This document shows, piece by piece, positions 1 through 64,000 of a stretch of 64,000 nt of DNA (positions within the stretch are counted from its first letter, which is position 1; each line of letters opens with the position of its first letter). This DNA comes from Escherichia phage TrudiRoth: the sequence record MZ501109. One strand, 5' to 3'. The position numbers and the translations under genes were made by a program. A model generated the notes under the pieces. That model was not told the origin of the DNA. It was given only the letters and a program-made list of their open reading frames with translations, and did no database searches.

Positions 1-1058
1 GCAAGTACACAAGGTCCGCCCTCCGCTACATCTTTCTGGATTCTCAATCGATCATCCAAAGGAGTTGCACCTATAATCTCATAGGTTGTAACACCACGTT
101 GTGCGAGAGCTTCTAGTATTGTTTGAATTAGTTCTGTTCTATCACTTACAAAGAGAACCTTATGCCCCATAGACACATATAAATGAGCTAGATTTATAAT
201 AGTCTCTCGATATTCAGGATGGTTATACACATCGTTAGCACGTAATGCCCACGGTACGTTCTGGTTTCCTGATAACTCAACAGGCACGGAGTACCTATGG
301 ATTGTGGGTGGAACAGTGTTATTAACAGGCGGACTAAAGATCTTATATCCAAAGAAATCTTTGAACATAACTTGTAGGCCGTCTTTACGCTTTAACGTAC
401 CTGATAAACCAATCTTGTAGCGAGCACACGAGATCTCTAGAAAATTAGTGAAAGTTGTAGCCACACAGTGGTGAACTTCATCAACTATAACAGTACCGAA
501 CACCTTAGAAAGATTATTCGCATGTTTATTCACGGTTTGTATATTACTGACCACGATTGGTGGATCAATATTATACTTTCCAGAACCTATAATACCAGGC
601 TCGAATCCAAACCATTTACGAACTTCTGCAGCCCACATTTCACGAATGGATGTGTTGGTACAGATTACCAGAGTTTTCTGGCCAAACTTATATGCAAGAG
701 CTAGCGCTAAGATAGTTTTACCAAATCCAGGCTTACCATTAATAATACAAGTATCATCACACTCTTCATATATAGGAAGCTGATCTTCTTCACGTAGCTT
801 GAACTGAGGTTCTGGTATTTCTACTGGAGCTAACGTGCGTTTATCAACTAATTCGTATTTCACTCCCTTAGCATCTAGTAAATCCAGACGCGTAATGGGG
901 ATCCACTTAATCTCTTTAGCCACAACACCACTATTCTTATACATAATAGGGTATTTACTAGTCATTGTCTCAATGTGATAAGTGGTTTGCTTACTACAAT
1001 AATCCCAGAGTTCATCATCGGGCTTGAAATAGGCTTTATTAGATATAACAACCTTCAT
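1..1058 (-). CDS. SF2 (DEAH-box) helicase, partial; C-terminus lies beyond the window start
   Basis: Own translation from ATG at 1058: Walker A NGKPGFGKT and DEVH box VIVDEVHH; start overlaps stop of upstream gene (ATGA). Not in ORF track because truncated. Confidence 0.7.
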   Translation of the reverse strand, partial: MKVVISNKAYFKPDDELWDYCSKQTTYHIETMTSKYPIMYKNSGVVAKEIKWIPITRLDLLDAKGVKYELVDKRTLAPVEIPEPQFKLREEDQLPIYEECDDTCIINGKPGFGKTILALALAYKFGQKTLVICTNTSIREMWAAEVRKWFGFEPGIIGSGKYNIDPPIVVSNIQTVNKHANNLSKVFGTVIVDEVHHCVATTFTNFLEISCARYKIGLSGTLKRKDGLQVMFKDFFGYKIFSPPVNNTVPPTIHRYSVPVELSGNQNVPWALRANDVYNHPEYRETIINLAHLYVSMGHKVLFVSDRTELIQTILEALAQRGVTTYEIIGATPLDDRLRIQKDVAEGGPCVL

Positions 1059-1552
1059 AATTTTATTCTAAGTCTAGGAATTTCAGGCTCCTCTTGATGG
1101 ACTTGATAAATAACAGGGCTATTATTTACCAGAATATAGCTTATATAAGCTGGAACATAGGATAGCACGAATGGATACGGGACTTTAGCCACATAGCATT
1201 GATACTTTCCATTATAAATTCTTGCAGAATGCAGAACTTTAGACGTGATAACATCATAGAACGTAGTTTTCTTCCAGTTAATGAGATTTCCATCAGAATC
1301 TATGAACTGGCTACGCTTTGACCCAACTAATTGGGACAACATTGATATTCTACCACGAATAGGATAGAGCTTATAAGGTAATTCTTTCCGCTTCTCAAAT
1401 AAGGCTAACCTACGTTGAGAGAATGTGCCAGGCAACTCCCTGTTATCCAGCACATATTTATTATATCTTGTTGTAATTACGGAATAATCACCTTCCTGCT
1501 CAATTGATACAAACGCCCGTAAAGCATATACGGGCAATTTGAAATCAAGCAC
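1055..1552 (-). CDS. hypothetical protein (165 aa)
   Basis: ORF track; 8-nt overlap with polymerase gene, operon context. Confidence 0.55.
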   Translation of the reverse strand: MLDFKLPVYALRAFVSIEQEGDYSVITTRYNKYVLDNRELPGTFSQRRLALFEKRKELPYKLYPIRGRISMLSQLVGSKRSQFIDSDGNLINWKKTTFYDVITSKVLHSARIYNGKYQCYVAKVPYPFVLSYVPAYISYILVNNSPVIYQVHQEEPEIPRLRIKL

Positions 1553-4112
1553 CTAAAATCCTTTTCACATTATCCAGATCTTTACATACAGCAATAAACT
1601 TATCATCCTTGTACTTGCTGTGGTCTGGATGCTCTTTATCCATTGCAGCTAACTTCTTATACTCGAAATCTGCATCGAGTAATACACCCTTAACATAACG
1701 AGTATACTCATCATCATCAATACAAGCGATTGATGGGTGCTGTTTCTTCATCTTACCACAAGAGTAGTCACGAGAACCACCTTTCTCGGAATCAGAATCA
1801 ATACCGATTGGGCAGCCAGGGATACTAATACCACGATCCTTCTGGATGCTACGAATCAGAATCTCGTTATACTGATCGATCAGATCTTCACGTACAATGG
1901 CAACCACGGAGTCGTGAACCAACATGACGATCTTCATCTCTTTTCCTAGACCCAGTGACAGGATTTCTTCATCAGCATCAATAGCACCTAACAACAGGCT
2001 ATCAGAAGATGCAGACTGAATGATTGCGTTAAATCCAGAACGGATTTCTTCACCCTGAACACCACGATCTTCGGAATGGATGTTGTGCAGACGACGCTTA
2101 CGACCAAAGTGACTATAGATGAATCCAAAGTTCTTGATCTGATCGTGGCACTTATCAATCCAACGCTTAAGCTGAGGGAACTGACCGAAGTAAGTTTCGA
2201 TATAGTCCTTAGCATCTGCAACGGTACATTCAACAAACGGTTCGCCTGTCTTAGCAGCCTGTTCCAGAAGAGCTTCGTTAACAGAATGAGCTACTTTCGC
2301 TGGGCCAGAACCATACAGAATACCGAAGGTAATTGCCTTAGCAGCTTGACGCAGAGCTGGGAACAATTTCTTAACATCACGCGGTTCACAGGTCAGTTTA
2401 AATACCATGTGTGCGATGTTAGAGTGGAAGTCAGGGTATTTATCCGGCTCATTCTTCATGTTGATAAATACTTGTTGCATGTTTCTGTCACCAGACAGTA
2501 CAGCAGCGTAATAAACTTCCGCAGTTGTTAAGTCCCATGCGATTACACGGTATCCCGGAGGAGCTACTACACAACCCTTGATAATAGATTCATCACGTGG
2601 TAACTGTTGCAGGTTCAGCTTACCAGAAGAACTCAGACGACCAGAAGTAGTCATATGTTCATGGAAACCAGTACGAATGCAACCATCTGCATCGATGCTC
2701 AGAAGAATCTTCTCAACATAAGTAGAGATCAGCTTAGTCAGCTTACGAATCTCTAGCAGAGTTTTCGCAATCGGGTGCTGAGTAGCCAATTCATTCAGAG
2801 CTTCTGCGTTTGTAGAATCTGCACCTGTATCCGTCAATTTACCCGTTGGAGTCAAACCAACATAATCAAACAGAAGAACACGGAGTTGCTTAACAGAGTT
2901 CGGGTTAAACGCTTCGTTCTGATTCTTCTCCAGCTGAACGACTTCTGGATAAGTATACAGCTTCTCACGAGCCATATTTAATCGATGTGTCAACTGATAC
3001 TGAGCTTCTTTCAAGCGATCAACGGAAATCGGTACACCACGATCTTCAACACGTTGCAGGAATACACAACCAGGCATCAGAACTTCGTAGTATAGACTGC
3101 AAAGCTTTTCGTTCTTCTCAATTTTTGGTAAGAAGAAGTTATGCAGACGCAGAGTAGCATCGGTATCTTTTGCAGCATATGGCCACATAATATCAAAAGG
3201 AATCAGATCATAGCTGAAATCCTCTTTTTTGATCTTATGTGCCTTGCAATAATCATCCTTGAACTTATCCAGTTCAAAGTCATAGTCACCCATGTCAGTG
3301 TACTTCATAGCCAGAGATTTCAAGCCGTGAGTACCACGACGTTCATCGAGAACATAGTGTTGTAACATGGTATCGTGAAGTCTACGCTCTTTATGTGCTT
3401 TCTCGAAGGAAAGTCCTAGATGATAGGAGTAAAAGTGCATATCGAACTTCAAGTTATGAAAAACGATCTGATGATTCTTGCTATCCAGAATTTTCTGGAG
3501 ATAATGTACAGCTACTTCGGTGATGCTGTCAGAGTCAATATAGACACCCTGATACTCTTGGTGAGACATAGAAACACCAAGAAGATAACCATCACGAGCA
3601 TACAGAGCTGAGGTTTCGGAGTCGAATGCGATAGGTCCGATAACCATATTATACACCATCTTGATGTATTCTTCAGCTTCATCTGGATCAGTAATAGGAC
3701 GATAATCACCAGCTTTTGCAATCTTCTCACGACCATTAATAATGTCATGAATACTTTCAACAGTAGCATCGAAAACTGGTTTCATTTCAGGTTTAAAGTG
3801 TAGCTGAGCTGGACTAATACTTGCAATCCAGTTGGCATAGCCACCATGCTCTACACGTTTACCAGTATAATCACCTATACCTTTCTTACCTGCGAAATAC
3901 AGGAAAGGTTCAGCACCGACTAGCACAACAAAATCGTAATCGTTCGGATCGAACGGGTTATCTGGAGTTCCGATTGTAATATGCTTTTTCAGCAAACGAC
4001 CAGATAACTTCTCGTTACACATATGGAATACATCAACTTCCTCACCATAAAGCTGGAAGTGTTTATCATAACGAGTGTTATTTAGAGCTTTATCAACTAC
4101 TGCAATTTTCAA
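1545..4112 (-). CDS. DNA polymerase, family A (855 aa), with N-terminal 3'-5' exonuclease region
   Basis: Pol A motif B RQAAKAITFGILYG and motif C MLVHDS; 855 aa matches the size I recall for T5 DNA polymerase. Confidence 0.85.
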   Translation of the reverse strand: MKIAVVDKALNNTRYDKHFQLYGEEVDVFHMCNEKLSGRLLKKHITIGTPDNPFDPNDYDFVVLVGAEPFLYFAGKKGIGDYTGKRVEHGGYANWIASISPAQLHFKPEMKPVFDATVESIHDIINGREKIAKAGDYRPITDPDEAEEYIKMVYNMVIGPIAFDSETSALYARDGYLLGVSMSHQEYQGVYIDSDSITEVAVHYLQKILDSKNHQIVFHNLKFDMHFYSYHLGLSFEKAHKERRLHDTMLQHYVLDERRGTHGLKSLAMKYTDMGDYDFELDKFKDDYCKAHKIKKEDFSYDLIPFDIMWPYAAKDTDATLRLHNFFLPKIEKNEKLCSLYYEVLMPGCVFLQRVEDRGVPISVDRLKEAQYQLTHRLNMAREKLYTYPEVVQLEKNQNEAFNPNSVKQLRVLLFDYVGLTPTGKLTDTGADSTNAEALNELATQHPIAKTLLEIRKLTKLISTYVEKILLSIDADGCIRTGFHEHMTTSGRLSSSGKLNLQQLPRDESIIKGCVVAPPGYRVIAWDLTTAEVYYAAVLSGDRNMQQVFINMKNEPDKYPDFHSNIAHMVFKLTCEPRDVKKLFPALRQAAKAITFGILYGSGPAKVAHSVNEALLEQAAKTGEPFVECTVADAKDYIETYFGQFPQLKRWIDKCHDQIKNFGFIYSHFGRKRRLHNIHSEDRGVQGEEIRSGFNAIIQSASSDSLLLGAIDADEEILSLGLGKEMKIVMLVHDSVVAIVREDLIDQYNEILIRSIQKDRGISIPGCPIGIDSDSEKGGSRDYSCGKMKKQHPSIACIDDDEYTRYVKGVLLDADFEYKKLAAMDKEHPDHSKYKDDKFIAVCKDLDNVKRILGA

Positions 4113-4174
4113 ATTTAGTCTCCTTTTGGTAAGTAAGTATAACTTCAGTGTTTCTTCTCTAACTTACCAATATA

Positions 4175-5065
4175 TTATACCAAATCTTTGAGCGATTCGG
4201 CAACTAAAATTTCAATACGTTGAGCCAACATATCGATCTCTTCTTTATTTAAATCACCTGGGTCTTTACCTTCTGGAAGAAGGAAGTTACCAACTACAGG
4301 TGTTAAACGTGTTTTTGTACGAATTAGCTTCGCTAGTGCTTGAGCAGCTTTATTACCAGAGGCATCATTATCTAGCAAGATAACAACTACTCTTACTCCA
4401 GCAATAATGTAAGGACTGAACTTATCAGCAATGTTATCAGATGTAAACTGATGTGTACCAAAGCAGCAAGAAGCATAATCCACACCGTTGTCTTCTAGAT
4501 TTAACATATCAAAGATACCTTCAACTAGAACAAGAACTGGTGTATTATATCGTACGGGGAAAATCGGTGGTGAAACTTGTTTTGGTTTTACTAAGTATTT
4601 AGGAGGGGCAGAACTGTTTATAGAACGTCCCAGGAATAGGATATTGCGTCCAACAGCATCTGTTATTGGGAATACAATTCTGCCTTCCCAGTCTGCTTGA
4701 TGTTGGAAAGCAAAATATTTCTTCAAGGTCTTAGAACTGATACCTCGGAAATCACCTTCGAAAAGGTAAGCAGATTCAGGAATTGCAAGATTCGTAGATC
4801 CATTCCTAATCTCTGAAATCTTTTTACGTACTTGTGACAATCTTGGTGACTGTCTGTACTGAGTCTCATTAAAATAATGGTAAATGCTCGGTATTCCTCT
4901 ACCGAAGCCACAGCTCAAGCAATGCATAATACCTGATTCAGGATCAATACGCAAGCTTGGGTGTTTATCATCATGATCTGGATTGAGACAACAGATGAGG
5001 ATGTCCCCACCTGTGTCTTTGTATTCAATGCCTTTCAGATCAAGTAGTTCTGTTATTCTACTCAT
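4175..5065 (-). CDS. DNA primase (zinc-finger + TOPRIM type)
   Basis: Zn-binding CLNPDHDDKHPSLRI...CLSCG and acidic TOPRIM-like LVLVEGIFDM / ILLDNDASG. Confidence 0.7.
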   Translation of the reverse strand: MSRITELLDLKGIEYKDTGGDILICCLNPDHDDKHPSLRIDPESGIMHCLSCGFGRGIPSIYHYFNETQYRQSPRLSQVRKKISEIRNGSTNLAIPESAYLFEGDFRGISSKTLKKYFAFQHQADWEGRIVFPITDAVGRNILFLGRSINSSAPPKYLVKPKQVSPPIFPVRYNTPVLVLVEGIFDMLNLEDNGVDYASCCFGTHQFTSDNIADKFSPYIIAGVRVVVILLDNDASGNKAAQALAKLIRTKTRLTPVVGNFLLPEGKDPGDLNKEEIDMLAQRIEILVAESLKDLV

Positions 5066-6585
5066 ATATCACTGGCCTGTTCACCTGTTGAATTTTCAGC
5101 TTTGTCTTTCTTAGCACGTTTAGGTTGAGCTGGTTTATCCTTTTCAATAGGAATAACGAACTCAGCTTCCATTTGCGCAATATCTTCCATTGCTAGGTTG
5201 GTAGTGTTATCCATTCGCAGAGTTTCCCAGTTCATCTTAGGCATAAACTTCACGCTATCAGAGGAACGAGTCTTAACGAAGTCAAACATAATAGCACCTT
5301 GACCATTATCAGCTTTTGCAGCATTAAGGTTGGCAGCCATGTCCGCGGAATCTAGGATACCTTTAGACATACGCGTTCTACCATCTTGGTCAATCTGGTA
5401 AGGAGCAACACCAGCCACGTTATATTTCTGGCAGATAGATTTGAAAGACGAACTAACAACCATCTGTTCCTTCCAGTCATACATATCAATGGTCTTTGAA
5501 TCTGGAAGTCTTGTTTGGTTAATATAGTCTAGAAGGGCTACAGTAACCTTATCACCATACTTAGCAACTAGTTTATTTAATTCTACGTCAACCGTCGTAA
5601 TAGACAGTTCAGGATCGTAAACGATGATCATAGGAGTGTGAAGTTCATAGCTTTCAAGTAGTTTACTTTCCATATCATAGAAGTCACTCATTTTAGCCAT
5701 AGTGTATTGCTTAACGAAGTTATCGAAAAGCTCTTCACCACCATTAAACATCCTAGCCCTAGTTCTGGCTAATCTCAACAGAGCAGCACCTTCAAGAGTG
5801 TTATTACGCATTGCTAATGCAGATACTCCAGCCAACATAGCCAGATTACGTCTAAACACTTCGTGCTCTTTCATCTCAATTGAAAAATATGGAGCAATGT
5901 CTCCATTCAAATATTGCTGAACCTGTATGTTTGAACAGATAATGGATTTACCAGTACCACGCCAACCACCAAGCAGTAACGTTTCTGTGCGAGCTAAACC
6001 AATTTGAGCGTCGAACTCATTACAAATACCAAGAGCGATCAAGTTCAGTTTGGTATCTTCTTCTCTCTGGAAAATACGCATTGTGTCTGCGTTGAATACC
6101 TTTCCAGTATTCGTTACTTTCTCTTCTAATTTTAAGTGAAGGGAGGCAACTCGGTTGAGAATTTCTCCCTGATCCAGCATTGTTAAATCTTGAAGCACGT
6201 CTGTTTCTAGAAGTTTCAGGAATAGATCCTGTGTATATTCGGCTTCTAGGACTTCAAGCGCCTGTTCCATGCTCACTTCTGGAATTTGAGTGTTAGCTAA
6301 GACGATAAGAGCTTGAGAAAGGCGGGCGTTCCTATTGGCCTCAAGCATCAGTGCGTCAATGGACGGCATTGCGTTATATTTCTTATAATAATTCTGGACG
6401 GCTTGGTAAATTGAGGAGAAAGCGTCATTAAAATGATCTTTATGCAGTTTTGAGAATGTTTCCAATGCTATTTGCTTCTGTTCAGAAGCGAGAAGCATCT
6501 TCAACACTACAGCTTGCACGTTAAACAAGGTCATTCTCCTTTGCACGCTTTCGTGCCTTCTAAATGCAAAAAGGGGAAGGAGCAT
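5062..6585 (-). CDS. DnaB-like replicative helicase (507 aa)
   Basis: Walker A LLGGWRGTGKS and Walker B IIVYDPE; position next to primase. Start uncertain: annotated ATG lies inside a terminator-like hairpin, alternative ATG at 6534. Confidence 0.65.
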   Translation of the reverse strand: MLLPLFAFRRHESVQRRMTLFNVQAVVLKMLLASEQKQIALETFSKLHKDHFNDAFSSIYQAVQNYYKKYNAMPSIDALMLEANRNARLSQALIVLANTQIPEVSMEQALEVLEAEYTQDLFLKLLETDVLQDLTMLDQGEILNRVASLHLKLEEKVTNTGKVFNADTMRIFQREEDTKLNLIALGICNEFDAQIGLARTETLLLGGWRGTGKSIICSNIQVQQYLNGDIAPYFSIEMKEHEVFRRNLAMLAGVSALAMRNNTLEGAALLRLARTRARMFNGGEELFDNFVKQYTMAKMSDFYDMESKLLESYELHTPMIIVYDPELSITTVDVELNKLVAKYGDKVTVALLDYINQTRLPDSKTIDMYDWKEQMVVSSSFKSICQKYNVAGVAPYQIDQDGRTRMSKGILDSADMAANLNAAKADNGQGAIMFDFVKTRSSDSVKFMPKMNWETLRMDNTTNLAMEDIAQMEAEFVIPIEKDKPAQPKRAKKDKAENSTGEQASDI

Positions 6586-6600
6586 AGCCCCCTCCCCTTA
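6565..6600 (-). terminator. terminator-like hairpin after the abundant DNA-binding protein gene; overlaps annotated helicase start
   Basis: Minus strand aaggggaggg-ggctatgct-ccttcccctt followed by ttttgc. Confidence 0.45.
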
Positions 6601-6616
6601 GGTTTAATTTACCAGA

Positions 6617-7384
6617 TTATTCAGCAGCCGCAGCTTTTGCATCCAGTTTAGCACGCTTAGCAGCACCATCATAGTCCTTAGCAACCAGACCACGACGAGA
6701 CAGCATAGATTTAACACCGCGCTCAGACTTACCAGTTTTCTCAGCGATCTCAGCAACAGTCATGTTAGCCAGATCCAGACCTTCTAACAGATCTTCACGA
6801 GTCTTAGCACTTGATGTTTCCTGTACCGGCATAGCAGCGATACGACCTTCACGAAGCAGGCTCAGAGCTTTACCACGGATCTGCTTAATATTACGACCGA
6901 AGTGAGCAGCGATAGCTTCAATAGTAGCACCAGCAACAACCTGATTAACGAAATCAGTTTCTTCGTCAGGAGTGAAGGAACGAACAGCAGCAGCTTTTTC
7001 AGTTGGCTTAACAGAAGCAGTCATTTCCAGACTCAGGATCTTACCCTGTACCTGCTTAGCACCGAACTGACCACCAGCTACAGCAGCAGCGATTTCAGCG
7101 TAAGTATACTGACCAGCATGAGCGTTCAGGAAATCAACCAGTTCAGCTTCCTGCTCAGGAGTCCACGGGGATTTCTGTACTTCGTTAGCTTTCTGTACTT
7201 CGAAACCTTCTTTACGCAGCTTAGAGCCAACAGAGCGAGCGGTAACGTCTTTACCAGTCTCGGTAGCCAGTTCAGCAGCGATAGCAGCTACTTGTTCTTG
7301 AGAGATTACAGCAACACCCAGAGCAGTGGCTTTTGCTTTCAGAGACTCGGTTACACCTTCTACGTTCCAGTTCAGTTTAGACAT
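6617..7384 (-). CDS. abundant Ala-rich DNA-binding protein (255 aa), possibly the T5 D5-type DNA-binding protein
   Basis: Strong host-like high-expression codon usage (cgt/ctg/ggt/gct), repeated HTH-like segments, own terminator; size consistent with ~29 kDa. Confidence 0.45.
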   Translation of the reverse strand: MSKLNWNVEGVTESLKAKATALGVAVISQEQVAAIAAELATETGKDVTARSVGSKLRKEGFEVQKANEVQKSPWTPEQEAELVDFLNAHAGQYTYAEIAAAVAGGQFGAKQVQGKILSLEMTASVKPTEKAAAVRSFTPDEETDFVNQVVAGATIEAIAAHFGRNIKQIRGKALSLLREGRIAAMPVQETSSAKTREDLLEGLDLANMTVAEIAEKTGKSERGVKSMLSRRGLVAKDYDGAAKRAKLDAKAAAAE

Positions 7385-8159
7385 TATTATTTTTCTCCAA
7401 TAGTTCTTTAATCGACAGGATTTCTATCCCATTCGTTTCGGCTTTCTTATAAGATGAGGAAGAACGTTTTGATTCATCCTCACAGATTAGGTATTTGACG
7501 TCTTTGGTAACGGACTTCTTAACCGTATATCCTAGACTTTCTAAATAGTTTGTTGCATCCGTTCGATTTGCAAAATCTTGCAAAGATCCGGTAATACAGA
7601 CCGTGATTTCATTTGGTTGGGCAACTAAATCATCTGTAATGATGATATCAGCTTTAGTACCTCGAATACCAGTTGAGAATTTCCACGGTAATTCAATAAC
7701 ATCCTTGCCTTGTGGGGAATTTAGCCAGGTTTTGTAATTTTCTCCAGCCTTGCCGTCAGCCTTCACATCGTAGAAGCTAGTGCAATTTTGGGACAGTTTC
7801 TTTGCTGCAACCTCTCCAATAAGAGGAATTCCTAAAGAACCTAGAACTGAACCAAAGTCAATGTCTCCGCGAACCTTAGTATTTAACTCGCTAATCAACT
7901 TAGTGGCAACCTTGCTACCCACAGCTCCGACCAAATCTTCTTCGGTCAGGTAAAACAGTTCTGAGATCTTAGTCAGTTCCAGCTTCTCAATAGTTTTCGG
8001 GCCAAAGCCCTTTAACTTCATTTTTGTGCAGAAGTTCTCGATTAACTTACTTGATTGCGCTGGACAGTTGGACTTATTCCTACAGAATAATTGCCCGTTG
8101 ACAAGATCTAGCTTAGAACCACAAGAGGGACATTGTGTTGGAATTTCGATTTTCATCAA
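7377..8159 (-). CDS. NAD-dependent DNA ligase, C-terminal portion (Zn finger, HhH, BRCT)
   Basis: Begins with CPSCGSKL...C...C zinc finger, followed by HhH-like and BRCT-like segments. Confidence 0.8.
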   Translation of the reverse strand: MMKIEIPTQCPSCGSKLDLVNGQLFCRNKSNCPAQSSKLIENFCTKMKLKGFGPKTIEKLELTKISELFYLTEEDLVGAVGSKVATKLISELNTKVRGDIDFGSVLGSLGIPLIGEVAAKKLSQNCTSFYDVKADGKAGENYKTWLNSPQGKDVIELPWKFSTGIRGTKADIIITDDLVAQPNEITVCITGSLQDFANRTDATNYLESLGYTVKKSVTKDVKYLICEDESKRSSSSYKKAETNGIEILSIKELLEKNNNV

Positions 8160-8327
8160 ATTTCTTCCTTATCAATTTATATAAATATTATAGCAAGTAT
8201 TTAAGCATTTAGCAACTACAATTTTAACTAACTTTGCTTACCATCGCCATAACTTTCTATCCCTCAACTGAATGATAATAGTATATACCTAAGCGGCGAA
8301 AATGTCAATAGCTACTTTATAATTTTA

Positions 8328-8522
8328 CTATGGAGAACGGGCAAATTTACTATACGCACATTCATATCCTAGGGGTGTTAACATAATGTACACATTTCCT
8401 AGCTGCTTTTCCTTTGCTAGGCCAAGCTCTATAAGAGAAGTATAGTCACCAAGCATATCCCATACTTTAGTGGGACCATTCCAAAATAATTTCTCTAGTG
8501 CCTCGAGCATACTGCTATTCAT
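8328..8522 (-). CDS. hypothetical 64-aa ORF inside the spacer between the two ligase ORFs
   Basis: ORF track only; no recognisable motif. Confidence 0.3.
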   Translation of the reverse strand: MNSSMLEALEKLFWNGPTKVWDMLGDYTSLIELGLAKEKQLGNVYIMLTPLGYECAYSKFARSP

Positions 8523-9486
8523 AAACTCGCTCCACGATACAAGGTATTACACCACCAGCACGAATCACTCGAATCTGGCAACCGATCTCTAAATCGAGAG
8601 CGTTAATATAATCAACGTTATTAAGAGTTGCTTTAACAATTGTGGCATCATCAATAATCACCGGCTCGAAATAACCAACTGGAGTTACTTTACCAGAAGC
8701 CCCTACTTGCCATTCAACTTTAACAAGTGTGGTAATTTCGCCTTCTTCATCCTCTTTAATAGCAAATGCACCACGAGGAAATTTATTAGTCCAACCTTCA
8801 CGGAAGAATTTATTGTTGTCGTTAATGCGAACAACTTTACCATCTGTCGGAATCCATTTAAAGAAGGAACGAACATTAATAACTGTCAAGAAGTTCTCAT
8901 TCTCTAGCCAAAGCATATCTTTTAAATAGGCTTCTGTAATACCGACTGTTTCCGCTGAACACTGGATACCATATGCAACGAAGATTAAACCACCTTCACC
9001 AATACGTTGGATGAAATCATCGCTGTCTTTCAGGTTAATAGCACCTGAAGCGTAGTTACGCTTGTTCTCTACTTCTTTAGTAATGAGAACTTCACCAGTG
9101 ATTTGAGTTGGTACTTTTTGGGAAATAGTTTTGGGGATGTTCAGCATTTTAACATTATGCGTTACATCATTCCCTAGAATACCGTTACCACGAGTTAATG
9201 CTTGAACAAATTCACCATTAATATATAATAGAGAAATCGCACAACCATCTAACTTATCAGTTTCAACCTGACCTAATGGATTGAATGGAGCTTTATCACC
9301 ACGACCGTAATAGACTTTCTGCAAAGAATACATACGATACAAATGAGGAATATCACCTTTCGGTCCGATTTCTTCCTCTAGAGGGAATCTTTTAATCAGA
9401 CGATCATATTCTTCATCGGAAATAAGACTCATTCCCTGGTAGTACGCTTCTTGACAACGTTTGATAAAGTCTTTTACATTATTCAT
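8515..9486 (-). CDS. NAD-dependent DNA ligase, N-terminal portion (adenylation domain + OB fold)
   Basis: Ligase KxDG motif ETDKLDGCAIS; OB-fold end ...VIRAGGVIPCIVERV. Confidence 0.85.
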   Translation of the reverse strand: MNNVKDFIKRCQEAYYQGMSLISDEEYDRLIKRFPLEEEIGPKGDIPHLYRMYSLQKVYYGRGDKAPFNPLGQVETDKLDGCAISLLYINGEFVQALTRGNGILGNDVTHNVKMLNIPKTISQKVPTQITGEVLITKEVENKRNYASGAINLKDSDDFIQRIGEGGLIFVAYGIQCSAETVGITEAYLKDMLWLENENFLTVINVRSFFKWIPTDGKVVRINDNNKFFREGWTNKFPRGAFAIKEDEEGEITTLVKVEWQVGASGKVTPVGYFEPVIIDDATIVKATLNNVDYINALDLEIGCQIRVIRAGGVIPCIVERVYE

Positions 9487-9682
9487 CGTCTGTGATTTCC
9501 ATTTTGAGTTCTTTATTATACTGAGCAGCCATACCAGCCATACCAGCTAAATCAGCAGCTTCTTTCAACCACGCATCTTTGCACGCTTTCTGGTTTGGAA
9601 TGCCGATACTATCCTGATAGTTGATTCTTGCTATGGAGGGCAAATTAAATTTTGCTTGAATCTTTGGAAGTGTTATTGCCAT
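9479..9682 (-). CDS. hypothetical protein (67 aa)
   Basis: ORF track, operon context. Confidence 0.45.
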   Translation of the reverse strand: MAITLPKIQAKFNLPSIARINYQDSIGIPNQKACKDAWLKEAADLAGMAGMAAQYNKELKMEITDDE

Positions 9683-9970
9683 TTACTGTACCTCATATGC
9701 TTTAGGCTGAATAGTATCCCCCTGCCATGTAAAGTTCTTACATAAGCAAAGATAGGTAGTCCTTCCCACTCTTTGAGTTATTGGAGAGTAAATATCAGCA
9801 ACTAATGTGTTTGCTTCGTAAGCGAGAGATATAAGTTTATATCCCTGTCGAACCATACGTACCTTCTCTCCATTGAGCTTTTCTTCCCAGGAAAGAACTA
9901 AAGACTGTCCTATGTACGGTAAAGGTTTGAGTGGACTTATTTTTATCTTTTTCATATTCACCCCTCTCAT
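9683..9970 (-). CDS. hypothetical protein (95 aa)
   Basis: ORF track; canonical minus-strand promoter immediately upstream. Confidence 0.55.
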   Translation of the reverse strand: MRGVNMKKIKISPLKPLPYIGQSLVLSWEEKLNGEKVRMVRQGYKLISLAYEANTLVADIYSPITQRVGRTTYLCLCKNFTWQGDTIQPKAYEVQ

Positions 9971-9984
9971 TAATTTATATAACT

Positions 9985-10013
9985 ATTATATAAGAAAATA
10001 GGGATGAAAGCAA
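9985..10013 (-). promoter_or_regulatory. early-type sigma70 promoter (TTGCTT-17-TATAAT)
   Basis: Reverse complement reads tgtacTTGCTTtcatccctattttcttaTATAATagttatataaattaatgagagggg. Confidence 0.6.
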
Positions 10014-10022
10014 GTACATTTA

Positions 10023-10056
10023 TAAAGAAAAAGCCAAGAACTAGGCATTCTTGGCT
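10023..10056 (-). terminator. Rho-independent terminator
   Basis: 9-bp stem agccaagaa/ttcttggct followed by U-tract on minus strand. Confidence 0.6.
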
Positions 10057-10349
10057 TTGAGTTCTTCAGCTCGTTTCTGTACTTCATGCAAGACCTCTGA
10101 TTCACTGAGGATTTGCGTAAAAGCGTAGAATAGCTGTGATGTAGTTTCTAGGGTATAAGGAAAAGAGAAGCCTGATTTCGTTGGAAACCACTCTCCAGTA
10201 ATATCTTGGAGCCAGTAACGAATTCCCATGTATAGATTCCCACGAAATTCAGATACGGTTAGTCTTACTTGTTCCCCCTCCTTCTCCCAAAGCATGATGG
10301 ACTGGTCGTCAACGTGTCCTTCATAGTTTTGATTTACCTGATCGCTCAT
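10041..10349 (-). CDS. hypothetical protein (102 aa)
   Basis: ORF track. Confidence 0.55.
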   Translation of the reverse strand: MSDQVNQNYEGHVDDQSIMLWEKEGEQVRLTVSEFRGNLYMGIRYWLQDITGEWFPTKSGFSFPYTLETTSQLFYAFTQILSESEVLHEVQKRAEELKAKNA

Positions 10350-10363
10350 TTACATATCCCAAA

Positions 10364-10389
10364 TACACAAAAAGCCCCATATAGGGGCT
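10364..10389 (-). terminator. Rho-independent terminator
   Basis: Hairpin agcccc-atata-ggggct followed by tttttgtgt on minus strand. Confidence 0.6.
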
Positions 10390-10399
10390 AATTGGTTTC

Positions 10400-10696
10400 T
10401 TATCGGCCTACTGGAGAAGCACGATCTAACTCTGACTGGAGGCTCGTCACACGGCGAACTTTCGCAACAGGAATAAAACGGAAGCTATCATTAGTACGAG
10501 AGAAAACGAGGATTTCATCTTCTTTCGGCTTACGGATGCGCTCACGTTTAATACGCTCAGCCAGGTATTTATCCTGAGCTGGATCAAATTCCATCGTACC
10601 CTGAAGGTACGTGGTTCCTTTCTGACGAAGTTTTTCGTAATGAAGATAAAACTCACCAAATTTTTCGCATTGAGCAATAATTTCAGCTTTATTCAT
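10400..10696 (-). CDS. hypothetical protein (98 aa)
   Basis: ORF track; overlapping opposite-strand ORFs judged shadows. Confidence 0.5.
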   Translation of the reverse strand: MNKAEIIAQCEKFGEFYLHYEKLRQKGTTYLQGTMEFDPAQDKYLAERIKRERIRKPKEDEILVFSRTNDSFRFIPVAKVRRVTSLQSELDRASPVGR

Positions 10697-10732
10697 AACT
10701 GTATTCCTTGTGTTGGTGGATTTATCTAAGAA

Positions 10733-11143
10733 TTACTTAGTGATAGCTCGGATAGCTTCCGCCAGATGAGCAGCTGCTTTACCGGTCAGCTTGTCGATGA
10801 TTGCGTCGTCCAGGAAGTCCGGTGCTAAGCCAGCATCAGAGAATGCAGAGCGAAGATCGGAGTGAGCCTGAGCTTTGGAAGTACGAGAACCACCAGAAGC
10901 TTTTTCTCCAGTAGATGCGTTTGATTTAGAAGTAGAGCCAGCAGCTTTCTTGATATACAGACCTGCTTTGGTCAGCTTCATACGGAAACCGTTCGGAGTT
11001 ACACCATTTTCCTGAGCAATTTCGCTAACAATTTCCATGCTAACGCCCGGACGCTCATCTTCTGGGAATTGCTCCATACGAGCAACGTAGTCGGAAGACA
11101 TTTTTTCGAACAGTTCATCAGTCCACTGAGTTGGAGTAGTCAT
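10733..11143 (-). CDS. hypothetical, apparently highly expressed protein (136 aa)
   Basis: Host-like high-expression codon bias; canonical promoter directly upstream. Confidence 0.6.
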   Translation of the reverse strand: MTTPTQWTDELFEKMSSDYVARMEQFPEDERPGVSMEIVSEIAQENGVTPNGFRMKLTKAGLYIKKAAGSTSKSNASTGEKASGGSRTSKAQAHSDLRSAFSDAGLAPDFLDDAIIDKLTGKAAAHLAEAIRAITK

Positions 11144-11201
11144 ATTTTTCGATTTCCTTAATTAAGAATTAAACAGAATAGTTCTTTCAAACTATGAGAA
11201 T

Positions 11202-11230
11202 ATTATATCAAGAATTACAGGATTAAGCAA
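11202..11230 (-). promoter_or_regulatory. early-type sigma70 promoter (TTGCTT-17-TATAAT)
   Basis: Reverse complement reads cagTTGCTTaatcctgtaattcttgaTATAATattctc. Confidence 0.6.
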
Positions 11231-11250
11231 CTGAAATTTTTCAGTAACTG

Positions 11251-11514
11251 CTACACATCTAGTTCAACGATCTCCCAATCGTCGGCCAGAGCTTCGTCTA
11301 GGGTTAGGGAGGTGGTTTTCCATGTTGCGTCTTTTATATCGAACTTGGTATACCCATCTACATCAGGCCACCAAGTAAATTCGATAATATCATTATTATC
11401 AACATCTACCTTTATAATGGTAGAGTAGCAGCTACGAACATCCCAGTTAACCCAACTATCTCGCTGGAGATATTTTACGTCTCCAGCTTTTAACAGATCA
11501 GTTAGTTTACTCAC
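11251..11514 (-). CDS. hypothetical protein (87 aa)
   Basis: ORF track. Confidence 0.5.
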   Translation of the reverse strand: MSKLTDLLKAGDVKYLQRDSWVNWDVRSCYSTIIKVDVDNNDIIEFTWWPDVDGYTKFDIKDATWKTTSLTLDEALADDWEIVELDV

Positions 11515-12211
11515 GGCGTTTTCCTTTCTCTTTATCGAGTTTCAAGGCAGCTTTAACAGCTTCATTAACCAACGTGATAACTTCTTCACGACTCCACTTA
11601 AATCCTAGAGCTTTAACATCAACTCCCAGCTTTTCCAGATGTTTAACAGAAGCTAATTCGTAGTGCATATAGTGAACGTTCTGTTGTTTACCTTCTGATA
11701 ACAACCAAACACGGTAGCAGCCAACTGGGTTAGTCATTGCTTTCTTGATTTCACCAATACACTGATAGCCAGGAACCCAAACAAGTTCACCAACTTCAAA
11801 TTCTTCTGCCATTGCATCATCAGGAATCAGCGGTGGATTCAATGGATCAACAATATCGTTTAAACGAAGCAAAGCACCATAACGTTCCAGAACAGATTTA
11901 ATCATCGCTACAGAACGATAATTACGATCTGCGATTTCTTCAAAAGAATCACCAGAAAGATACTGTTCAATTACGTTTGCAAGCTCAACACCCTCAATCA
12001 GTGTTCCGCGCTTCTTCTTTTTCATTTCCGCAACTTGAACCTGACGATCTCTCCATTCTTCGATCATTCGTTCCATAGTTGGGTTAGAAGAAACACCGAG
12101 CATTTCACATGCTGCTTTCTTAGTACCACCATTCTCCAGATGTTCAATAACCTTTTTAAAGGTTTCATCAGGGATTTCATGGATAAGTTTCTTTCTACGA
12201 GAACCAGCCAT
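11507..12211 (-). CDS. putative HTH DNA-binding protein (234 aa)
   Basis: HTH-like segment TKKAACEMLGVSSNPTMERMIEEW; canonical promoter upstream. Confidence 0.5.
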   Translation of the reverse strand: MAGSRRKKLIHEIPDETFKKVIEHLENGGTKKAACEMLGVSSNPTMERMIEEWRDRQVQVAEMKKKKRGTLIEGVELANVIEQYLSGDSFEEIADRNYRSVAMIKSVLERYGALLRLNDIVDPLNPPLIPDDAMAEEFEVGELVWVPGYQCIGEIKKAMTNPVGCYRVWLLSEGKQQNVHYMHYELASVKHLEKLGVDVKALGFKWSREEVITLVNEAVKAALKLDKEKGKRRE

Positions 12212-12242
12212 ATTTAAACTCCTCTCTCAAATTTATGAATCT

Positions 12243-12271
12243 ATTATACAGAAAAATTTTCCTAAAAGCAA
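12243..12271 (-). promoter_or_regulatory. early-type sigma70 promoter (TTGCTT-17-TATAAT)
   Basis: Reverse complement reads ttatTTGCTTttaggaaaatttttctgTATAATagattcataaatttgagagagga. Confidence 0.6.
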
Positions 12272-12280
12272 ATAAATTTT

Positions 12281-12514
12281 TTATGATTCTTTGAGCAAAG
12301 AAGCAAGTTCAGCATAGACTTTATCTAACTCAAAGCCAATGCGAAGAGACACACGAGTCTTCCGTTGTTTAAGTAACCACTCGGATATGTTAGGGATGCC
12401 AGCTAATCTATGCGGTACCACCCTACATAGCTTTTCCGCAGTATCGTAAACAGAAGTTTTACGTTCTTTTACTGGGAACTTCCTTGTTTCCCACTTTTTA
12501 TTCTTCGCTGTCAT
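12281..12514 (-). CDS. hypothetical protein (about 77 aa; start adjusted to internal ATG)
   Basis: Track ORF 12281..12565 overlaps upstream gene by 68 nt; internal Met with G-rich RBS preferred. Confidence 0.4.
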   Translation of the reverse strand: MTAKNKKWETRKFPVKERKTSVYDTAEKLCRVVPHRLAGIPNISEWLLKQRKTRVSLRIGFELDKVYAELASLLKES

Positions 12515-15410
12515 TTCTAGCCCCCAATTCAGCAAGAGCTTCCTCATGCATCTGACGTTCTTCATCTGTCATAAACTTAACTGGAATCGGCATACATTCG
12601 ATCTTACAGTAAGTTCTGTACCAGTCCACAATCTTTTCCGTATCCAGATCTTTACCGATACCCATCATGCCAAGATACATACGAGCATATTTTGGGTTAG
12701 CGCTCTGACCTGTCTTAAGGAAGAAATCCTTCTTCTTATTCTTAAGAGCTTCGATAAACGGTTTGATTGTTACGTTTGAACACTTTTTAATATCTTCCCA
12801 GAACATGTCGTGCATCTTATGGAAGAATGCAGCTCTATCGTTTGGTTTATCCTTAATATACTGTTCAACGTGTTCCACTATTACATCTTTAATAGAATCC
12901 AGATGATAATAGCGAACCAGAAGTAACTTGGCTTCATAGGCATCTGCATGACGTGGTGCGCAATATTCAGGAGTTGAGTGCAAAATAGCTTTGATTCGCT
13001 CTTCTATATACTCGTTGCCTGCACCTTCGATAGTTCCCCAGCTTTCGCTGAAAATATCGATAGTTGCACCCTGATCAAGCAGATAATAACGCAAAGTACT
13101 AGTATAGTTTCTAGATTCCAGCTCACGACGACGTGCGTACAGTTGTTGGGCTAACTCAATCCAACCTTCGTCAATATTATATTGCTCGGAACCCGCAGAA
13201 AATCCACTCGTAGATTTATCAATAAAATAATAAATGTTCTGAGCACCACGGTCGCGCCTGATTGCTTGGAAACGCATGTTTGGCGCTTGGTTTGAGGTTC
13301 TAGTGATTACGAATACGTTATCAAAATAGTTAAAGTCAACACCACTCGTTACAGATGGACTACATAATAAACAATCAATCTGTTGATCAATTAGCTCATT
13401 AGTTGTATAATCCAGAATACGTCGGATATCTACATCAGACGTAGAGTTTGAGTGAATTTCTTTAACTAACGCACCAGTATTACGACGTAATGCCATTCCC
13501 TTCTCATTCAGTTCATCAGGGCCACAATCAGATACTAGGATTGATTTCTCCCCCATCTCTAAAGATGTTTGAAGTGCAACCCAAATACTGGATTCATCAG
13601 GGAATTCATAAGCATGAGCTTTTGCCAGCATTTTACGGTGATGATTATAGAACGCAACCGGTTTATCAAAATCAATCAAAGAACCATAGGCTTCAATCGT
13701 TTCTGCACTGATATCCCCATCAGATAAGATCACCGTTTTTGCAGTAATAAGAATATCACGAAGAACCTGAATACATTCACGACGGTTTTTAACAACCGGA
13801 GCGAATAACAGATCATTCATTACTGCGTCACATTCATCAATAAAGATCGTATCAATCTGACCCACAAAGCTCTTGAACTTATGTATAGAGTGAATAGTTG
13901 AAGACATACGATCAATAGCACCACGTTTGAAGTTCAGCATATCAACTGACTTATCATACTGGCCAGCACCGAATTTCTTCGCGTTAGAAGATACAAGTGC
14001 CCTAGTATTTGTGATTGCAATAAAGTTTCCTGGAAGAACACCTGCATCTAGCCACTTAGTTACTGCGGTAGTTTTACCCGTACCAAGACTTGCCTTAACA
14101 AATGTTAAATGTCCTTTTGGTGGTACAATATTAATTTTCAGGTATGGAACTTCTGGTGGAGAATCTGTGTCTAGACGTTTTAATGGTACACCTTTTAAGT
14201 TTGGTGGAATCTCACGTTTGGAGTTATTTACAAAGGCTTTGAGAGCCTGCTTACGACCGTTATTAAAGTAATCTTGAATATTACGACTATTATCCTTAGT
14301 TGCAATATATTCAGATAAGGCTGGTTTAATCTCACGTTCCAACCACGTAAAATCAACACCATCTTCTAACGCTCTGTGATAAAGTTTTGGGATAATACGC
14401 AGGTACACTCCATCCTCAGCTTCTTCTAGTTCGCTGATGGTTTCTTCCACTTTATCAGATGCAGCCTTCTTACCTTTAATTTGGTCAAGTAAGGAGTAGA
14501 ATTCTTCTTTGAACTCGCCTCTAGTTGTCTCAAAGTCAACTAGGTTATTAGGTAGATTCACCTTCGAACCCTTAACGTACACAAGACGTGGTTTATTCTC
14601 CGCTTTAAACGGATCGACTATACCATCATCAAATAAGGGATCTGCGAAATAGTGAAGCTGAACAGAAGAATAATAAGCTAAGTCAGCAATATCAAAGCCA
14701 TACTTTTGCTTACTACTGTCATTGATAGATGTAAATAAGAACTTTAACTGTCCCTGCGTTACCTTGACATTAGATTCTAGCATTAAGTGCATTCGGATAC
14801 CTAGTTTTAGGCCAGCCGAAGACGATGCATGAGCAATAAACCCTGCATCAAGAGGGAACATATCCTCACTAATACTATTCAACATCTTAATAATATGACG
14901 TGCCATGCCAACAAGATTAAACTTGTCATAGCCACCAGTATCTACAATACCATCCACGTCCATAGCAATAATATGACTAGGATTGGATACGTTAAAGTTT
15001 CCTCTGGTACGACGCACATTATCTTTTGGAGCTAGACATTTACCACGAATAGCTACAATATGCGGGTCTTTGGTAAGACGACGCATGATAGGTAACATTT
15101 CAGCAAGGTTTTGCGGGTCAAGTTCTTCAAGTACGTCAAATTTGAAGGGCATGGAAGCTGGTTTACCTTCTGGATGCTCTTTAGAGAATCGCTTTGCAAA
15201 GGTGTAATCTTCCACTTTGATCTCTTTCCAGATGCCAGTGGCTTTATCTCTGGAAAATCCTGCGTGACCTTGTAGGATTGAGAACACAACAATACTCCTA
15301 TGTTGGTTATTCGAATATCTTTCTTTAGGACTATTCAAAAGAATAGAACAACTATTACTACCATTTACACAAACATTAATCATCATCAAGCAGTATGAAT
15401 AAGTTATCAT
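12498..15410 (-). CDS. large SF2 helicase-domain protein (970 aa), putative replication initiation / origin-binding helicase
   Basis: Walker A KASLGTGKTT and DExD-like IFIDECD in central region. Confidence 0.65.
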   Translation of the reverse strand: MITYSYCLMMINVCVNGSNSCSILLNSPKERYSNNQHRSIVVFSILQGHAGFSRDKATGIWKEIKVEDYTFAKRFSKEHPEGKPASMPFKFDVLEELDPQNLAEMLPIMRRLTKDPHIVAIRGKCLAPKDNVRRTRGNFNVSNPSHIIAMDVDGIVDTGGYDKFNLVGMARHIIKMLNSISEDMFPLDAGFIAHASSSAGLKLGIRMHLMLESNVKVTQGQLKFLFTSINDSSKQKYGFDIADLAYYSSVQLHYFADPLFDDGIVDPFKAENKPRLVYVKGSKVNLPNNLVDFETTRGEFKEEFYSLLDQIKGKKAASDKVEETISELEEAEDGVYLRIIPKLYHRALEDGVDFTWLEREIKPALSEYIATKDNSRNIQDYFNNGRKQALKAFVNNSKREIPPNLKGVPLKRLDTDSPPEVPYLKINIVPPKGHLTFVKASLGTGKTTAVTKWLDAGVLPGNFIAITNTRALVSSNAKKFGAGQYDKSVDMLNFKRGAIDRMSSTIHSIHKFKSFVGQIDTIFIDECDAVMNDLLFAPVVKNRRECIQVLRDILITAKTVILSDGDISAETIEAYGSLIDFDKPVAFYNHHRKMLAKAHAYEFPDESSIWVALQTSLEMGEKSILVSDCGPDELNEKGMALRRNTGALVKEIHSNSTSDVDIRRILDYTTNELIDQQIDCLLCSPSVTSGVDFNYFDNVFVITRTSNQAPNMRFQAIRRDRGAQNIYYFIDKSTSGFSAGSEQYNIDEGWIELAQQLYARRRELESRNYTSTLRYYLLDQGATIDIFSESWGTIEGAGNEYIEERIKAILHSTPEYCAPRHADAYEAKLLLVRYYHLDSIKDVIVEHVEQYIKDKPNDRAAFFHKMHDMFWEDIKKCSNVTIKPFIEALKNKKKDFFLKTGQSANPKYARMYLGMMGIGKDLDTEKIVDWYRTYCKIECMPIPVKFMTDEERQMHEEALAELGARNDSEE

Positions 15411-15783
15411 ACCTCAGTGCTGCGCTCTCTTAACTCTTATCCAGATCAGAACCTAGGTCATTGGCCGCTAAGCCGATTCTGATTGCCCTCACTATCCTAT
15501 TGGTAGGTGGCTACTGGACGTGTCACCATTCGCTGCTCTTTTCGTTCGCACCCCCATATAAAGCTCTGCCTATATAACGAGCTAAATATGCACGGTTTGG
15601 ATTTACCTTTCCGAATTCAGGGTACGCAGATCACTTAATTGATAATTAACTAATGCAGTATAAACACTAGTAATAGTTAAAACAACCCTTAATGGGGCAG
15701 CCTAACTGTTCCGTATTGCGGATTGTAAACAAGAAAAATTAGCAAAATCAATTTTTACTAATGTCTCTCAATTCAATATAAAT

Positions 15784-15812
15784 ATTATATCAAGATTTTG
15801 AGCATCCTGCAA
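15784..15812 (-). promoter_or_regulatory. sigma70 promoter (TTGCAG-17-TATAAT) for the 970-aa gene, leaving a ~350-nt leader
   Basis: Reverse complement reads ttacTTGCAGgatgctcaaaatcttgaTATAATatttat. Confidence 0.5.
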
Positions 15813-15850
15813 GTAAAATTTTTCCGAAGGTGCTATCAGTGTCCTTGAGC

Positions 15851-15880
15851 ACAGAGAAAACCGAGTCATTTTGACTCGGT
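15851..15880 (-). terminator. Rho-independent terminator
   Basis: Perfect 9-bp stem accgagtca/tgactcggt, 3-nt loop, then tttctctg on minus strand. Confidence 0.65.
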
Positions 15881-15903
15881 AATCAGGATTGAGCTAATGA
15901 AAA

Positions 15904-16299
15904 TCAATCATCATTTAGGCCTGGGACATAGATTCCAATGCGATTTAATTGACCTTTAGCTTCTTCGAGAATATCTTCGGTGTACTCCCAAATATCATCT
16001 TCTACTTGCAAAAGATAAGGGGATTCACCAGTTTCGGGGTCACGTGTAATGGCTAAGCCACGTGGATGGAATATAGAGAAGTTGAGGGCAACAATCAAGC
16101 CCATACTGGACAATTCATTCCAGTCAGCTTCCCAACCATCATCTTCATCTTCGTCCACAAAGACACCTACACTAGGGTCTGTTACAGAAGTAAACGGAAA
16201 TGTTACACTAACCTTGTCAACCCCCAACCAACGTGCAAGGAGCCCTTCAGCACGCTCTACCAAACTAGGATCTATCTGACGCCAAAATACTTGTTCCAT
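15904..16299 (-). CDS. hypothetical protein (131 aa), paralog of the adjacent gene
   Basis: Shared segment W.ELS.MGL..ALN...F.P........TGE.P...V.....W.Y. Confidence 0.6.
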   Translation of the reverse strand: MEQVFWRQIDPSLVERAEGLLARWLGVDKVSVTFPFTSVTDPSVGVFVDEDEDDGWEADWNELSSMGLIVALNFSIFHPRGLAITRDPETGESPYLLQVEDDIWEYTEDILEEAKGQLNRIGIYVPGLNDD

Positions 16300-16308
16300 T
16301 CTGCCTCC

Positions 16309-16737
16309 TTAAGCAGTTAAACCTGGGATCATATACCCGAAACGACGAAGTTTCTGAATCCCCTCATTTACTTCCTCGGGCGAATATGACCAGCCCTCAC
16401 TTTCATTTACCTGGAAAGCAGGAGCTTCACCAGTGCGATAATTTACAATAAGACGGTGATTTGCAGGCATAAACAGCTTATGGTTCAAGGCAAAAACCAG
16501 ACCCATTTCATCGAGTTCTTTCCAGTCTACAATCTCTTCTACTCCCTCCCCTAAATCCACGCTAACTCCAATACACGGAGCTTCCTCTAGTGGGCCTTTA
16601 AAAGACAGGAAGATATCGTTATTCTCACACCAAATCTTAAGCAGATTGATGGTTTCATTGTACATACCATTAGGGAGAGAACGCCAGAAGTTGAGGAGCA
16701 TAGGATTTACCTCTTTCATGAAAATATTATTGAACAT
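16309..16737 (-). CDS. hypothetical protein (142 aa), paralog of the adjacent gene
   Basis: Alignable by eye over ~70 residues with the 131-aa neighbour. Confidence 0.6.
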   Translation of the reverse strand: MFNNIFMKEVNPMLLNFWRSLPNGMYNETINLLKIWCENNDIFLSFKGPLEEAPCIGVSVDLGEGVEEIVDWKELDEMGLVFALNHKLFMPANHRLIVNYRTGEAPAFQVNESEGWSYSPEEVNEGIQKLRRFGYMIPGLTA

Positions 16738-16739
16738 GC

Positions 16740-17255
16740 TTATACCTTAAGTTTCTGAAGAGCCTTACACATTTCAAGATCTGGACTAAATTCCAGCATA
16801 TAGCTTATAGCATTTAAATCTTGAAGGTTTATTCCAGTCCTGCCATTTACAATAACAGTAGGAAATTGGTACATCATAGCACCAGCATCATCTAGGACGC
16901 ACCAATGCTTGAGCTTATGTTTTTCTACGAAACGTAAGACAGAATTACCTCGAGATAAACCACCTCCAGTAAAATCTGTTGTACCAAGAAAACGATCGAT
17001 CAAACCGAGTCCGGTCATAATCTGAACGTTCTCCATTTCATTTCGTACAGAAAACCATGAAGAGACCCCAACAATCATTATTGGGGAGGGTTTAAGAAAG
17101 TTCTGAAAAGCCTGGAGTAATGGCTTATAAACCCAATCACTGCCAAAGAACAGCTTTTCACTGTCTGGAGCATAATGGTGAGAGATGCTCGAATTGAGCA
17201 CCCCATCAATATCCAGGAAAATCACAGGAGTATTACTTATTTCCACCAGTAGCAT
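16740..17255 (-). CDS. HAD-superfamily phosphatase (nucleotidase-like)
   Basis: HAD motif I FLDIDGVLN near N-terminus and motif IV VLDDAG; start probably the internal Met (MLLVEI). Confidence 0.6.
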   Translation of the reverse strand: MLLVEISNTPVIFLDIDGVLNSSISHHYAPDSEKLFFGSDWVYKPLLQAFQNFLKPSPIMIVGVSSWFSVRNEMENVQIMTGLGLIDRFLGTTDFTGGGLSRGNSVLRFVEKHKLKHWCVLDDAGAMMYQFPTVIVNGRTGINLQDLNAISYMLEFSPDLEMCKALQKLKV

Positions 17256-17418
17256 CCCACGTCCAGACTTTAACTTCATCAGTAAAAGGAACTGGAACCT
17301 TCAATTCACCTTTACCCCACATAACAGATAGGAACAGAGAATAAATGGTAATCATACCGATTAGGTTGACAAACCATACTAGACCTTTCCAGATACCCTT
17401 AAAAATCTTCTTCACCAT
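17233..17418 (-). CDS. small membrane protein (about 61 aa)
   Basis: Hydrophobic helix WFVNLIGMITIYSLFLSVMW; strong RBS aaggaggg before internal Met. Confidence 0.4.
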   Translation of the reverse strand: MVKKIFKGIWKGLVWFVNLIGMITIYSLFLSVMWGKGELKVPVPFTDEVKVWTWDATGGNK

Positions 17419-17581
17419 ATTCTCCCTCCTTAATAAGGAACTCTTTCCATTCTGCTGTATCCTCATAGATAACGCAGAAATCATCACTCTTCCATGAGAA
17501 GTCATCGGTAGCAAATTCGAAACGGTAGCACCAACTACCGTCCGGCCATACTAAAAGATCACACATGCTCTTGCGGTGCAT
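17399..17581 (-). CDS. hypothetical protein (60 aa)
   Basis: ORF track; RBS ggaagg upstream. Confidence 0.4.
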   Translation of the reverse strand: MHRKSMCDLLVWPDGSWCYRFEFATDDFSWKSDDFCVIYEDTAEWKEFLIKEGEYGEEDF

Positions 17582-18410
17582 AAATAGTTCCTTCCATAAA
17601 GGCTTCTACTTGACCAATGAAATGCTTGTTACCAAAAACTTCGGCAGCTCCAGCCCGCCATACAGTAACACCACGTTTCTCATACTCAAGCTGTTCATCA
17701 TAACGAACTTGAGGGTTAACAACCATCATCTTAGTTCCACGACATACAGCAGGAAATAGCTCCCAGTTGAAGTCGATTACTTGGTTGCTACAACCTACTA
17801 CAATAACCATATCATTGCTAGTAAGTGTATCAAACAGGTTAATCTGACCCATATACCACGGAGCCGTCTCACCAAAGAATGTTACGTTTGGTTTTACCCA
17901 TTCGTAATCCTCAGGGGCAATCGCAGTATACCCAACATCTTCGATGATTTGGTTGCGACCCTGACGATAGATCACCTCTTTCAAGTACCCGTGAGCGTGA
18001 ATGATTTCATCACGAGGGATACCAGCACGTTCCAGAAGGTCATCAACGTTAGTAGTGAAGTTCTTCACGCTATCCGCACCATAACGCTGGAACCATTCTG
18101 CAATTCGCAGATGGGCAATGTTAGGCTCAACAGTCTGTAATTCCTGACGACGCATGTTGTAGAACTCATGAGTCTTGAGATACAGATCGTTACCATCTTT
18201 ATCAATGCCAGGGAAACGAGCACTGAAGTAGTTAGGATCATCTTCACCACAGAAGCGACGGAAGCCAGCTTCAAAGTTAGGCAAGCTACATACTTCCTCT
18301 AGATCGTACTCATCCCACAAGGATTTCCCACTAGCAGTATCAGTACGGAAAGCACGAACACCACTATCTACACTCAAACCTGCACCACTAACAACGATTA
18401 GTCTACGCAT
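17559..18410 (-). CDS. Sir2-family (sirtuin-like) NAD-binding protein lacking a Zn-ribbon
   Basis: Sirtuin motifs GAGLSVDSG...FR, TTNVDDLLERAG...HAHG, VTFFGE, VVGCS; no CxxC pairs. Confidence 0.65.
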   Translation of the reverse strand: MRRLIVVSGAGLSVDSGVRAFRTDTASGKSLWDEYDLEEVCSLPNFEAGFRRFCGEDDPNYFSARFPGIDKDGNDLYLKTHEFYNMRRQELQTVEPNIAHLRIAEWFQRYGADSVKNFTTNVDDLLERAGIPRDEIIHAHGYLKEVIYRQGRNQIIEDVGYTAIAPEDYEWVKPNVTFFGETAPWYMGQINLFDTLTSNDMVIVVGCSNQVIDFNWELFPAVCRGTKMMVVNPQVRYDEQLEYEKRGVTVWRAGAAEVFGNKHFIGQVEAFMEGTIYAPQEHV

Positions 18411-18604
18411 TATACGATTCCTTGCTTGAATCCTTCGATGATATTTTGGAGCAGAATTGCTTCTTCTGGGCGAACCTTCTCTTGCTTAATAAGCATATCC
18501 AAACCAGCAATACAGGTAGCTACTCCAGCATTATACCCAGCATTCCACTGCTCCATGAGCATATTTTCTAAATTACTTTTTAGATTCTGATTCAAGAAGT
18601 CCAT
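18410..18604 (-). CDS. hypothetical protein (about 64 aa; start adjusted)
   Basis: Track ORF 18410..18688; internal Met preceded by ggagg RBS. Confidence 0.4.
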   Translation of the reverse strand: MDFLNQNLKSNLENMLMEQWNAGYNAGVATCIAGLDMLIKQEKVRPEEAILLQNIIEGFKQGIV

Positions 18605-18776
18605 AAAGTTTTTCCTCCAATTCCATAATACGATTTTCGTAAGAAGCACGCAGCTTCTCGATGGACAAAGCACGAACTGTAACTTCATCTGAATTGATCG
18701 CTAGCTGAGCTAGATCTTCTGTTTCCATACGTCCGTTGTAAATTAAGCGATATTTAAGATGTTTTACGTTTTTCAT
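18573..18776 (-). CDS. hypothetical protein (67 aa)
   Basis: ORF track. Confidence 0.4.
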   Translation of the reverse strand: MKNVKHLKYRLIYNGRMETEDLAQLAINSDEVTVRALSIEKLRASYENRIMELEEKLYGLLESESKK

Positions 18777-18785
18777 TCTTGTTCC

Positions 18786-19067
18786 TTAGTTCTGTACTGT
18801 AAATTCATTCTTATCACAGTGAGCATAATAATACCCATACATACGATAAATTTTCACAGCCTTAGTAGACCCCTTCGATTCTTCATAATCAATCCAGAGC
18901 CACTTGTCTTTACCTACATAATGTACCCGAAACTTCTTAACTTTCTTATCATTCCATGTTGCAACAACACGACGATAATCAAATCCGCCCAACCAATCTA
19001 GAGCCTTACGTTCTTCACTAGGCTCTCCAAGATGGGAAACATCTACTTTTGGAAGCAATTCGCTCAT
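18786..19067 (-). CDS. hypothetical protein (93 aa)
   Basis: ORF track; canonical promoter upstream. Confidence 0.5.
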   Translation of the reverse strand: MSELLPKVDVSHLGEPSEERKALDWLGGFDYRRVVATWNDKKVKKFRVHYVGKDKWLWIDYEESKGSTKAVKIYRMYGYYYAHCDKNEFTVQN

Positions 19068-19095
19068 AGCTTTCTCCTCTCAAATTTATAAATCA

Positions 19096-19124
19096 ATTAT
19101 ACATAAGTTTTAGTTCGAAAGCAA
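19096..19124 (-). promoter_or_regulatory. early-type sigma70 promoter (TTGCTT-17-TATAAT)
   Basis: Reverse complement reads ttatTTGCTTtcgaactaaaacttatgTATAATtgatttataaatttgagaggag. Confidence 0.6.
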
Positions 19125-19125
19125 A

Positions 19126-19159
19126 TAAAATAAAAGCCAGGTCGACTAGCAACCTGGCT
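19126..19159 (-). terminator. Rho-independent terminator downstream of nrdD
   Basis: 7-bp stem agccagg/cctggct, then U-tract on minus strand. Confidence 0.6.
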
Positions 19160-19165
19160 GATTCA

Positions 19166-21040
19166 TTATTTAGCGCGAATGTCTTGATGTTTCACTCGAC
19201 CCATAACCTCATGTTGTTTACCTGGGTTAAACGGACGAGCACCTGGATTTCCAAGATATCCACAAACTCGACGAGTTACCTCAAGAGTCTCAGGATCATG
19301 GTTGCCACAAATAGGGCATTTGAAACCATCCTCAGAAGCTATAGTTTCACCCAAGAACCCACATTCCCCACAAGAGTCTACTGGAGTATTAATACCGAAG
19401 TAATGAACTTTACTTGCAGCATAGTTAATAACCCATTCCAGTGCATCAGGGAATCGTTTCATATCCGGTAATTCCACATAGGAAATGCACCCACCAGAAG
19501 CAATAGGAGTAAAGTTAGACTCATAATCAAACTTCACATTTGGAGCAACCTTACGTTCTACATCAAGGTGATGGGAATTAGTGTAATATCCTTTAGCCAG
19601 AATATCTTCATGCTCTGGGAAATACTCACGGTCTAGGCGACAGAAGCGATCACATAGAGATTCAGATGGTGTAGCATACAGACTATACCCTAATTGAGTC
19701 TCTTCCTTCTTCTGATCAGCACGATCACGCATGTATTGTAGCACACGTTGAACGAACTTGATACAAGACTCAGACATTGTATCTACATCTTTACCAAACA
19801 TGAGTTGCAACATTTCGTGGCAGCCAATATATCCTAGGGATACAGAAGCACGCTTGTAGAAATGATCAAACACATATTCATCTGGCCCCAGACGTAATCC
19901 AAAGGCTCCTGACGTATAGAGGATGGGCGCAGCTTTAGCTTGAATGTATTTTAAGCGATCAACCCTCCACTCCAATGCTTTTAACGCGGTATCCACACGC
20001 AGCTCAAGCAGATCGAAGAATAGATCAATATTTCCTTCCGCTTCGATAGCGATTCGAGGAAGGTTTACGGAAACAACGCCTAAGTTGTTACGACCAGAAG
20101 TTTCACCATCTTCCGCAGCAGCCAGGAATGAACGACAGCCCATAGAGACTTTGTAGTCCCCCGTAACTTCTACAACCTTATCATAACTGATGTAGTCAGG
20201 ATACATACGTTCAGCAGTACATTTCATAGCTAACTTCTTGATATCATAGTTAACATCACCAGGTTTCATGTTTACGCCCTCACGCAAAACAAATACCAGT
20301 TTAGGGAAGATAGCTGTACGTTTATTGATACCCAAACCATCCATACGTACTTCTAGTATTGCTTTCTGTACAAGACGTGCTTCCCAAGAAGTTCCTAGAC
20401 CAAAACCAAAGGTAATAAACGGACTTTGACCATTAGAGTTGAACATCGTATTGATTTCATACTCCAGGCCCTGACAGGCATCGTAAACTTCTTTCTCAGT
20501 CATTTCCGTAGCCATTACAGATGCTTTAGCTTCATCCTTAGTCCAACGCTTTGCAAACGCATGATTCTTATCATAAGACTTACGAACATAAGGAGCCAAT
20601 ACTTCATCTAATCGGTCTACAGAAGTACCCCCATATTGATGTGAACTAACCTGAGTGATAATCTGAGCTGTGATAGCAGCCGCAGTAGTAATAGAGTTTG
20701 GTGTACTGATTTCAGCATTACCAACCTTCATACCATTCTTCAACATATCTTCCAAAGCAACCAGGCAACAGTTAGTCATACCTAACGCAGCGTAATCAGC
20801 ATCATGGAAGTGAATATCACCAATCATGTGAGCATTTCGAATCTGGATTGGCATTTCTTCCAGAATCAGATATTTACTCAATTCCCCTGCAAGCATATCC
20901 CTTTGTGTAGGGAAACGTTCTGAGGGCTTATTGGCATTATTAAACAGCAGCTCTTCATCTGCTGAACCTTCGATAATTTCTTTGCAGTTTCGAATCAAGG
21001 ACTGCATTCCTTTATACTTTAGTTCTTCATTGCGATTCAT
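19166..21040 (-). CDS. nrdD: anaerobic ribonucleoside-triphosphate reductase (class III RNR)
   Basis: C-terminal glycyl-radical motif TRRVCGYLGNP and upstream Cys-rich CGECGF...CPICG; 624 aa. Confidence 0.9.
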   Translation of the reverse strand: MNRNEELKYKGMQSLIRNCKEIIEGSADEELLFNNANKPSERFPTQRDMLAGELSKYLILEEMPIQIRNAHMIGDIHFHDADYAALGMTNCCLVALEDMLKNGMKVGNAEISTPNSITTAAAITAQIITQVSSHQYGGTSVDRLDEVLAPYVRKSYDKNHAFAKRWTKDEAKASVMATEMTEKEVYDACQGLEYEINTMFNSNGQSPFITFGFGLGTSWEARLVQKAILEVRMDGLGINKRTAIFPKLVFVLREGVNMKPGDVNYDIKKLAMKCTAERMYPDYISYDKVVEVTGDYKVSMGCRSFLAAAEDGETSGRNNLGVVSVNLPRIAIEAEGNIDLFFDLLELRVDTALKALEWRVDRLKYIQAKAAPILYTSGAFGLRLGPDEYVFDHFYKRASVSLGYIGCHEMLQLMFGKDVDTMSESCIKFVQRVLQYMRDRADQKKEETQLGYSLYATPSESLCDRFCRLDREYFPEHEDILAKGYYTNSHHLDVERKVAPNVKFDYESNFTPIASGGCISYVELPDMKRFPDALEWVINYAASKVHYFGINTPVDSCGECGFLGETIASEDGFKCPICGNHDPETLEVTRRVCGYLGNPGARPFNPGKQHEVMGRVKHQDIRAK

Positions 21041-21149
21041 TATACCCTCCTTCTCTAACTAAGACTACTATTATAACTCATTCGAAGGCGGATGTCAACA
21101 ATATTTTACTATAAAGTTCTGTAACATGATCTGAGTCAAAAAATTTTAT

Positions 21150-21178
21150 TTGCCAACCTCTACTAAAAATAGTATAAT
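21150..21178 (+). promoter_or_regulatory. sigma70 promoter (TTGCCA-17-TATAAT)
   Basis: ttatTTGCCAacctctactaaaaatagTATAATcacgc. Confidence 0.5.
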
Positions 21179-21290
21179 CACGCATCCGTGTACGCGATAT
21201 AAAATGATTATCTAGTACCATACATCTCCCAATAAAAGCAAGCAAATTTTTTATTTAAATGCAATATCATAGGCTTATTTAAAATTGTAG

Positions 21291-21319
21291 TTGCTTTCTC
21301 CCGTATATATTGGTATAAT
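21291..21319 (+). promoter_or_regulatory. early-type sigma70 promoter (TTGCTT-17-TATAAT)
   Basis: tagTTGCTTtctcccgtatatattggTATAATatatttgtaag. Confidence 0.6.
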
Positions 21320-21392
21320 ATATTTGTAAGTTGATAAACAAGATCTTTTTGTTGATCCTCTGTTAGCGAAGTACACTATAGGAGTGTTATTT

Positions 21393-22145
21393 ATGGGAAA
21401 AGCACGTCAAAAAAGAGAGAACCGCAATGGTTCAAGAAAGCGTGGCAACAAGTATGAGAGTAACGTAATTCAAGCAGATTTCTCTGGTGATTACGCCAAT
21501 CCAGTTGCTAAATCCCTAGTTGGTAAAAACCGTGAGCAAAAATCATATATCAATATGATCAAGAACAACACAGTGACTGTGGGTATTGGTGAACCAGGTA
21601 CTGGTAAAACCTTTATTCCGTCCGTTCTTGCAGCTCAGGAACTCGTAGACATTCACTCAGATATTGAGCAAGTGATCCTCGTGCGTCCGAACGAACCTCT
21701 AGGTAAATCTCTTGGTATGCTCCCAGGTGATCTGGCAGAAAAGCTAGAGCCTTGGTTGGAACCAATAACCGATGGTATGAAATGGGCAATCGGTGATCAC
21801 GCCTACAAAGGATATGTCGAACGTCAGAAAATTAAATTCCTGGCTATCGAACATGCCCGTGGCCGAACTTTCAACAACTCCTATGTAATTGTCGATGAAG
21901 CTCAGAATATCTCCGTTGAAGCAATGATCTGTCTCCTGACTCGTGTAGGACAAGATTGTCGTTTAATTATCTGTGGGGATATAGCTCAGAAAGACATCAA
22001 GGGTGATTCAGGTCTAGCACTTCTTATGGAAGTCTATGAGAAGTACGAAAACTCTCCTTTCTCTATGATCGAACTGATCGACAACGTTCGCTCACCAGAG
22101 TCTAAAGCATTCTACGATATCTTTAAGGATATGGGGAAGGTGTAA
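21393..22145 (+). CDS. phoH: PhoH-like ATPase
   Basis: Walker A GEPGTGKTF and Walker B-like VIVDEAQN; start moved from GTG 21384 to ATG 21393 with RBS taggag. Confidence 0.8.
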   Translation: MGKARQKRENRNGSRKRGNKYESNVIQADFSGDYANPVAKSLVGKNREQKSYINMIKNNTVTVGIGEPGTGKTFIPSVLAAQELVDIHSDIEQVILVRPNEPLGKSLGMLPGDLAEKLEPWLEPITDGMKWAIGDHAYKGYVERQKIKFLAIEHARGRTFNNSYVIVDEAQNISVEAMICLLTRVGQDCRLIICGDIAQKDIKGDSGLALLMEVYEKYENSPFSMIELIDNVRSPESKAFYDIFKDMGKV

Positions 22146-22146
22146 T

Positions 22147-22389
22147 ATGGGAAACGTCGTACATCTGCACCGCAAAACTAAGATCCACCGTACTTCACTG
22201 AGCGCTGCTAATATGATTACACGTAAGGAAGGGGAAGAAAGTCCTAAGACTACCCTAGCGTGGAAAATTGTAGCCTCTAATCCAAATCGGCCTTTCAACT
22301 ATAATGAACTGAGTACTTCTATAGACATTCTTATGGCTAAGGAAATACAACAGAAACTAACTGATATGACCGATAAACTTAAATGGTAA
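22147..22389 (+). CDS. hypothetical protein (80 aa)
   Basis: ORF track; terminator follows. Confidence 0.5.
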   Translation: MGNVVHLHRKTKIHRTSLSAANMITRKEGEESPKTTLAWKIVASNPNRPFNYNELSTSIDILMAKEIQQKLTDMTDKLKW

Positions 22390-22396
22390 GACAGAC

Positions 22397-22429
22397 GAGC
22401 CTGGGTATGAAAATATCCGGGCTCTTTTT
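22397..22429 (+). terminator. Rho-independent terminator
   Basis: 8-bp stem gagcctgg/ccgggctc followed by ttttta. Confidence 0.55.
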
Positions 22430-22445
22430 ATCTGTAAAATTGTAC

Positions 22446-22474
22446 TTGCAAAATGACCCAAAACAAAGTAGAAT
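22446..22474 (+). promoter_or_regulatory. sigma70 promoter (TTGCAA-17-TAGAAT) for nrdA
   Basis: tacTTGCAAaatgacccaaaacaaagTAGAATatttcc. Confidence 0.5.
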
Positions 22475-22512
22475 ATTTCCTAAATCCTGATAACTACAAA
22501 AAGGAAAGCCAA

Positions 22513-24846
22513 ATGAGCCATCGTATCGAAAAAGTAATTAAACGTGACGGTACTGTTCAGGACTTTGCTCCTGAAAAACTCAATGATTGGGCTGCATGGG
22601 CATGTAAAGATACTGACGTAAGTTGGTCTGCCGTAGTTATGGCTGCCCTGAAAAATCTACCCAAAGGTGTTGTAGACTCCGATACACTCCAAGATGTGTT
22701 AATTAAAGCCGCTGAAGGTCTTATCAAAGACAACCCAGCATATGATACTGTAGCAAAGGAATTACGTCTTGCGCAGATGCGTAAACGCCTATATGATTCT
22801 TTTGAACCTCCTTCTCTGCGTTTCTTCCACGATCATATGGTTCGTGTCGGCGCTTGGGAAGACATGAGTGCATGGATTAGCGATGATCAGTTTGAAGCTC
22901 TGAACCAAGTTATTGATCATGATCGTGATCGTTTATTCACCAGTGGTGGACTGAAACAGTTCTTCGACAAGTATTCCCGTCGTAATATTGCAACTGGTGA
23001 AATTTATGAAACCCCGCAGTTTGCCTACATGGGTATGGCAATGGCGATGTTATCTCAACCTAACTGGACAATTCTCGATGCAATCGACCTCTACAACGCA
23101 ATGTCACTCCATAAAATCAACGTGCCGACTCCACCTCTCGTGGGTCTTAGGAGCAGCGACCGCGGTTTTGCTTCTTGTTGTCTTGTTGATAGTACTGATA
23201 CCCTCGATTCAATCGACACAGCCGAGCACATCGTCTTCAAAATGGTCGCAGCCAGAGCGGGAATCGGGTATCATCTTGAAAGCCGATCAATTGCTGATCC
23301 GGTGCGAAATGGGGCATTCCCGCATTCCGGAAAACTGCCATATTATCGACACATTGACCGATCAGTAAAAGCTAACACTCAGCAAACCCGTGGTGGTTCT
23401 GCTACTGTGTCTTACCCATACTTCGATCCTGAAATCATTCAGTTGATGCAGGTTAAGCAGCAACGTGCTACAGACGAGAATAAAATCGATAAGATGGATT
23501 ACTCTCTGAGCTTTAACAACCTTCTGTTAAAACGTTACCTGAAAAATGAAGATATTACGCTAATGTCCTACTTCTACGCACCAGAAGTTCATGAAGCGTT
23601 TTATGGCGAAGATGAGGCTAAGTTTGAAGAAATCTACGTGGCAGCGGAGAAACGTGTGGCATCTCTTACAAAGATCGACCACGAAGGAAAAACAATTCCA
23701 GCAGCTCCTAGAATCTCTGCAAAAGAAATCCTAGATACTTGGTTACGTATCCGTATGGAAACAGGGCGTATGTATGCTCATCACATTGGTGAATCTAACC
23801 GTCATGGTAACTTCCTTGACCCGATTCGTATGACCAACCTTTGTGTTGAAATTACTCAGCCAACCCGTCCATTCCATCACATTACGGAGCTGTATAAGAC
23901 CCAAGATCAGTTAGACGATATGCGTCCAGAGGACATTGGTGAAGTATCTCTGTGTAACTTAGGTGGTGTTGTACTAGGTCGCATGGAATCTCTGGCTGAA
24001 TGGGAGAAAACTTGCTACATCCTTCTGAAATTCGTTGATACAATCATCGAGATTCAGGATTATCCATTCCCAACCATGGAATACACGGCTAAGAAACGTC
24101 GTAACGTTGGTATTGGTCTGATGAACGCAGCAGGTGCAATGGCAGCAGAAGGTTTGGCTTACGAAGGTGTTGAAGCACGTAACTGGATTCACCGTGAAGC
24201 TGAAAAGCTGTCCTACTTCCTGCACAAAGCCTCTGTACGTCTGGCCAAAGAACAGGGTGCATGTGACTGGTTTAATCGTACTAAGCCTTCACAAGGAACT
24301 CTGGTAATCGACACGTATAAGAAAACTGTTGATGAACTGGTAACTGTAGGTCTAGAAATGGATTGGGAATCTCTACGTGCAGATATCCTGAAATATGGTA
24401 TGCGTAACTCCGTTCTGACTGCTCAGATGCCGGGTGAAAGTTCCTCTGTACTGCTAGGTGTTACTAACTCTATTGAACCGCCTCGTAAGATTGTATCTAT
24501 CAAGGGTAGTGCAGTGAATAAAGTAATTGCAATTGCTCCAGGTGCAACTGATTGGGATACATTAATGAGCTATAAACTGGCTTATGATGTAGATCGTATC
24601 GAGTGGATCAAATGGGTAGCAACCATGCAGAAATTCTTCAGTCAGTCTATAAGTACGAATATGTACTATGACTACACCAAGTTTGAGAATGAAATTATTC
24701 CTGGCCCAGTAGTAGTTCGTGACTTCATGACTGCTGTTAAGTACGGTTGGAAAACTTTCTACTATGCAAACTTTAACACCGAGAATGGTGGTGGTGCAGG
24801 GGAAGAAACTGCTGCTGGATGCGCATCAGGTGGTTGTAACCTGTAA
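22513..24846 (+). CDS. nrdA: ribonucleoside-diphosphate reductase large subunit (class Ia)
   Basis: ATP-cone start MSHRIEKVIKRDGTVQDF; catalytic-region motifs NLCVEI and QMPGESSS; start placed at ATG 22513 after RBS aaaaaggaaag. Confidence 0.85.
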   Translation: MSHRIEKVIKRDGTVQDFAPEKLNDWAAWACKDTDVSWSAVVMAALKNLPKGVVDSDTLQDVLIKAAEGLIKDNPAYDTVAKELRLAQMRKRLYDSFEPPSLRFFHDHMVRVGAWEDMSAWISDDQFEALNQVIDHDRDRLFTSGGLKQFFDKYSRRNIATGEIYETPQFAYMGMAMAMLSQPNWTILDAIDLYNAMSLHKINVPTPPLVGLRSSDRGFASCCLVDSTDTLDSIDTAEHIVFKMVAARAGIGYHLESRSIADPVRNGAFPHSGKLPYYRHIDRSVKANTQQTRGGSATVSYPYFDPEIIQLMQVKQQRATDENKIDKMDYSLSFNNLLLKRYLKNEDITLMSYFYAPEVHEAFYGEDEAKFEEIYVAAEKRVASLTKIDHEGKTIPAAPRISAKEILDTWLRIRMETGRMYAHHIGESNRHGNFLDPIRMTNLCVEITQPTRPFHHITELYKTQDQLDDMRPEDIGEVSLCNLGGVVLGRMESLAEWEKTCYILLKFVDTIIEIQDYPFPTMEYTAKKRRNVGIGLMNAAGAMAAEGLAYEGVEARNWIHREAEKLSYFLHKASVRLAKEQGACDWFNRTKPSQGTLVIDTYKKTVDELVTVGLEMDWESLRADILKYGMRNSVLTAQMPGESSSVLLGVTNSIEPPRKIVSIKGSAVNKVIAIAPGATDWDTLMSYKLAYDVDRIEWIKWVATMQKFFSQSISTNMYYDYTKFENEIIPGPVVVRDFMTAVKYGWKTFYYANFNTENGGGAGEETAAGCASGGCNL

Positions 24847-24855
24847 TAAAAACAA

Positions 24856-24881
24856 GGAGATCTTCGGGTCTCCTTTTTCTT
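24856..24881 (+). terminator. Rho-independent terminator after nrdA
   Basis: Stem ggagatc/ggtctcc with ttcg loop, then tttttcttt. Confidence 0.6.
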
Positions 24882-24892
24882 TGAAATTTTAC

Positions 24893-24921
24893 TTGCTAAT
24901 CGCTACCAGATTTGCTATAAT
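24893..24921 (+). promoter_or_regulatory. early-type sigma70 promoter (TTGCTA-17-TATAAT)
   Basis: tttacTTGCTAatcgctaccagatttgcTATAATatctcc. Confidence 0.6.
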
Positions 24922-24947
24922 ATCTCCATTAGTTAAGGAGATTAGTT

Positions 24948-25463
24948 TTGATAACACAAGATGAATTAAAAAGGATTCTGGAGTATAATCCAGATGAAGG
25001 AACATTTACTTGGTTAAATAACCAAGAAGTACACAATAAAGTAAGAGGACTACCTGCTGGTTGTTTAAAACCCCACTCAGTAGATCCTAACCGAAAAGAC
25101 TTAGTAATACAAATCAATGGTAAGAAATATCCTGCACAAAATATTGCTTTCCTGTACATGACAGGAAACTTACCTAAAGTTATGGTTGATCATATAGATG
25201 GAGATTCACTAAACTATAAGTGGACTAATCTAAGAGAAGCAGACTGGCAGTTAAATAGTCAAAATAGAAAAACCAGTAAAAACAATATATTGGGTACTAA
25301 GAATATTCGGAAGAAAGGGTCTGGATTTCAAGTTAGAAAATCCATTAACGGAAAAGAATACGTGAAAACTCTTCCAACTCTCGAAGAGGCGATAGAGTAT
25401 CGAGATTCTTTAATCCTCTCTATAACCAAAGACCCAACACTACTTAGAAACACAGATAAATAG
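24948..25463 (+). CDS. HNH homing endonuclease with AP2-type DNA-binding domain (TTG start), inserted between nrdA and nrdB
   Basis: HNH segment HNKVRGL...VDHIDGDSLNYKWTNLR; AP2-like GTKNIRKKGSGFQVRKSINGKEY; three paralogs elsewhere in window. Confidence 0.7.
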   Translation: MITQDELKRILEYNPDEGTFTWLNNQEVHNKVRGLPAGCLKPHSVDPNRKDLVIQINGKKYPAQNIAFLYMTGNLPKVMVDHIDGDSLNYKWTNLREADWQLNSQNRKTSKNNILGTKNIRKKGSGFQVRKSINGKEYVKTLPTLEEAIEYRDSLILSITKDPTLLRNTDK

Positions 25464-25471
25464 GAGAACTA

Positions 25472-26617
25472 ATGACAACTTTACTTAACTTAAACTGGGA
25501 TCATACCAATAAAGATCTATTTCTCGGTGATTCTCTTGGTATTGCAGATTATGTACGAGTAGCTCATCCAGAGCTAGAAAGGCTGGCGTTATTAGCTCGC
25601 TCTCAATTCTGGACTGAAACTGAAATCAGTCTGGAAGCTGATAAGAAACAATGGCCAAACCTTCCGCGTGATATTCAGGAAATTACTCTCCTGAACTTAG
25701 CATGGCAGACCCAAACAGATTCTTTCATTAGCCGTGCTCCTGAAGCAGCTATTATGCCGCTTGTAAGCCGTCCTGAATTGGAGGGTATGCTCAAGCAGTG
25801 GAGCTACTTCGAAGATCTGCATAGCCGTGCATATAGTAACATTATTCGTAACGTTCTGACTGATCCAGCAGAATTTATTGATTCTGTAACTAAAAACCAA
25901 GAAGCATTTGCACGTATCGCAGATTCTGTTGAACTGTTTGATGAATTGTATCTGTTAGGTCAGTATTTCCTTGCAGTACGTGATCATCGTGGTGATAATA
26001 CTTATCCAGAAACTGAGTTCCCTGAAGTTAAACGTGAAACTCAGGCTAAGCTGTTAGATGCTTACTTTGCAATCTACGGTCTGGAAGCAATGCAGTTCTA
26101 CGCATCCTTTGCATGTACCTTTGCTCTAGCAGAGAACGATATTCTGCAAGGTATTGCCAAGAACCTGCAACTAATCGCTAAAGATGAAGCTCTACATACT
26201 CAAATGTCTAAAGCTATCATCCAGATTATGTTCCAGCAGTTTGATAAAGATCTGGTAGACGAAGCATTAGCTAAAGCACCAGCACAACTCCTAAAAACTC
26301 TGAAAACTGAGATTGAATGGGGCCACTTTATCTTTAAAGGCCGCAGTCTGATTGGTTTGAACGCAGAATTGCTTGAAGAATACCTTTACTTTGTAGGACG
26401 TAACGCATTTATGCACATTGGTGTAGAATGGCCAAGCCACTTACCTGTAATTACTAAGAACCCTATTCCGTGGATTATGAACTGGCTGGATACTACTTCC
26501 TTACAGCCTGCCCCACAAGAAATCCAGATTGGTGCAGCATATCGTGTGGGTCAGGTAACTGAAACTTCTGCTGATACCCTGAAAGATCTGGGTAACGAAT
26601 TTGAGGGCATGTTCTAA
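25472..26617 (+). CDS. nrdB: ribonucleoside-diphosphate reductase small subunit
   Basis: 381 aa immediately downstream of nrdA; acidic/His residues spaced as in di-iron R2 proteins. Confidence 0.8.
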   Translation: MTTLLNLNWDHTNKDLFLGDSLGIADYVRVAHPELERLALLARSQFWTETEISLEADKKQWPNLPRDIQEITLLNLAWQTQTDSFISRAPEAAIMPLVSRPELEGMLKQWSYFEDLHSRAYSNIIRNVLTDPAEFIDSVTKNQEAFARIADSVELFDELYLLGQYFLAVRDHRGDNTYPETEFPEVKRETQAKLLDAYFAIYGLEAMQFYASFACTFALAENDILQGIAKNLQLIAKDEALHTQMSKAIIQIMFQQFDKDLVDEALAKAPAQLLKTLKTEIEWGHFIFKGRSLIGLNAELLEEYLYFVGRNAFMHIGVEWPSHLPVITKNPIPWIMNWLDTTSLQPAPQEIQIGAAYRVGQVTETSADTLKDLGNEFEGMF

Positions 26618-27147
26618 TGATAGCAGCAATCTATGCAACTGGGCCGAATGGGGAGTTCGGCCTCAATGGTAAGCTCCCCTGGGGTTCTTTCAAAGAAGAA
26701 CTAGATATCTTCTATACTACTTTGGATTCTCTAGCACCTGATAATATTATTGTAGGTGCAGGAACTTGGTTAGCCTTCCCTGAGACTCTGCAAAAAAGAA
26801 TACTAGGAGATTCTGACCTATTTATTTATGCAAATAGATCACTACCTAACTCTGTAGGATCAGCTACACGCATAAGCAACATTGGATACCGTCTGCCTGA
26901 TTTTCTCAAGGAAGAGGTAACTGTAGTATTAGGGGGAGCAACTCTGCTTCTTGAAATGTATGTCAAAAATCATCTAGATATGGCGTATATCTCTACTATT
27001 ACTTCAGCCACACCATTATCTGCTGATGTACATCTGCATCATCATATTACTTTAACTAATTCAATGGCAACTAGAATGGACTATGTGGCAGGACAGAATG
27101 CAGATAAAACGCTTTCATTCTTACAAGAATTGGTGATATTTAAATGA
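26617..27147 (+). CDS. frd: dihydrofolate reductase
   Basis: N-terminal [21 protein letters not shown] and VVLGGATLL resemble DHFR; position between nrdB and thymidylate synthase. Confidence 0.65.
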
Positions 27148-27998
27148 AGCAATATATTGAAACTGGAAAACGTATTCTTGAAGAGGGTGTATGGGTAACG
27201 AATCCTAGAACAGGGGTTCGTTGCCTAACCATTATTGATGCAGACTTTACCTTTAACGTAGGAGCAGGAGAACTGCCGCTAGTAACTACTCGTAAAGCAT
27301 TTGCTAAACAAGCAATAATGGAAATGATCGGATATCTCCGTGGGTACGACTCAGCAGCACAATTCCGCGCTATTGGTGTTAATACATGGAATGCTAATGC
27401 AAATGAAAATATTGCCTGGCTAGGTAATCCATTCCGTAAAGGCGAGGATGATATGGGACGAGTCTATGGTGTTCAAGGACGTCATTGGACTAATTCTGAT
27501 GGTATGGTATTTGATCAGTTAGCCAAAGTCTATCATAATTTGAAAAGAGGGATTGACGATCGTGGAGAAATTTTAACTTTTTGGAACCCTGGGGAATTTC
27601 GTAAAGGATGCCTACGTCCGTGTATGCATACCCATCAATTCTCTATTTTAGGTGATACACTATACCTAAACTCTTTCCAGAGGTCTAATGATTTCTTGCT
27701 GGGCCAAGTATTTAATATGGTGCAATGCTATGCACTTCTAGCTATTATGGCACAGATTACAGGTCTTAAGCCAGGTATTGCTCGTCAAAAGATTATTAAT
27801 CTTCATATCTATGAAGATCAGTATAATGTTCTGATGGAGCACAAGCAATTCGATCGTGAACCTTTTGCACCTCCTACTTTAGAAATCAATCCAAATATTA
27901 GAACTTTGGATGATGTATTAACGTGGGTAAGTAAGGATGATTTTACTGTTCGTGGCTATGAACACCATCCTGCTATTGCATATCCATTTACGGTGTAA
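27144..27998 (+). CDS. thyA: thymidylate synthase
   Basis: Catalytic-cysteine region [12 protein letters not shown] and LGQVFNMVQ. Confidence 0.8.
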
Positions 27999-28046
27999 CA
28001 TATATTAATTATACTATTATTTGTCATATTCTTTCTAAAACATTTT

Positions 28047-28355
28047 ATGGCCGATTATCCACTCCAAACACCATATATGCTAAAAAAGACGCATAAAATA
28101 GGGTGGAAACTTCCATTATTAACCCATTCGCTAGTACATGCTGGATTAACATTTGCAATTCTAATCCTATTCACATCACCAGGAATGTCTATAGCTTTAG
28201 CTATTATGGAATTAATTCTACACTTTATTATAGATTATTGGAAAGCACAACGCTGTAAATACGCTATAAGCGATGCTAAGTTTTGGATAGCTTTAGGATT
28301 TGATCAGTTACTGCATTATCTGACATACGCCCTAATAATCTTGATTATAATCTAA
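28047..28355 (+). CDS. small membrane protein (102 aa)
   Basis: Three hydrophobic segments. Confidence 0.5.
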   Translation: MADYPLQTPYMLKKTHKIGWKLPLLTHSLVHAGLTFAILILFTSPGMSIALAIMELILHFIIDYWKAQRCKYAISDAKFWIALGFDQLLHYLTYALIILIII

Positions 28356-28360
28356 TTCAA

Positions 28361-28384
28361 ATAGCCCTTCGGGGCTATTATATT
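28361..28384 (+). terminator. Rho-independent terminator
   Basis: 7-bp stem atagccc/gggctat with ttcg loop, then T-rich run. Confidence 0.6.
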
Positions 28385-28394
28385 TAAATTTCAT

Positions 28395-28423
28395 TTGCTT
28401 ACTGAGTGAAATTCAAATATAAT
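28395..28423 (+). promoter_or_regulatory. early-type sigma70 promoter (TTGCTT-17-TATAAT)
   Basis: tcatTTGCTTactgagtgaaattcaaaTATAATatac. Confidence 0.55.
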
Positions 28424-28453
28424 ATACTTCTAATTTGACAGAAGGATTTAATA

Positions 28454-29032
28454 ATGACAGCCATAGTAGCATTTAAATATAAAGATAAAGTATACTTAGC
28501 CGGTGATCGTATGGGTTCTAATGGCTATACGAAACTGCTGGTTAAAAATCCGAAAGTATTCAAAATCTCTGATGATTTGTGCTTCGGATACACTAGTTCC
28601 TTCTACATGGGACAATTACTAGAGCATAGCTTTACTGTACCACCACGTTTAGCAGATATTTCTGATGATAAATATTTATATACGGAAATAGTACCTAAAT
28701 TACGTGATATGTTTAACCAGAAAGATTTTGGCGAAAAGAAAAATGAAAAATATGCTGAACCTAATCTGGGACAATTTATTATGCTCTACAAAGGAAGAAT
28801 CTTTATTTTCCAATCTAATGCTTCTATTCTAGAAGTTGAATATGCCGGTGTAGGCTGTGGAGGAGAAGATGTACTTTCCAGTATTCGTACAGGTTTAGCT
28901 ATTGCGGATTGTCGAGCCACAGATTTAGATGTAGATGATATATTTGAAATCATTGATCTGGCTTTTACGCATTGTGCAGATTATATGTGTGGTGTATCTT
29001 CTCAACATGATATTTTAGTAATTGGAGAATAA
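28454..29032 (+). CDS. putative Ntn-hydrolase / HslV-like peptidase fold protein (192 aa)
   Basis: N-terminus MTAIVAFKYKDKVYLAGD resembles HslV TTIVSVRR...VIAGD with Thr at position 2; GVGCGG near C-terminus; inference only. Confidence 0.4.
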   Translation: MTAIVAFKYKDKVYLAGDRMGSNGYTKLLVKNPKVFKISDDLCFGYTSSFYMGQLLEHSFTVPPRLADISDDKYLYTEIVPKLRDMFNQKDFGEKKNEKYAEPNLGQFIMLYKGRIFIFQSNASILEVEYAGVGCGGEDVLSSIRTGLAIADCRATDLDVDDIFEIIDLAFTHCADYMCGVSSQHDILVIGE

Positions 29033-29034
29033 AT

Positions 29035-29304
29035 ATGTCTATTCTTTTATCTGCTTTAGAAGCAAAACAAAATACTATTGCTAGCATTAAAAAGGAAGTA
29101 ATTGACCTAGAATCACTTATTGCCGTAGAGATTGACAAAGCTATTAAAGATAAAGAATTTAATTGTCACATCCAGGGATTAACTGAATACTCAGAAAACG
29201 CTAGAAATAGCGTCATGCAAAAACTTAGCAAACTAGGTTATGTTGTAGAAGCTAAGTATGAACAGCGTGAAGGTTTTTGGCTTGAAATTGATTGGAGCAA
29301 ATAA
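29035..29304 (+). CDS. hypothetical protein (89 aa)
   Basis: ORF track. Confidence 0.5.
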   Translation: MSILLSALEAKQNTIASIKKEVIDLESLIAVEIDKAIKDKEFNCHIQGLTEYSENARNSVMQKLSKLGYVVEAKYEQREGFWLEIDWSK

Positions 29305-29780
29305 TGTCGGTTTTCCACATATATACAGATGGTGCATGTAAAGGCAATCCTGGTTTAGGTGCGTGGGGATTCGTTGTCTATAATGATAATGATGATCGTA
29401 TTGGCTCTAAATCTGGCTTCAGCCCTAAAACTACTAATAACGAAATGGAACTTACTGCAATTGTAGAAGTTCTTCGTTGGTCTACTAAGAAAGATAATCG
29501 TCCAGTAATTATCTACACTGATTCTGCTTACTGCAAAAATGGTATGGAAAGCTGGATGTGGTCTTGGCAGAAGAAAGGCTGGAAGAAGGGAGATGGTGAA
29601 ACCCCTCTTAATCTAGAACTCTGGCAAGAAGCATTTAAACTAACCCAACAGTACATTAACTTCCATGATACCAATCCAACCTTTGTTAAGGTTAAAGGTC
29701 ACTCAGGTATTCGTGGTAATGAAGAAGTTGATGCTCTATGCAATACTGTAATTACTGAGCAAGAACTTGCTGAGATGTAA
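29304..29780 (+). CDS. rnhA: ribonuclease H
   Basis: MSVFHIYTDGACKGNPGLGAWG and TDSAY, VKGHSG...NEEVD; start may instead be 29292. Confidence 0.85.
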   Translation: MSVFHIYTDGACKGNPGLGAWGFVVYNDNDDRIGSKSGFSPKTTNNEMELTAIVEVLRWSTKKDNRPVIIYTDSAYCKNGMESWMWSWQKKGWKKGDGETPLNLELWQEAFKLTQQYINFHDTNPTFVKVKGHSGIRGNEEVDALCNTVITEQELAEM

Positions 29781-29800
29781 TAAATAAATTAAAAATTCAC

Positions 29801-29829
29801 TTGCTTAAAGCCCTCGAATTTAGTATAAT
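29801..29829 (+). promoter_or_regulatory. early-type sigma70 promoter (TTGCTT-17-TATAAT)
   Basis: attcacTTGCTTaaagccctcgaatttagTATAATattcg. Confidence 0.6.
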
Positions 29830-29856
29830 ATTCGTATTGAAAGTGAGGAGGGCTTT

Positions 29857-30135
29857 ATGCGAATTTACAACTCAAATTCATTAGGATTTAAACCTTTGAG
29901 AAAACGCGCACAATCTCCGCGTCAGATCAGAAAGGCAAATATTGGTGAGCCAGAAACTAGGCTTCCACCACCTCCGGAGCAACGTCTAGTTTACCTAGAT
30001 GAAGAGTTAGCCGAAAGGGAACGCAAAGCTCAAGAAGAAATTGAGCGTAAGAAACTGTGTACTGCTCCTGCGTATAACAAGGGTGGTTATCAATACGTTT
30101 CCAGTGAGGAACAAGCTAAGATGATCGGCAGATAA
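29857..30135 (+). CDS. hypothetical protein (92 aa)
   Basis: ORF track, promoter and RBS gaggaggg. Confidence 0.55.
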   Translation: MRIYNSNSLGFKPLRKRAQSPRQIRKANIGEPETRLPPPPEQRLVYLDEELAERERKAQEEIERKKLCTAPAYNKGGYQYVSSEEQAKMIGR

Positions 30136-30151
30136 TTTTTAAAAAATTCAT

Positions 30152-30180
30152 TTGCTAAACGCTTCAAAATTTAGTATAAT
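30152..30180 (+). promoter_or_regulatory. early-type sigma70 promoter (TTGCTA-17-TATAAT)
   Basis: attcatTTGCTAaacgcttcaaaatttagTATAAT. Confidence 0.6.
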
Positions 30181-30218
30181 ATATCTCATAAATTGATCAA
30201 CAAAAAGGAAAACAAATA

Positions 30219-30734
30219 ATGGCTAAGCAGAAAAACGCAAAAACTCAGGCAGCTCCGGCAGTTAAAACTTTCGCTCAGACCGAAGCCAATCGTAAGGCTC
30301 GTCTGGAACGTCATCTGCGTAAGCATCCTAGCGATGCTCAGGCTCAGACTGCTCTGAAGTCTCCGGTTCCGATTCGTCAGAAGCCGAAGGCTAAGAACTC
30401 CACTCGCGCAACTGCTAAGCAGGTTGTGTTCATCAAGGGTGAAGGTCATAAGTCTGTACCGGTAACTCTGAGCTTTAACGGAGGTGCTGAGATGTTCGCC
30501 CGCAACGGTATGGCTCTGAAAGATTACGAAAAAGCAGTCAATCAGAAGCGTAAGCCAATGGCTGACGTAATGCGTGAATCCCGTGGACAGTTTGGCTCCG
30601 TTAAACCGAATATCTTCGGGGTAGAGTATAGCCGTGACAACGTTCGCGCTCTGTGCTATGGTATCGGTATTAAGTTTACTGGTGCTTCTGATCGTAAATC
30701 CACTAAACCTGCTCGTAAGCGTAAAGCGAAGTAA
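30219..30734 (+). CDS. basic, apparently highly expressed protein (171 aa)
   Basis: Host-like high-expression codon bias, promoter, RBS; preferred over the overlapping minus-strand ORF. Confidence 0.6.
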   Translation: MAKQKNAKTQAAPAVKTFAQTEANRKARLERHLRKHPSDAQAQTALKSPVPIRQKPKAKNSTRATAKQVVFIKGEGHKSVPVTLSFNGGAEMFARNGMALKDYEKAVNQKRKPMADVMRESRGQFGSVKPNIFGVEYSRDNVRALCYGIGIKFTGASDRKSTKPARKRKAK

Positions 30735-30795
30735 TGATTGATGGGGCGAAAGCCCCATATACTAACTCTTTCTCTGACTAATTAAGGATATTTTT

Positions 30796-31011
30796 ATGTT
30801 CTCTAAGAAACCACGTTCCGTTACTGAAATCGTTGCTTCCTTTACCACTATTACTGATGAACTTCAAGCTCGTATTGAAGCTGACCAGAAAACTGCTGCT
30901 GATATTCAGAAACAGCAGGAAGAACTCGCTCTGAAACTGGCTGAAACCAATAAGAGTGAAAAATCTGCTCAAACTATTAAGGAAAATATCCTTAAACTGC
31001 TGGGCAAGTAA
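30796..31011 (+). CDS. hypothetical protein (71 aa)
   Basis: ORF track. Confidence 0.5.
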   Translation: MFSKKPRSVTEIVASFTTITDELQARIEADQKTAADIQKQQEELALKLAETNKSEKSAQTIKENILKLLGK

Positions 31012-31020
31012 TTTAAATCA

Positions 31021-31043
31021 GGGGGCGAAAGCCCCTCTTATTT
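31021..31043 (+). terminator. terminator-like GNRA hairpin
   Basis: gggggc-gaaa-gcccct followed by cttattt. Confidence 0.5.
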
Positions 31044-31052
31044 GGAGAAACT

Positions 31053-31265
31053 ATGCGTAACTTCGTTGCAAAGAATGATTTTAACCGTGCTAGCACTCAC
31101 AAGTCTGCTAGAGACTACACTCGTCTTTCTAAACATGAGCTTCTAGAAGAAATCATGGAAGAAAACTGGGATGTTAGTGAAAATGGAACAGACCTGTTTG
31201 AAGAAGGGGAACTTCCTCTGAAAGACCCCAAACAGTGGGAGTCTATTAAAGAGACAGCTCTTTAA
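31053..31265 (+). CDS. hypothetical protein (70 aa)
   Basis: ORF track. Confidence 0.5.
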   Translation: MRNFVAKNDFNRASTHKSARDYTRLSKHELLEEIMEENWDVSENGTDLFEEGELPLKDPKQWESIKETAL

Positions 31266-31295
31266 TAGTTTTCTACAACAATAAAGGACATAATT

Positions 31296-31997
31296 ATGAA
31301 ATTCAAGCCCTTTGGTATGCTGGACATTGAATCTCTAGGTACTCCAGGAAATTGCGGTACTACTCATATTGCAATGCCTTCTTTCGCTTTTGTAGCGATG
31401 CACGGAATTGATAAAGATCCTGATCTGGTATTCGTTACTCTAGACGTTCAAGATCAGCTTAATGCGGGTGCTAAGGTAACTGCCTCTACTATTGCATTCT
31501 GGATGGATCAAGCTAAAAACAGTCCATCTGCGCTCCATATTATGGAGGCTCTAAATGGTCGTAATCCTAAACTGATTGCCTTCCGTGATGGTAAGCATCA
31601 CTGCACTAATGACGTAGGCTCTAATTATGCTGCCTTCTCTATGGCTCAGAACATTATGGAATTGTCTCTAGGAGATAATGCTCTGTATTACGGCAATGGC
31701 CCAGAGTTTGATATGACTATCTACTCTGCAAATACGTTCCATGCCGGAACCCATGAAGAAGTAGTTCCGTGGAAATTCTGGAACTTAGGTAATGTTCGAT
31801 CTTTCCGTAATCAATGGATGCAAGCTGGTTATAGTTATAAAGATCTAGAAGCCGAAGGTGCTAGCTGGGCAAAAGCTAAAATGGAAAAGATGGATACCAT
31901 TCGTTATGGAATCTATCCAGTTAAACATGATCCAGCATTCGATGCTTTAGTTGAAAGTTATTGTGTAGCCATCATGATCGAAAAAATCAAAATTTGA
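31296..31997 (+). CDS. putative DEDDh-type 3'-5' exonuclease-like protein (233 aa)
   Basis: Candidate Exo I MLDIESLG, Exo II-like GNGPEFDM, Exo III-like KHDPAFDAL; inference. Confidence 0.45.
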   Translation: MKFKPFGMLDIESLGTPGNCGTTHIAMPSFAFVAMHGIDKDPDLVFVTLDVQDQLNAGAKVTASTIAFWMDQAKNSPSALHIMEALNGRNPKLIAFRDGKHHCTNDVGSNYAAFSMAQNIMELSLGDNALYYGNGPEFDMTIYSANTFHAGTHEEVVPWKFWNLGNVRSFRNQWMQAGYSYKDLEAEGASWAKAKMEKMDTIRYGIYPVKHDPAFDALVESYCVAIMIEKIKI

Positions 31998-31998
31998 T

Positions 31999-32027
31999 TT
32001 GCTTTCAGCTCCAAAATTCTGTATAAT
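31999..32027 (+). promoter_or_regulatory. early-type sigma70 promoter (TTGCTT-17-TATAAT)
   Basis: gatTTGCTTtcagctccaaaattctgTATAATatattcataaatttgagaga. Confidence 0.6.
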
Positions 32028-32067
32028 ATATTCATAAATTTGAGAGAACAACAAAAGGAAAATAATT

Positions 32068-32250
32068 ATGCCAGTATCTAAAAACGTCCGTAAAAATGGT
32101 AAAGTAGCAAAACGTAACCTGGGTCTGCGTCGTATGGCTGAGCGTCAGTCCGGCATCCAGAAAATCTTTAATGTACTGAATCGCACCAACCCGAATATTG
32201 ATAACAGTTCTGATACTGTTCTGCGCACTCTGCTCGCAATCGGTCTGTAA
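32068..32250 (+). CDS. small basic protein (60 aa)
   Basis: ORF track, promoter. Confidence 0.5.
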   Translation: MPVSKNVRKNGKVAKRNLGLRRMAERQSGIQKIFNVLNRTNPNIDNSSDTVLRTLLAIGL

Positions 32251-32304
32251 TAGACCGTTTTTAAAACAAGTTCAAATCTCAAACTTCATATAAGGAAGCA
32301 AATA

Positions 32305-32943
32305 ATGACTACTCGTATCTCTAAAACTCGTGCTCTGGCAACTATCAAGTCTCTGGAAGCTAAAATCCGTAAAGCTACTGAACAACAGCTTTTGATTGCT
32401 GTTGGTGAAGGTAAAGACAAGAATCAAGTTGTCGTTGGTGCTGCAATCGAAGTAGATGCTCTGTCTACTCGTATTAAAACTGATTTCCAGTCTCTGCTGG
32501 ATATGATGACCCAGCGTGATCATCTGAAAGCAGCGCTGATCAAGAGCAATGCTGAAACTGTTGTAGAGATCGGTTCCCGCTCTATGACTGTTGCGGAAGC
32601 AATCGAAGCTAAGCGTTCTATGGAACTCAAAGCTCAGTTGCTGGCTAACATGCGTAAGCAGTTCCATGCTGCTACTGTTAAGTTTAACACTCAAAAGGCT
32701 CAGTTTGATGCCAAGTATGAGCGTTTGCAGGATACCATGGCTACCCGTGACAAGAAGACTTCCGAGGATGAAGTTAAGATGCAGCTTAACCTGCTGGAAC
32801 TCAAGAACACTCCGTTCCTGATCGATCCGCTGGAGCTGGAAAAGCTGATCAAGCAACACGACGAAGAGTACCAGGACTTTGCAACCAACGTTGACTTTGT
32901 TCTGTCTGAGTCCAACGCCTCTACTTTTATCGAAGTAGAGTAA
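32305..32943 (+). CDS. hypothetical, apparently highly expressed coiled-coil protein (212 aa)
   Basis: Host-like codon bias; overlapping antisense ORFs judged shadows. Confidence 0.6.
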   Translation: MTTRISKTRALATIKSLEAKIRKATEQQLLIAVGEGKDKNQVVVGAAIEVDALSTRIKTDFQSLLDMMTQRDHLKAALIKSNAETVVEIGSRSMTVAEAIEAKRSMELKAQLLANMRKQFHAATVKFNTQKAQFDAKYERLQDTMATRDKKTSEDEVKMQLNLLELKNTPFLIDPLELEKLIKQHDEEYQDFATNVDFVLSESNASTFIEVE

Positions 32944-33327
32944 TAATTTAAAAGACTAGTAAATCGGTAGACGAAAGCCCAAGCATCTTACCTCGCAGCA
33001 GCGGTTGAAATACGAGGTTAAATAAGACCGCTGACCATACTATAAAGTATAATCTATTGGAGATTATGTTTATTACATCAGACATTTAATCTGACACGTA
33101 AAAACAAAAGGTCGTTGGTAGTACCAACACAACTTCAAAGATCAACGCTCAAGTATGAAAGCTGAAAAGTTAAAAGCACTCAAACTTCTAACCTTCTAAA
33201 GCTAAAAGATGCAAAGTATTCGTTGATGATTCAAACCCTAGATCAAAGGTACATGGCTCATAAGATATGGCCTGTGGCGCCTCTAGGCTGTTTATCGGTT
33301 TACTAGTCTCTCAATTTAAAAATGTAT

Positions 33328-33356
33328 TTGCTAATTAGTTTAGTTTTCTATATAAT
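33328..33356 (+). promoter_or_regulatory. early-type sigma70 promoter (TTGCTA-17-TATAAT)
   Basis: gtaTTTGCTAattagtttagttttctaTATAATatatttttaaattgatgagacgagg. Confidence 0.6.
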
Positions 33357-33386
33357 ATATTTTTAAATTGATGAGACGAGGCTATT

Positions 33387-33704
33387 ATGATTTTTCATAT
33401 TCTGATTGATGATGTGCGTAACCTTCATGGAATGGACATTATCATTCGAACCCCCGAAGCCGCTGTTGAGTTTCTGAATAAAACCGATACCACAGGTCAT
33501 TTCGTTTATATGGATAACGATCTGGCTGTAGATGGTATGGAAGGTTATCAAATTCTTCGTTTACTCCTAGAATTTGGTCAGAGACCCAAGAAAGTGGTAC
33601 TAGTAACCTCGAACCCAGTAGCTAAAGAGACCATGCGTAATGATCTCTTAGACGAAGGGTATCAAGAAAGCCCTAATCGTATTGAGTACGATTGGCCGGA
33701 GTAA
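33387..33704 (+). CDS. hypothetical protein (105 aa)
   Basis: ORF track. Confidence 0.5.
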   Translation: MIFHILIDDVRNLHGMDIIIRTPEAAVEFLNKTDTTGHFVYMDNDLAVDGMEGYQILRLLLEFGQRPKKVVLVTSNPVAKETMRNDLLDEGYQESPNRIEYDWPE

Positions 33705-33709
33705 ATAAA

Positions 33710-34159
33710 ATGAAGGCAGCTTTGCTTTTAATAGCTGCCCTAACCTATAGCTTCAATAGTCATGCGACCTACGACTCAAAGCAGATTGATTGCATTGCAA
33801 AAAATATCTACTTCGAAGCACGAGGTGAGGGCACTAAAGGAATGATCGCAGTTGCACAGGTTACTAAAAACCGTGTTAACTCTGGTACTTTTCCTAATTC
33901 TTACTGTAAAGTAGTATATCAGTCTAACCAGTTCTCTTGGGTGGCCAAGAGACCAAAAGTTGATAAAACCGATGAGGCTTGGCAAGTTGCTAAGAATTTA
34001 GCTAGAGTGATATACTACGTTGATTTACCACAAGATCCAACACATGGAGCGTTATACTTCCATAGTGGTAAAGATAAACCGTACTGGACAAAGAAGTTTA
34101 AGAAAACAACGAAGATTCAAGGCCATACGTTCTACAAGCCTGTGGTTAAGAAAACTTAA
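33710..34159 (+). CDS. secreted cell-wall hydrolase, SleB-like
   Basis: Signal peptide MKAALLLIAALTYSFNSHA; motif NIYFEARGEGTKGMIAVAQVTKNRV...FP.SYCKVVYQSNQFSW. Confidence 0.6.
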   Translation: MKAALLLIAALTYSFNSHATYDSKQIDCIAKNIYFEARGEGTKGMIAVAQVTKNRVNSGTFPNSYCKVVYQSNQFSWVAKRPKVDKTDEAWQVAKNLARVIYYVDLPQDPTHGALYFHSGKDKPYWTKKFKKTTKIQGHTFYKPVVKKT

Positions 34160-34167
34160 AAATTCGA

Positions 34168-34196
34168 TTGCTTAAAGCCTTAAATTTCTGTATAAT
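34168..34196 (+). promoter_or_regulatory. early-type sigma70 promoter (TTGCTT-17-TATAAT)
   Basis: ttcgaTTGCTTaaagccttaaatttctgTATAATactttcataaattaatgagagg. Confidence 0.6.
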
Positions 34197-34227
34197 ACTT
34201 TCATAAATTAATGAGAGGAAGCGAAAT

Positions 34228-34398
34228 ATGAAATCAGTTGTAATTATTGGTGTTAATACTCGTGGTATCCGTACTACGAAAACAGTTAAAACTACTAACG
34301 TTGCTGAAATTACTACAAACCCTAAGAAGTTTGATTTCGCTAAAGTCTCGGCAGTTATGACAGAACAATCTTTTAACCAAGCACTGGGAATTAAATAA
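34228..34398 (+). CDS. small ORF (56 aa), below ORF-track threshold
   Basis: Own translation MKSVVIIGVNTRGIRTTKTVK...; preceded by canonical promoter and RBS gagaggaag. Confidence 0.4.
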   Translation: MKSVVIIGVNTRGIRTTKTVKTTNVAEITTNPKKFDFAKVSAVMTEQSFNQALGIK

Positions 34399-34841
34399 TG
34401 GAAGAGAATATTCTAGATGTTTTGCGTAGGGCTTTGCAGGAATCTAAGGTTGATGGTTCTGATAAAGAAGTAGCTAAAAGCTACCAGACCATAATCGGAG
34501 ATCTTCAGCGTGTTGATAAAGACTTCATTACTTCTGAACAGTTTGTATCTTATATAAAAGCTCAACTGAAAAGCATTAATCAGACGAAAGCTAAACTTCA
34601 CGGTCAAGACCTTGATAATTATAGCTTGCAGTCTGCTCAGTATGAGTATATACTGAACAAATGGCTACAACAGTATCTGCCGCCTCAGTTATCTGATTCT
34701 GAGATTCGCAAATACTTTGCAGAATTAGTTAAGTTGAACCCTGGGATTACAAAAGGTATGCTGATGAAAGCGATTAAGGAAGAGTTTCCTGGTCGTTACG
34801 ACGGTGGCATTGCTGCTCAGGTTGCTGGCGAATTTAATTAA
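34398..34841 (+). CDS. hypothetical protein (147 aa)
   Basis: ORF track. Confidence 0.55.
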   Translation: MEENILDVLRRALQESKVDGSDKEVAKSYQTIIGDLQRVDKDFITSEQFVSYIKAQLKSINQTKAKLHGQDLDNYSLQSAQYEYILNKWLQQYLPPQLSDSEIRKYFAELVKLNPGITKGMLMKAIKEEFPGRYDGGIAAQVAGEFN

Positions 34842-34849
34842 AAATTGAT

Positions 34850-34878
34850 TTGCTAAACGCCTCAAAATTCTGTATAAT
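34850..34878 (+). promoter_or_regulatory. early-type sigma70 promoter (TTGCTA-17-TATAAT) firing into an ORF-free region
   Basis: aattgaTTTGCTAaacgcctcaaaattctgTATAATagattcataaattagagaac; no RBS/ATG follows. Confidence 0.6.
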
Positions 34879-34884
34879 AGATTC

Positions 34885-35764
34885 ATAAATTAGAGAACAG
34901 CGAGCCGATTACGCTGAGTGAGTTTAGTGATTCCTACTAGGATAGCTATTCCACTGAATAGAGTCGGTGAGTTTAGAATGATCACCTGTTAGAGTTCCGA
35001 GTCCAGTCCGGTATATCCGGCCAAGTGACTAGAGTAACGAATATAGGTTCGAGACTTCTTGTAAAACTCGGGAGCTGTCCCGAAATCTCGTAAACTCTTC
35101 TCTAGTTTATGTTAGTGGGGTGTCGAACTGACTTATGTGATAACACTGCCGTCCTAGTATAAACGGTAATATCAAACCGTAACTGGTGGAAGATGCAGGT
35201 TCGAATCCTGCGGTCGGAAAGAATCAGATAACTCGGGCTTATACCGGATAAGCATTCGCTGCTGGAGTACATACTATGACGGTTCAGGAGGTACGCCACC
35301 TGATCAGTATTAGGTTAGAATCGAAACAGCTAAACCACGAGGAAACCTGACGGCCTCAACCAAACTCGGAACTCGGGATCACTGCCTAGTGTGTGCCCCG
35401 TTTAACCTGAGACTAGGCATCCAGCTTCGCATCGAAAATCGGAGGTGCGATTCTAACAGACCGCGTGAATATGAGAGTGGGAAACGCTGACATGAGAGAT
35501 GTCACTAATGGTGCCCAATAGTACAGGTAATTCGCGATAATTCCTGTTGAGCGGCAGCAGTAGGCTGGGAGTCATGACCTAAGCCTAACCGAGTTCTTCA
35601 CATACGGAGAACATAACCACAAAGTCACCCTGACTTAAACTGGAAGATATTGTCTGACGGAAGGGCTGCAGAGCTTAATCTGAGGGGGCTGACCCTACCT
35701 ACCATCGGGTATCTTTAAGAGCTTTTTCGAGAGTTCTTAAAAATACCTAACAAAAGGAATCAAT
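34885..35764 (+). ncRNA. candidate large structured non-coding RNA or array of degenerate tRNA-like elements (~0.88 kb)
   Basis: No plus-strand ORF of 60 aa or more; appears GC-richer than flanks by eye; T-arm-like gcaggTTCGAATcctgc near 35194-35210 without pairing acceptor; recurring ACTCGG(G)/CCGAGT words. Confidence 0.4.
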
Positions 35765-36274
35765 ATGAATCTAGGAACAACTTGTATCTTTGATCATCAA
35801 GAAATGTGTTGCCCTCGTATTCTGCATATAGCACATTTCTCTGAACGATTGACACTTGATCAAGCTCGCGAGAAAATGAGTGAGATTACAGGATATAATT
35901 TTCGAGAAGGTGAATACTTTAGCGTAGCTTTGGATTACATCGACAATACTCGTCTTTATCACCTAGTTCAGCTTGGTGAAGAAACTGATGAAGTAAAAAT
36001 GGCGAAAGATACATTACGTCGTTATCGCCCGCAGATTCTAGAGAGTACACTTCGCGGAGAGCCTAGTGATTACTTCTATATGCGCTGTTATGACGCAGAT
36101 GCACAAGAATACATGGCACATCAACGTTTCTACCACGATATTAAAGAGTTCGTTAATATCAAGTATGACAAGCTATTGATTGACTCTAAAGCACAACGTG
36201 CAGCTAAAAATGCTGAGAAATCTGCTAAAGAAGCTGTTGAAAGTCAAACTAAATTGAATAAAGTCATTAAATGA
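35765..36274 (+). CDS. hypothetical protein (169 aa)
   Basis: ORF track; RBS aaaagga. Confidence 0.55.
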   Translation: MNLGTTCIFDHQEMCCPRILHIAHFSERLTLDQAREKMSEITGYNFREGEYFSVALDYIDNTRLYHLVQLGEETDEVKMAKDTLRRYRPQILESTLRGEPSDYFYMRCYDADAQEYMAHQRFYHDIKEFVNIKYDKLLIDSKAQRAAKNAEKSAKEAVESQTKLNKVIK

Positions 36275-36282
36275 TTAACTTT

Positions 36283-36357
36283 CGGGGTGTAGTCTAAGGG
36301 ATAGGCAGGAGTCTTCTAAATTCCTTTATGCAGGTTCGAATCCTGTCACCTCGGCCA
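36283..36357 (+). tRNA. tRNA-Arg (anticodon UCU)
   Basis: Hand-folded cloverleaf: acceptor cggggtg/cacctcg, anticodon loop cuUCUaa, T-arm gcaggTTCGAATcctgt, encoded CCA. Confidence 0.7.
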
Positions 36358-36383
36358 ATTTTATTAACTGCTAGGAAAATAAA

Positions 36384-36584
36384 GTGAAAACACGATATAT
36401 AGTAAAAGTAGTAGGTGAACATTCACAAGTAAATACCACCGATGTTACAGCGCTAGCATTTGAAGTAGTCTCCGGTATAGTCATATTTCATAACGGAGAT
36501 ATCAAAGCTCCTGAATTTGCTGTGGATGCTAGCCTGTTTATTTCTGCAACTAAAGTAACTGTAGTAGCTAACTCTTCTAAATAA
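36384..36584 (+). CDS. hypothetical protein (66 aa, GTG start)
   Basis: ORF track. Confidence 0.4.
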   Translation: MKTRYIVKVVGEHSQVNTTDVTALAFEVVSGIVIFHNGDIKAPEFAVDASLFISATKVTVVANSSK

Positions 36585-36595
36585 TAAGGAAATAT

Positions 36596-37540
36596 ATGTT
36601 TACTAAAAACACTAAAGAACTGACTTCCGATCAAAAAGTAATTCGTACTATTAAACGTTGGGGCGTTGGTGCTGTAGTTGGTCTTGGCGCTCTTATTCTG
36701 GCTCTCAATTCCTATACAGTTGTTCAGGACGGTACGGTTAAAACTCAGACTTTCCTGGGTAAAGTTAGTCCTAATCCTGTATTGCCGGGGTTCCATATTG
36801 TCAACCCATTCGCCTCTTTTGATACTTTTAGTACGAAAGATATTTCTATGAAACTGGATAAACTTCAGGTTCCTAGCCAGGATAAGTTTAAGTCCACTGT
36901 TGACATTACCGTTATGTTGCAGTTTGATGGTGCTAAAGCTCCTATGAACCGTGTTAACGCAGGTACTCAGGATCAAGCTCTGAACAAGTACGTTGAAGAG
37001 AAGATGCTATCTACGATTCGTGAGTTTGGTAAGTCTGTACCAAAAGCACAAGATCTGTTCGACGCTAAGATTCAGGCTCAACTGCAAACTGCTATTCAGC
37101 AAGAAGTAGAAGAGTACGCGCGTCCTTATGGTTACACGGTTAAGCAAGTATTCCTTCAGGATATTACTCTGCCACCTGTAATCATGGAACAGGTACAAAA
37201 CACAAAAGTTCGTGAAGAACAAGTTAACGCCGCTAAAGCTGAATTGGCTCGTGTTGAACAAGAAGCACAGCAGAAAGTTAAGCAAGCTGAAGCTGATCGT
37301 TCTGCTCGTGAAAACATGGCAGTAGCTAACGAACGTGACGCAGATGCTAAACTGTACGCAGCTAAGAAAGAAGCTGAAGCTAACGCCGCGCTGCAACGTA
37401 CCATTACTCCTGAAATGATTCGTTGGAAGCAGCTGGAAGTTGAAATGCTTCGTGCTGAAAAATACCAAGGTGGTGTACCGCAGACTGTTGTTGGTACTGG
37501 CTACGATGGTCAAATGATCATGGATATGCGTAACAAGTAA
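36596..37540 (+). CDS. SPFH/band-7 (prohibitin/HflC-like) membrane protein
   Basis: N-terminal TM helix, SPFH-like core, long C-terminal coiled coil. Confidence 0.65.
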   Translation: MFTKNTKELTSDQKVIRTIKRWGVGAVVGLGALILALNSYTVVQDGTVKTQTFLGKVSPNPVLPGFHIVNPFASFDTFSTKDISMKLDKLQVPSQDKFKSTVDITVMLQFDGAKAPMNRVNAGTQDQALNKYVEEKMLSTIREFGKSVPKAQDLFDAKIQAQLQTAIQQEVEEYARPYGYTVKQVFLQDITLPPVIMEQVQNTKVREEQVNAAKAELARVEQEAQQKVKQAEADRSARENMAVANERDADAKLYAAKKEAEANAALQRTITPEMIRWKQLEVEMLRAEKYQGGVPQTVVGTGYDGQMIMDMRNK

Positions 37541-37563
37541 TAGTTACACGTAATCTTCGAACC

Positions 37564-37596
37564 AAGCCCGCGTTTCCTCTGAGAGCGCGGGCTTTT
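37564..37596 (+). terminator. Rho-independent terminator
   Basis: 8-bp stem agcccgcg/cgcgggct, then tttctg. Confidence 0.6.
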
Positions 37597-37743
37597 CTGT
37601 ATTTAAGGCAAAAGAAAAGCCCATAAGTTATTCAACTAAGGTCTTTAGTATTTAATTCTTTAGAATCATATACTATTATTTCAGCAACAACGTGCTGCCC
37701 TTAAGTGCCCTGCGATTTTCCTCTAAAAAGTTAAAAAATTCGA

Positions 37744-37772
37744 TTGCTTGAATGCTAAATTCTCTGTATAAT
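37744..37772 (+). promoter_or_regulatory. early-type sigma70 promoter (TTGCTT-17-TATAAT)
   Basis: attcgaTTGCTTgaatgctaaattctctgTATAATatatttataaatttgagagagg. Confidence 0.6.
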
Positions 37773-37802
37773 ATATTTATAAATTTGAGAGAGGAATCAA
37801 AT

Positions 37803-38858
37803 ATGATTAAGACTGGTCTAGTAATTGGTAAGTTCGCACCATTAACACGTGGTCATATTAACCTAATAAACACAGCAGCAACTATGTGTGAACGAGTTAT
37901 AGTTGTAGTTAGTCATGATAATCGCTGGCTGGATAAACAAAACACACGTGATCAGGAAGTCTTACAGTTAAAGAACCGACTTCGTTGGTTAGAACAAACT
38001 TACGCGGATATTGAGCACATTTCGGTAGAGTACATTATTGAAGATGATATTCCTGAATATCCGAATGGTTGGCCGGAATATGCTAGAATACTTAATGAAA
38101 ATTATGGACATTTGCCTGAGATCACCATTTTCTCTAGCGAACTAGACTATGATGCAGAATATAAGAAATATCTGCCGAAGTTTGGTCATTATATTGTAGA
38201 TTCTGATCGGACTCGTGTTCCAATCTCAGCTACAATGATTCGTAATGATCTTATGAAGTATTGGGAGTTTCTTCCTAGCGTAGTTCGTAAAGATTACGTG
38301 CGTAAGGTTGTAATCATTGGGACTGAAAGCTCGGGAAAGACTACTTTAACAAAATACCTTGCGAAGCTATACAACACTTCGTGGGTAGAAGAATATGGTC
38401 GAACGTATTGTGAAGTTGATCTAGTTGGTAACGAAAATCTGCTTACCAGCGAAGATTATAGTAAAATTGCGTTCAGACACAAAGAGCTAGAGTTTGAAGC
38501 AGAACGTACTGCAAATAAGATCATGTTTGTGGATACAAATGCTTTTATTACTGAGTTCTACCACAGACTTTATGAACATAGTAAGAATCCTGTGGTTACA
38601 GCAATTGCAAAAGAAGAACATTATGATTTAGTAATTGTTCTAGCGCCTACTGTCAAGTGGGTAGATGATGGTTTACGTATTAACTCCGATCGTTCAATTA
38701 CTTCTGAACTGTTCGAGCAGATGAAGAAAGAATTTCCAAATCAGTTCCCTGAAGGGCGTACTGTTTACATCGACTCTCCGGACTACAAAGTTCGTATGGA
38801 CGAAGCAGTAAACGCAGTAGACTGGCTGATTCATCACTTTAACGTTGGAGAGTTTTAA
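37803..38858 (+). CDS. NadR-like bifunctional NMN adenylyltransferase / ribosylnicotinamide kinase
   Basis: Nucleotidyltransferase motif GKFAPLTRGH at N-terminus; P-loop kinase IIGTESSGKTT in C-terminal half; start moved to ATG 37803. Confidence 0.7.
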   Translation: MIKTGLVIGKFAPLTRGHINLINTAATMCERVIVVVSHDNRWLDKQNTRDQEVLQLKNRLRWLEQTYADIEHISVEYIIEDDIPEYPNGWPEYARILNENYGHLPEITIFSSELDYDAEYKKYLPKFGHYIVDSDRTRVPISATMIRNDLMKYWEFLPSVVRKDYVRKVVIIGTESSGKTTLTKYLAKLYNTSWVEEYGRTYCEVDLVGNENLLTSEDYSKIAFRHKELEFEAERTANKIMFVDTNAFITEFYHRLYEHSKNPVVTAIAKEEHYDLVIVLAPTVKWVDDGLRINSDRSITSELFEQMKKEFPNQFPEGRTVYIDSPDYKVRMDEAVNAVDWLIHHFNVGEF

Positions 38859-38859
38859 T

Positions 38860-39537
38860 ATGACTAACTATCTCGTAAATGACTTTAAAAACTGGAAACC
38901 TCTGGAATATCTGTGGCTGTTCATAGCGGTTGTCTTCATTAGTTTAGCAAACTATAATGGTACAGCTCTAGATTGGGCTACTGCAATAACCAATGTGGTT
39001 TGTGTTATTCTGGTTGCAAAAGGACGTGTTTCCAACTATATTTGGGGCTTAGTGGGTGTTCTTACATATGGTATTACAGCTTTAAACGCAGATCTTTATG
39101 GTAACGCTGCACTAAACCTGCTATACTACGTTCCTATGCAGTTTTATGGAATGTACTTATGGCATAAAAATAAGCCAAGTAATCTGCCGGATGTTCCAAC
39201 TAAGGTTCTGACTAAAGCCCAAGCTCTGCTGACTCTAGGGATTCTAGCAGTAGCCACGTTAGGGTATGGTAGTTTCTTAGCTACTACGGCTGATCCATTT
39301 CCAATGTTGGATGCATTTACTGCGGTAGGTAGTGTGATCGCTATGTGGCTTATGGTTAAGCAGTATGCCGAGCAGTGGCTGATCTGGATTGCTATTAACA
39401 TTGGTACTGTGTACATTTGGCTTGTAACTGCTCAATCTACAGGTGCATCTTATGCAATCCTAGCAATGTGGCTAGTATTCTTAGGTAACTCTATTATGGG
39501 AGCCTATAAAGGATACTTTGTACGCGTTAACAAATAA
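38860..39537 (+). CDS. PnuC-like nicotinamide riboside/NMN transporter
   Basis: Polytopic membrane protein immediately downstream of the NadR-like gene; multiple Trp/Asn-rich TM helices. Confidence 0.55.
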   Translation: MTNYLVNDFKNWKPLEYLWLFIAVVFISLANYNGTALDWATAITNVVCVILVAKGRVSNYIWGLVGVLTYGITALNADLYGNAALNLLYYVPMQFYGMYLWHKNKPSNLPDVPTKVLTKAQALLTLGILAVATLGYGSFLATTADPFPMLDAFTAVGSVIAMWLMVKQYAEQWLIWIAINIGTVYIWLVTAQSTGASYAILAMWLVFLGNSIMGAYKGYFVRVNK

Positions 39538-39544
39538 AGTAGTT

Positions 39545-39572
39545 ATAGCCCTCGCTTAGAGGGCTATTATAC
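39545..39572 (+). terminator. Rho-independent terminator
   Basis: 9-bp stem atagccctc/gagggctat, loop gctta. Confidence 0.55.
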
Positions 39573-39584
39573 AGAAATTTTCAC

Positions 39585-39613
39585 TTGCTTAATATAGAAA
39601 ATTTCTGTATAAT
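39585..39613 (+). promoter_or_regulatory. early-type sigma70 promoter (TTGCTT-17-TATAAT)
   Basis: ttcacTTGCTTaatatagaaaatttctgTATAATatatttataaatttgagagagg. Confidence 0.6.
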
Positions 39614-39643
39614 ATATTTATAAATTTGAGAGAGGAATCAAAT

Positions 39644-39940
39644 ATGAAACGCATTGTACTTGCATTGACTCTAGTATCTACTTCTGTATTTGCTGCTCCA
39701 CAACAGGAACTTTGTCAAGTTCAAGTTTGTAATAAGCTAGAACGATTTACTCTAGACATTTGGTCACATATTAAAGATAATATGGGTGAACAGTGTTTTG
39801 ATATTGTTCTGCCAAAAGAACAAGCTGTTCCTGGTGCTGTTCTCAGTTCAGAATCACGTTGGTGGCAGGGTTCTTCTATCAATCCAACTAAGAAGTCAGT
39901 GACACGTATCAAACAAGTATATCAGTGCAATGTTCAGTAA
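39644..39940 (+). CDS. secreted small protein (98 aa)
   Basis: Signal peptide MKRIVLALTLVSTSVFA; start placed after RBS. Confidence 0.55.
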   Translation: MKRIVLALTLVSTSVFAAPQQELCQVQVCNKLERFTLDIWSHIKDNMGEQCFDIVLPKEQAVPGAVLSSESRWWQGSSINPTKKSVTRIKQVYQCNVQ

Positions 39941-39948
39941 AATTTCAC

Positions 39949-39977
39949 TTGCTTAATGCCGAAATTTTCTGTATAAT
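39949..39977 (+). promoter_or_regulatory. early-type sigma70 promoter driving a tRNA operon
   Basis: ttcacTTGCTTaatgccgaaattttctgTATAATatattcataatttcggaag; tRNA starts ~15 nt after -10. Confidence 0.6.
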
Positions 39978-39991
39978 ATATTCATAATTTC

Positions 39992-40085
39992 GGAAGATTA
40001 ACCCTAAAGGTAAGGGAGCTGTTTGCTAAACAGCTAGTAGCTGTGGAAACACGGTGTGCCAGTTCGAGTCTGGCATCTTCCTCCA
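39992..40085 (+). tRNA. tRNA-Ser (anticodon GCU), long variable arm
   Basis: Acceptor ggaagat/atcttcc, anticodon loop uuGCUaa, variable-arm hairpin with GAAA loop, T-arm gccagTTCGAGTctggc, CCA. Confidence 0.7.
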
Positions 40086-40090
40086 AATTT

Positions 40091-40168
40091 GGTTCTCAAG
40101 CTCATTTGGTATGAGCCGTCGCCTCATAAGCGAAAGGTAGGTAGGTTCGAATCCTCCGGGAGCCACCA
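40091..40168 (+). tRNA. tRNA with CAU anticodon (Met, fMet or Ile2)
   Basis: Acceptor ggttctc/gggagcc, D-arm gctc-atttggtat-gagc, anticodon loop cuCAUaa, CCA. Confidence 0.65.
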
Positions 40169-40185
40169 ATTAACTAGGAGACGAT

Positions 40186-40371
40186 ATGTCTAAGTTTCAG
40201 GAATTGAAGCAGGAACTAGAAGAGTGTGCCTGCCCAAAATGCTTCGGAGCAGGTGAATGGAACGATGCTGAACCTGGTGATACATGGTATAATACATACG
40301 TTTGTACACATTGTAATGGTTCTGGTATTAATCCTGAATGCGGTATTTCTCTAGGTATTGAGCGAGGCTAA
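40186..40371 (+). CDS. small Cys-rich zinc-ribbon-like protein (61 aa)
   Basis: CACPKCFG ... CTHCNGSG. Confidence 0.5.
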   Translation: MSKFQELKQELEECACPKCFGAGEWNDAEPGDTWYNTYVCTHCNGSGINPECGISLGIERG

Positions 40372-40372
40372 G

Positions 40373-40705
40373 ATGGATATTTACACTACACCAGCAGTAA
40401 ACCTGATTGGCTCTTGCCTTGTGCATTTCCGCTTCTTCCAAACGGATGATAGCAAAGAGGAGTATACCTATCCTCTGATGGATTTTCAGATTGAGGACTT
40501 CTTCCGTGAAGTGCGTAATATCTCTGAGAACTTCTATTATGGCATGGATAAGGAAGACTTTGACATTGAGTTCCCTATAATCTCTCGTTATTTCCTAGAG
40601 CAGTCCGACGCTCGGTTTGAGAAGATTGAACACATGGAAGTAGCCTGGGCTATCCAGTTCGAAATTACTGGCTTTGCTCGATACATTCAAGGTTACGAAC
40701 TATGA
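40373..40705 (+). CDS. hypothetical protein (about 110 aa)
   Basis: Track ORF 40358..40705; start moved to ATG after RBS gagcgagg. Confidence 0.5.
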   Translation: MDIYTTPAVNLIGSCLVHFRFFQTDDSKEEYTYPLMDFQIEDFFREVRNISENFYYGMDKEDFDIEFPIISRYFLEQSDARFEKIEHMEVAWAIQFEITGFARYIQGYEL

Positions 40706-40797
40706 AATTAAAAGATTATTATATTGGTTGGTTTGTAGGACTAATAGTAGGATTTTCACTGGGCTACAACTTGTATCAACTGATAAACTGATTACAT

Positions 40798-40874
40798 GGG
40801 GGTGTAATCGAATTGGCATAGGTACTGGACTTAAAATTCAGGTTTTGTGGGTTCGAATCCCACCACCCCTACCA
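40798..40874 (+). tRNA. tRNA with UAA anticodon (Leu-type) but short variable arm; D-stem poorly defined
   Basis: Acceptor gggggtg/cacccct, anticodon arm ctgga-cuUAAaa-ttcag, T-arm gtgggTTCGAATcccac, A73, CCA. Confidence 0.45.
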
Positions 40875-41025
40875 AATTAAGGAAATAAAATGAAAGCTAT
40901 TAAGAAAGCACTGCGTAAATTTATGTATTGTCGTTTTCATAGCATCAAGGCTTCAACTAATGGTACTACTTACGATCGCTATGATCCTAAGTTTGGCTTA
41001 CATTCTAAATAACTGGAGAAAACAA

Positions 41026-41232
41026 ATGGCTAATCCTGAAATTACGGCACAACGCTTTATGCTGAAAGGAATTATTGCTGAAGCAGGCATGACAGAAGAA
41101 GTTGCAGATTTTCAAAAGCAATTCCTCAATATTCTCACTCAAGCCAAAGAGCTAGGAGAGAAAGAACATGGCGCGGCTATTATGGCAATCACATTGGTTG
41201 GGCTTGATCTGGCTGAAGAATCAGGAGTTTAA
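41026..41232 (+). CDS. hypothetical protein (about 68 aa)
   Basis: Track ORF 40960..41232; start moved to ATG after RBS ctggag. Confidence 0.4.
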   Translation: MANPEITAQRFMLKGIIAEAGMTEEVADFQKQFLNILTQAKELGEKEHGAAIMAITLVGLDLAEESGV

Positions 41233-41262
41233 CTCCTCCAAGCAGAAATTTTAAAAATGTAC

Positions 41263-41292
41263 TTGCTTTTTACTTAAGATTTCTGCTATAAT
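41263..41292 (+). promoter_or_regulatory. early-type sigma70 promoter (TTGCTT-18-TATAAT)
   Basis: gtacTTGCTTtttacttaagatttctgcTATAATagttatataagttgatgagagg. Confidence 0.55.
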
Positions 41293-41321
41293 AGTTATAT
41301 AAGTTGATGAGAGGAATCAGA

Positions 41322-41588
41322 ATGTTAAAACGTTTTGCAGCAACTGGTATTGAAAGCTCAGTATGTAAATCCTGGGGTGGTTGGGAAGGTGAGATCGAGT
41401 GGCTTTATTTCTACAATGTAGAACTTCTTCCAGAGATCAAAGCTCAATGTATTGAGGCTGGTATGGCTCCTGATGCTACGGCTGATGTTGAAATCAGCAT
41501 GAATAAGCTAGAGGGTCGAGTAGTCACTGTTACTGATGAAGGTGAAGAGGTATTCGAACTTCCATTCACTTTGAAAGTCACTCCTTAA
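41322..41588 (+). CDS. hypothetical protein (88 aa)
   Basis: ORF track, start after RBS. Confidence 0.5.
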   Translation: MLKRFAATGIESSVCKSWGGWEGEIEWLYFYNVELLPEIKAQCIEAGMAPDATADVEISMNKLEGRVVTVTDEGEEVFELPFTLKVTP

Positions 41589-41633
41589 TTTGATTAACTG
41601 ATACAGCACTGAGCAAGTTCTTTAAAATTTGAC

Positions 41634-41662
41634 TTGCTCAGTCCTTCAAAACTTGATATAAT
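41634..41662 (+). promoter_or_regulatory. sigma70 promoter (TTGCTC-17-TATAAT) driving a tRNA operon
   Basis: tttgacTTGCTCagtccttcaaaacttgaTATAATagttatc. Confidence 0.55.
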
Positions 41663-41726
41663 AGTTATCTAATTTGGAAAACATATTTAAAAGTGTTTAA
41701 ACTAGTATTTGAATATTTCTAAATAT

Positions 41727-41817
41727 GTTGGATTAGTATCGTAGAGGTAGCGAAGCAGACTGTAAATCTGCCGACTCGGAAGGGTCTCGGGTGGTTCGAC
41801 TCCATCATCCAACACCA
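41727..41817 (+). tRNA. tRNA-Tyr (anticodon GUA), long variable arm
   Basis: Perfect acceptor gttggat/atccaac, anticodon arm gcaga-cuGUAaa-tctgc, CCA. Confidence 0.7.
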
Positions 41818-41824
41818 AATTTAA

Positions 41825-41901
41825 GTCCTGTTAGACAAACTGGTAAAGTCACTACCCTTTCAAGGTAGGATTTGCGGGTTCGATCCCCGCACAGGACGCC
41901 A
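41825..41901 (+). tRNA. tRNA-Glu (anticodon UUC)
   Basis: Acceptor gtcctgt/acaggac, anticodon arm ctacc-cuUUCaa-ggtag, T-arm gcgggTTCGATCcccgc, CCA. Confidence 0.75.
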
Positions 41902-41904
41902 ATT

Positions 41905-41986
41905 TCTGCATTCCTAGAGTGTTACTGGACAGCATGTCGGTCTCCAAAACCGTACGGTCTAGGTTCGAGTCCTAGTAGGTTTGCCA
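41905..41986 (+). other. tRNA-like element lacking a pairing 5' acceptor strand (possible degenerate tRNA)
   Basis: Anticodon-like loop cuCCAaa, T-arm ctaggTTCGAGTcctag, 3' ...taggtttgCCA; no complementary 5' 7-mer found upstream. Confidence 0.3.
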
Positions 41987-41992
41987 ATATTT

Positions 41993-42067
41993 GCACCTTT
42001 AGCTGAGATGGATTAGCGCTTGCCTGAAGAGCTTGAGAGGTTCGTTCGATACGAACAGGGTGCACCA
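41993..42067 (+). tRNA. tRNA-Phe (anticodon GAA), weak anticodon stem
   Basis: Acceptor gcacctt/agggtgc, D-stem gctg/tagc, anticodon loop cuGAAga with two U-U mismatches in stem, T-arm gttcgTTCGATAcgaac, CCA. Confidence 0.55.
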
Positions 42068-42084
42068 ATTTGAAGGAGATGCTG

Positions 42085-42357
42085 ATGCATCCTGAAAACT
42101 TCTTTATTTACTGTGCGGATAAGTCACTGAAACGCAGAATTAACAAAGTCTATCATTATCGTGCTAGTCAACAGCCTTATGTTTATGCTTTTGATGGAGA
42201 TTACATCCCACTAGAACAGTTGGCCTGTGATTACATGGTTTTGAAGAACTTTGACGAGACAAAGATCTCAAGCGTTCATAATCGACAGAACCCGTTAACG
42301 TGGAAATATAAGAAGAAAAAGAAAGGCATCAAATTCTTAAAAAATGTAGTTGCTTAA
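42085..42357 (+). CDS. hypothetical protein (about 90 aa)
   Basis: Track ORF 42070..42357; start moved to ATG after RBS aaggag. Confidence 0.5.
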   Translation: MHPENFFIYCADKSLKRRINKVYHYRASQQPYVYAFDGDYIPLEQLACDYMVLKNFDETKISSVHNRQNPLTWKYKKKKKGIKFLKNVVA

Positions 42358-42378
42358 CCGCTTAAAGTTCTGTATAAT
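42350..42378 (+). promoter_or_regulatory. early-type sigma70 promoter (TTGCTT-17-TATAAT)
   Basis: tgtagTTGCTTaaccgcttaaagttctgTATAATtattacataaattgaactggag. Confidence 0.6.
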
Positions 42379-42407
42379 TATTACATAAATTGAACTGGAG
42401 AAGCAAC

Positions 42408-42632
42408 ATGACAGAACAAGAATTGAAAGAACGTAAGCTGGTAATGCTTCGCTTACTAAACATTTTCTCTGGTATGGATGGTGGTATTGACTTCATTCAA
42501 CTACGCACTTTTGTAGAAGAAGCAGAAGGCGAGGCTATCACTAGGATTCTTAAACATATGGGTTTGTTACTAGATGCTGCTAATGTGGCTACTCAATATA
42601 AACTCGAAGATTTACCGGAGCGTGTTAAATGA
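42408..42632 (+). CDS. hypothetical protein (74 aa)
   Basis: ORF track, start after RBS. Confidence 0.5.
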   Translation: MTEQELKERKLVMLRLLNIFSGMDGGIDFIQLRTFVEEAEGEAITRILKHMGLLLDAANVATQYKLEDLPERVK

Positions 42633-42820
42633 AAATGTTAGTTAAATTTAAGTGTTGTGGTTCTGAACATATTTTCACTCGTTATAGAGAGTTTAAGATG
42701 TGTGAGTGCGGTAAATCAGGCTACGATGCTGGAGATGGCTATTATGCTAGATCTATAGGACATTCTAAAGATCTAGAGTTTACTAATCTCGAAAAGCAAG
42801 ATAAATCGACCGTTGGCTGA
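42629..42820 (+). CDS. small Cys-containing protein (63 aa); 3' end overlaps a tRNA gene
   Basis: ORF track. Confidence 0.45.
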   Translation: MKMLVKFKCCGSEHIFTRYREFKMCECGKSGYDAGDGYYARSIGHSKDLEFTNLEKQDKSTVG

Positions 42821-42882
42821 ATGGCTTAGGCGGAGGCCTGCAAAACCTCCTTATGTGAGTTCGAATCTCATGCGGTCGTCCA
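42807..42882 (+). tRNA. tRNA-Cys (anticodon GCA)
   Basis: Acceptor cgaccgt/gcggtcg, anticodon arm gaggc-cuGCAaa-acctc (one C-A mismatch), T-arm gtgagTTCGAATctcat, CCA. Confidence 0.6.
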
Positions 42883-42889
42883 AATTTTA

Positions 42890-42972
42890 GGGTCGTTAGC
42901 CAAGCGGTTTGGCGGTGGACTGTTAATCCATGTCGAAAGACAACGTAGGTTCGAATCCTACACGGCCCGCCA
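42890..42972 (+). tRNA. tRNA with GUU anticodon (Asn-type) carrying an atypical 13-nt variable arm
   Basis: Acceptor gggtcgt/acggccc, anticodon arm gtgga-cuGUUaa-tccat, variable gtc-GAAA-gac mini-hairpin, T-arm gtaggTTCGAATcctac, CCA. Confidence 0.5.
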
Positions 42973-43075
42973 TATTCTGTGTAGAGTTAAGTAAACCGGT
43001 AGCCAACCAGCTATCATTGCTGATATCGAATTCAGTCACAGATACCATTTTTCATTAACAACTGAGGAAATAGAT

Positions 43076-43261
43076 ATGACAACTCGTGCAATTGCTCGAC
43101 TAGAAGCTGATCGTGATAATCTGATTAATAATATTAAGGTTCGTGGTAATATTATTAAGGCTCTGAAAGCTGAACTTCTTGAAGAACTTCAAGGTCAAGT
43201 AGAGCGTCGTGAAGCTCTAAAAGAGGTTGAGGAAGCTATCGAAAAACTCAAAACTGAGTAA
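43076..43261 (+). CDS. small coiled-coil protein (61 aa)
   Basis: ORF track. Confidence 0.45.
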   Translation: MTTRAIARLEADRDNLINNIKVRGNIIKALKAELLEELQGQVERREALKEVEEAIEKLKTE

Positions 43262-43264
43262 ATT

Positions 43265-43846
43265 ATGCACGGAATATCCTTACCCATTCCAGGGTTTGAG
43301 GAGTACTTAGTAAGTTTGGATGGGTTAGTATTTAGTATCAAATCAAACAAAATACTAACCCAAATAACCAGTAATTACGGATACTTATCTATACGTCTCC
43401 ATAAAAATGGTCAACAGAGAAATACCGGTGTACATAGGATTTTAGCATGTGCATTTAAGAAATTACCAAGTCTAGACTCTGAACTAGAAGTTGACCATAT
43501 TAACACAGACATTACTTATTGGGGTCTTAATAACTTACAAGTGCTCACAAAAGAGCAGCATCTAGAAAAGACTTTAAAAGATAAAGGATTTAGTAAACTA
43601 AACCATGATAATTGTTGTAAGGATTGTGGTAAAGCTATTTCTTTAAAAGCTGAAAAATGTCAGGAGTGCTCTTCACATAAACCAAAAGATATCTCTATAA
43701 CTAAAGAAATAATCGAGGTTACAGTAAGAGAGCTAGGCTGGTCAGGTGCAGGGAGAAAGTTAAGTTATTCAGATAATGGGTTGCGTAAAAGATACACTTC
43801 TTTAGGAGGCAATCCTAAAGAACTTAAAAAGTTAAAGGTACTATAG
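43265..43846 (+). CDS. HNH homing endonuclease (HNH_3-like); 3' end overlaps tRNA-Asp
   Basis: HRILACAF...EVDHINTDITYWGLNNLQVLTKEQH; Cys-rich CKDCGKAIS...CQEC. Confidence 0.7.
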   Translation: MHGISLPIPGFEEYLVSLDGLVFSIKSNKILTQITSNYGYLSIRLHKNGQQRNTGVHRILACAFKKLPSLDSELEVDHINTDITYWGLNNLQVLTKEQHLEKTLKDKGFSKLNHDNCCKDCGKAISLKAEKCQECSSHKPKDISITKEIIEVTVRELGWSGAGRKLSYSDNGLRKRYTSLGGNPKELKKLKVL

Positions 43847-43911
43847 TCTAACGGTTAGGATACTCCCCTGTCACGGGAGAGGTAGGGTTTCGATTACCCT
43901 TAGTACCGCCA
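43837..43911 (+). tRNA. tRNA-Asp (anticodon GUC)
   Basis: Perfect acceptor ggtacta/tagtacc, anticodon arm ctccc-cuGUCac-gggag, T-arm agggtTTCGATTaccct, CCA. Confidence 0.75.
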
Positions 43912-43917
43912 AATTAT

Positions 43918-43994
43918 ACATCCATAGCTCAATTGGTTAGAGCTACCGCCTCTTAAGCGGTAGGTTCTAGGTTCAAGTCCTAGTGGGTGTACCA
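43918..43994 (+). tRNA. tRNA-Lys (anticodon CUU)
   Basis: Acceptor acatcca/tgggtgt, D-arm gctc-aattggtta-gagc, anticodon arm accgc-cuCUUaa-gcggt, T-arm ctaggTTCAAGTcctag, CCA. Confidence 0.65.
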
Positions 43995-44207
43995 AACATC
44001 AGAGCAGCGTGATGTACTGCAAAGACCCAAAGTCCGGGGTGGACTTCTTGATTCAAAGGAGCAGGCACTAATTATCATTCTAGCGTGGTGGAGAGGGGAC
44101 ACCAGCTTGCCGAGGGTAGAAGCTCGTTCGATTCGAGTGAAAGAATGGTTCTCGTAAATCCGCACAAGTGATAGCAGGTTCAAGTCCTGCCTAGATTGAC
44201 TTATTAT

Positions 44208-44281
44208 GCGTTCGTAGTTAAAAGGTATAATTTTTGGTTGCCAACCAGAAGTTGAGGGTTCGATTCCCTCCGACCGCACCA
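44208..44281 (+). tRNA. tRNA-Gly (anticodon GCC)
   Basis: Acceptor gcgttcg/cgaccgc (one mismatch), anticodon arm tttgg-uuGCCaa-ccaga, T-arm gagggTTCGATTccctc, CCA. Confidence 0.6.
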
Positions 44282-44590
44282 AATCTATCAAACCAAGCCT
44301 GCGCATTCGTGTAACAACTTGTGCGTCTGTAAGGTGATAGTAAACAAGCCACGGAGTTCCGGCCGTTCAACGTGGTAAAATCTTCTGAATAACAGGTCGT
44401 GGATACCTCTTTGGAGGCTCAACGGAAACGCAGGAGTGTAAGTAAACGAAAGTTTACTTATTATGTAGGTTCCGATAGATCGGCGGGTCTATTCTGGCAT
44501 TTAAGAGAAGTCTCGCAAACTTCTTTGTCAGCCGTGGGGTTGGTAGCCTCCAGGTGGCCTACACAATAAGTAAATTTATTAAAAATTAAT

Positions 44591-44619
44591 TTGCTATTCT
44601 GCTTAATTATCTGTATAAT
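44591..44619 (+). promoter_or_regulatory. early-type sigma70 promoter (TTGCTA-17-TATAAT)
   Basis: ttaatTTGCTAttctgcttaattatctgTATAATatattttataaagtgaataga. Confidence 0.6.
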
Positions 44620-44653
44620 ATATTTTATAAAGTGAATAGAAGGAAGTTAACAA

Positions 44654-44893
44654 ATGAAAAAATATTCAGAAGAATTTCTAGAAGATATGGATTTACATTA
44701 CCTGTTAACTTTGGTTTTAGAAGAAAAAATCTATGACCAATTTGATCTAGAAGGTCTTACAAAAGTAGATTGTATTCGTGCCCTTCTCACTGTTGAAACT
44801 CGCTATTTCGAATGTCAACAGTGTGGTGAAGTTAATGAGTGCTCTTGGGAATGTCCAGAGTGTGGATATGACGATCTGCTTGAAACAGAATAA
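44654..44893 (+). CDS. small zinc-ribbon protein (79 aa)
   Basis: CQQCGEVNECSWECPECG. Confidence 0.5.
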   Translation: MKKYSEEFLEDMDLHYLLTLVLEEKIYDQFDLEGLTKVDCIRALLTVETRYFECQQCGEVNECSWECPECGYDDLLETE

Positions 44894-44896
44894 TAT

Positions 44897-44973
44897 CTCC
44901 GATTAGCTCAATTGGTTAGAGCTACCGCCTCTTAAGCGGTAGGTTCTAGGTTCAAGTCCTTCATTGGAGACCA
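44897..44973 (+). tRNA. second tRNA-Lys(CUU)-like gene with weakened T-stem (possibly degenerate)
   Basis: D-arm, anticodon arm and T-loop identical to the 43918 copy; acceptor ctccgat/attggag; T-stem only 3 bp. Confidence 0.45.
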
Positions 44974-44979
44974 AACAAT

Positions 44980-45057
44980 TGCGGGTTAGATCTTTGGTAG
45001 AGATCGCTAGTCTCATAAGCTAGAAAGAGGTAGGTTCGATTCCTGCACCCGCTTCCA
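44980..45057 (+). tRNA. tRNA with CAU anticodon (Met/fMet/Ile2), U1-U72 mismatch
   Basis: Acceptor tgcgggt/acccgct with mismatched first pair, anticodon arm ctagt-cuCAUaa-gctag, T-arm gtaggTTCGATTcctgc, CCA. Confidence 0.55.
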
Positions 45058-45078
45058 ATTTAATAGAAGGATTTCGAA

Positions 45079-45243
45079 ATGAAATTATTTCGTTTAAAAG
45101 TAAGTGATTTACGTTCTAGCAAAGATCGTAAGAAGTATCCACTAGCCCATTACGGTAAAGATGAAAACGAAGTGATGGCGGAATTTGGTATTAATCACCC
45201 TTACTTAAAAGTTTATTCTATTAAGGAAGTCTATGCTAATTAA
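45079..45243 (+). CDS. small ORF (54 aa), below ORF-track threshold
   Basis: Own translation MKLFRLKVSDLRSSKDRKKYPLAHYGKDENEV... Confidence 0.35.
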   Translation: MKLFRLKVSDLRSSKDRKKYPLAHYGKDENEVMAEFGINHPYLKVYSIKEVYAN

Positions 45244-45706
45244 TAAAGTTTTAGCTGCCTTAAACCTTCCTGATAACTTCATTATAGATGATAAGCTCAT
45301 AAGAGCTTATATGAGCAAATATAACGAAATTTCAGGTAAAGAAGGTAAGTTAAAAACTTCAGAGTTTAGATTCTGTTATCGAATGGCAGCCTTAAATCTC
45401 TTAAAATATAAAAGGGAGCATAAAATACCTATAACGGAAGGTTTTGTATATGTAATTGGTAATCCAGCATGGCCAGGCATGTATAAAATAGGTATGACTA
45501 TAGATGTGAATGAGAGGTTAACAAGTTATCAAACTTATTCACCTAATAGAGACTACAAGCTATACCATTTCAGATTTTCGTCGGATAAAAGACGTACAGA
45601 GAAAGAATTACATAATCTTCTTAAAGATTATAGAGTATCTGGAGAATGGTTTGAAGTACCTGTACTAGATGCTTTTAAATTATTAGTAGAAAAATTGGAT
45701 TGCTAG
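45233..45706 (+). CDS. T5orf172-like (GIY-YIG-related) putative homing endonuclease; 3' end overlaps a tRNA
   Basis: GFVYVIGNPAWPGMYKIGMT... and YRVSGEWFEV; recalled from the T5orf172 domain, not searched. Confidence 0.5.
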   Translation: MLINKVLAALNLPDNFIIDDKLIRAYMSKYNEISGKEGKLKTSEFRFCYRMAALNLLKYKREHKIPITEGFVYVIGNPAWPGMYKIGMTIDVNERLTSYQTYSPNRDYKLYHFRFSSDKRRTEKELHNLLKDYRVSGEWFEVPVLDAFKLLVEKLDC

Positions 45707-45774
45707 CTCAACTGGATAAGAGTAGCGGACCTTTAATCCGTCAGTTCTGGGTTCGAATCCCAGGCAATCCACCA
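45697..45774 (+). tRNA. tRNA-Lys (anticodon UUU) with C at position 33
   Basis: Perfect acceptor ggattgc/gcaatcc, D-stem gctc/gagt, anticodon arm gcgga-ccUUUaa-tccgt, T-arm ctgggTTCGAATcccag, CCA. Confidence 0.6.
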
Positions 45775-45778
45775 AATT

Positions 45779-45852
45779 GCTCGGTTAGTTTAATGGGAGA
45801 ACCCCGTCTTTACACGGCGGTTGCGATAGTTCGATTCTATCACCGAGTACCA
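45779..45852 (+). tRNA. tRNA-Val (anticodon UAC)
   Basis: Acceptor gctcggt/accgagt, D-stem gttt/gaac, anticodon arm ccgtc-uuUACac-gacgg, T-arm gatagTTCGATTctatc, CCA. Confidence 0.7.
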
Positions 45853-45870
45853 CTCAACTAAAATAAGGAA

Positions 45871-46113
45871 TTGCAAATGCAATTATCATCTAAAGTTCAA
45901 GGTTTCTTCGCACATGCAACAGCAGAATTTGCTATTAGCAAGGGTTGGGATTTTGAGCAAGAACTTTCTGAGTTCTATAAAGATATAGATATGAATACGC
46001 CATACATGGGACTCTCCACTGGTCAAGAGATCACAGAAGGCGATGTGTTCAAGGCAAGTCAAGGTGAGGTAACACCTAGTTTTGCCGCTTTTTTGGAGTG
46101 GCTTCACAATTAA
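45871..46113 (+). CDS. hypothetical protein (80 aa)
   Basis: ORF track. Confidence 0.5.
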   Translation: MQMQLSSKVQGFFAHATAEFAISKGWDFEQELSEFYKDIDMNTPYMGLSTGQEITEGDVFKASQGEVTPSFAAFLEWLHN

Positions 46114-46222
46114 AGAAGAAGCTCCAGATGATGATGTATTTATGCAAAGCATGCACTCTGGGAGTTCTGATATGTTATTTGTTAAAGATGTACGACATAT
46201 CCAAGAAGTGGTAAAAACGCAG

Positions 46223-46251
46223 TTGCTTAATGCTTAATTTCTTGTTATAAT
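46223..46251 (+). promoter_or_regulatory. early-type sigma70 promoter followed by ~330 nt with no ORF, then tRNAs
   Basis: cagTTGCTTaatgcttaatttcttgtTATAATatttatataaattgatgcg. Confidence 0.6.
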
Positions 46252-46585
46252 ATTTATATAAATTGATGCGAAAATAGCTGCCTAGATACCAGGTGTATGA
46301 CGTCTACACTAGCAGAGCTACCGAAAAAGAGATCCTCAGGATAAACGTCGTAGCAAAATTAGTCTGGTATCCATTAATTTAGTTCACTAAGGTATTAGCT
46401 CGACCTAGGACTGGCTGCCAAAAAGCACGATCCCTACGATTTGGGAGAAGTTCTAGATTAGTCCACTAGATTCAGCGGCAACTGAATAGTGTATCGGGTT
46501 TGTGAAGAGCAGCTATTCTCTACTGGCTAATGTCTGAGGTTAGTACGCACACCGAGCTAATAGCCTTAGTAAACTTAAAGAATTT

Positions 46586-46661
46586 GGGCGAATAGTGTCA
46601 GCGGGAGCACACCAGACTTGCAAGTCTGGTAGGGAGGGTTCGAGTCTCTCTTTGTCCACCA
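46586..46661 (+). tRNA. non-canonical tRNA (GCA-containing anticodon arm; loop of 8 or 6 nt)
   Basis: Acceptor gggcgaa/tttgtcc, D-arm gtgt-cagcggga-gcac, anticodon arm is a perfect 18-nt palindrome ccagacttgcaagtctgg, T-arm gagggTTCGAGTctctc, CCA. Confidence 0.45.
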
Positions 46662-46676
46662 AATTAAAAAGAATGC

Positions 46677-46753
46677 GCGCGATTGACGGAATAGGTATAC
46701 GTGTCAGCCTTAGAAGTTGAATTTTGAGGGTTCGAATCCCTTGTCGCGCACCA
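46677..46753 (+). tRNA. tRNA with UAG anticodon (Leu-type) but short variable arm
   Basis: Perfect acceptor gcgcgat/gtcgcgc, anticodon arm tcagc-cuUAGaa-gttga, T-arm gagggTTCGAATccctt, A73, CCA. Confidence 0.5.
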
Positions 46754-46878
46754 AATTTGATGGTCAGAGTAAATTAAACCTACTATCTCGGTTGAGCTGT
46801 TTTAATGGATTCGAATCCCAGCGAGGCGTAACTGCCTGGCGTGATAGAGGCATCATTCCACTAACATTGGAAAAACTA

Positions 46879-47109
46879 ATGAAACGAAAATTAAAAAAGT
46901 CTTATATAATTAAGATAAATAAGCTACGAAGTAGGGCAAAAGGATGGCCACTTCGAATATTAATTGCGGATAACCATATTAGATACCATGCGGAACAACA
47001 TCATTACAAACAGTGGGAGTCATACTGTCGCTCAAAAGCAGGTCGTTTAGATGGATCTTATGAGCTTCTATTTGGTAAGAAGCCTACTAGATTAGCTTTA
47101 GGTAAGTAA
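46879..47109 (+). CDS. small basic protein (about 76 aa)
   Basis: Track ORF 46717..47109 truncated to internal ATG because its 5' part overlaps tRNA/tRNA-like sequence. Confidence 0.4.
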   Translation: MKRKLKKSYIIKINKLRSRAKGWPLRILIADNHIRYHAEQHHYKQWESYCRSKAGRLDGSYELLFGKKPTRLALGK

Positions 47110-47114
47110 TACTT

Positions 47115-47208
47115 GGAAAAGCAAATAGACTGGCGACTAAACCCGATTGGAAATCGGTTGAGTAATAGCAATATTGCCTTATGGGTTCAACTCCCATCTT
47201 TTCCGCCA
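47115..47208 (+). tRNA. tRNA-Ser (anticodon GGA), long variable arm
   Basis: Perfect acceptor ggaaaag/cttttcc, anticodon arm ccga-uuGGAaa-tcgg, T-arm atgggTTCAACTcccat, CCA. Confidence 0.7.
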
Positions 47209-47223
47209 AATATTGGAGTATAG

Positions 47224-47739
47224 ATGCTAACACAACAAGAATTAAAATCCGTGTTGTTATATAAACCAGATACTGGAGAGTTTTTCTGGAAATATAGATC
47301 TGATTTAGATAGTCAATGGAATAGTAAATATGCTGGAACTAGGGCAGGATTTATTAATGAACTAGGCTATTGGAAGATAACTCTAGGAAATACTAGCTGG
47401 TTAGCACATCGTCTAGCATTCTTATACATGACTGGGGAAATACCAGATCTAATTGACCACAAGGATCAAGATAAGTCCAATACTAAATGGGATAACTTAC
47501 GAATAGCCACTGTATCACAGAATCAGGCTAATGCTAAATTAAGGGTAGATAATACCTCTGGGTACAAAAATGTAACTTGGCATAAGCAAAGAAATAAGTG
47601 GAAAGTAGAAGTACGTAAAGATGGCAAACTCCATTATGGTGGACTTTTTACAGAACTAGATAAAGCTGTAAATAAAGCTAATAATCTTAGACGTGAGTTA
47701 TTCGGGGAATTTGCAGTATATGAAGAGTTTATGGGGTAG
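47224..47739 (+). CDS. HNH-AP2 homing endonuclease (paralog); 3' end overlaps tRNA-Ser
   Basis: HRLAFLYMTGEIPDLIDHKDQDKSNTKWDNLRIATVSQNQAN and AP2-like SGYKNVTWHKQRNKWKVEVRKDGK. Confidence 0.75.
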   Translation: MLTQQELKSVLLYKPDTGEFFWKYRSDLDSQWNSKYAGTRAGFINELGYWKITLGNTSWLAHRLAFLYMTGEIPDLIDHKDQDKSNTKWDNLRIATVSQNQANAKLRVDNTSGYKNVTWHKQRNKWKVEVRKDGKLHYGGLFTELDKAVNKANNLRRELFGEFAVYEEFMG

Positions 47740-47829
47740 GTCAATCCAACGGCTGGCGCTGGACTCCGACTTGAAATCGGTTGATCGTAGTGATACGGTG
47801 TAAGGGTTCGATCCCCTTACCTACCTCCA
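47735..47829 (+). tRNA. tRNA-Ser (anticodon UGA), long variable arm
   Basis: Perfect acceptor ggtaggt/acctacc, D-stem tcca/tgga, anticodon arm ccga-cuUGAaa-tcgg, T-arm aagggTTCGATCccctt, CCA. Confidence 0.7.
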
Positions 47830-47849
47830 ATTAACTATAAGGAATCCTT

Positions 47850-48023
47850 ATGAGCAAAACAGCTACTGTAACAATGAAGGATGGTACAAAATTTAAAGCA
47901 TGTCTTCATGAAACAGATAATGGATGGAAGGCTTATTTGCCACACCTAGATTCCACTGGGTATGGAATGACCCAACGTGAAGCTATTGTTGATGCTTTAA
48001 ATGAGGCTTCCGCTGGTTTATAA
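47850..48023 (+). CDS. small ORF (57 aa), below ORF-track threshold
   Basis: Own translation MSKTATVTMKDGTKFKACLHETDNGWKAY...; RBS taaggaatcc. Confidence 0.35.
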   Translation: MSKTATVTMKDGTKFKACLHETDNGWKAYLPHLDSTGYGMTQREAIVDALNEASAGL

Positions 48024-48029
48024 AAATTC

Positions 48030-48160
48030 TTGGAATATGCCGGAATTGGTAGACGGGACTGCCGAATAGGTTTACTAGGAACATCCACTCCTAGAAATAT
48101 ACCTTAAAAGCGGTTGAGTTAAATGGTATAACTCATGAAGGTTCAAGTCCTTCTATTCCT
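48030..48160 (+). tRNA. tRNA-Leu(UAA)-like gene (type II) with ~40-nt insertion in the anticodon arm; 131 nt, no encoded CCA
   Basis: Acceptor tggaata/tattcct (6 of 7 bp), UG at 8-9, Leu-type D-arm ccg-GAATTGGTAGA-cgg, stem actgc(48057-61)/gcggt(48109-13) separated by 47 nt ending in cuUAAaa, 6-bp variable hairpin, T-arm gaaggTTCAAGTccttc. Confidence 0.4.
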
Positions 48161-48282
48161 TGATACATCAATGGCTCAAAGTGTAACGGTGCTATTTGAT
48201 GCTCTTGGCAAGACTTCCCCGACATGCGTTCGGGAGTAAGCTGCTAAGACTAGAGTAGAAGAGTTTCAACAAGACAACGATA

Positions 48283-48357
48283 GCTCTTAAAGCATTGCTG
48301 GCGATGCAGTTGCCTTGTAAGCATCTGAACCGGGTTCGATTCCTAGTGGGAGCACCA
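48283..48357 (+). tRNA. tRNA-Thr (anticodon UGU)
   Basis: Acceptor gctctta/tgggagc, D-stem gcat/atgc, anticodon arm gttgc-cuUGUaa-gcatc, T-arm ccgggTTCGATTcctag, CCA. Confidence 0.6.
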
Positions 48358-48373
48358 AAATTAAAAAATTCAT

Positions 48374-48402
48374 TTGCCTTCTCTCTTATTTCTTGTTATT
48401 AT
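48374..48402 (+). promoter_or_regulatory. sigma70 promoter (TTGCCT-17-TATTAT)
   Basis: ttcatTTGCCTtctctcttatttcttgtTATTATatttatataaattaatgagaggg. Confidence 0.55.
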
Positions 48403-48432
48403 ATTTATATAAATTAATGAGAGGGAAACCAA

Positions 48433-48726
48433 ATGAAACGTTATCTTTCTGTTATGTTCCAAACTGGTGGTCAACGCTATACTTATGAATTTCCATCTTC
48501 TTGGAAGATCAAAGAAGGTGATCAAGTAGTAGTGTTAACACCGCGTGATGGTTTCAAGGTAGTAACGGTTAAGCAAGTATTTCCAAAAGATCACGAACCA
48601 TCTAAGGCTATTCAGTACAAGATGATTCATGGTCTGGTACGAAAAGTACCTAGAACAGAAGTCGAAGTAGATAAAACTGGGGAAGCTAAATACCAGTATA
48701 CCTCTTACTTAGACGAGTTGTTATAA
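48433..48726 (+). CDS. hypothetical protein (97 aa)
   Basis: ORF track, promoter and RBS. Confidence 0.55.
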   Translation: MKRYLSVMFQTGGQRYTYEFPSSWKIKEGDQVVVLTPRDGFKVVTVKQVFPKDHEPSKAIQYKMIHGLVRKVPRTEVEVDKTGEAKYQYTSYLDELL

Positions 48727-48932
48727 TGGGAATTACTTTCACAGAAAAGATTATGGGCAATGGTGTTATGATCATTACCGCATGGGATGGTAATCAGTGG
48801 TGTAGTGTTTCAGGTATTAAGCCTGAAGAACAAACACTAGAAAATATCTCAAAGATTAAGCGAAGAATGGCAGAACGTGCACGACTTCCAGGTGCGCCTA
48901 GAAATGGTAAACGTTCTGCAATTAAATGTTAA
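48726..48932 (+). CDS. hypothetical protein (68 aa)
   Basis: ORF track. Confidence 0.5.
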   Translation: MGITFTEKIMGNGVMIITAWDGNQWCSVSGIKPEEQTLENISKIKRRMAERARLPGAPRNGKRSAIKC

Positions 48933-48934
48933 TG

Positions 48935-49011
48935 CTTCGGTAGCTTAGCGATCTAAAGCACTCGGCTGATAACCGAGAGATCGGGGGTTTAAATCCCTCC
49001 CGGAGTACCAA
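48935..49011 (+). tRNA. tRNA-Ile (anticodon GAU)
   Basis: Acceptor gcttcgg/ccggagt, D-stem gctt/aagc, anticodon arm ctcgg-cuGAUaa-ccgag, T-arm gggggTTTAAATccctc, CCA. Confidence 0.7.
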
Positions 49012-49104
49012 ATTTAGGAAGTAAGACTATGCGTCCAGGAAAGTTTAAAAAAAAAAAAAAGCTAATTGGTCTAAAGAGTATAAAGAATATTTACTTAGTC
49101 TAGT

Positions 49105-49180
49105 AAAACATAATAGTTAGTTGGCAGAGTGGTTATGCACCTCCTTCATACGGAGCGACTACAGTGGTTCAAATCCACTA
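49105..49180 (+). tRNA. tRNA with CAU anticodon (Met/fMet/Ile2)
   Basis: Perfect acceptor agttagt/actaact, anticodon arm ctcc-uuCAUac-ggag, T-arm agtggTTCAAATccact, CCA. Confidence 0.6.
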
Positions 49181-49228
49181 CTAACTACCATAAAAAAGAG
49201 CTAGAGATAGCTAAATATAGGAGCAAGT

Positions 49229-49423
49229 GTGTTAACTGTTAAAATAATGTCTGCAAATGGTGGTGAAGAAATTCATGATGGTAATAGCGTAGGATTTAAT
49301 CCTAAAAATAAGAGTATTCATGTCTCGGGATTAGATCAAGCCATATTCCTAAAAGAGGATGAAGTCGCCTACGTTATGAATCAGAACGGTAAAACAGTTT
49401 CTGTTTACTACGGTAAGCTGTAA
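49229..49423 (+). CDS. hypothetical protein (64 aa)
   Basis: ORF track. Confidence 0.5.
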   Translation: MLTVKIMSANGGEEIHDGNSVGFNPKNKSIHVSGLDQAIFLKEDEVAYVMNQNGKTVSVYYGKL

Positions 49424-49521
49424 AGAACAGAGGATCAGGTCATTGTACCAGATCCTGCTGAGAAGAGAGTCCACATTCTATAAATGGCCGGGCGTGACAG
49501 CAGGAAGTAGACTGCAACTCC

Positions 49522-49752
49522 ATGCTATCCAGGAGTATAAATGTAGAAGCTAAGACTTTAGATAGCCATTGTCTTAGCGTGAGCAATCACGTAGTTGCAA
49601 CAGACCTGGAAGATCGCAACGTTAAAATCAAAGCTCCTGTGCTTATTAAACTGAATGGGACTATCAATCCACAAGCCGGACTACGAGCGATTATCGGGTA
49701 TTCACTTAATAAGCAAGCCTGCCTTCCAGTTTTTATCTTGCTTCTGGGTTAA
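49522..49752 (+). CDS. hypothetical protein (76 aa), weak
   Basis: ORF track only. Confidence 0.3.
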   Translation: MLSRSINVEAKTLDSHCLSVSNHVVATDLEDRNVKIKAPVLIKLNGTINPQAGLRAIIGYSLNKQACLPVFILLLG

Positions 49753-49790
49753 CAAAAAGCTGAGCCAAATTCTAACATCAGGGAGATCTA

Positions 49791-50159
49791 ATGAAAGCAT
49801 ATCAAAGTCTTAAGTCTGGCGTAATTAACATTGTTCATAACAATCAGATCATTCAACTATATTCTAAAGATGGTGAACTTAAACAGAAAGTTCTAGTCGA
49901 AGATCTAGAAGGTATCACACCTCACTTTGACCCTGAGGCCTTTCGCATTGTAGATGTGGAAGTGGTTCCTCAAGTCGAGGGTGGTCAGCACCTAAATGTC
50001 AATGTGTTAAGCCGTGATCAGCTTTTGGATGCACAGAAACATCCTGAAAAATATCCTCAGTTGACCATCCGTGTCTCTGGCTATGCTGTTCGATTTAACG
50101 CATTGACGCGTGAACAACAGAACGACGTTATTAGTCGTACATTTACTCAGGCGATATAA
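49791..50159 (+). CDS. grcA: autonomous glycyl-radical cofactor (GrcA/YfiD-like)
   Basis: [11 protein letters not shown]...[36 protein letters not shown] closely matches E. coli GrcA as I recall it, including glycyl-radical motif RVSGYAV. Confidence 0.85.
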
Positions 50160-50240
50160 TGGGGTTTGGATACGATTTCTCCCAGCTACGCAAGGTAGTC
50201 GAGCAAACTCCATTTATCTCCCAAGTTTTAGGAGAAATGT

Positions 50241-50540
50241 GTGGATCGAGCATTAAGACGCCATCACCGGCAACGTGTGAAAAACAATCGCAAAAAGTAT
50301 TGGACAGTCTTCCCACATGAAGAAAGTCCTAAGCGGTTAGGCATTATCACTACCACTCCTTGCATCTGTTCTTGTTGGATGTGTGGGAATCCTCGCAAAT
50401 ACTATAAGAATAGTAAAGCAGGCATGAAAATCTCGGAGATTAAAAAGATGGATGCAATGATTATGGGCATCACCTTTACAGGTGGTATCTCTGATGAATT
50501 CGACGGTTTTGTAACTCAGGATATTGTCGAAATTATCTAA
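50241..50540 (+). CDS. hypothetical Cys-rich protein (99 aa)
   Basis: ORF track. Confidence 0.45.
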   Translation: MDRALRRHHRQRVKNNRKKYWTVFPHEESPKRLGIITTTPCICSCWMCGNPRKYYKNSKAGMKISEIKKMDAMIMGITFTGGISDEFDGFVTQDIVEII

Positions 50541-50550
50541 TTAATAATAA

Positions 50551-50587
50551 ACCCCAGCTATTGAATAGGTAGTCTGGGGTTTTCTTG
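50551..50587 (+). terminator. Rho-independent terminator
   Basis: 7-bp stem accccag/ctggggt, then tttcttg. Confidence 0.55.
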
Positions 50588-50604
50588 TATGTAGGATTTT
50601 CGAA

Positions 50605-50790
50605 ATGAAAATTTTTAAAGTGAACTATAGCGGCCTGTGGTTAGGTGGTACAGCTATTGTCGTTGCAGAAACTGCAGAAGAAGCAATCGAACTGACTAGA
50701 AACCATAGAAGTTCTATAGAATTCGAGGATGTGACAGTAGAAGAACTCCCGAGCAGTGGGGTAGTATACAACAACAACGGAGATTACTGA
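50605..50790 (+). CDS. hypothetical protein (61 aa)
   Basis: ORF track. Confidence 0.45.
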   Translation: MKIFKVNYSGLWLGGTAIVVAETAEEAIELTRNHRSSIEFEDVTVEELPSSGVVYNNNGDY

Positions 50791-50848
50791 TGTTATATTT
50801 TGAAGTTCGCCCACATTAAGTTAATTTAAAAGACTTAATGGAGGTAAT

Positions 50849-51244
50849 ATGAGCCGTACATATCGTAAACAATCTGGTGATCGTCACTGGCGTGATGCAC
50901 ATCGTTCTACTTATAATTTTCATAGCACTAATATCCGTATTCCGTATACCTACACGGATAGGGATGGTAAGCAGTGGAAGTATTATCAAGTTCGATCCAA
51001 TGAAGCATGGGCTAAAACTTGGGATGAAATTGAGAAGGAGATTCAGGAAAATATCATCCGTAACGAGAAGAAAGATGGGCACTGGTGGGATTCTGTTAGT
51101 AGGAATGTTAAGTGGCATTCTAACAAAATGGTTCGTCAGGGAAACCGTCGCGAACTTCATCGTGTGATGAAAGATCCAGAAAATTACGACTATAATCGCG
51201 ATCATGATCTGCGTAAGCGTGGGTTATGGTGGTGCTACGACTAA
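50849..51244 (+). CDS. hypothetical basic protein (131 aa)
   Basis: ORF track; RBS ggaggt. Confidence 0.5.
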   Translation: MSRTYRKQSGDRHWRDAHRSTYNFHSTNIRIPYTYTDRDGKQWKYYQVRSNEAWAKTWDEIEKEIQENIIRNEKKDGHWWDSVSRNVKWHSNKMVRQGNRRELHRVMKDPENYDYNRDHDLRKRGLWWCYD

Positions 51245-51261
51245 TTTCGTAAATAATTCAT

Positions 51262-51290
51262 TTGCTAAAACCCTCTCCTTTTGATATAAT
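51262..51290 (+). promoter_or_regulatory. early-type sigma70 promoter (TTGCTA-17-TATAAT)
   Basis: ttcatTTGCTAaaaccctctccttttgaTATAATatttatataaattgatgagaggg. Confidence 0.6.
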
Positions 51291-51320
51291 ATTTATATAA
51301 ATTGATGAGAGGGCTTTGAA

Positions 51321-51593
51321 ATGAAAGAAGCAGAAATTAATGAAATGGCTAGAATATTCATCGTTTCCTATATGCAAGGCAGTTGCAATAGTTTATTCGA
51401 GTCTGCTATAGTATTTCAGGAAATGTTAGCCGAGAAAGGCGTACATATGGAAGATACTGAAATTGAAGATCTTCTAATGGAAACTTGTAGTAGTGCTGAA
51501 GTCTTCCAGTGTGGTAACTGTAATTGGTGGTGTCCAGAGCATGATCGTTCTGAAGAAGGTTCCTACTGTTCCGATTGTGAAGGAGAAGAATAA
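51321..51593 (+). CDS. hypothetical Cys-rich protein (90 aa)
   Basis: ORF track. Confidence 0.5.
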   Translation: MKEAEINEMARIFIVSYMQGSCNSLFESAIVFQEMLAEKGVHMEDTEIEDLLMETCSSAEVFQCGNCNWWCPEHDRSEEGSYCSDCEGEE

Positions 51594-51892
51594 TGAATAA
51601 GTTTATTATTGCTCTAGTAATTTCAGCAGTTAGTTTCGGTTCTCTGGCATCTACCAAAGTTTCTATGAAAAATGGTAATGTTAAAGTTCAGCAGAATGGC
51701 ATTACCACCGAATATGGTAAAGTACGTGATGTAAAAGAACGTAATGGCAAAGTAGAAATATATACTAATAAAAACTTCTCTACTCCGGCTGTTACTGTTA
51801 GTAAACGTGGTGAAATCACTACTCAACGTACTAATAGTTCTGATTCTTTTACTTGCCGTTATGACTGCGGCTTTGAAGGTGAAGATGAGTAA
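51593..51892 (+). CDS. secreted small protein (99 aa)
   Basis: N-terminal signal-like MNKFIIALVISAVSFGSLAS. Confidence 0.5.
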   Translation: MNKFIIALVISAVSFGSLASTKVSMKNGNVKVQQNGITTEYGKVRDVKERNGKVEIYTNKNFSTPAVTVSKRGEITTQRTNSSDSFTCRYDCGFEGEDE

Positions 51893-52304
51893 TTTAGACC
51901 CTAGAATTAAACATGCAGTCGAAGAAATCCAAGATCAGATAGATGAGGACTTCACTGTTTGGTCAAGATTTGGCAATGGTGAAGGCTGTCAGCTTTATAG
52001 CATGAAAATGGGCATCTCGATTGAACTTAGTATCAATCCAGAGGGCAACGTAGAAGCCCAACCCATGTTCAGTGTTCCAGGCTTCTCTGGATTTGTTATG
52101 GGCATGAAACTATGTCTACCAAATAAACATCTTTACCGTGTTATCTGTCAGCTAGAAACAATTAAACATTTCTTGCCAGAAGATAACATTAATGACTACT
52201 ATCATGAAGTTGTAGCAGCTTACATGATGAAAGAACGCAAACGTCGGAGAGAAGAACGTGAAAGAGCTAAATCTCAACAGTCTAGTACAGATTCCAGCAA
52301 CTGA
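51885..52304 (+). CDS. hypothetical protein (about 139 aa)
   Basis: Track ORF 51807..52304; start moved to ATG 51885 to avoid long overlap. Confidence 0.5.
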   Translation: MSNLDPRIKHAVEEIQDQIDEDFTVWSRFGNGEGCQLYSMKMGISIELSINPEGNVEAQPMFSVPGFSGFVMGMKLCLPNKHLYRVICQLETIKHFLPEDNINDYYHEVVAAYMMKERKRRREERERAKSQQSSTDSSN

Positions 52305-52551
52305 TGCTGTACTAGAATATCTTAGAAAGGATCATGTTAAATTCTGGACTGATTATAGCTACGAGCATAACTCAGATTTAGCTACTGATTTTGCAAATAA
52401 ACGAATAGCTGAGTATACAGATCCTAGAGTTAAGAATGGTGTGATTACTTTACCACTTTGGGATGTGATGGAAAAGTTTGGTAAAGATTTGTGCCCAGGT
52501 TGTGTACCATTGTTTGTTACTATTCTAATTGATGAAAAGGATCTTAAATGA
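52258..52551 (+). CDS. hypothetical protein (97 aa, GTG start)
   Basis: ORF track. Confidence 0.4.
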   Translation: MKELNLNSLVQIPATDAVLEYLRKDHVKFWTDYSYEHNSDLATDFANKRIAEYTDPRVKNGVITLPLWDVMEKFGKDLCPGCVPLFVTILIDEKDLK

Positions 52552-52832
52552 TTATCTCTCCATTTGCTTTGTGGTTTGTTATTGGTGCAGTTGTCGCGAT
52601 TTACAGCCTGATTGATGATCTGTATATCTCTAAAAATAAAGATGTTATTCTTTATGTTATAAACAAATATCGTCCACCAGAATTAGCAGAATTTGACAAT
52701 GAAAAGATGTTCAAATTCATTATGTCAGGTATGCTTATCATGGACACCTTGTTCGGGCCAGTAGCTACTTACTTCTTCTTCCGTAAAACTCGTAAGATGA
52801 AAAAGTTTCGCGCTGAAATGCAGAGCAAGTAA
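52548..52832 (+). CDS. small membrane protein (94 aa)
   Basis: Two hydrophobic helices. Confidence 0.5.
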   Translation: MIISPFALWFVIGAVVAIYSLIDDLYISKNKDVILYVINKYRPPELAEFDNEKMFKFIMSGMLIMDTLFGPVATYFFFRKTRKMKKFRAEMQSK

Positions 52833-52907
52833 AGAACTCGCGTAGGACCGAGTTGCGTCACCTGCAACTGTTACGGATAAGGGAGTCGTGCCCCTTTAGT
52901 GCGGTAA

Positions 52908-53297
52908 GTGGTGAGTTGGTCGCTGACCTCAACTTTAACTGGAGATATCATGAGCTTTATTTTATTCAGTGTAGCAGCATGGTTTATTATTGGTTTAGGC
53001 TATGCTATTGCAGTTATTCGTCATCTGGATGAATATTCTGCTGAATGGTTTATTAAGTACCTACGTTTAGACGATCGAGAACACGAGTTCGACAGTGCTG
53101 AGGAAAGACAGGCTGTCCAGTCAATGACTCCCAAAGAATGCTTGCTTTACATGCGTGTAATTGGTTTCTTTGGACTGTTGGTAGTGGGGCCGCTAGGTCT
53201 TACTATTGCTCCCTACAAAGAAGTTGTTGACGACATTAAACTATGGAGAACCGCTGGATCGCTACGTCGTGCTAGAGAATTAAGTAAACAAGAGTGA
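52908..53297 (+). CDS. membrane protein (129 aa)
   Basis: Hydrophobic helices. Confidence 0.5.
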   Translation: MVSWSLTSTLTGDIMSFILFSVAAWFIIGLGYAIAVIRHLDEYSAEWFIKYLRLDDREHEFDSAEERQAVQSMTPKECLLYMRVIGFFGLLVVGPLGLTIAPYKEVVDDIKLWRTAGSLRRARELSKQE

Positions 53298-53382
53298 TGA
53301 TAATCACCTCCTAGCAAGAATAATAATGACAAAGCCCAGCCTGCAATTTTGCGACTGGGCTATTTTTGTAATAAAATTTCAG

Positions 53383-53411
53383 TTGCTCAGATGCCACAAG
53401 TATTGTATAAT
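53383..53411 (+). promoter_or_regulatory. sigma70 promoter (TTGCTC-17-TATAAT)
   Basis: tcagTTGCTCagatgccacaagtattgTATAATatgtttatagattgaggc. Confidence 0.55.
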
Positions 53412-53442
53412 ATGTTTATAGATTGAGGCAAAAGGATAATTT

Positions 53443-54141
53443 ATGAGAATCATTTCAAAGTTCAATGATGTATACGATTTGCAGAATAGTTTATTTGATC
53501 CAGATCGTGTCTGGGAGCGTAAAACTGAAGAGCTGCGAGTAAAAGTAACTGACGATGTAGAAAAGAATATCGTTCATAATCGTCAGGTGTTTCGTGAGGG
53601 TTCCTTATCCTTCCGTGGTGACTTCGAATACTCAGTAAATCCACTGTTTATTGCAGGCGAAGTTTACTGGTTACATGAACTGTCCTGCTGGCATCCAGCA
53701 TTCAGTTTCAAAACGTTCAACATCGATGCTGTGTTCGATAAAATGGAAGAAATGGGATTACATGCCCGTTCTTACTTACTAGATAAGAATCGTGGTGATG
53801 TTCGTGAAACCATGCGAGATATGTTGGTTGAAGCAAAACCTAAAGCAGAACGTATCTTATCTGAACTGCGCGTACCAATTGCATATGTGAAAGGTATTAA
53901 GAAGAACGATAACGATGATGTTCGTAACTTCGTAATTCAGACAAACATTCGTTTCCATCAGTCAGGTATTCCGTGGCAGGAAATTGAAAGTAACTTATAC
54001 CGTTTACACCAAGTTCTCGAACAGTATATCTTCGGTGTACTAGGAACTGGTGAGCCTGATATGATTACCGTATCAGATAAAGACAGGTTAGCAGCACATG
54101 GATTTGATACAAAAACTTCTTTCAGGAATATGGCAAGGTAA
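53443..54141 (+). CDS. hypothetical protein (232 aa)
   Basis: ORF track with promoter. Confidence 0.55.
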   Translation: MRIISKFNDVYDLQNSLFDPDRVWERKTEELRVKVTDDVEKNIVHNRQVFREGSLSFRGDFEYSVNPLFIAGEVYWLHELSCWHPAFSFKTFNIDAVFDKMEEMGLHARSYLLDKNRGDVRETMRDMLVEAKPKAERILSELRVPIAYVKGIKKNDNDDVRNFVIQTNIRFHQSGIPWQEIESNLYRLHQVLEQYIFGVLGTGEPDMITVSDKDRLAAHGFDTKTSFRNMAR

Positions 54142-54547
54142 GTGGTATATCCTGGGAGCTGGTCTTGCGATAGGTATCGGATTCGGTGCTTATCACTTAG
54201 TTAATAAGGTTGAGACTCTAGCAGGTGATCTTGCAGTTGCGACTAAAAAGATCTCCACTCTAGAGACTTCTCTTAATAAAGTGAAAACTGAGAGTGAACT
54301 TCGTGAGACTCGAATGAACCAGTATTTCACAATGAATAATATTTCGCAAGCAGATCTAGACAAAAAGATTAAGCAGTTAGATAAAGCTCTTAGTCGTCAA
54401 GATGTTATCGCTGCAAAGCCTGGATTGGTAACATTAATTGCTAAAAAGCAGAATAAAGAGTTCGAGGAAAGATTAGCGTGTTTAACTGGAAACTTGGAGT
54501 ACTGCTCGCAGCCGCAATCACAATCACAGGCTGTGCAGAAGAAATAA
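54098..54547 (+). CDS. i-spanin-like protein (N-terminal TM helix + coiled coil)
   Basis: TM WYILGAGLAIGIGFGAYHLV then coiled coil; 3' end overlapped by a lipoprotein gene. Confidence 0.4.
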   Translation: MDLIQKLLSGIWQGKWYILGAGLAIGIGFGAYHLVNKVETLAGDLAVATKKISTLETSLNKVKTESELRETRMNQYFTMNNISQADLDKKIKQLDKALSRQDVIAAKPGLVTLIAKKQNKEFEERLACLTGNLEYCSQPQSQSQAVQKK

Positions 54548-54831
54548 AACCGGAGCCATCCCATGAGTTAAAGCAAGCTCATATAGATTGGCCTAAAGGA
54601 CTTCAGCCGTGTAGCTTTGATTTCAAATTCGAAAAGAAATTAGCTACAAATGGTGAAGATGGCGTAGTAGTTGTTGTACCTTACAAAGATTGGAATGCAA
54701 AAGCAAAATGCGAGGAAGCAGTTTACTCTTACATTTCACGACTGACCGGTATGGTTTGCTTCTATCGTCAAGATTTACAAGAAAAACGTTGCTTAGTTTA
54801 TTATCCACCCATTACAAATAGGAAAGATTAA
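54478..54831 (+). CDS. outer-membrane lipoprotein, o-spanin-like (GTG start)
   Basis: Signal peptide with lipobox LAAAITITGC. Confidence 0.45.
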   Translation: MFNWKLGVLLAAAITITGCAEEIKPEPSHELKQAHIDWPKGLQPCSFDFKFEKKLATNGEDGVVVVVPYKDWNAKAKCEEAVYSYISRLTGMVCFYRQDLQEKRCLVYYPPITNRKD

Positions 54832-55583
54832 TGTCAGTATTAGTCGGTTTACACGGTGAGGCTGGTGCGGGAAAAGATACCGTTGCAGAATTAATGATTG
54901 ACTGGTGTAATGACACGTTCCCAACGTGTTTATCCCGTCGTTACAGTTTTGCTAAACCCGTTTACGAACTTGCATCCGTAATCCTCGGGGTAACTCCAGA
55001 GTTTCTGGGAGAGCGCAGGGGGAAAGAGATTGACCAATGGTTTACAGTCACACAATCTCAATTGGAGCGAGCTAGAGACATATGGTTTAAGTATGGTATC
55101 GATAAGTTTGAGGACTTCTCGTACGTTTGGCCTATTTTTGAAGGAAAATACCTTGATCCTCAGCAGTTAATTGGGCAAGCTGATGATGCGCTGTATAGCG
55201 TGTTTATCTCCCCAAGAAAAATGCTACAGCTTGTAGGTACTGAGTTAGGAAGGCAGCTGGTGCATGAACGCATTTGGCTCATAATTCTGGAGCAATCCAT
55301 CGATAAAGACGACCCAGACGTCGCAATCGTTACCGATGTGCGTTTTCCCAATGAGGGAGAGCTAATCATGGAAACCAATACTCTAGATATGGATTCCATA
55401 CTTATTAAGGTTGAATCTGGTATTACTAATAAGTATCGCATCGAGACAGATCATCCGTCTGAAAGCGGTATTCCTGAAAAATACATTTCTCATAAATTTG
55501 AGAATACCTTCAACGGACTTGATGCACTTCGTACCGATGTGTACCACTTCTGTGACTTAGAGCTAGAACCACTAGTTGGATAA
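54831..55583 (+). CDS. dnk: deoxynucleoside monophosphate kinase
   Basis: P-loop GLHGEAGAGKDT resembles T4 gp1 dNMP kinase SGVKRSGKDT; IVTDVRFPNE region. Confidence 0.65.
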   Translation: MSVLVGLHGEAGAGKDTVAELMIDWCNDTFPTCLSRRYSFAKPVYELASVILGVTPEFLGERRGKEIDQWFTVTQSQLERARDIWFKYGIDKFEDFSYVWPIFEGKYLDPQQLIGQADDALYSVFISPRKMLQLVGTELGRQLVHERIWLIILEQSIDKDDPDVAIVTDVRFPNEGELIMETNTLDMDSILIKVESGITNKYRIETDHPSESGIPEKYISHKFENTFNGLDALRTDVYHFCDLELEPLVG

Positions 55584-55595
55584 TTAAGGATCACT

Positions 55596-56195
55596 ATGAC
55601 TAACAAGAAAGAAGAAAAGACTAACCTGTTTCACACTGTTCGCCAATCTAATGAGTATACCTTTTTCTTTGACGAAGAGTTAGGCTCACCGGATGAGTAT
55701 CGTGATCTATCAATGATACTGATGCAGGCTGGTGAAGATGATGAAATTAATCTGATGATTAATGGGCCTGGTGGTTACGTTGATACTGCTGCACAGCTAT
55801 CTAACCTAATAGCTAACTGTCGTGGAACGGTTATTGGGCACCTGCTCGGTCCTAGTGCTTCTGCTTACTGCACAATCTTCCTATCTTGCCACGGTTGGGT
55901 TGTACATCCACATGCTACGCTTATGGGACATACGTTCTCTGGCGGATTCTGCGAGAAAGGTCAAGAAATCAAGAAAGCCTATGAATCCTACAACCAGTTT
56001 GTAGAAGATATGATGCTAGATATTTACTTTCCGTTCTTCTCTGTCGACGAAATCGAGGACATGGTAAAAGAGAATAAGAATATCTATCTCAACAGCAAAG
56101 AAATCAATAAGCGTATTGAAATTTTGGCGAATTATCGTAAAGAGCAGTGTAGTAAAGCTCAAGCCCCACATCCAGAAGAACATGGAGAAGTGTAA
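55596..56195 (+). CDS. ClpP-like serine peptidase-fold protein
   Basis: LMINGPGGYVDTAAQLSNLI...LGPSASAYCTIF resembles ClpP INSPGG...G.AaS. Confidence 0.55.
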   Translation: MTNKKEEKTNLFHTVRQSNEYTFFFDEELGSPDEYRDLSMILMQAGEDDEINLMINGPGGYVDTAAQLSNLIANCRGTVIGHLLGPSASAYCTIFLSCHGWVVHPHATLMGHTFSGGFCEKGQEIKKAYESYNQFVEDMMLDIYFPFFSVDEIEDMVKENKNIYLNSKEINKRIEILANYRKEQCSKAQAPHPEEHGEV

Positions 56196-56204
56196 GTAGT
56201 TTTA

Positions 56205-56237
56205 AGCCAGAGTTTAACGACTCTGGCTTTTCTTTTG
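56205..56237 (+). terminator. Rho-independent terminator
   Basis: 8-bp stem agccagag/ctctggct, then tttcttttg. Confidence 0.65.
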
Positions 56238-56298
56238 CCTAAAATTCTTCTTGACAACGACAAAAAATTGTGCTCCAGAAGTGATCTTAAAAAACACA

Positions 56299-56328
56299 TT
56301 GTAATTTTACTCTAGAATTAGTATAATG
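56299..56328 (+). promoter_or_regulatory. sigma70 promoter (TTGTAA-18-TATAAT) for lysis genes
   Basis: caTTGTAAttttactctagaattagTATAATggtagtg; perfect TTGACA lies ~45 bp upstream. Confidence 0.45.
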
Positions 56329-56351
56329 GTAGTGGTTAGAGGAGGTTACAA

Positions 56352-57008
56352 GTGGAAAAGTTTATACAACTATTAACGATACTGCTACAAGAAGCGAAAG
56401 ATCCAGCTTCACTACTAAAACGTCTGCTAACTATCTTAGTTGCTGTCATTATTTTCTTGTTTGTAAGTAACACTAGCGAGGTGATGTCATTTTTAAAGAC
56501 TTTCTCCACGTCTTCGGTTTTACAGGATGTTCAAACCCAAAGGATAGATAACTTTCCTAATGTAGCACGAGAAAAGAGTATGGTTCTTTTCTCCCAGACT
56601 GGTGCGGATGCCGTTTTTGTAGTAAAGTATAAACCAGATGCTATAAATGATTATTCAAACATTATTGCATGGGAAAGCAATGCGCAATTGGATAGGGCTG
56701 ACTTGGCCGATAAAGCAGTAAATAAGACGTCTGAACTTTATAGACGTCACCTGGAAGGCTTTAACTACGCTGCGGATTTAAGTGTAAAAGTAAATAAATA
56801 TACGGGGTCAAATATACCAGCGTTTAAGAACATTACTTTTAATTACGTCTACACTTGTCCATATTTCAACCTAAATAATATCTATGCTGGATACATAGGT
56901 ATTGCATGGAAGGATAAACCCGTAGATACAGCTGATTCGGAACAATTTAATGAGTACTTAGCAAAGCTCTGTTCCCCACAACGGAGATCATTAGGTAGAT
57001 CTATATGA
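56352..57008 (+). CDS. putative holin (218 aa, one N-terminal TM, GTG start)
   Basis: TM LTILVAVIIFLFV; sits directly upstream of and overlaps the endolysin gene. Confidence 0.5.
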   Translation: MEKFIQLLTILLQEAKDPASLLKRLLTILVAVIIFLFVSNTSEVMSFLKTFSTSSVLQDVQTQRIDNFPNVAREKSMVLFSQTGADAVFVVKYKPDAINDYSNIIAWESNAQLDRADLADKAVNKTSELYRRHLEGFNYAADLSVKVNKYTGSNIPAFKNITFNYVYTCPYFNLNNIYAGYIGIAWKDKPVDTADSEQFNEYLAKLCSPQRRSLGRSI

Positions 57009-57418
57009 GTTTTAAATTTGGTAAAAATAGCGAAAAACAATTAGCAACTGTTAAGCCCGAGCTACAGAAGGTAGCTCGTAGGGCTTTAGAATTATCTCCA
57101 TATGATTTCATAATCGTACAGGGTATTCGTACAGTAGCACAAAGTGCCCAAAACATTGCTAATGGTACTTCATTTTTGAAAGACCCTAGCAAGAGTAAGC
57201 ATGTAACTGGAGACGCTATCGATTTTGCACCATATATTAATGGAAAGATTGATTGGAAAGATCTGGAAGCATTTTGGGCTGTTAAGAAGGCTTTTGAACA
57301 AGCCGGTAAGGAACTTGGTGTCAAACTTCGTTTTGGTGCCGACTGGAATAGTTCTGGTGATTATCATGATGAGATCGATCGTGGTACTTACGACGGTGGT
57401 CACGTAGAATTAGTCTGA
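57005..57418 (+). CDS. endolysin, LAS-type Zn peptidase (L-alanyl-D-glutamate peptidase-like)
   Basis: SKHVTGDAIDF and GADW...DEIDRGTYDGGHVE; 137 aa. Confidence 0.75.
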   Translation: MSFKFGKNSEKQLATVKPELQKVARRALELSPYDFIIVQGIRTVAQSAQNIANGTSFLKDPSKSKHVTGDAIDFAPYINGKIDWKDLEAFWAVKKAFEQAGKELGVKLRFGADWNSSGDYHDEIDRGTYDGGHVELV

Positions 57419-57428
57419 TAATAAATCA

Positions 57429-57452
57429 AGGCGGGGTAATTCCCGCCTTTTA
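57429..57452 (+). terminator. Rho-independent terminator
   Basis: ggcggg-gtaatt-cccgcc then tttta. Confidence 0.65.
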
Positions 57453-57493
57453 AAGCAAAGGGGGCTTTAAAAACTTAATGATAGGAGAAAGCC

Positions 57494-57910
57494 ATGTTTG
57501 CAGAACTATTCACCATGATATTACTAGGAATATGGAAAATAAGCCTAGTAATTTTCATCTTAATGATAATTCTCACTGTTGTCGCACTAGTTACCCAAAA
57601 TGATACATTAAAGAAAGTCGTTCATGGGCTAGAGTATATAATTATGGGCACATTCGGCGTTTGCAAATGCAACTGTCAGAGGAATACGAAATATTGTTGG
57701 CTTTGGATGGAGTTAGAGAACTGCATCACAGTAGCCCTGGCTGTCTCATTCGGTATGATTCTTATGGCCCTAACTCTAGCATTGATACCACTAATGTTAG
57801 CTGGGGGAGTCACGGCTTATTTCACCCTTTTCTCCCCTATACTTATGTATTCAATATATCCAATAACTATGTACTTAGTTAGGAAGAGATTCCCACATCA
57901 AGCACACTAA
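57494..57910 (+). CDS. polytopic membrane protein (138 aa)
   Basis: Four hydrophobic helices. Confidence 0.5.
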   Translation: MFAELFTMILLGIWKISLVIFILMIILTVVALVTQNDTLKKVVHGLEYIIMGTFGVCKCNCQRNTKYCWLWMELENCITVALAVSFGMILMALTLALIPLMLAGGVTAYFTLFSPILMYSIYPITMYLVRKRFPHQAH

Positions 57911-57923
57911 TATAAAAAAGTAG

Positions 57924-57952
57924 TTGACTTTCCGCTGAAATTTTTATATAAT
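57924..57952 (+). promoter_or_regulatory. sigma70 promoter (TTGACT-17-TATAAT)
   Basis: tagTTGACTttccgctgaaatttttaTATAATatttgtataaattgaatcagagg. Confidence 0.6.
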
Positions 57953-57985
57953 ATTTGTATAAATTGAATCAGAGGAGTTTCACAA

Positions 57986-58393
57986 ATGTCAGATCGTTAC
58001 TATACTCAGATGGCTAACCATTACAATATGGCTCCGTATGAATTGAACATCGCATTACGTGACCTCGATTCACCAGAGCGTGCAAAACTTGAGAAAAAGG
58101 CGGGAATTCGTATGTCTAGCAAGGGCAAGAAACTTACTCGTATTGACTTAAATACCATGTTAATGGAAGAGCTTGGCGTGAATATTGAAGGTCAGAAGTT
58201 GCCTCTCAATGTTCTTGAAACGATGCTGGATAAAGTCAAAAAGAAAACCTATAAGAAAGTACAAGTACCGGAAGGCAGGCTAAAAGCCCCTTATCAGGCT
58301 GCTGTATCTGAGTGCTTAGGTGCTACCTTAGATCTTAGCACTGCAACTGTTAAAGTGATGCGTGCGTTTTTAGAGGCAGTTAATAAATTGTGA
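57986..58393 (+). CDS. hypothetical protein (135 aa)
   Basis: ORF track. Confidence 0.5.
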   Translation: MSDRYYTQMANHYNMAPYELNIALRDLDSPERAKLEKKAGIRMSSKGKKLTRIDLNTMLMEELGVNIEGQKLPLNVLETMLDKVKKKTYKKVQVPEGRLKAPYQAAVSECLGATLDLSTATVKVMRAFLEAVNKL

Positions 58394-58917
58394 TTACCCA
58401 AGAAAGATTGAAGGAGCTTCTAGAGTACAATCCAGATACAGGGATATTTATATGGAAGAGCCGAAAGATAGATAGAAGTGGTTTTAACAAGCAATTCGCA
58501 GGAAAAGTTGCTGGCAATCCTCAAAATAACGGTTATATCAATATTACTGTTGATTCCGAAGTTCATGGGGCACATAGATTAGCTTTTCTTTACATGGAAG
58601 GCTATATGCCTGCAAGGGTAGACCACGAAAACATGGTTAGGTCTGATAACAAATGGCTTAACCTACGAGAAGCTACAGTCTCTCAAAATGGTGCTAATGC
58701 GTTAAAGTATTCTAACAATAGTTCTGGATATAAGAACGTATACTGGACAAAGAAAACGTGTAAATGGCAAGTACAGGTTATGAAAGATGGTAAATCCTAC
58801 TCGGGAGGATACTTCACAAACCTCAAAGATGCTGTAGAAACTGCCAATGAGTTAAGATTTGAATTATTTGGGGAATTTGCCCTATATGAACCATTTAAAG
58901 GAGATAAACATGAGTAA
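58390..58917 (+). CDS. HNH-AP2 homing endonuclease (paralog, GTG start)
   Basis: HRLAFLYMEGYMPARVDHENMVRSDNKWLNLREATVSQN and AP2-like SGYKNVYWTKKTCKWQVQVMKDGK. Confidence 0.75.
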   Translation: MITQERLKELLEYNPDTGIFIWKSRKIDRSGFNKQFAGKVAGNPQNNGYINITVDSEVHGAHRLAFLYMEGYMPARVDHENMVRSDNKWLNLREATVSQNGANALKYSNNSSGYKNVYWTKKTCKWQVQVMKDGKSYSGGYFTNLKDAVETANELRFELFGEFALYEPFKGDKHE

Positions 58918-59200
58918 ATTAGTATATCTATTAAAGGGATCTACCTGCAATCCGTGCAAAATGTTCGAGCCTGTATTCGATAAAGTAGTACAGGACTACA
59001 GTCTAGAAGTTCATAAAGAGACTGATAACACAGAACTTATGCAGAAATTTGGCGTTCGTCAGGTTCCTGTAGTAGTTCTAGCAGATCGTCTCCCTAATGG
59101 TCGTGTGGAAGCCAACCACATTCTGATTGGTCGTCAGCTTCGTAAAGAAACTATGCACGATGCAATCAAAAACTTCCTGGAAGATAATCCAGAAGATTAA
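58877..59200 (+). CDS. thioredoxin/glutaredoxin-like protein (CxxC)
   Basis: MSKLVYLLKGSTCNPCKMFEPVF; start moved to ATG 58877. Confidence 0.55.
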   Translation: MPYMNHLKEINMSKLVYLLKGSTCNPCKMFEPVFDKVVQDYSLEVHKETDNTELMQKFGVRQVPVVVLADRLPNGRVEANHILIGRQLRKETMHDAIKNFLEDNPED

Positions 59201-59209
59201 TAAATCCAA

Positions 59210-59238
59210 CCCAGATCTTAGCTGATCTGGGTTTTTTA
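59210..59238 (+). terminator. Rho-independent terminator
   Basis: 8-bp stem cccagatc/gatctggg, then ttttttatt. Confidence 0.65.
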
Positions 59239-59242
59239 TTAC

Positions 59243-59271
59243 TTGCTTTCTGCTAAAAATTTTGATATAAT
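59243..59271 (+). promoter_or_regulatory. early-type sigma70 promoter (TTGCTT-17-TATAAT)
   Basis: ttacTTGCTTtctgctaaaaattttgaTATAATatatttataaattgatgagagg. Confidence 0.6.
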
Positions 59272-59302
59272 ATATTTATAAATTGATGAGAGGAGTATCA
59301 CA

Positions 59303-59683
59303 TTGAATTACGCATATCTTATAATACATAACAACGTGGTCTGTGGTACTCGTGCTGTAGAAATGGGAATCACAGAAGAAAAATATAAGTCACTACCTGA
59401 AAAAGAGCAAGAATATTACGTTGAGCAAGCTGCTTGGGAATATGCTGAAGTTTATCCCGAAGAACGTGAAGGTCGTGTTACTATTGTTGTTGCTCTGGGG
59501 CTGGTGGGCTGTGATACCGAAGTTGATACAGATCTAGAAACACTTGAAGAATGGGAAGAGCTGGATATTGCAGAGCAAAATGCTATTATCCGTGAATCTT
59601 TCTGGGAAGCAGTAGACTGTCACGTTGTCTTTGAGCCAAACGATACAGAAGCTGAAAAACATACTAATTGGATGACTCGATAA
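59303..59683 (+). CDS. hypothetical acidic protein (126 aa, TTG start)
   Basis: ORF track; RBS gagaggag 8 nt upstream. Confidence 0.5.
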   Translation: MNYAYLIIHNNVVCGTRAVEMGITEEKYKSLPEKEQEYYVEQAAWEYAEVYPEEREGRVTIVVALGLVGCDTEVDTDLETLEEWEELDIAEQNAIIRESFWEAVDCHVVFEPNDTEAEKHTNWMTR

Positions 59684-60546
59684 TGAAAAAAGAATTTAAC
59701 CTGCATGAAATGTTAGTAGTACCAGACGATGTTAACCTGTTCTTCGTAGGAGATATTCACGGCTGTAATGATATGCTGGAAGATGCTCTTAAACTAGCAG
59801 GATATAAAGAAAAGCGTGACTATGTTGTCTGTGTTGGCGACTTAATTGACCGTGGCCCGCAGAACTTACAGGTTCTAGCCAAATTCTTATATAACCCACG
59901 TTTCCGTAGCGTTCGTGGCAACCATGATCAGTTTATGATTGCCGGGGATTATGCCAACTGGATGTATAATGGTGGAATGTGGGCAATGAATGATCTGGAT
60001 ACCGATACAATTAAAGGTATCGCAGAAGATATGGCAGTTAAAATGCCAGTATTCATGACTGTACTCCATCGTGGCAAGAAATACGGTATTGTTCATGGTG
60101 GAATACCATTCCAGTATAAAGATGCGGGATTCGATGTACATACACCTAATTGGGACGATATTATTGATCATATCGCTGCAAGTGAAAATGATCCTAATGA
60201 TCATCCTAGTTATTACATTGAGCCATATCTATGGGATCGTGATGTAATTCAGGAAATTGGGTTCATCCTAGCACGTGGAGGAGCTACTCATGAGTACTTC
60301 AATCGTTATGCTAGCTTTAAGAATCAGTTAGTAGTTGAAGTACCTCCAGTTAAAGGTGTGGACTATGTATTCCATGGGCACACAGGTGTACCATACCCAA
60401 TCCTGTACCAGAACCGCGTATACCTAGATACTGGCGGTGTGTTCAACGGGAAGTTGACGGTTGCGCAAGTTAATGATGAAGCCGGTAAGATTATGACATT
60501 TACCACAGATAAAAATGATAGCTGTGGTGTACAGAGGATTCTGTAA
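59683..60546 (+). CDS. Ser/Thr protein phosphatase (calcineurin-like)
   Basis: GDIHGCNDML, GDLIDRGPQN, GNHD, and a His-rich C-terminal region; start could be 59668. Confidence 0.8.
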   Translation: MKKEFNLHEMLVVPDDVNLFFVGDIHGCNDMLEDALKLAGYKEKRDYVVCVGDLIDRGPQNLQVLAKFLYNPRFRSVRGNHDQFMIAGDYANWMYNGGMWAMNDLDTDTIKGIAEDMAVKMPVFMTVLHRGKKYGIVHGGIPFQYKDAGFDVHTPNWDDIIDHIAASENDPNDHPSYYIEPYLWDRDVIQEIGFILARGGATHEYFNRYASFKNQLVVEVPPVKGVDYVFHGHTGVPYPILYQNRVYLDTGGVFNGKLTVAQVNDEAGKIMTFTTDKNDSCGVQRIL

Positions 60547-61058
60547 TGGCCGGTATTTCTCAGGAATACCTGAAGAGTAGACTAACCTATAATCCTGAAA
60601 CATGGGAGTTTCGGTGGAAGCCTAACCCAAATGCTAGTAAAACATGGAATACTAGGTTTGCTGGTAAAGAAGCAGGTACTCTAAATAAAACTACCGGATA
60701 TATCAATTTAACAATTGATGGGGTTAAGCATGGTGCACATAGAATGGCTTTCTTATACATGGAGGGCTATTTACCTACTAAAGTGGATCACAAAGATACA
60801 ATAAGAACAAATAATGCTTGGAGTAACCTTAGGGCTGCTGATAATGCTCAGAATACTTGGAATGCTGGTATGAAAAGCTCCAATACTTCAGGATTTAAAG
60901 GTGTTTACTTAGATAAGCGTATAAATAAATATGTAGGTAGAGTTCGCTTTAGAGACAAAAGGTTCTCTACTAAATATTATGAAAATGCTGAGGATGCAGC
61001 TAAAGAGTTGGAAATCCTTAGAGAACAGTTACATAAAGAATTTGCGAGGAATGAATAA
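60546..61058 (+). CDS. HNH-AP2 homing endonuclease (paralog)
   Basis: HRMAFLYMEGYLPTKVDHKDTIRTNNAWSNLRAADNAQN and AP2-like SGFKGVYLDKRINKYVGRVRF. Confidence 0.75.
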   Translation: MAGISQEYLKSRLTYNPETWEFRWKPNPNASKTWNTRFAGKEAGTLNKTTGYINLTIDGVKHGAHRMAFLYMEGYLPTKVDHKDTIRTNNAWSNLRAADNAQNTWNAGMKSSNTSGFKGVYLDKRINKYVGRVRFRDKRFSTKYYENAEDAAKELEILREQLHKEFARNE

Positions 61059-61656
61059 TGCGTGTTAAATTCTGGTCGGATTTGCACTTAGACCACCCTG
61101 GAACTCTTCGCTTCCGTCCGTGGTTTAAGAATATGAAAGAACATGATGAATATATCCTAGATACTTTGTCCAAGCACATTGGCAAGCGTACTAAGCTCGT
61201 CTTGCTAGGGGATATTGCCGTGGGGCGTGAAGGGTTGGCTAAATTAAAGTCGGTTATCCACAATGTGCCTAACCAGTTAATCATGGGCAACCACGATGCT
61301 GAACGTCAGGGTCTGCATATTAAAGATCTTGTAGACGTTTATGATGATATTCAGGCTCTAGGTAAGCAAACAGGTGGTGGCAAGAAGTTTTGGCTGTCAC
61401 ACTGTCACACTGTCCATTGCACGAAGCAGAACTTCGTGGTAAGCTAAACATTCACGGACATGTGCACACCAATTCTGTGCGCGACCCACGTTATATCAAC
61501 ATCTCTTTTGAGATGAGTAAGACTCCTATTCCTCTAGAAGATATTGTATCTGGCAAGTTCACAAGCTATGATAGAGTAGTTAACTGCACTACTGGTGAAG
61601 TACTCCAAATCGATGAAGATGTGGCAGCAGTATTGAGGGGAGATATCAATGTTTGA
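61058..61656 (+). pseudogene. metallophosphoesterase gene split into two ORFs by a -1 frameshift at an 8-bp tandem duplication
   Basis: ORF1 has DLHLD and GDIAVG, GNHD; ORF2 (TTG-initiated in track) has HGHVH; tandem ctgtcaca-ctgtcaca at 61394-61409; removing one unit gives continuous ...FWLSHCPLHEAELRGKLNIHGHVH... Confidence 0.55.
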
Positions 61657-61758
61657 TTTTGATGGTATGGCTCGTGAGATATTTATAGCAATAGGGGTAG
61701 TAGTTCTTATCTCTTTCTTTACGGGCCTAGGCTTAGGCCTTTTATTTTAAAACTTCAT

Positions 61759-61787
61759 TTGCTAAAATGCTTAGTTTTCTGTATAAT
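61759..61787 (+). promoter_or_regulatory. early-type sigma70 promoter (TTGCTA-17-TATAAT)
   Basis: ttcatTTGCTAaaatgcttagttttctgTATAATtactttataaattgatgagaagg. Confidence 0.6.
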
Positions 61788-61817
61788 TACTTTATAAATT
61801 GATGAGAAGGAATCAAA

Positions 61818-62249
61818 ATGCAAAAGATTGATAAAGCACTTTTAATCGCAACAGCAGATAAGTTTGAGCAAGTTAAAGCTACTTTTAAGGCAGTCTTTCA
61901 GTCCTATGTTCAAGACAAATCGAACCCGATTTCTGAGCGTTTGATGATGTGGGAATGTTTTGCTTGCAATGCTCTGCTAATTTCCGATTATAAGGGAGAA
62001 GTATCTGAGGAATTGCATGAGATCTTTATTAATGAGGATACTCCACGCTATCAGTTAGTGAACTTCCAAGATCTAGCTGAGCAAGTTATTCCTGATGATC
62101 TTTGGGACAAGTATTACGGTGATCCTGAAGAAGATGGTATGGAACCTGAGAAGTGCATTGAACTGATCTGTAAAGATCATCCTGAAATTGCTGAGAAATT
62201 TGAGTTGGTATTTGCTTCGGAGTTCTCAGGTTTCGTTAACGATTGGTAA
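61818..62249 (+). CDS. hypothetical acidic protein (143 aa)
   Basis: ORF track. Confidence 0.5.
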   Translation: MQKIDKALLIATADKFEQVKATFKAVFQSYVQDKSNPISERLMMWECFACNALLISDYKGEVSEELHEIFINEDTPRYQLVNFQDLAEQVIPDDLWDKYYGDPEEDGMEPEKCIELICKDHPEIAEKFELVFASEFSGFVNDW

Positions 62250-62262
62250 ATAAATAATTTAC

Positions 62263-62291
62263 TTGCTAAATGTCCAGAAATCTTATATAAT
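62263..62291 (+). promoter_or_regulatory. early-type sigma70 promoter (TTGCTA-17-TATAAT)
   Basis: ttacTTGCTAaatgtccagaaatcttaTATAATatatttataaattaatgagagagg. Confidence 0.6.
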
Positions 62292-62323
62292 ATATTTATA
62301 AATTAATGAGAGAGGAAGTTCAA

Positions 62324-62575
62324 ATGGAAAACATGACTAAAACTGAAATGGCAAACGTATTGGCTATCCTGCTGGACATGCAAGGGTTTGAAGGTCAGCT
62401 CATGAAGATGTCTATTCCGGCAATGAAAAAGATGTACGATTCTCTGAACAAGAATGCTATGGCATTCAACCTCGCAAAACAGGAAGCACGTTTTGCGAAA
62501 GAGCATCAAGCAACTGCCGAACGTCGTGCAGCATCTTTTGAGCGTGAAGTTAAGCAACTAAAAGGTAAGAAATAA
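62324..62575 (+). CDS. hypothetical protein (about 83 aa)
   Basis: Track ORF 62306..62575; start moved past the RBS. Confidence 0.5.
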   Translation: MENMTKTEMANVLAILLDMQGFEGQLMKMSIPAMKKMYDSLNKNAMAFNLAKQEARFAKEHQATAERRAASFEREVKQLKGKK

Positions 62576-62949
62576 TGACTAACGGAAAATTCTTACTTGT
62601 ACTAGGGCTGAATGCCCTAGTTTCCCTGGCTATCACGCTTGGTGTTACCGATTTCACGCTCAACCAGCGTGAGAAGATGGAGGACTTACCTTTATCCTTC
62701 TCAGCGGTTGAATATACTAACCAAGAAGCAGATGTTATACGTTACCAAGCTAACCTAGACGAGGGTCTTTCGAAGTATTCTGGTGTGGAAGTTTTTGATG
62801 CGTATAAACTGAATGATATCGCTGAAGCTAAGCTTCAGATTGAAGAAGGTAAACTCTTCTGTAAAGCAAGTAACTCATCCCTAGTAAAAATTAAGTTTTA
62901 TGAAACTATAAGCCCCTACATTAAATGTAGTAATGGAGTAACGGATTAA
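62575..62949 (+). CDS. hypothetical protein with N-terminal hydrophobic segment (124 aa)
   Basis: ORF track. Confidence 0.5.
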   Translation: MTNGKFLLVLGLNALVSLAITLGVTDFTLNQREKMEDLPLSFSAVEYTNQEADVIRYQANLDEGLSKYSGVEVFDAYKLNDIAEAKLQIEEGKLFCKASNSSLVKIKFYETISPYIKCSNGVTD

Positions 62950-63230
62950 TGATTACAGAAATTTTAATTGGATTGCTGGTTCTCACGACTTTAGCAGCAA
63001 TTGGCGGAATCATTGGCATTATTAATGCTAATAAAAATATGGATAGGATGCGCCTCACTAATGATGGGCTAGTTAAACGTCTCGTTGAACAGGAAGAAGA
63101 TATCGAATTAGCACAAAGACGCTCAGATCTTCTTAAAGAAAAGCTAACGAATATTGAAACTCTTGTTGGTAACACTAAACTTCCTATTAAAGTCCTGCGC
63201 GCTCAGGTAATCACGGAGATTAAGAAATGA
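62949..63230 (+). CDS. small membrane protein with coiled coil (93 aa)
   Basis: N-terminal TM helix. Confidence 0.5.
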   Translation: MITEILIGLLVLTTLAAIGGIIGIINANKNMDRMRLTNDGLVKRLVEQEEDIELAQRRSDLLKEKLTNIETLVGNTKLPIKVLRAQVITEIKK

Positions 63231-63472
63231 TGTTAATTATCTTAGCTTTTTATCTGGTTATTGTTGGTGTTCTGGTTACTAAGTATCATACCTGGATCCC
63301 GAAGAACGTTGCTAAAGTAGCACTGTTTGTTCTGCCAGTTCCTATCATCATCGTTGCAATGCTGTTCACGATGTTGGCTGGTAAAGTGACAAAAACCGAC
63401 GTTAAACGCATTGTAGATGAACTACAGCAATCTTCTGACCTGATCGAGGATATTCTGAAAGATGAAGCTTAA
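63227..63472 (+). CDS. small membrane protein (81 aa)
   Basis: Two hydrophobic helices. Confidence 0.5.
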   Translation: MMLIILAFYLVIVGVLVTKYHTWIPKNVAKVALFVLPVPIIIVAMLFTMLAGKVTKTDVKRIVDELQQSSDLIEDILKDEA

Positions 63473-63794
63473 TTTTAGTGAATTAACCCTGCTGGACGAG
63501 TTTCTAGGTTTTGTTACTGAACGTGGGTTTATTAATGTAGATCCTCAGACACTAGAAGTTCTGCAATCTATCCAGAATAAAACTAGAACAGATCTAGAAG
63601 ACTTATGGCGACCGCTTTCTGAGCTAACTCCTCTTAACATGAAAGTGATTGTTAAAAATATTGAAACTGGTGAAGAACGCGAAATGGTTCGTAAAGAACT
63701 GGCTAATAGTTATTCTCCAGAGTCCTTAGTAATGCATCATGACGATGAACCAGAAACACTTTGGACAGCCCATTACGTTTGGCGTCTGCCTTGA
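63462..63794 (+). CDS. hypothetical protein (110 aa)
   Basis: ORF track. Confidence 0.5.
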   Translation: MKLNFSELTLLDEFLGFVTERGFINVDPQTLEVLQSIQNKTRTDLEDLWRPLSELTPLNMKVIVKNIETGEEREMVRKELANSYSPESLVMHHDDEPETLWTAHYVWRLP

Positions 63795-63895
63795 TTGATT
63801 TAACAACTGTTACGGCAATCCTAGTCTTCGGTTTAGTGGTTGCCGTTTTCATAATAGTTGAGCAGGCCAAAGTAATACGGAGACTTAAAAATAGA

Positions 63896-64000
63896 TGATT
63901 AATTTTTATAACCCTAAATTGCAGAAAGCAACGTGGGATTACTTTATAATTCTACCAGCTTTTATGTTAAGTTGTGCAATCATTAACATTATGTATCAAG
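63896..64000 (+). CDS. membrane protein, partial (continues beyond window end)
   Basis: Own translation MINFYNPKLQKATWDYFIILPAFMLSCAIINIMYQ... Confidence 0.3.

What the first reader, a model, noticed from the sequence alone, without database searches (positions are those of the whole stretch)
46252..46585. Additional ORF-free stretches behind promoters in the tRNA cluster
A canonical promoter at 46223-46251 is followed by ~330 nt without ORF or RBS before the first tRNA, and 44285-44590 (~300 nt, containing a perfect 9-bp stem with GAAA loop at ~44436-44457) is similarly ORF-free. These look like structured leaders or small stable RNAs rather than simple spacers.
Basis: seen in the sequence. 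Interest (0 to 1): 0.4.

Follow-up and report, generated by a model that had tools for sequence, protein, structure and literature searches.

The report
Known T5 stable RNA genes

Summary
The window is the tRNA region of a T5-like phage (Demerecviridae).

- **Stretch A (46252-46585):** it lies behind a promoter identical to T5/BF23 promoter P13b. It is the third-largest ORF- and tRNA-free gap in the window.
- **Stretch B (44285-44590):** it is not behind a promoter. It follows tRNA-Gly(GCC) and ends just before promoter P13a. The 9-bp GAAA hairpin is at 44439-44460.

GenBank records of T5 (AY692264) and BF23 (NC_042564) annotate misc_RNA genes at the same positions. RNA2H maps to 46393-46565. 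RNAIV maps to 44463-44565. BF23 labels both "stable RNA with unknown functions".

Both folds are supported by covariation:
- RNAIV is a four-way junction on a 23-bp base stem.
- RNA2H is a multi-helix RNA with a pseudoknot on a 21-bp base stem.

The rest of A is an expanded 5' leader hairpin domain (A1). The rest of B is a four-hairpin tRNA-Gly trailer (B1). Neither is annotated anywhere.

No conserved ORF, Rfam family, tRNA-like signal, host homologue or paralogue was found. The annotated mature ends sit staggered inside the base stems, which suggests RNase III-type excision; this is inferred. Function is unknown, and the T5 tRNA region tolerates deletions.

Verdict: real, structured, already known; modest interest.

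The parts
46223..46251 (+). Early promoter, orthologue of T5/BF23 promoter P13b (-35 TTGCTT 46223-46228, 17-nt spacer, -10 TATAAT 46246-46251). The transcript start is inferred at about 46258.
   Evidence: Sequence. Identical to the annotated P13b of AY692264 and NC_042564.
46259..46381 (+). A1: an expanded 5'-terminal leader hairpin domain. The closing stem is UAAAUUGAUG/CAUUAAUUUA, followed by GAUACCAG/CUGGUAUC and two inner hairpins. T5 has only a short hairpin here.
   Evidence: Fold. Present full-length at 90% identity or more in 83 of about 529 T5-like records, unannotated in nearly all rows shown. A C-G to U-A compensatory change in phage 1-23/STyj5-1 turns TGG into TGA in the only ORF.
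46381..46575 (+). RNA2H precursor domain: a 21-bp base stem (46381-46402 with 46553-46575, bulged G at 46563) carrying the RNA2H body.
   Evidence: RNAalifold and pair counts on 31 sequences. The covariance model gives 218 bits and a single copy.
46393..46565 (+). Orthologue of the mature RNA2H annotated in T5/BF23 (172 nt there, 'stable RNA with unknown functions').
   Evidence: blastn gives 99% identity over the first 110 nt; the 3' hairpin is a different allele. Annotation.
46408..46470 (+). Pseudoknot core of RNA2H. GGACUG (46408-46413) pairs with UAGUCC (46459-46464), which is the loop of hairpin UCUAG/CUAGA (46452-46456 / 46466-46470). A variable hairpin lies in between.
   Evidence: All 6 pseudoknot pairs are 100% paired, 3 with changes on both sides. 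The hairpin has 3 pairs with changes on both sides. Within Klebsiella phages one pair runs C-G, U-G, U-A.
46509..46548 (+). Variable 3' hairpin of RNA2H. It occurs as alternative alleles in different phages.
   Evidence: 8 of 12 pairs show changes on both sides.
46586..46661 (+). tRNA-Ala(UGC), the first tRNA of the P13b unit. It lies 20 nt after the RNA2H 3' end.
   Evidence: ARAGORN and Rfam. 97% identical to T5 tRNA-Ala.
44208..44281 (+). tRNA-Gly(GCC). Stretch B is its 3' trailer. T5 lacks this tRNA and B1; BF23 has both.
44285..44340 (+). B1 hairpin I, one of at least three alternative alleles at this position.
   Evidence: CUAUC/GAUAG becomes CUACC/GGUAG in BF23.
44348..44376 (+). B1 hairpin II. 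The stem differs between alleles (CCACG/CGUGG versus GCGAU/GUCGC). The apical sequence GUU(U)CCGGCCG(G)UUC is conserved and is also found in 75 Klebsiella phage records.
44382..44436 (+). B1 hairpin III, variable in length. The outer stem is CUUCUG/CAGGAG.
44438..44461 (+). Its 3' strand is also the 5' strand of the RNAIV outer stem, so the two pairings exclude each other.
   Evidence: A to G changes in some homologues keep a G-U pair.
44450..44577 (+). RNAIV precursor domain: a 13-bp outer stem, one mismatch, a 10-bp inner stem, and a four-way junction with three hairpins. The central 7-nt loop CUCGCAA is invariant.
   Evidence: z = -5.4. 50 pairs are 97.9% paired against 52% or less when slid; 6 pairs have changes on both sides. 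The covariance model gives 154 bits and a single copy.
44463..44565 (+). Orthologue of the mature RNAIV annotated in T5/BF23 (103 nt, 'stable RNA with unknown functions').
   Evidence: 99% identical to T5 and 97% to BF23. Annotation.
44591..44619 (+). Promoter P13a (TTGCTA, 17 nt, TATAAT). It drives the next unit and is not the promoter of stretch B.

Best explanation
Both stretches are non-coding RNA genes and processing elements of the early tRNA operons of a T5-like phage.

**Stretch A.** It consists of promoter P13b, a 5'-terminal leader hairpin domain (A1), RNA2H, a 20-nt spacer and tRNA-Ala. RNA2H is about 173 nt. It is a pseudoknotted multi-helix RNA on a 21-bp base stem.

**Stretch B.** It consists of the tRNA-Gly(GCC) trailer, made of four hairpins (B1), followed by RNAIV. 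RNAIV is 103 nt. It is a four-way junction on a 23-bp base stem. It lies directly upstream of promoter P13a.

**Shown.**
- Orthology to the annotated T5/BF23 stable RNAs.
- Folds under selection.
- No coding potential.
- One copy of RNA2H and one of RNAIV in the window and in each of the few related loci searched with the models.

**Inferred.**
- The RNAs are co-transcribed with tRNAs.
- They are cut out by a double-strand-specific endonuclease in the base stems (RNase III type).
- RNase P and RNase E cut at the flanking tRNAs.
- This leaves compact bodies that persist as stable RNAs.

**Speculative (about 20%).** The bodies act in trans by binding a host or phage protein of RNA/tRNA metabolism or of defence. 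They are dispensable in laboratory hosts.
For: **Identity.** The window is T5-like. T5 st0 (AY692264) and BF23 (NC_042564) annotate rna2H between P13b and tRNA-Ala, and rnaIV just upstream of P13a, as stable RNAs. blastn maps them to 46393-46565 and 44463-44565 at 97-99% identity.

**Structure.**
- RNAIV has 50 pairs, 97.9% paired against 38-52% for slid controls. Six pairs have changes on both sides, and no shuffle of 500 reaches this.
- RNA2H has 59 pairs in 8 helices including a pseudoknot, 97.2% paired against 27-41% for slid controls. Twenty-five pairs have changes on both sides, and no shuffle of 500 reaches this.
- An independent C-G, U-G, U-A series occurs in the pseudoknot within Klebsiella phages.

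**Conservation.** RNAIV is 99% identical to T5, while the neighbouring ORF (45079-45243) is 77% identical.

**Coding.** No ORF is conserved. The compensatory change in the A1 stem creates a stop codon in the only candidate ORF.

**Processing.** In the alignment columns, the annotated T5 ends of RNA2H fall at column 14 (5') and column 214 (3'). Column 214 pairs with column 12. This gives a 2-nt 3' overhang plus a bulged G. The RNAIV ends give a 1-2-nt 3' overhang at a conserved mismatch.

**Dispensability.** Viable T5 mutants carry non-essential deletions in the tRNA gene region. Phage T5-123 lacks 29191-32442, an interval I take to cover RNA2H; the reference record of those coordinates was not checked. 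Source: Glukhov et al. 2018, as used in PMC11464382.
Against: - No expression or end-mapping data for this phage were available. Stability rests on the wording of the GenBank annotation, whose primary papers are not in the held library.
- Most aligned sequences are close relatives. The covariation comes from a few lineages: Klebsiella phages, Eps7, UTK0009 and STyj5-1.
- RNA2H alone does not fold much better than shuffles (z = -1.8).
- RNase III involvement is inferred from geometry only. The RNAIV overhang is 1 nt if the A-C mismatch is counted as a pair.
- In phages with B1, the GAAA hairpin competes with the RNAIV outer stem.
- No function is shown.
Confidence: 0.8

Rival explanations
1. 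The elements act only in cis. The long base stems and hairpin arrays are processing and insulation signals. They separate ORF mRNA from tRNA precursors and protect ends. The stable RNAs are by-products with no activity of their own.
For: Both RNAs sit at the borders of transcription units: RNA2H is first after P13b and RNAIV is last before P13a. The base stems are 21-23 bp. A1 starts at about +2 of the transcript. The tRNA region tolerates deletions in T5. Hairpins are exchanged as cassettes between phages.
Against: The bodies are under selection, not only the base stems. The evidence is pseudoknot covariation, invariant loops (CUCGCAA, and CGGCAA/CUGGUAA) and 99% identity to T5 across the RNAIV body. 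A pure cleavage site would not need a 100-170-nt conserved fold.
Confidence: 0.25
2. They are decayed tRNA genes or tRNA-like RNAs, like RNA1, RNA2 and RNA3 of BF23. They would be processed by the tRNA machinery.
For: They lie in a tRNA cluster. RNAIV is a four-way junction whose central 7-nt loop CUCGCAA fits the Y-U-NNN-R-N pattern of anticodon loops. The neighbouring rna2 at 44076-44201 is annotated as tRNA-like.
Against: ARAGORN finds nothing in either stretch. The Rfam tRNA model gives no match even at E up to 10. The RNAIV arms are 8, 12 and 7 bp with almost no junction nucleotides, and there is no T-loop motif. RNA2H has a pseudoknot and no cloverleaf. BF23 annotators reserved the term 'tRNA-like' for other RNAs.
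Confidence: 0.08
3. They are simple spacers or recombination scars left by homing-endonuclease-driven shuffling of the tRNA island. The structure is incidental.
For: The region is a mosaic with three homing-endonuclease-type ORFs. A1 and B1 are present or absent as blocks. A TAAGTAAA direct repeat flanks RNAIV.
Against: There are compensatory changes in every helix tested. Conservation is as high as that of the tRNAs. The RNAs are annotated as stable RNAs in T5 and BF23.
Confidence: 0.04
4. They encode small peptides.
For: There is a 29-aa GTG ORF in A1 (46293-46382) and a 56-aa GTG ORF in B (44399-44569).
Against: No Shine-Dalgarno sequence precedes either ORF (read). The B ORF is absent or reduced to 14 residues in homologues. 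The A1 ORF is cut by the same substitution that preserves the RNA stem. Indels of 2-3 nt occur in RNAIV hairpin 3.
Confidence: 0.02
5. RNAIV with its stem is a transcription terminator or attenuator that ends the upstream unit before P13a.
For: It lies immediately before a promoter. The outer stem is followed by UUUAUU.
Against: No + strand terminator-like site is found in either stretch. The stem next to the U-tract is AU-rich. The BF23 annotators mark terminators elsewhere, not here.
Confidence: 0.05

Closest known systems
RNA2H (gene rna2H) of phages T5 (AY692264.1, 31811-31982) and BF23 (NC_042564.1, 4056-4227)
   Same: It has the same position between promoter P13b and tRNA-Ala. The first 110 nt are 99% identical. 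It has the same 10-bp inner closing stem followed by GCC, and the same base stem.
   Different: The 3' hairpin (46509-46548) is a different allele, shared with Eps7-type phages. This phage also has the 120-nt A1 domain between the promoter and RNA2H, which T5 and BF23 lack.
RNAIV (gene rnaIV) of T5 (32841-32943) and BF23 (5371-5473)
   Same: It is 97-99% identical, has the same length (103 nt) and lies at the same position directly upstream of promoter P13a.
   Different: As in BF23 but unlike T5, it is preceded by tRNA-Gly(GCC) plus a hairpin trailer. The last hairpin of that trailer competes with the RNAIV outer stem.
RNA species I and II of the T4 tRNA gene cluster
   Same: They are stable small RNAs encoded among phage tRNA genes and co-processed with them. 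The genes are drawn as part of the tRNA region in PMC2330249. That their function is still unassigned is from my own knowledge.
   Different: I found no sequence relation, though none was tested directly. T4 is an unrelated phage family.
RNase III processing stems, such as those flanking 16S/23S rRNA and the T7 early processing sites (established knowledge)
   Same: A helix of 20 bp or more encloses the product. The annotated ends are staggered with a 3' overhang. A bulge or mismatch lies at the cut.
   Different: Cleavage has not been shown here. The RNAIV overhang may be 1 nt.
Large structured phage RNAs found next to tRNAs (GOLLD, ROOL) and other Rfam families
   Same: They are phage-borne, next to tRNAs, complex in fold and of unknown function.
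   Different: No Rfam 15 family matches either stretch, even at E up to 10. These RNAs are much smaller (103 and 173 nt).

Membership tests
T5/BF23 RNA2H | Sequence homology to the annotated rna2H gene | tested here: met
   99% identity over 110 nt and conserved 3' closing strand. The covariance model gives 218 bits.
T5/BF23 RNA2H | Location between promoter P13b and tRNA-Ala | tested here: met
T5/BF23 RNA2H | Accumulates as a stable RNA in infected cells | not testable with these tools
   This rests only on the wording of the GenBank annotation.
T5/BF23 RNAIV | Sequence homology to the annotated rnaIV gene | tested here: met
   99% identity to T5 and 97% to BF23 over all 103 nt. The covariance model gives 154 bits.
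T5/BF23 RNAIV | Location directly upstream of promoter P13a | tested here: met
T5/BF23 RNAIV | Accumulates as a stable RNA in infected cells | not testable with these tools
   Annotation only.
tRNA or tRNA-like RNA | Cloverleaf with D and T arms detectable by tRNA models | tested here: not met
   There is no ARAGORN call. There is no Rfam tRNA match at E up to 10 inside 44282-44590 or 46252-46585.
RNase III substrate | Helix of about 20 bp or more at the processing site | tested here: met
   The base stems are 21 bp (RNA2H) and 23 bp (RNAIV), 98.7-99.8% paired across homologues.
RNase III substrate | Product ends staggered with a 2-nt 3' overhang | tested here: inconclusive
   From the annotated T5 ends, RNA2H has 2 nt plus a bulged G and RNAIV has 1-2 nt. 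The experimental basis of the annotated ends could not be checked.
RNase III substrate | Cleavage depends on RNase III | not testable with these tools
   This needs an rnc mutant host.
Intrinsic terminator | G+C-rich hairpin followed by a U-tract on the + strand | tested here: not met
   There is no + strand site in either stretch.
Any Rfam 15 family (riboswitches, ribozymes, GOLLD, ROOL, tmRNA and others) | Covariance model match | tested here: not met
   The gathering-threshold scan of the window and the E up to 10 scan of 43900-48300 give only tRNAs and chance hits that overlap tRNAs.
Small protein gene | ORF conserved across homologues with a ribosome-binding site | tested here: not met
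   plus the sequence.

The most novel reading that the evidence does not exclude
RNA2H (pseudoknotted) and RNAIV (four-way junction) could be trans-acting counter-defence or host-takeover RNAs of the phage tRNA island. They might act as decoys or inhibitors for host RNA-targeting immunity or RNA-processing enzymes. This would complement the T5 tRNAs already shown to neutralise PARIS and retron Eco7. The unannotated A1 and B1 modules could be further exchangeable members of the same toolkit.
Probability: 0.12. Interest if true: 0.75.

Novelty: already known. Interest (0 to 1): 0.3.

Why it matters
T5-like phages are very common coliphages and Salmonella phages and are used in biocontrol. Their tRNA island has recently been shown to carry anti-defence functions: tRNA-Lys against PARIS (PMC11464382) and tRNA-Tyr against retron Eco7 (bioRxiv 10.1101/2023.03.15.532788).

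The same island holds several conserved, structured, abundant RNAs whose function has stayed unassigned since they were annotated. They are absent from Rfam, and nearly all of the roughly 500 related genome records leave them unannotated. Stating their coordinates, folds and likely processing makes them testable and annotatable.

For the scan itself, the result is that this finding is real but not new.

Tried and rejected
- **Paralogy between A, B and the rna2 region.** Only chance matches of 8-14 nt were found.
- **Extra copies.** Covariance models of RNAIV and RNA2H found none in the window or in Klebsiella, Providencia or Enterobacter phage loci. No RNAIV was found in the Klebsiella phage stretches held.
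- **Host mimicry.** blastn of both stretches against 5,426 complete E. coli genomes gave no match.
- **Rfam.** Nothing was found.
- **Reach beyond T5-like phages.** Stepping out from the Klebsiella RNA2H only returned Demerecviridae of Escherichia, Salmonella, Klebsiella and close hosts. The Providencia hit was only the promoter.
- **IMG/VR pattern scan.** The short degenerate RNA2H motif gave mostly chance hits outside T5-like contigs.
- **Literature.** Primary papers on T5 stable RNAs and T5 transcriptomes were not in the held library. PMC150520 is not held.
- **Re-alignment.** Re-aligning RNA2H to the model did not fix the 1-column register shift of two Klebsiella helices. These two helices were compared by eye instead.
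- **Excluded record.** Klebsiella phage vB_Kpn_3 (MZ079855, a partial genome with gaps) carries a chimeric RNA2H with non-pairing closing strands and was left out.
- **Whole-B fold.** The MFE of whole B uses long-range pairs that are not conserved and was not used.

Full report
**What the window is.** ARAGORN finds 23 tRNA genes, all on the + strand, between 36283 and 49190. Rfam finds only tRNAs. Megablast of 43800-48200 hits 522 phage records, all T5-like phages of Salmonella, Escherichia, Klebsiella and relatives. The matches are in pieces, at 88-96% identity. The window is therefore the tRNA gene region of a member of the Demerecviridae.

**Check of the observation.**
- Stretch A lies behind TTGCTT(46223-46228)-17 nt-TATAAT(46246-46251). 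The generic promoter scan does not list it because the -35 matches only 3 of 6 consensus bases. It is nevertheless identical to the annotated promoter P13b of T5 and BF23.
- Between this promoter and tRNA-Ala(UGC) at 46586, the longest + strand ORF is 29 aa. The interval 46238-46585 is the third-largest gap free of ORFs and tRNAs in the 64 kb.
- Stretch B is not behind a promoter. It begins right after tRNA-Gly(GCC) (44208-44281) and ends just before TTGCTA(44591)-17 nt-TATAAT(44619). That promoter is P13a.
- The perfect 9-bp stem with GAAA loop is real. It lies at 44439-44447 / 44452-44460. The window has about 10 distinct perfect hairpins of this kind, against 1.9 hits per dinucleotide shuffle.
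- B does contain a mechanical 56-aa GTG ORF.

**What is already annotated there.** Most related records annotate nothing, or only 'hypothetical protein', over these stretches. Two records from the Ksenzenko group are different.
- T5 st0 (AY692264.1) carries misc_RNA features. RNA2H lies between P13b and tRNA-Ala. rna2 and RNAIV lie upstream of P13a.
- The BF23 tRNA-region record (NC_042564.1) has the same genes with notes. RNA 2H and RNAIV are each 'stable RNA with unknown functions'. RNA1, RNA2 and RNA3 are each 'tRNA-like RNA with unknown functions'. A 784-nt RNAX lies before tRNA-Arg.
- blastn of these features onto the window gives the following:
  - RNA2H maps to 46393-46565; the first 110 nt are 99% identical.
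  - RNAIV maps to 44463-44565 at 99% (T5) and 97% (BF23).
  - rna2 maps to 44076-44201, which is outside the finding.
  - RNA1 maps to 48029-48172, RNAI to 48173-48267 and rna3 to 42975-43047.
- The core of each stretch is thus an orthologue of a gene already on record.

**Anatomy of stretch A.**
- Alignment with T5 shows four blocks: an identical promoter; a block of about 112 nt (roughly 46269-46380) that T5 lacks; 118 identical bases; and a replaced 3' hairpin followed by a conserved end.
- The extra block (A1, 46259-46381) folds as one domain. It is closed by UAAAUUGAUG/CAUUAAUUUA and GAUACCAG/CUGGUAUC, starting at about +2 of the transcript.
- T5 has a short hairpin (UGAUG...CAUCA) at the same place. 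A1 is therefore an expansion of the leader hairpin.
- A1 occurs full-length, at 90-99% identity, in 83 records and nowhere else.
- In phages 1-23, STyj5-1 and Ob_P, the inner stem changes C-G to U-A.

**RNA2H fold.** I collected 31 distinct RNA2H sequences with flanks, including three from Klebsiella T5-like phages. RNAalifold predicts a 21-bp base stem (46381-46402 with 46553-46575, one bulged G at 46563) and a 3' hairpin with many compensatory changes. I extended this by hand to 8 helices.
- GGACUG (46408-46413) pairs with UAGUCC (46459-46464). That segment is the loop of hairpin UCUAG/CUAGA (46452-46456 / 46466-46470). This makes a pseudoknot.
- Next comes hairpin UUCAG-CGGCAA-CUGAA (46471-46486).
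- A short helix GCAC/GUGU encloses these elements.
- A variable hairpin lies at 46431-46446. It is 20-25 nt longer in other phages.
- The 3' hairpin lies at 46509-46548.
- On the alignment, 97.2% of cells pair, against 27-41% when partners are slid by 1-3 columns. Twenty-five pairs change on both sides, and no shuffle of 500 reaches this.
- The pseudoknot helix is 100% paired, with three pairs changed on both sides. The hairpin that carries it has three.
- UTK0009 changes UCUAG/CUAGA to UCUGA/UCAGA.
- Within Klebsiella phages one pseudoknot pair runs C-G (Roth39), U-G (L028), U-A (Kpn24-P2). This is an independent event.
- Two Klebsiella helices are shifted by one column in the MAFFT and model alignments. 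Read directly, they are ACGC-CUGGUAA-GCGU and CUUGCA...UGCAAG. They are full replacements of the E. coli-phage helices.

**Anatomy of stretch B.**
- T5 has 17 nt between rna2 and the RNAIV stem. This phage, BF23 and many Epseptimavirus-type phages have a tRNA plus a trailer inserted there.
- The trailer (B1) has the same plan in all variants. The plan is CCA-AAU, hairpin I, the linker UAAACAAG, hairpin II, the linker UAAAAUC, hairpin III and hairpin IV.
- Hairpin I comes in at least three unrelated alleles. Within alleles there are compensatory changes: CUAUC/GAUAG to CUACC/GGUAG, and UUAGG/CCUAG to UUAGA/UCUGA.
- Hairpin II keeps its apical GUU(U)CCGGCCG(G)UUC while the stem is swapped (CCACG/CGUGG against GCGAU/GUCGC). 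Its core is also found in 75 Klebsiella phage records. In the Klebsiella phage examined it sits after a tRNA-like sequence and upstream of another promoter, with further sequence in between.
Its 3' strand (44452-44460) is also the 5' strand of the RNAIV outer stem. TAAGTAAA occurs on both sides (44439-44446 and 44567-44574). The two pairings therefore exclude each other. I have no explanation for this.

**RNAIV fold.**
- The fold of 44449-44578 has z = -5.4. It consists of a 13-bp outer stem, one mismatch, a 10-bp inner stem and three hairpins with almost no junction nucleotides.
- On 23 distinct sequences, 97.9% of cells pair, against 38-52% for slid controls. Six pairs change on both sides, and no shuffle of 500 reaches this.
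- Examples are AUAGA/UCUAU to ACACA/UGUGU, and UAGG/CCUA to UAAG/CUUA, both in Eps7. Hairpin 3 is wholly replaced in several phages.
- The 7-nt loop CUCGCAA and the GGCG loop never vary.
- A mismatch is always present at or next to the annotated 5' end.

**Not coding, not tRNA, not a known family, single copy.**
- The 56-aa ORF of B is absent or reduced to 14 residues in homologues. Hairpin 3 has 2-3-nt indels.
- The 29-aa ORF in A1 has no Shine-Dalgarno sequence. It is truncated by the TGG to TGA change that is the compensatory partner in the A1 stem.
- There is no tRNA model match or any other Rfam match in either stretch at E up to 10.
- There is no similarity between A, B and rna2.
- There are no extra copies by covariance model search.
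- There is no match in 5,426 E. coli genomes.

**Context.**
- Segment by segment, the region's closest relatives differ. RNAIV is 99% identical to T5, while the ORF at 45079-45243 is 77% identical to T5 and 98% identical to Eps7.
- Three homing-endonuclease-type ORFs are interleaved.
- The RNA genes are kept as well as the tRNAs in this mosaic.

**How it most likely works.**
- Shown: these are conserved structured non-coding elements, orthologous to annotated stable RNAs.
- Inferred, transcription: they are transcribed with the tRNAs from early promoters. RNA2H comes from P13b. B comes by read-through from an upstream promoter.
- Inferred, excision: they are excised by cuts in their base stems.
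  - Using the T5 annotated ends, RNA2H starts at alignment column 14 and ends at column 214. Column 214 pairs with column 12.
  - This is a 2-nt 3' overhang plus the bulged G, which is the geometry RNase III leaves.
  - RNAIV gives 1-2 nt at the conserved mismatch.
  - I put about 50% on RNase III.
- The biological role is unknown.
[quoted passage not shown] 2018, via PMC11464382). One of them, T5-123 (deletion 29191-32442), spans an interval I take to cover RNA2H; the coordinate system was not checked.
  - Any role is therefore conditional.
  - Selection on the bodies argues for a trans function, which I put at about 20% for a protein-binding or decoy role. The cis-only view gets about 25%. 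The rest is unknown.

**Comparison with the known.** These are members of the T5/BF23 RNA2H and RNAIV gene families by position, sequence and fold. Stability in vivo could not be tested here. [quoted passage not shown] They are in no Rfam family.

**Verdict.**
The main objects are already annotated in the type phage.
- This analysis adds covariation-supported folds, including a pseudoknot, and the observation that the mature ends sit in long base stems. It also adds two unannotated structured modules, A1 and B1.
- Interest is modest (0.3).

Noticed in passing
44076-44201: Orthologue of BF23/T5 rna2 ('tRNA-like RNA with unknown functions'). It has two T-arm-like hairpins and lies between tRNA-Lys(CTT) and tRNA-Gly(GCC). 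ARAGORN and Rfam do not call it.
   Followed up: partly
48029-48267: Orthologues of BF23/T5 RNA1 (tRNA-like, 48029-48172) and RNAI (stable RNA, 48173-48267), contiguous and upstream of tRNA-Thr. RNAIII, which follows them in T5, has no match in the window.
   Followed up: partly
34892-35750: Patchy similarity (86-97%, in five pieces) to the 784-nt RNAX of BF23, a 'stable RNA with unknown functions' upstream of tRNA-Arg. The interval 35300-35764 is the second-largest ORF- and tRNA-free gap. A weak tRNA match (29.3 bits) lies at 35148-35219. There is no Rfam match to any large RNA.
   Followed up: partly
15411-15903: The largest stretch of the window (493 nt) without any ORF of at least 45 aa on either strand and without a tRNA. 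It contains a perfect 9-bp hairpin at 15860-15880.
   Followed up: no
42975-43047: Orthologue of BF23 rna3 ('tRNA-like RNA'), 96% identical, directly after tRNA-Asn.
   Followed up: no
46754-46870: ORF-free stretch after tRNA-Leu(TAG) with a T-arm-like GGATTCGAATCC. It is 98% identical to an unannotated gap of BF23. It may be a decayed tRNA or another small RNA.
   Followed up: no
47735-47825: A long-arm tRNA-like sequence seen only as a sub-threshold match to the Rfam tRNA-Sec model (38 bits). ARAGORN does not call it. It corresponds to the T5 serine tRNA that one T5 record marks as a pseudogene.
   Followed up: no
43265-43846, 45233-45706, 47224-47739: Three homing-endonuclease-type ORFs lie among the tRNAs: NUMOD4/HNH_3, T5orf172/MUG113 and HNH_3. 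The best-matching relative changes from segment to segment, so the island is a mosaic of exchangeable cassettes.
   Followed up: partly
44439-44446 and 44567-44574: Direct repeat TAAGTAAA on both sides of RNAIV. Both copies are complementary to 44452-44460. The GAAA hairpin and the RNAIV outer stem therefore cannot form together. The hairpin is absent from T5, which lacks the tRNA-Gly/B1 insertion. The meaning is unknown.
   Followed up: partly
L088 (MZ079855.1) 869-1083: The RNA2H of Klebsiella phage vB_Kpn_3 has a Klebsiella-type 5' half and an E. coli-phage-type 3' half, with closing strands that do not pair. The record is a partial genome with sequencing gaps, so this is probably an assembly chimera.
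   Followed up: no
L088 5903-6360 and L021 3319-3591: Klebsiella T5-like phages have ORF-free stretches with the same logic. One is a promoter followed by a divergent RNA2H before tRNA-Ala. The other is a long tRNA-like sequence plus B1-type hairpins before another promoter. In some records these are annotated as 'hypothetical protein' on the wrong strand.
   Followed up: partly

Follow-up and report, generated by a model that had tools for sequence, protein, structure and literature searches.

A private allele of the T5-type tRNA-Ala(UGC) gene with an eight-nucleotide anticodon loop in Escherichia phage TrudiRoth

Transfer RNAs whose anticodon loop was enlarged from 7 to 8 nt by a one-base insertion include the sufA6 and sufB2 tRNA-Pro (with an extra G adjoining position 37), the sufD tRNA-Gly, the sufJ tRNA-Thr and engineered quadruplet tRNAs, and such an insertion is the classic origin of suf tRNAs (PMC9094753; PMC4238358; doi 10.1101/2020.12.31.424971). 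These tRNAs were isolated or evolved for suppression and carry the additional base in or beside the anticodon. Loop insertion can confer modest quadruplet decoding on about one third of the E. coli isoacceptor classes (PMC9094753). A natural 8-nt anticodon loop is present in the yeast mitochondrial tRNA-Thr1, which reads CUN triplets and is conserved across yeasts with a defined recoding role, and a few further natural tRNAs have loops of non-standard size (PMC3113583; PMC5009743). One-base insertions can also arise in quasipalindromes, which are template-switch hotspots where mutations perfect the repeat; the conversion of an imperfect to a perfect inverted repeat is the defining outcome of quasipalindrome template switching, and hotspots of this type are described in E. 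coli thyA, phage T4 rIIB and yeast CYC1 (PMC7202029). During the repair synthesis that follows double-strand breaks, quasipalindrome mutations and homopolymer frameshifts are reported to occur at high rates (doi 10.1101/2023.08.09.552703). The tRNA-Ala(UGC) gene of phage T5 (T5t11, NC_005859 31714-31788) has copies in about 45 T5-like phages. According to the record notes of T5 and phage 5, the T5-type tRNA-Ala acts as an effective amber suppressor after exchange of its anticodon, which means that the canonical gene works and that charging takes place irrespective of the anticodon.

The stretch of DNA analysed here, referred to as the window, comprises 64,000 nt of sequence record MZ501109 and belongs to a T5-like phage of the family Demerecviridae. 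Among public sequences, those of the Epseptimavirus phages Shin27 and HildyBeyeler come nearest to it, with about 98% identity across most of the window. The first-pass annotation, made from the letters of the sequence, had proposed at 46586-46661 on the + strand a tRNA with an anticodon arm forming a perfect 18-nt palindrome and forced into an 8-nt or 6-nt loop. The sequence read directly at this position, GGGCGAAUAGUGUCAGCGGGAGCACACCAGACUUGCAAGUCUGGUAGGGAGGGUUCGAGUCUCUCUUUGUCCACCA, matches that description. The features of the gene are as follows.

46586..46661, + strand: tRNA gene, T5-type tRNA-Ala(UGC) allele with 8-nt anticodon loop and encoded CCA end (ARAGORN, Rfam, orthologs)
46617..46624, + strand: 8-nt anticodon loop CUUGCAAG, consisting of C32 U33 U34 G35 C36 A37 A38 and an additional G (sequence, ARAGORN, Rfam)
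46611..46630, no strand: 20-nt perfect palindrome ACCAGACTTGCAAGTCTGGT, consisting of A26, the anticodon arm and U44 (palindrome scan, folding)
46624..46624, + strand: private inserted G between A38 and U39, opposite C32, which perfects the quasipalindrome (ortholog alignments)
46647..46647, + strand: second private change, C62>U, turning the T-stem pair G52:C62 into G52:U62 (ortholog alignments)

The unusual loop was confirmed. In the sequence itself, the acceptor stem comprises 7 bp including G3:U70 and the D and T arms are regular, so that the arms outside the anticodon arm are of the standard kind that had been described. ARAGORN predicted 23 tRNAs in the window. This one alone was given the label tRNA-???; its anticodon was reported as four bases (tgca) starting at position 34, which corresponds to a loop of 8 nt. 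The mutated allele is also the only tRNA-Ala(UGC) of the window. With 40.2 bits against the Rfam tRNA family RF00005 (gathering score 29) the gene scored above the gathering score while departing from the family's 7-nt anticodon loop by having 8 nt, and the alignment placed 2 residues in the loop where the model has 1. Since RF00005 needs this additional anticodon-loop residue, the covariance model yields no 7-nt loop, the fold that had been named beforehand as speaking against the unusual structure.

The palindrome is perfect as first described, but it extends over 20 rather than 18 nt because A26 and U44 pair too. It is the longest palindrome of the window, the runner-up having 14 nt, and the corresponding figure for palindromes of at least 18 nt in shuffled windows was 0.4. 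As a consequence of the symmetry of the anticodon arm only even loop sizes of 8, 6 or 4 nt can be formed. For the arm alone, RNAfold favoured 7 bp with a UGCA tetraloop at -8.8 kcal/mol (z = -4.4), a thermodynamic prediction for unmodified RNA; for the complete 20-nt palindrome the predicted fold has 7-8 bp closed by the same tetraloop.

On the basis of sequence identity and the shared gene order P13b, RNA 2H, tRNA-Ala, tRNA-Leu(UAG), the gene is identified as the ortholog of T5 tRNA-Ala(UGC), T5t11. The 75-nt form present in 44 phage records, T5t11 included, agrees with the window at 74 of 76 positions; none of these 44 records is identical to the window tRNA and none contains the extra G. 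In the alignment against T5 precisely two differences are seen, G46624 and C62>U (46647), and the same two changes set the window copy apart from about 55 public copies. With T5t11 it shares locus order, acceptor stem, A73 and CCA, and it differs by the additional G after A38, which creates the 8-nt loop and the perfect palindrome, and by C62>U. The alanine identity pair G3:U70 is retained (G3 at 46588, U70 at 46655), as is the discriminator A73 (A at 46658, just before the encoded CCA), and the acceptor stem is the same as in T5 tRNA-Ala. The pair G3:U70 is the major determinant for alanyl-tRNA synthetase (AlaRS) and, together with A73, constitutes the alanine identity elements. The T5, SelmaRatti and TrudiGerster copies were all called tRNA-Ala(tgc) by ARAGORN. 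An earlier suggestion that the gene duplicates the GCA anticodon of the tRNA at 42807 does not hold: that gene is a tRNA-Cys(GCA) with U73 and of unrelated sequence, the target has A73 together with G3:U70, and the two sequences barely align. The comparison with orthologs likewise gives a different picture of the loop, which is no conserved design but the outcome of the insertion of one base that all other public copies lack.

The distribution of the allele was assessed with pattern scans that tolerated any anticodon-loop length in IMG/VR, JGI metagenomes and GTDB genomes. The 8-nt loop was not found in IMG/VR, where 6 T5-type copies were recovered, all with 7-nt loops; the JGI metagenomes contained one T5-type tRNA-Ala copy with a 7-nt loop and no +G allele, and the GTDB genomes contained no T5-type tRNA-Ala. 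Including INPHARED, no second +G copy was obtained from any of these four collections. The remaining matches of the loop-tolerant scans were of unrelated sequence and were rejected as orthologs. A search of IMG/VR for the exact 18-mer palindrome gave one match, which lay within a coding region of an unrelated contig and was regarded as a chance occurrence. Exact look-ups of the proteins from the truncated ORF, the HNH gene and the truncated phosphoesterase gene gave no match. The T5orf172 protein was present on 15 contigs, and a T5-type tRNA-Ala occurred at none of 10 places among the matches listed. On the metagenome contig Ga0180433_10012105 (L017, approximately 3000-3075) a relative of the T5-type tRNA-Ala with the loop CCUGCAA was observed, in which position 33 is C as opposed to the near-universal U.

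A second anomalous allele of the same gene was found in the Salmonella phages phA11 and phC11 (OQ680478, OQ680480).

L006 801-874: phA11 tRNA-Ala allele without C32, also in phC11 (annotated as tRNA-OTHER; ARAGORN tRNA-??? with a 2-base anticodon (gc))

The loss of C32 leaves a 6-nt loop, and the arm CCAGATTGCAATCTGG is a perfect 16-nt palindrome. Among 644 ARAGORN tRNA calls in the fetched T5-like loci, the phA11 allele is the sole one without a 3-base anticodon, so that both known anomalies reside in one arm of one gene. In both cases the palindrome was perfected by a 1-nt indel involving C32, which is deleted in phA11/phC11, whereas in the window the complementary G is inserted instead.

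The structure of the canonical arm offers a likely explanation for this recurrence. In ACCAGA-C-TTGCAA-TCTGGT, the two halves form an inverted repeat in which only C32 is left unpaired, and the self-complementarity of U33-U34-G35-C36-A37-A38 makes the arm near-palindromic. Whereas the T5 arm CCAGACTTGCAATCTGG fails to be a palindrome, the window arm (with the additional G) and the phA11 arm (without C32) are perfect ones. An imperfect inverted repeat has thus been turned into a perfect one, presumably with the other arm as template, as is characteristic of quasipalindrome mutations. During replication or post-break repair synthesis, the nascent strand would fold back on itself at TTGCAA, which is self-complementary, and use its own 5' arm as template, whereby a G would be added opposite C32 and the palindrome perfected. 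We infer this template switch from the sequence outcome. The templated indel perfects the repeat as at the thyA, rIIB and CYC1 hotspots, although the quasipalindrome of the window, unlike these, is a tRNA anticodon arm. A quasipalindromic arm of this kind appears to be peculiar to a UGC anticodon placed between U33 and A37-A38. In the T5-like phages the palindrome has been perfected twice independently, by +G in the window and by loss of C32 in an event shared by phA11 and phC11, which suggests a sequence-encoded mutational hotspot that would repeatedly give rise to tRNAs with expanded or contracted loops. For a second tRNA-Ala type (ACTGC-CTTGCAA-GCAGT) the same scan gave 2 canonical matches, which are too few to judge how general the hotspot is; altogether, the tRNA-Ala(UGC) genes of T5-like phages are of at least three sequence types, present in varying combinations. 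The window tRNA is a new, private allele of an already-known gene for which a known mutational mechanism provides the explanation, and we consider it highly probable that it is a real mutation of quasipalindrome origin. On this reading, an eye-catching 4-base-anticodon phage tRNA can be a private lesion of a well-known gene, a question that a comparison with orthologs settles quickly.

An error of sequencing or assembly, with the phage in reality carrying the canonical 75-nt tRNA-Ala, was considered in connection with the other private lesions of the genome. A frameshift screen, in which ORFs from about 60 related loci (IMG/VR) were compared with the window, returned only two cases backed by at least 12 relatives each; the few further candidates rested on 1-2 loci each.

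45877..46237, + strand: phrog_7572 ORF, broken by a private T5>T6 expansion (T run 46089-46094; relatives, alignments)
61058-61656, + strand: calcineurin-like phosphoesterase gene (phrog_547), broken; 196 aa in 12 relatives

The phrog_7572 ORF is a small conserved ORF about 500 nt upstream of the tRNA, which starts with ATG at 45877 and encodes 119 aa in relatives. In the window the 0 frame ends at a stop codon at 46111-46113, and the C-terminal 48 codons lie in the +1 frame from 46091. In the phage collection, every full-length phrog_7572 match is shorter by one base and has the in-frame T5 form. The phosphoesterase lesion is a private 8-bp tandem duplication, with CTGTCACA occurring twice at 61394-61409. 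By their form, the T5>T6 expansion and the 8-bp duplication fall into the same slippage-type class, and they occurred in the same lineage. All other indels relative to the closest relatives were located between genes, had lengths divisible by 3, or came in pairs as artefacts of aligning divergent stretches.

The +G allele is a singleton known from one assembly, and the homopolymer +1 change 500 nt upstream is a classic type of error, both of which speak for a faulty sequence. On the other hand, the inserted G lies outside any homopolymer (CAA|G|TCT), and none of the 110 homopolymer runs of at least 5 nt inside ORFs of at least 100 aa is frameshifted in the window, where large ORFs of up to 970 aa are of full length. 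Moreover, an 8-bp tandem duplication is not a typical base-calling error, and phA11/phC11 provide an independent public allele with a complementary, palindrome-perfecting change at the same site. An erroneous sequence is accordingly rated as decidedly unlikely.

The surroundings of the gene bear on the setting in which the lesions may have arisen. The tRNA had been described as lying behind a promoter and an ORF-free leader of about 330 nt; a promoter is indeed located upstream, but the leader corresponds to the known region of P13b and RNA 2H.

46203..46277, + strand: promoter homologous to T5 P13b (annotated in T5 and phage 5)
46393..46565, + strand: homolog of T5 'RNA 2H' (T5s04), a stable RNA whose function is not known (T5 and phage 5 annotation)
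46677..46753, + strand: tRNA-Leu(UAG), downstream neighbour in the same cluster as in T5 (ARAGORN, Rfam, T5 annotation)
45233-45706: T5orf172/MUG113 endonuclease-like gene in the mosaic patch
47224-47739: HNH_3 endonuclease-like gene in the mosaic patch

The P13b homolog was assigned by homology to the annotated T5 promoter and comprises a -35 element TTGCTT at 46223-46228 and an extended -10 element TGTTATAAT at 46243-46251, with the core TTGCTTAATGCTTAATTTCTTGTTATAAT identical in alignments A2 and A3. The tRNA-Ala gene, situated behind RNA 2H, would be transcribed from this promoter. A generic promoter scan missed it since the -35 hexamer matches at 3 of 6 positions only. In the RNA 2H homolog, a closing stem of about 21 bp (46381-46402 / 46553-46575) is conserved, and compensatory changes affect 10 predicted pairs, mostly in a variable 3' hairpin. 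For the leader and RNA 2H, no Rfam family was found at a permissive threshold in 46000-47300. The leader between P13b and RNA 2H (46265-46380) exists in two forms among T5-like phages: a segment of about 115 nt is present in the window, SelmaRatti and phage 5, and T5, TrudiGerster, PMBT22 and Shin27 have instead a hairpin-like segment of about 20 nt, GAGGAGAAATCCTCATCA.

The neighbourhood of the tRNA-Ala gene (43900-48700) forms a mosaic patch with the greatest similarity to sequences of the Tequintavirus type. Within this patch the identity to HildyBeyeler falls to 82-93%, from a level of about 97-98%, and at 49.4 kb it is back at 99%; relatives have 1-2 tRNA-Ala(UGC) genes, which belong to three sequence types. 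Owing to the flanking HNH and T5orf172 endonuclease genes, error-prone gene conversion is a plausible setting for the lesions.

With regard to function, the mutant tRNA is probably still a substrate of AlaRS and charged with alanine, judging from its intact identity elements. Its anticodon arm can extend to 6-7 bp, leaving a loop of 6 or 4 nt, which would bury U33 and the anticodon, and a poor or dead decoder is the most likely result predicted from the folding. A tRNA-Ala(UGC) is also provided by the host, and T5 remains viable when tRNA genes are deleted. As the host provides the same tRNA, the phage gene is dispensable and the lesion is therefore tolerated. Moreover, an identical copy was present among the fetched relatives for 17 of the 22 other tRNAs of the window, and the occurrence of a second private change, C62>U, while these 17 are unchanged suggests relaxed constraint. 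We consider it somewhat more probable than its converse that the mutation is real and also impairs function, leaving a recently damaged, largely non-functional allele of a dispensable gene. The window tRNA is best described as a fresh pseudogene-like allele rather than a designed frameshift reader.

The lesion could also be real and nearly neutral, with the 8-nt-loop tRNA being processed, charged with alanine and reading GCN triplets acceptably. Outside the loop, the elements of identity and architecture are all preserved, the anticodon loop is not read by AlaRS (PMC9094753), and the amber suppression by the canonical T5 tRNA-Ala with a replaced anticodon, mentioned above, shows that charging is anticodon-independent. 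Furthermore, natural triplet-decoding tRNAs with 8-nt loops exist (PMC3113583; PMC5009743). These arguments are countered by the position of the extra base, which is complementary to C32 and leaves a self-complementary loop with predicted tetraloop closure, as well as by the missing conservation of the +G allele and the relaxed constraint indicated by the second private change. The comparison with tRNA-Thr1 is limited in the same way, since that tRNA is conserved across yeasts and the window allele is private to one genome. Near-neutrality is thus regarded as unlikely.

The damaged-allele reading itself has to accommodate two points: the allele is present in one genome only, and 8-nt loops are able to decode, as the yeast mitochondrial tRNA-Thr1 and the suf tRNAs show. 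In addition, if both lesions arose by accident, the coincidence of a private +1 frameshift 500 nt upstream, directly after an Ala codon, must be absorbed; the joint chance of the two lesions under such an origin is roughly estimated to be in the low percent range.

This coincidence is what makes a functional +1 frameshift-suppressor tRNA-Ala, possibly selected for rescuing the neighbouring phrog_7572 ORF, worth weighing. The shift site reads GCC GCU UUU UUG G, i.e. ...UUU GCC GCU UUU UUG G... in the window compared to ...UUU GCC GCU UUU UGG... in TrudiGerster and PMBT22. In a natural, phage-borne suppressor/target pair the tRNA-Ala would take GCU in the A site, the expanded loop would drive the +1 shift and GCU-U (46087-46090) would be read as one Ala, restoring the 119-aa protein. 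Either decoding of GCU-U as one Ala or slippage on UUU-U would give back precisely ...SFAAFWSGFTIKEE..., and no stop codon interrupts the +1 frame before the normal one. The repaired product matches the protein of TrudiGerster and PMBT22 at the shift site, the private T insertion is directly 3' of an Ala codon within the decoding range of a UGC anticodon, and the two private lesions are at most 540 nt apart. The 8-nt loop arose by the single-base insertion typical of suf tRNAs, and alanine identity is intact and independent of the anticodon. A change of ACU to GCU (Thr>Ala) beside the frameshift relative to SelmaRatti was examined as a second coincidence and rejected, because TrudiGerster and PMBT22 have an in-frame GCU; going by the closest alleles, GCU is the ancestral codon at the shift site.

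Several observations nevertheless weigh against suppression. The two lesions are of the most frequent kinds of slippage and template-switch mutation, and a single error-prone repair tract would explain their clustering; the T6 run alone permits UUU-U slippage of tRNA-Phe, for which no special tRNA is needed, and the third lesion, the 8-bp duplication, could not be suppressed in this way. In the known suf tRNAs the insertions are at 33.5-37.5, i.e. in or next to the anticodon, whereas the additional G of the window sits after A38, where loop and stem meet; being the complement of C32, it favours closure of the loop, so that the resemblance to suf tRNAs is one of loop size only. An active Ala +1 shifter would affect every GCN codon genome-wide and would be costly; an engineered Ala quadruplet tRNA was severely toxic and halted the growth of E. 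coli (PMC9094753). Competition with the abundant host tRNA-Ala would also be required. Retention under selection would be reflected in an allele common to related genomes, and the +G allele is not conserved among them. The candidate cognate site GCU-U (46087-46090) lies in the adjoining phrog_7572 ORF, which is part of a mosaic tRNA region and whose function is not known. The literature yielded no description of a T5-like phage tRNA that acts as a frameshift suppressor or has an odd loop. The earlier suggestion of frameshift suppression is physically possible, but nothing shows that it has been selected. Taken together, a functional suppressor is judged very improbable, and the specific pairing with the phrog_7572 ORF more doubtful still. 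If that pairing were real, it would represent a rare natural case of quadruplet-style decoding that arose in a virus and was caught soon after its origin. More generally, frameshift-prone tRNAs could arise naturally from the tRNA-Ala(UGC) arm hotspot, and selection might act on them now and then.

Other adaptive roles, comprising an Ala-charged GCA tRNA that miscodes Cys codons, an escape from anticodon nucleases or a regulatory tRNA-like RNA, appear hardly credible. An alternative stacking register of the loop does offer a U33-like U, GCA and A37, and phage tRNAs have been proposed to evade anticodon nucleases by loop changes (PMC10264068). That work (eLife 2023) dealt with mycobacteriophages, and with substitutions rather than insertions. 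The window allele is a singleton, and Cys-to-Ala miscoding would be harmful. No nuclease directed against tRNA-Ala is known to us from these hosts. For a regulatory tRNA-like RNA, which had been raised as an alternative in the first-pass annotation, no evidence in support was obtained, as neither a regulatory partner nor a conserved context was seen.

Two further segments of the window resemble tRNA genes in part. The segment 46754-46850 (+ strand), located 3' of the tRNA-Leu gene, is conserved, gave no ARAGORN or Rfam call and may be a tRNA remnant; it contains the T-arm-like sequence GGATTCGAATCCC (46807-46819) and is also present in phage 5. At the same point after tRNA-Leu, T5 carries the hegC HNH endonuclease gene. 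The segment 35148-35219 (+ strand) gave no ARAGORN call and a borderline Rfam tRNA match of 29.3 bits (gathering score 29). It has good acceptor, D and T arms together with an unaligned anticodon region of 18 nt, and lies in a stretch that is highly diverged from the relatives.

What the first reader, a model, noticed from the sequence alone, without database searches (positions are those of the whole stretch)
48030..48160. tRNA-Leu(UAA)-like gene interrupted by a ~40-nt insertion in the anticodon arm
Every type-II Leu element is present by hand fold (6/7-bp acceptor, UG at 8-9, D-loop GAATTGGTAGA, 6-bp variable hairpin, perfect T-arm), but the anticodon-stem strands actgc (48057-61) and gcggt (48109-13) are 47 nt apart. 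The intervening sequence ends in cuUAAaa and contains its own hairpin ctagga-acatccac-tcctag. It is too short for a group I intron and no CCA is encoded, so it may be a small intervening element, an extended-arm tRNA-like RNA, or an inactivated gene. A type-I UAA tRNA exists at 40798.
Basis: seen in the sequence. Interest (0 to 1): 0.65.

Follow-up and report, generated by a model that had tools for sequence, protein, structure and literature searches.

The report
Phage T5 "RNA1" tRNA-like RNA
This is the T5-like phage gene for "RNA1", an already catalogued stable RNA built like a leucine tRNA but with a long conserved hairpin replacing the anticodon loop; it is neither a split tRNA gene nor a dead one, and its function is still unknown.

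Summary

The element is the ortholog of rna1 (T5s03). The GenBank records of phages T5, BF23 and Salmonella phage 5 annotate it as "RNA1, tRNA-like stable RNA with unknown functions" (144-145 nt). It lies between tRNA-Ser(UGA)/ORF T5.063 and RNAI.

About 490 phage records carry it, with the insert in every row examined. All seven helices, including two inside the insert, are supported by compensatory changes: 95% of cells are paired and 13 pairs covary.

The anticodon-like "cuUAAaa" exists only in the T5 sequence class. Orthologs read as Phe(aaa) or Val(aac), with different "intron" positions. RNA1 lacks the CCA that all 24 real tRNA genes in the window encode. It has a U·U at 1:72 and a closed, extended terminal helix.

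It is therefore a non-decoding, unspliced RNA derived from tRNA-Leu, with an invariant apical loop ACAUCCAC. The most likely mechanism, which is inferred, is that the tRNA body provides processing and stability and displays the hairpin as a binding module. The feature is already known, so interest is modest. Other phages carry independently expanded tRNA-Leu-like RNAs.

The parts
48029..48172 (+). Whole RNA1 gene, as delimited by the T5 annotation (rna1/T5s03, 144 nt) transferred to the window.
   Evidence: T5 L001 1742-1885 is annotated misc_RNA rna1. The window aligns at 92-99% identity. RNAI starts at 48173.
48031..48161 (+). tRNA-like core (tRNA positions 1-73), 131 nt.
   Evidence: ARAGORN -i call. 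CM R1 scores it 150.9 bits. MFE fold.
48031..48037 (+). Terminal (acceptor) helix, 5' strand TGGAATA. It pairs with 48154-48160. U·U at 1:72. C48029:G48162 can extend the helix across a tandem U·U.
   Evidence: helix 1 has 4 pairs with compensatory changes; the 9:149 C-G pair. Read directly from alignment A2.
48040..48056 (+). D arm: 3-bp stem CCG/CGG with the tRNA-Leu-type loop GAATTGGTAGA (A14, A15, G18, G19 invariant).
   Evidence: invariant columns. CM R1 ranks the tRNA-Leu genes next best.
48058..48062 (+). 5' strand (ACTGC) of the anticodon-stem equivalent. It pairs with GCGGT at 48110-48114.
   Evidence: helix 3 is 99% paired, with 3 of 5 pairs showing compensatory changes.
48063..48109 (+). 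Expansion that replaces the anticodon loop. It comprises an A-rich 5x5 internal loop, stem 2 (AGGT 48068-71 / ACCT 48101-04), a second internal loop and the apical hairpin.
   Evidence: helices 4 and 5 have 5 pairs with compensatory changes between them.
48075..48094 (+). Apical hairpin CTAGGA/TCCTAG with the 8-nt loop ACATCCAC (48081-48088). The loop is invariant in all homologs except one T5 record (ACATCCGC).
48110..48114 (+). 3' strand (GCGGT) of the anticodon-stem equivalent.
48116..48134 (+). Long variable arm GAGTTA-AATGGTA-TAACTC (type II tRNA feature). The loop AAUGGU is nearly invariant.
   Evidence: helix 6 is 100% paired, and one of its pairs is seen as A-U, U-A and C-G.
48137..48153 (+). 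T arm GAAGG-TTCAAGT-CCTTC.
   Evidence: The only terminator-like hit is this arm.
48154..48160 (+). 3' strand of the terminal helix (TATTCCT).
48161..48172 (+). U73 followed by GATACATCAAT. No CCA is encoded. This tail runs up to the first base of RNAI.
   Evidence: all 24 tRNA genes of the window encode CCA and this element does not..

Best explanation
The element is the ortholog of bacteriophage T5 rna1 ('RNA1, tRNA-like stable RNA with unknown functions'). It is a small RNA of about 131-144 nt that descends from a phage tRNA-Leu gene. It has kept the acceptor-like helix, D arm, long variable arm and T arm, that is, the whole L-shaped core and elbow. Its 7-nt anticodon loop has been replaced by a conserved arm of about 47 nt: internal loop, 4-bp stem, internal loop, then a 6-bp hairpin capped by the invariant loop ACAUCCAC. 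It is not spliced and does not decode.

Likely mechanism:
- Shown: it lies in the co-directional tRNA/ORF cluster with no strong promoter-like or terminator-like site next to it, it folds as stated, and it is under selection for that fold.
- Taken from the database annotation: it is a 144-145 nt RNA (called stable in the T5 record).
- Inferred, roughly 40% confidence: the tRNA body works as a processing and stability chassis. RNase P and 3' nucleases would excise it, and elbow-directed enzymes would recognise it, much as engineered 'tRNA scaffolds' do. The chassis displays the apical hairpin or loop as a binding module for a host or phage factor that is still unknown.

The closed 9-13 bp terminal helix, U73, U1·U72 and the missing CCA all argue that the T5-type RNA is not aminoacylated.
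For: Identity:
- 92-99% identity and conserved gene order with T5, BF23 and Salmonella phage 5, where the stretch is annotated misc_RNA rna1, 'tRNA-like (stable) RNA with unknown functions', followed by rnaI.

Structure:
- The MFE fold gives the cloverleaf with a long arm.
- RNAalifold recovers six of the seven helices, with 14 compensatory pairs.
- For the hand-drawn structure, 95.4% of cells are paired, 13 pairs have changes on both sides, and 0 of 500 shuffles reach that. Slid controls give 40-51% paired and at most 3 such pairs.

Leu ancestry:
- CM R1 scores the window's two tRNA-Leu genes 37.5 and 35.5 bits, against 19 bits or less for other tRNAs.
- The D loop is of the tRNA-Leu type: the same D-arm motif occurs in ordinary phage tRNA-Leu genes (L065, L070, L077).

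Not a decoder and not an intron:
- The anticodon-like loop is not conserved. ARAGORN -i gives taa, aaa or aac with different insert positions.
- The insert is present in every row examined of about 490 phage records.
- There is no CCA, whereas 24 of 24 tRNA genes in the window have one.
- The terminal helix is extended.

Other:
- It is dispensable in the laboratory: the viable T5-123 deletion 29191-32442 spans rna1 at 30501-30644 (PMC11464382; coordinates).
Against: - No expression data could be examined here.
- The chassis-plus-payload function is an inference from anatomy. No partner was identified.
- The complement of the apical loop is not enriched in the window.
- In the T5 class a perfectly canonical loop CUUAAAA abuts the 3' stem strand, which a purely structural model does not require.
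- D and T stems never vary, so they are untested by covariation.
Confidence: 0.8

Rival explanations
1. It is a functional tRNA-Leu(UAA) gene carrying a novel 40-nt intron. The intron is removed after transcription to give a 91-nt type II tRNA, which receives CCA and decodes UUA/UUG.
For: - ARAGORN in intron mode calls exactly this.
- In the T5 class the residual loop CUUAAAA is canonical.
- The body has all tRNA core nucleotides.
Against: - Orthologs give Phe(aaa) or Val(aac), with the insert at positions 33-39. No conserved junction or anticodon exists.
- The insertion point is 5' of position 32, not a known intron site.
- 40 nt is far below the size of a group I intron, and no Intron_gpI hit appears at E<=10.
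- The insert's own helices covary and its loop is invariant.
- No insert-free allele appeared in any row examined.
- U73 and U1·U72 conflict with E. coli tRNA-Leu identity, which requires A73 (established knowledge).
- There is no CCA, unlike all 24 tRNA genes here.
- The annotated stable species is 144 nt.
Confidence: 0.04
2. It is a decaying tRNA-Leu pseudogene that acquired an insertion and has no function.
For: - Default tRNA finders do not call it.
- There is a mismatch at 1:72 and no CCA.
- T5 mutants lacking it are viable.
Against: - It is conserved in about 490 phage records from Markadamsvirinae, Sugarlandvirus and Hongcheonvirus.
- 13 base pairs are maintained by double substitutions and the loops are invariant.
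- It is intact in this window, although the neighbouring RNAI copy has lost its 3' strand and RNAIII is absent.
Confidence: 0.03
3. It is an aminoacylatable or synthetase-binding tRNA-Leu mimic. After 3' trimming and CCA addition it would be charged by LeuRS, which ignores the anticodon arm, or would titrate LeuRS. It would then act off the ribosome, for example as a LeuRS sponge or as a donor for aminoacyl-tRNA transferases.
For: - The Leu-type tertiary core is retained: U8, A14, A15, G18, G19 and U48 are invariant.
- E. coli LeuRS does not read the anticodon (established knowledge).
- The Klebsiella-phage forms, and the unrelated expanded tRNA-Leu-like RNAs of large phages, have A73.
Against: - The E. 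coli, Salmonella and Pectobacterium phage forms have U73 and U·U at 1:72.
- The 3' end is buried in a 9-13 bp helix.
- CCA is not encoded, in contrast to every tRNA gene here.
Confidence: 0.1
4. It is only a processing punctuation mark: a tRNA-shaped RNase P / RNase Z site that separates the upstream ORF mRNA from RNAI, with no function as a free RNA.
For: - It sits between ORF T5.063 and RNAI, inside the co-directional tRNA/ORF cluster with no strong promoter-like or terminator-like site nearby.
- Its annotated 3' end coincides with the 5' end of RNAI.
Against: - A punctuation role needs only the acceptor/T-arm half. It does not explain the invariant apical loop, the covarying long arm or the invariant variable loop.
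- The RNA1 gene is kept even where RNAI does not follow (L016) and where tRNA-Ser directly precedes it (AKFV33).
Confidence: 0.08

Closest known systems
Bacteriophage T5 RNA1 (gene rna1, locus T5s03, NC_005859 30501-30644; also annotated in BF23 AJ604530 and Salmonella phage 5 AJ604531)
   Same: Orthologous. Sequence identity is 92-99%. The neighbours are the same (tRNA-Ser(UGA), ORF T5.063, RNAI), and so are the length and fold.
   Different: There are a few substitutions, mostly compensatory or wobble: the variable-arm pair U-A versus A-U, and the acceptor pair U-A versus U·G. In the window the downstream RNAI copy is 3'-truncated, and RNAIII and tRNA-His are replaced by tRNA-Thr.
Bacterial/phage type II tRNA-Leu
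   Same: - The D arm (3-bp stem with loop GAAUUGGUAGA), A15/U48, long variable arm, T arm and 5-bp anticodon stem are all present.
- The CM built from RNA1 scores tRNA-Leu genes best among tRNAs.
   Different: - A 47-nt structured arm stands in place of the 7-nt anticodon loop.
- U73 instead of A73.
- U·U at 1:72.
- No CCA.
- The terminal helix is extended.
- It scores below the Rfam tRNA threshold.
Phage T4 species 1 RNA (rnaC, 139 nt) and species 2 RNA (rnaD), stable RNAs of unknown function at the end of the T4 tRNA cluster
   Same: - They occupy the same genomic niche (a tRNA cluster) and have a similar size.
- The rnaC MFE fold has a terminal helix, a canonical T arm (UUCGAAU), a variable-like hairpin and a long arm of about 60 nt.
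- Their function is likewise unknown.
   Different: - There is no detectable sequence or CM similarity: no R1 hit in L056.
- rnaC shows no D arm in the MFE fold.
- The resemblance is one of architecture, not a demonstrated homology.
Engineered 'tRNA scaffold' RNAs (Ponchon & Dardel approach: a payload RNA inserted in place of the anticodon loop of a tRNA for stable expression in E. coli); cited from memory
   Same: The design is the same: an intact tRNA body with a foreign structured insert closed by the anticodon stem. This design is known to give correct processing and high stability.
   Different: The scaffolds are artificial and end in CCA. Here the chassis is natural and Leu-derived, it has a closed terminus, and the payload's function is unknown.
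tmRNA tRNA-like domain and bacterial YrlA (Y RNA-like) tRNA mimics
   Same: These are tRNA-shaped modules joined to a long helix and used for non-decoding purposes.
   Different: - tmRNA lacks a D stem, has pseudoknots and a tag ORF, and ends in CCA.
- YrlA has the Ro-binding stem at its termini.
- Neither ARAGORN's tmRNA search nor Rfam matches the element.

Membership tests
T5 RNA1 (rna1) family of Demerecviridae | Sequence homology to the annotated rna1 of T5, BF23 and Salmonella phage 5. | tested here: met
   92-99% identity over the whole element. The annotation was read.
T5 RNA1 (rna1) family of Demerecviridae | Position in the tRNA region: after tRNA-Ser(UGA)/ORF T5.063 and immediately before RNAI. 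| tested here: met
   Window order is tRNA-Ser(UGA) 47735-47829, ORF 47850-48023, RNA1 48029-48172, then the RNAI homolog from 48173.
T5 RNA1 (rna1) family of Demerecviridae | tRNA-like fold with an expanded anticodon arm and the apical loop ACAUCCAC. | tested here: met
T5 RNA1 (rna1) family of Demerecviridae | Accumulates as a stable RNA of about 144 nt in infected cells. | not testable with these tools
   Only the GenBank note 'stable RNA' is available. The primary papers are not held.
Canonical tRNA-Leu (decoding tRNA) | A 7-nt anticodon loop with U33 and a Leu anticodon closing the anticodon stem, conserved among orthologs. | tested here: not met
   47-48 nt lie between the stem strands. 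The residual loop is canonical only in the T5 class. Orthologs are read as aaa or aac.
Canonical tRNA-Leu (decoding tRNA) | A73 discriminator and a single-stranded 3' CCA (encoded in all tRNA genes of this phage). | tested here: not met
   U73 is followed by GAUA, whereas 24 of 24 tRNA genes in the window encode CCA.
Canonical tRNA-Leu (decoding tRNA) | Scores above threshold with general tRNA models. | tested here: not met
   Rfam RF00005 gives 23.9 bits against a gathering score of 29, and only for the 3' part. Default ARAGORN makes no call.
Canonical tRNA-Leu (decoding tRNA) | Leu-type D arm and tertiary core (U8, A14, A15-U48, G18G19, T-loop). | tested here: met
   These are invariant columns in A2 and A4. 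The tRNA-Leu genes are the best non-self CM hits.
Intron-containing tRNA gene (bacterial group I intron, or archaeal/eukaryal BHB intron) | Group I catalytic core (about 200 nt or more), or a bulge-helix-bulge motif at the canonical 37/38 site. | tested here: not met
   The insert is 40 nt and lies 5' of position 32. No intron family matches at E<=10.
Intron-containing tRNA gene (bacterial group I intron, or archaeal/eukaryal BHB intron) | Intron-less alleles in relatives, and the same mature anticodon in orthologs. | tested here: not met
   Every row examined of about 490 records retains the insert. The inferred anticodons differ.
Intron-containing tRNA gene (bacterial group I intron, or archaeal/eukaryal BHB intron) | A spliced mature RNA is observed. 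| not testable with these tools
   No RNA-seq data were available.
tmRNA | tRNA-like domain plus a tag-peptide ORF and pseudoknots, ending in CCA. | tested here: not met
   ARAGORN's tmRNA search found nothing. There is no Rfam tmRNA hit.
T4 species 1 RNA (rnaC) | Sequence or profile similarity to rnaC. | tested here: not met
   CM R1 gave no hit in the T4 tRNA region L056 at E<=10. Only the architecture is similar.

The most novel reading that the evidence does not exclude
RNA1 may be one instance of an unrecognised, recurrent phage device. In this reading, a tRNA-Leu chassis carries an expanded anticodon arm as a payload. The Leu chassis would be favoured because LeuRS and the tRNA-processing and elbow-binding enzymes do not inspect the anticodon arm.

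Independently expanded tRNA-Leu-like RNAs were seen in two other places:
- a family of about 158 nt in the tRNA arrays of phage contigs, most of 80-330 kb (10 loci, supported by covariation);
- locus L062.

None of these is in Rfam. Such RNAs could act as decoys or adaptors for host factors that target tRNAs, such as anticodon nucleases of defence systems, LeuRS or modification enzymes.
Probability: 0.2. Interest if true: 0.7.

Novelty: already known. Interest (0 to 1): 0.3.

Why it matters
The gene itself is not new. It has been annotated as RNA1 in T5, BF23 and Salmonella phage 5.

What remains open is what this RNA and its neighbours (RNAI, RNAIII, RNA2H) do. This analysis shows three things:
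- RNA1 is under strong selection for a precise fold.
- It is widespread in enterobacterial T5-like phages.
- It is not a cryptic tRNA.

T5 tRNAs were recently shown to neutralise tRNA-cleaving defence systems (PARIS and retron Eco7). A non-decoding tRNA-Leu mimic with an invariant displayed loop is therefore a reasonable candidate for a further host-interaction or counter-defence RNA. Similar expanded tRNA-Leu-like RNAs in unrelated large phages suggest the design may be general.

For genome annotation there is a practical lesson. Intron-tolerant tRNA finders will miscall this element as an intron-containing tRNA-Leu, Phe or Val.

Tried and rejected
- **Intron or spliced tRNA.** Rejected because the anticodon and junction are not conserved among orthologs, no insert-free allele appeared in any row examined, no intron family matched, and the insert covaries.
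- **Pseudogene.** Rejected on conservation and covariation.
- **Antisense target of the apical loop.** The complement GTGGATGT, and a 12-mer with up to 2 mismatches, show no meaningful enrichment in the window. Led nowhere.
- **Host counterpart.** blastn of the element against 5,426 complete E. coli genomes found nothing, even at E<=10.
- **Remote homologs by loose patterns.** GAACATCCNCTC...GAAGGTTC gave only T5-like phages plus chance hits L033-L040. The metagenome scan gave only T5-like contigs. GGTANACGGGGGTGTGG added only unrelated sequences.
- **Literature.** Five full-text searches and look-ups found no open paper describing RNA1. Glukhov et al. 2018 is not held.
- **Promoter and terminator scan.** Nothing beyond chance. 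The single terminator-like hit is the T arm.
- **Upstream 57-aa ORF.** No Pfam family matched.
- **Kissing interaction between the variable loop (UGG) and the apical loop (CCA).** Only 3 bp are possible by inspection, so it was not pursued.

Full report
**Observation.**
The stretch 48031-48161 reads as follows:
- acceptor 5' strand TGGAATA;
- TG at positions 8-9;
- D arm CCG-GAATTGGTAGA-CGG, then G26;
- ACTGC (48058-62), then 47 nt, then GCGGT (48110-14);
- variable arm GAGTTA-AATGGTA-TAACTC;
- T arm GAAGG-TTCAAGT-CCTTC;
- acceptor 3' strand TATTCCT, then T, then GATACATCAAT.

Its coordinates for the two anticodon-stem strands are one base low.

Default ARAGORN finds 23 tRNAs in the window but nothing here. 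Rfam gives only a sub-threshold tRNA match to the 3' part, 23.9 bits against a gathering score of 29. RNAfold on the single sequence recovers the cloverleaf with a long arm, -37.3 kcal/mol and z = -2.6.

**Identity.**
The window is from a T5-like phage. Megablast of 47700-48500 hits 446 phage records. In the T5 RefSeq record the orthologous stretch is annotated misc_RNA rna1 (T5s03), "RNA1, tRNA-like stable RNA with unknown functions", 144 nt. It is followed directly by rnaI (107 nt), rnaIII and tRNA-His, and preceded by tRNA-Ser(UGA) and ORF T5.063.

The BF23 and Salmonella phage 5 tRNA-region records carry the same annotation. The independent T5 record AY587007 leaves it unannotated. Transferred to the window, RNA1 is 48029-48172 and the RNAI homolog starts at 48173. 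The feature is therefore already catalogued, with its function stated as unknown.

**Distribution.**
blastn with the 161-nt element finds it in 490 phage records at 71-99% identity, from phages of Escherichia, Salmonella, Klebsiella, Citrobacter, Yersinia and Pectobacterium. A reciprocal search with the Klebsiella-phage copy gives 488. The taxa fetched include Tequintavirus, Sugarlandvirus and Hongcheonvirus, that is, at least three Demerecviridae lineages.

Pattern scans of IMG/VR and of metagenome contigs returned only T5-like contigs. No match exists in 5,426 complete E. coli genomes. Every row examined retains the insert, so no insert-free allele was seen.

**Structure and selection.**
I aligned 26 distinct homologs as alignment A2. 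They fall into four sequence classes: the T5/window class, an AKFV33 class, an Eps7/Klebsiella class and the Pectobacterium phage.

RNAalifold independently predicts the terminal helix, the anticodon-stem equivalent, two helices inside the insert, the variable arm and the T arm. Fourteen pairs are kept through double substitutions.

For the explicit seven-helix structure:
- 95.4% of 936 cells are standard pairs;
- 13 of 36 pairs show changes on both sides (84 cells);
- no shuffle out of 500 reaches these values;
- sliding the 3' partners by 1-3 columns drops pairing to 40-51% and leaves at most 3 such pairs.

Examples of compensatory change:
- acceptor GGAAT/ATTCC versus GAAGT/ACTTC;
- anticodon stem ACTGC/GCGGT versus GCTTC/GAGGC;
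- stem 2 AGGT/ACCT versus GAGT/ACTC;
- apical stem CTAGGA/TCCTAG versus TAGGGA/TCCCTG versus GCAGA/TCTGC;
- one variable-arm pair seen as U-A, A-U and C-G.

The unpaired parts are the most conserved. These are the D loop, the T loop, the variable loop AAUGGU, the A-rich internal loops and the apical loop ACAUCCAC. The apical loop is invariant except in one T5 record, which has ACAUCCGC. D and T stems never vary, so covariation says nothing about them.

**Why it is not an interrupted tRNA.**
1. The anticodon-like heptamer CUUAAAA exists only in the T5/window class. The other classes have CAUAAA, CGAAAAC or GACGG before the 3' stem strand. On 33 homologs, ARAGORN's intron mode assigns Leu(taa), Phe(aaa) or Val(aac), with the insert placed at positions 33, 35-37 or 39. 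Orthologs therefore share no junction and no anticodon. A34 anticodons of that kind are not used by bacterial tRNAs (established knowledge).
2. The insert is 40 nt and lies 5' of position 32. It matches no intron family.
3. All 24 genuine tRNA genes of the window encode CCA, whereas this element has U73 followed by GAUA.
4. Position 1:72 is U·U. A conserved C(-2):G74 pair closes a 9-bp terminal helix across a tandem U·U. In Klebsiella phages the terminal helix is about 13 bp. This is unlike a tRNA acceptor end.
5. The database describes a 144-145 nt RNA1 (stable in the T5 record), i.e. with the insert retained.

The pseudogene reading fails on the covariation and on the invariant loops.

**Ancestry.**
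I built a covariance model from 17 RNA1 sequences (R1). It scores the window element at 150.9 bits. The next best hits in the window are the two tRNA-Leu genes, at 37.5 and 35.5 bits. All other tRNAs score 19 bits or less. The D arm, with a 3-bp stem and the loop GAAUUGGUAGA, together with A15/U48 and the long variable arm, are tRNA-Leu characters. RNA1 is a derivative of a phage tRNA-Leu.

**Mechanism.**
What is shown is the fold, its selection, and its position in a co-directional tRNA/ORF cluster with no strong promoter-like or terminator-like site of its own.

The published viable T5-123 deletion (29191-32442) spans rna1 (30501-30644). In that study, fragments other than 31885-32870 did not rescue infection of PARIS+ cells. 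RNA1 is therefore dispensable in laboratory E. coli and is not the PARIS suppressor (PMC11464382; coordinates).

What is inferred is the role of the two parts. The intact elbow and terminal helix would let host RNase P, 3' nucleases and elbow-binding enzymes excise and stabilise the RNA, as in engineered tRNA scaffolds. The long arm would display the invariant loop as the functional site. I put about 40% on this chassis-plus-payload reading. Smaller weights go to a LeuRS-directed mimic (LeuRS ignores the anticodon arm, but U73, U·U and the buried 3' end argue against charging) and to a mere processing punctuation mark. A search for an antisense target of the loop within the window was negative.

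**Comparison.**
The closest known entity is T5 RNA1 itself, and all testable membership criteria are met. The best analog elsewhere is phage T4 species 1 RNA (rnaC, 139 nt), at the end of the T4 tRNA cluster and also of unknown function. Its MFE fold shows a terminal helix, a canonical T arm, a variable-like hairpin and a long arm. There is no profile similarity, since R1 has no hit in the T4 region. The element is not a tmRNA and matches no curated Rfam family.

**Wider context, found in passing.**
Scanning IMG/VR with the RNA1 D-arm motif (TGCCGGAANNGGTANACGGG) retrieved three kinds of sequence:
- ordinary phage tRNA-Leu genes;
- a family of about 158 nt (10 loci, most on contigs of 80-330 kb and lying in tRNA arrays wherever flanking sequence was scanned) with a perfect 7-bp acceptor in most of the copies resolved, usually A73, no CCA, and an expansion of about 95 nt where the anticodon loop would be;
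- a distinct 122-nt RNA, L062, with a 42-nt expansion and a T arm identical to that of Klebsiella-phage RNA1.

The 158-nt family shows 14 compensatory pairs. It has no Rfam match and no consistent intron reading. R1 detects these RNAs only through the shared Leu frame, at 33-50 bits. They look like independent expansions rather than RNA1 orthologs. Because the retrieval was forced through the D-arm motif, the true size of this class is unknown.

**Verdict.**
The element is the known T5-family RNA1, a non-decoding and unspliced RNA derived from tRNA-Leu. Novelty is 'already known'. Interest is modest at 0.3. It comes from the unsolved function and from the hint that expanded tRNA-Leu chassis recur in phages.

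Noticed in passing
L058, L060, L067 (883-1040), L068 (8205-8362), L069, L074, L075, L078 (3644-3801), L079 (13879-14054), L080: A family of tRNA-Leu-like RNAs of about 158 nt on phage contigs, most of 80-330 kb, lying in tRNA arrays wherever flanking sequence was scanned. Features: Leu-type D arm, a perfect 7-bp acceptor in most of the copies resolved, usually A73, no CCA, and an expansion of about 95 nt (GGUGUGG...CCACC) where the anticodon loop would be. It has 14 compensatory pairs and no Rfam family.
   Followed up: partly
L062, minus strand 615-736: A 122-nt tRNA-Leu-like RNA on a 276-kb phage contig. It has acceptor GGCCCCG/CGGGGCC, A73 and a 42-nt hairpin-containing expansion in the anticodon arm. 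Its T arm is identical to that of Klebsiella-phage RNA1.
   Followed up: partly
window 48173-48282: The RNAI homolog matches only nt 1-95 of T5's 107-nt RNAI. It lacks the 3' strand (CUGAGAGCCGCCA) that closes the RNAI terminal helix. RNAIII and tRNA-His are absent and tRNA-Thr (48283-48357) follows instead.
   Followed up: partly
window 47735-47829: A tRNA-Ser(UGA) gene with encoded CCA is missed by default ARAGORN. It is found only through Rfam's tRNA-Sec model (38.3 bits) and by homology to T5 tRNAS1.
   Followed up: partly
window 46586-46661: ARAGORN labels this 'tRNA-??? (tgca)'. Read by hand, the loop is CUUGCAA, i.e. tRNA-Ala(UGC), the ortholog of T5 tRNAA.
   Followed up: partly
window 40798-40874 and 46677-46753; also L070, L077: The phage tRNA-Leu genes are 77 nt long with a short variable loop (type-I-like), unlike bacterial type II tRNA-Leu. 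T5 itself has an 85-nt Leu(UAG). Similar short tRNA-Leu genes occur in unrelated phage contigs.
   Followed up: no
window 46393-46565: Ortholog of T5 RNA2H, another 'stable RNA with unknown functions'. The first 113 nt are 98% identical and the terminal helix UAUUAGCUCG/CGAGCUAAUA is retained, but the internal 3' segment differs.
   Followed up: partly
window 47224-47739: A 171-aa ORF with an HNH_3 endonuclease domain (E = 3.8e-13) sits between the two tRNA-Ser genes. In T5 those two genes are only 7 nt apart, so this looks like a homing-endonuclease insertion.
   Followed up: partly
L069 4887-5350 (-) and L079 11234-11702 (+): GOLLD RNAs (Rfam RF02032, 163-168 bits) lie in the same tRNA arrays as the 158-nt tRNA-Leu-like RNAs.
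   Followed up: no
L056 2909-3047 (-) (T4 rnaC): The MFE fold of T4 species 1 RNA (z = -4.6) shows a terminal helix, a canonical T arm, a variable-like hairpin and a long arm of about 60 nt. This architecture is analogous to T5 RNA1.
   Followed up: partly
L004-L006 (Klebsiella Sugarlandvirus phages), about 190-720 of each locus: A non-coding stretch of about 540 nt follows tRNA-Val. It contains the RNA1 homolog, with a 13-bp terminal helix and A73, and further conserved sequence resembling the start of RNAI. Annotators have placed short hypothetical ORFs over it.
   Followed up: no
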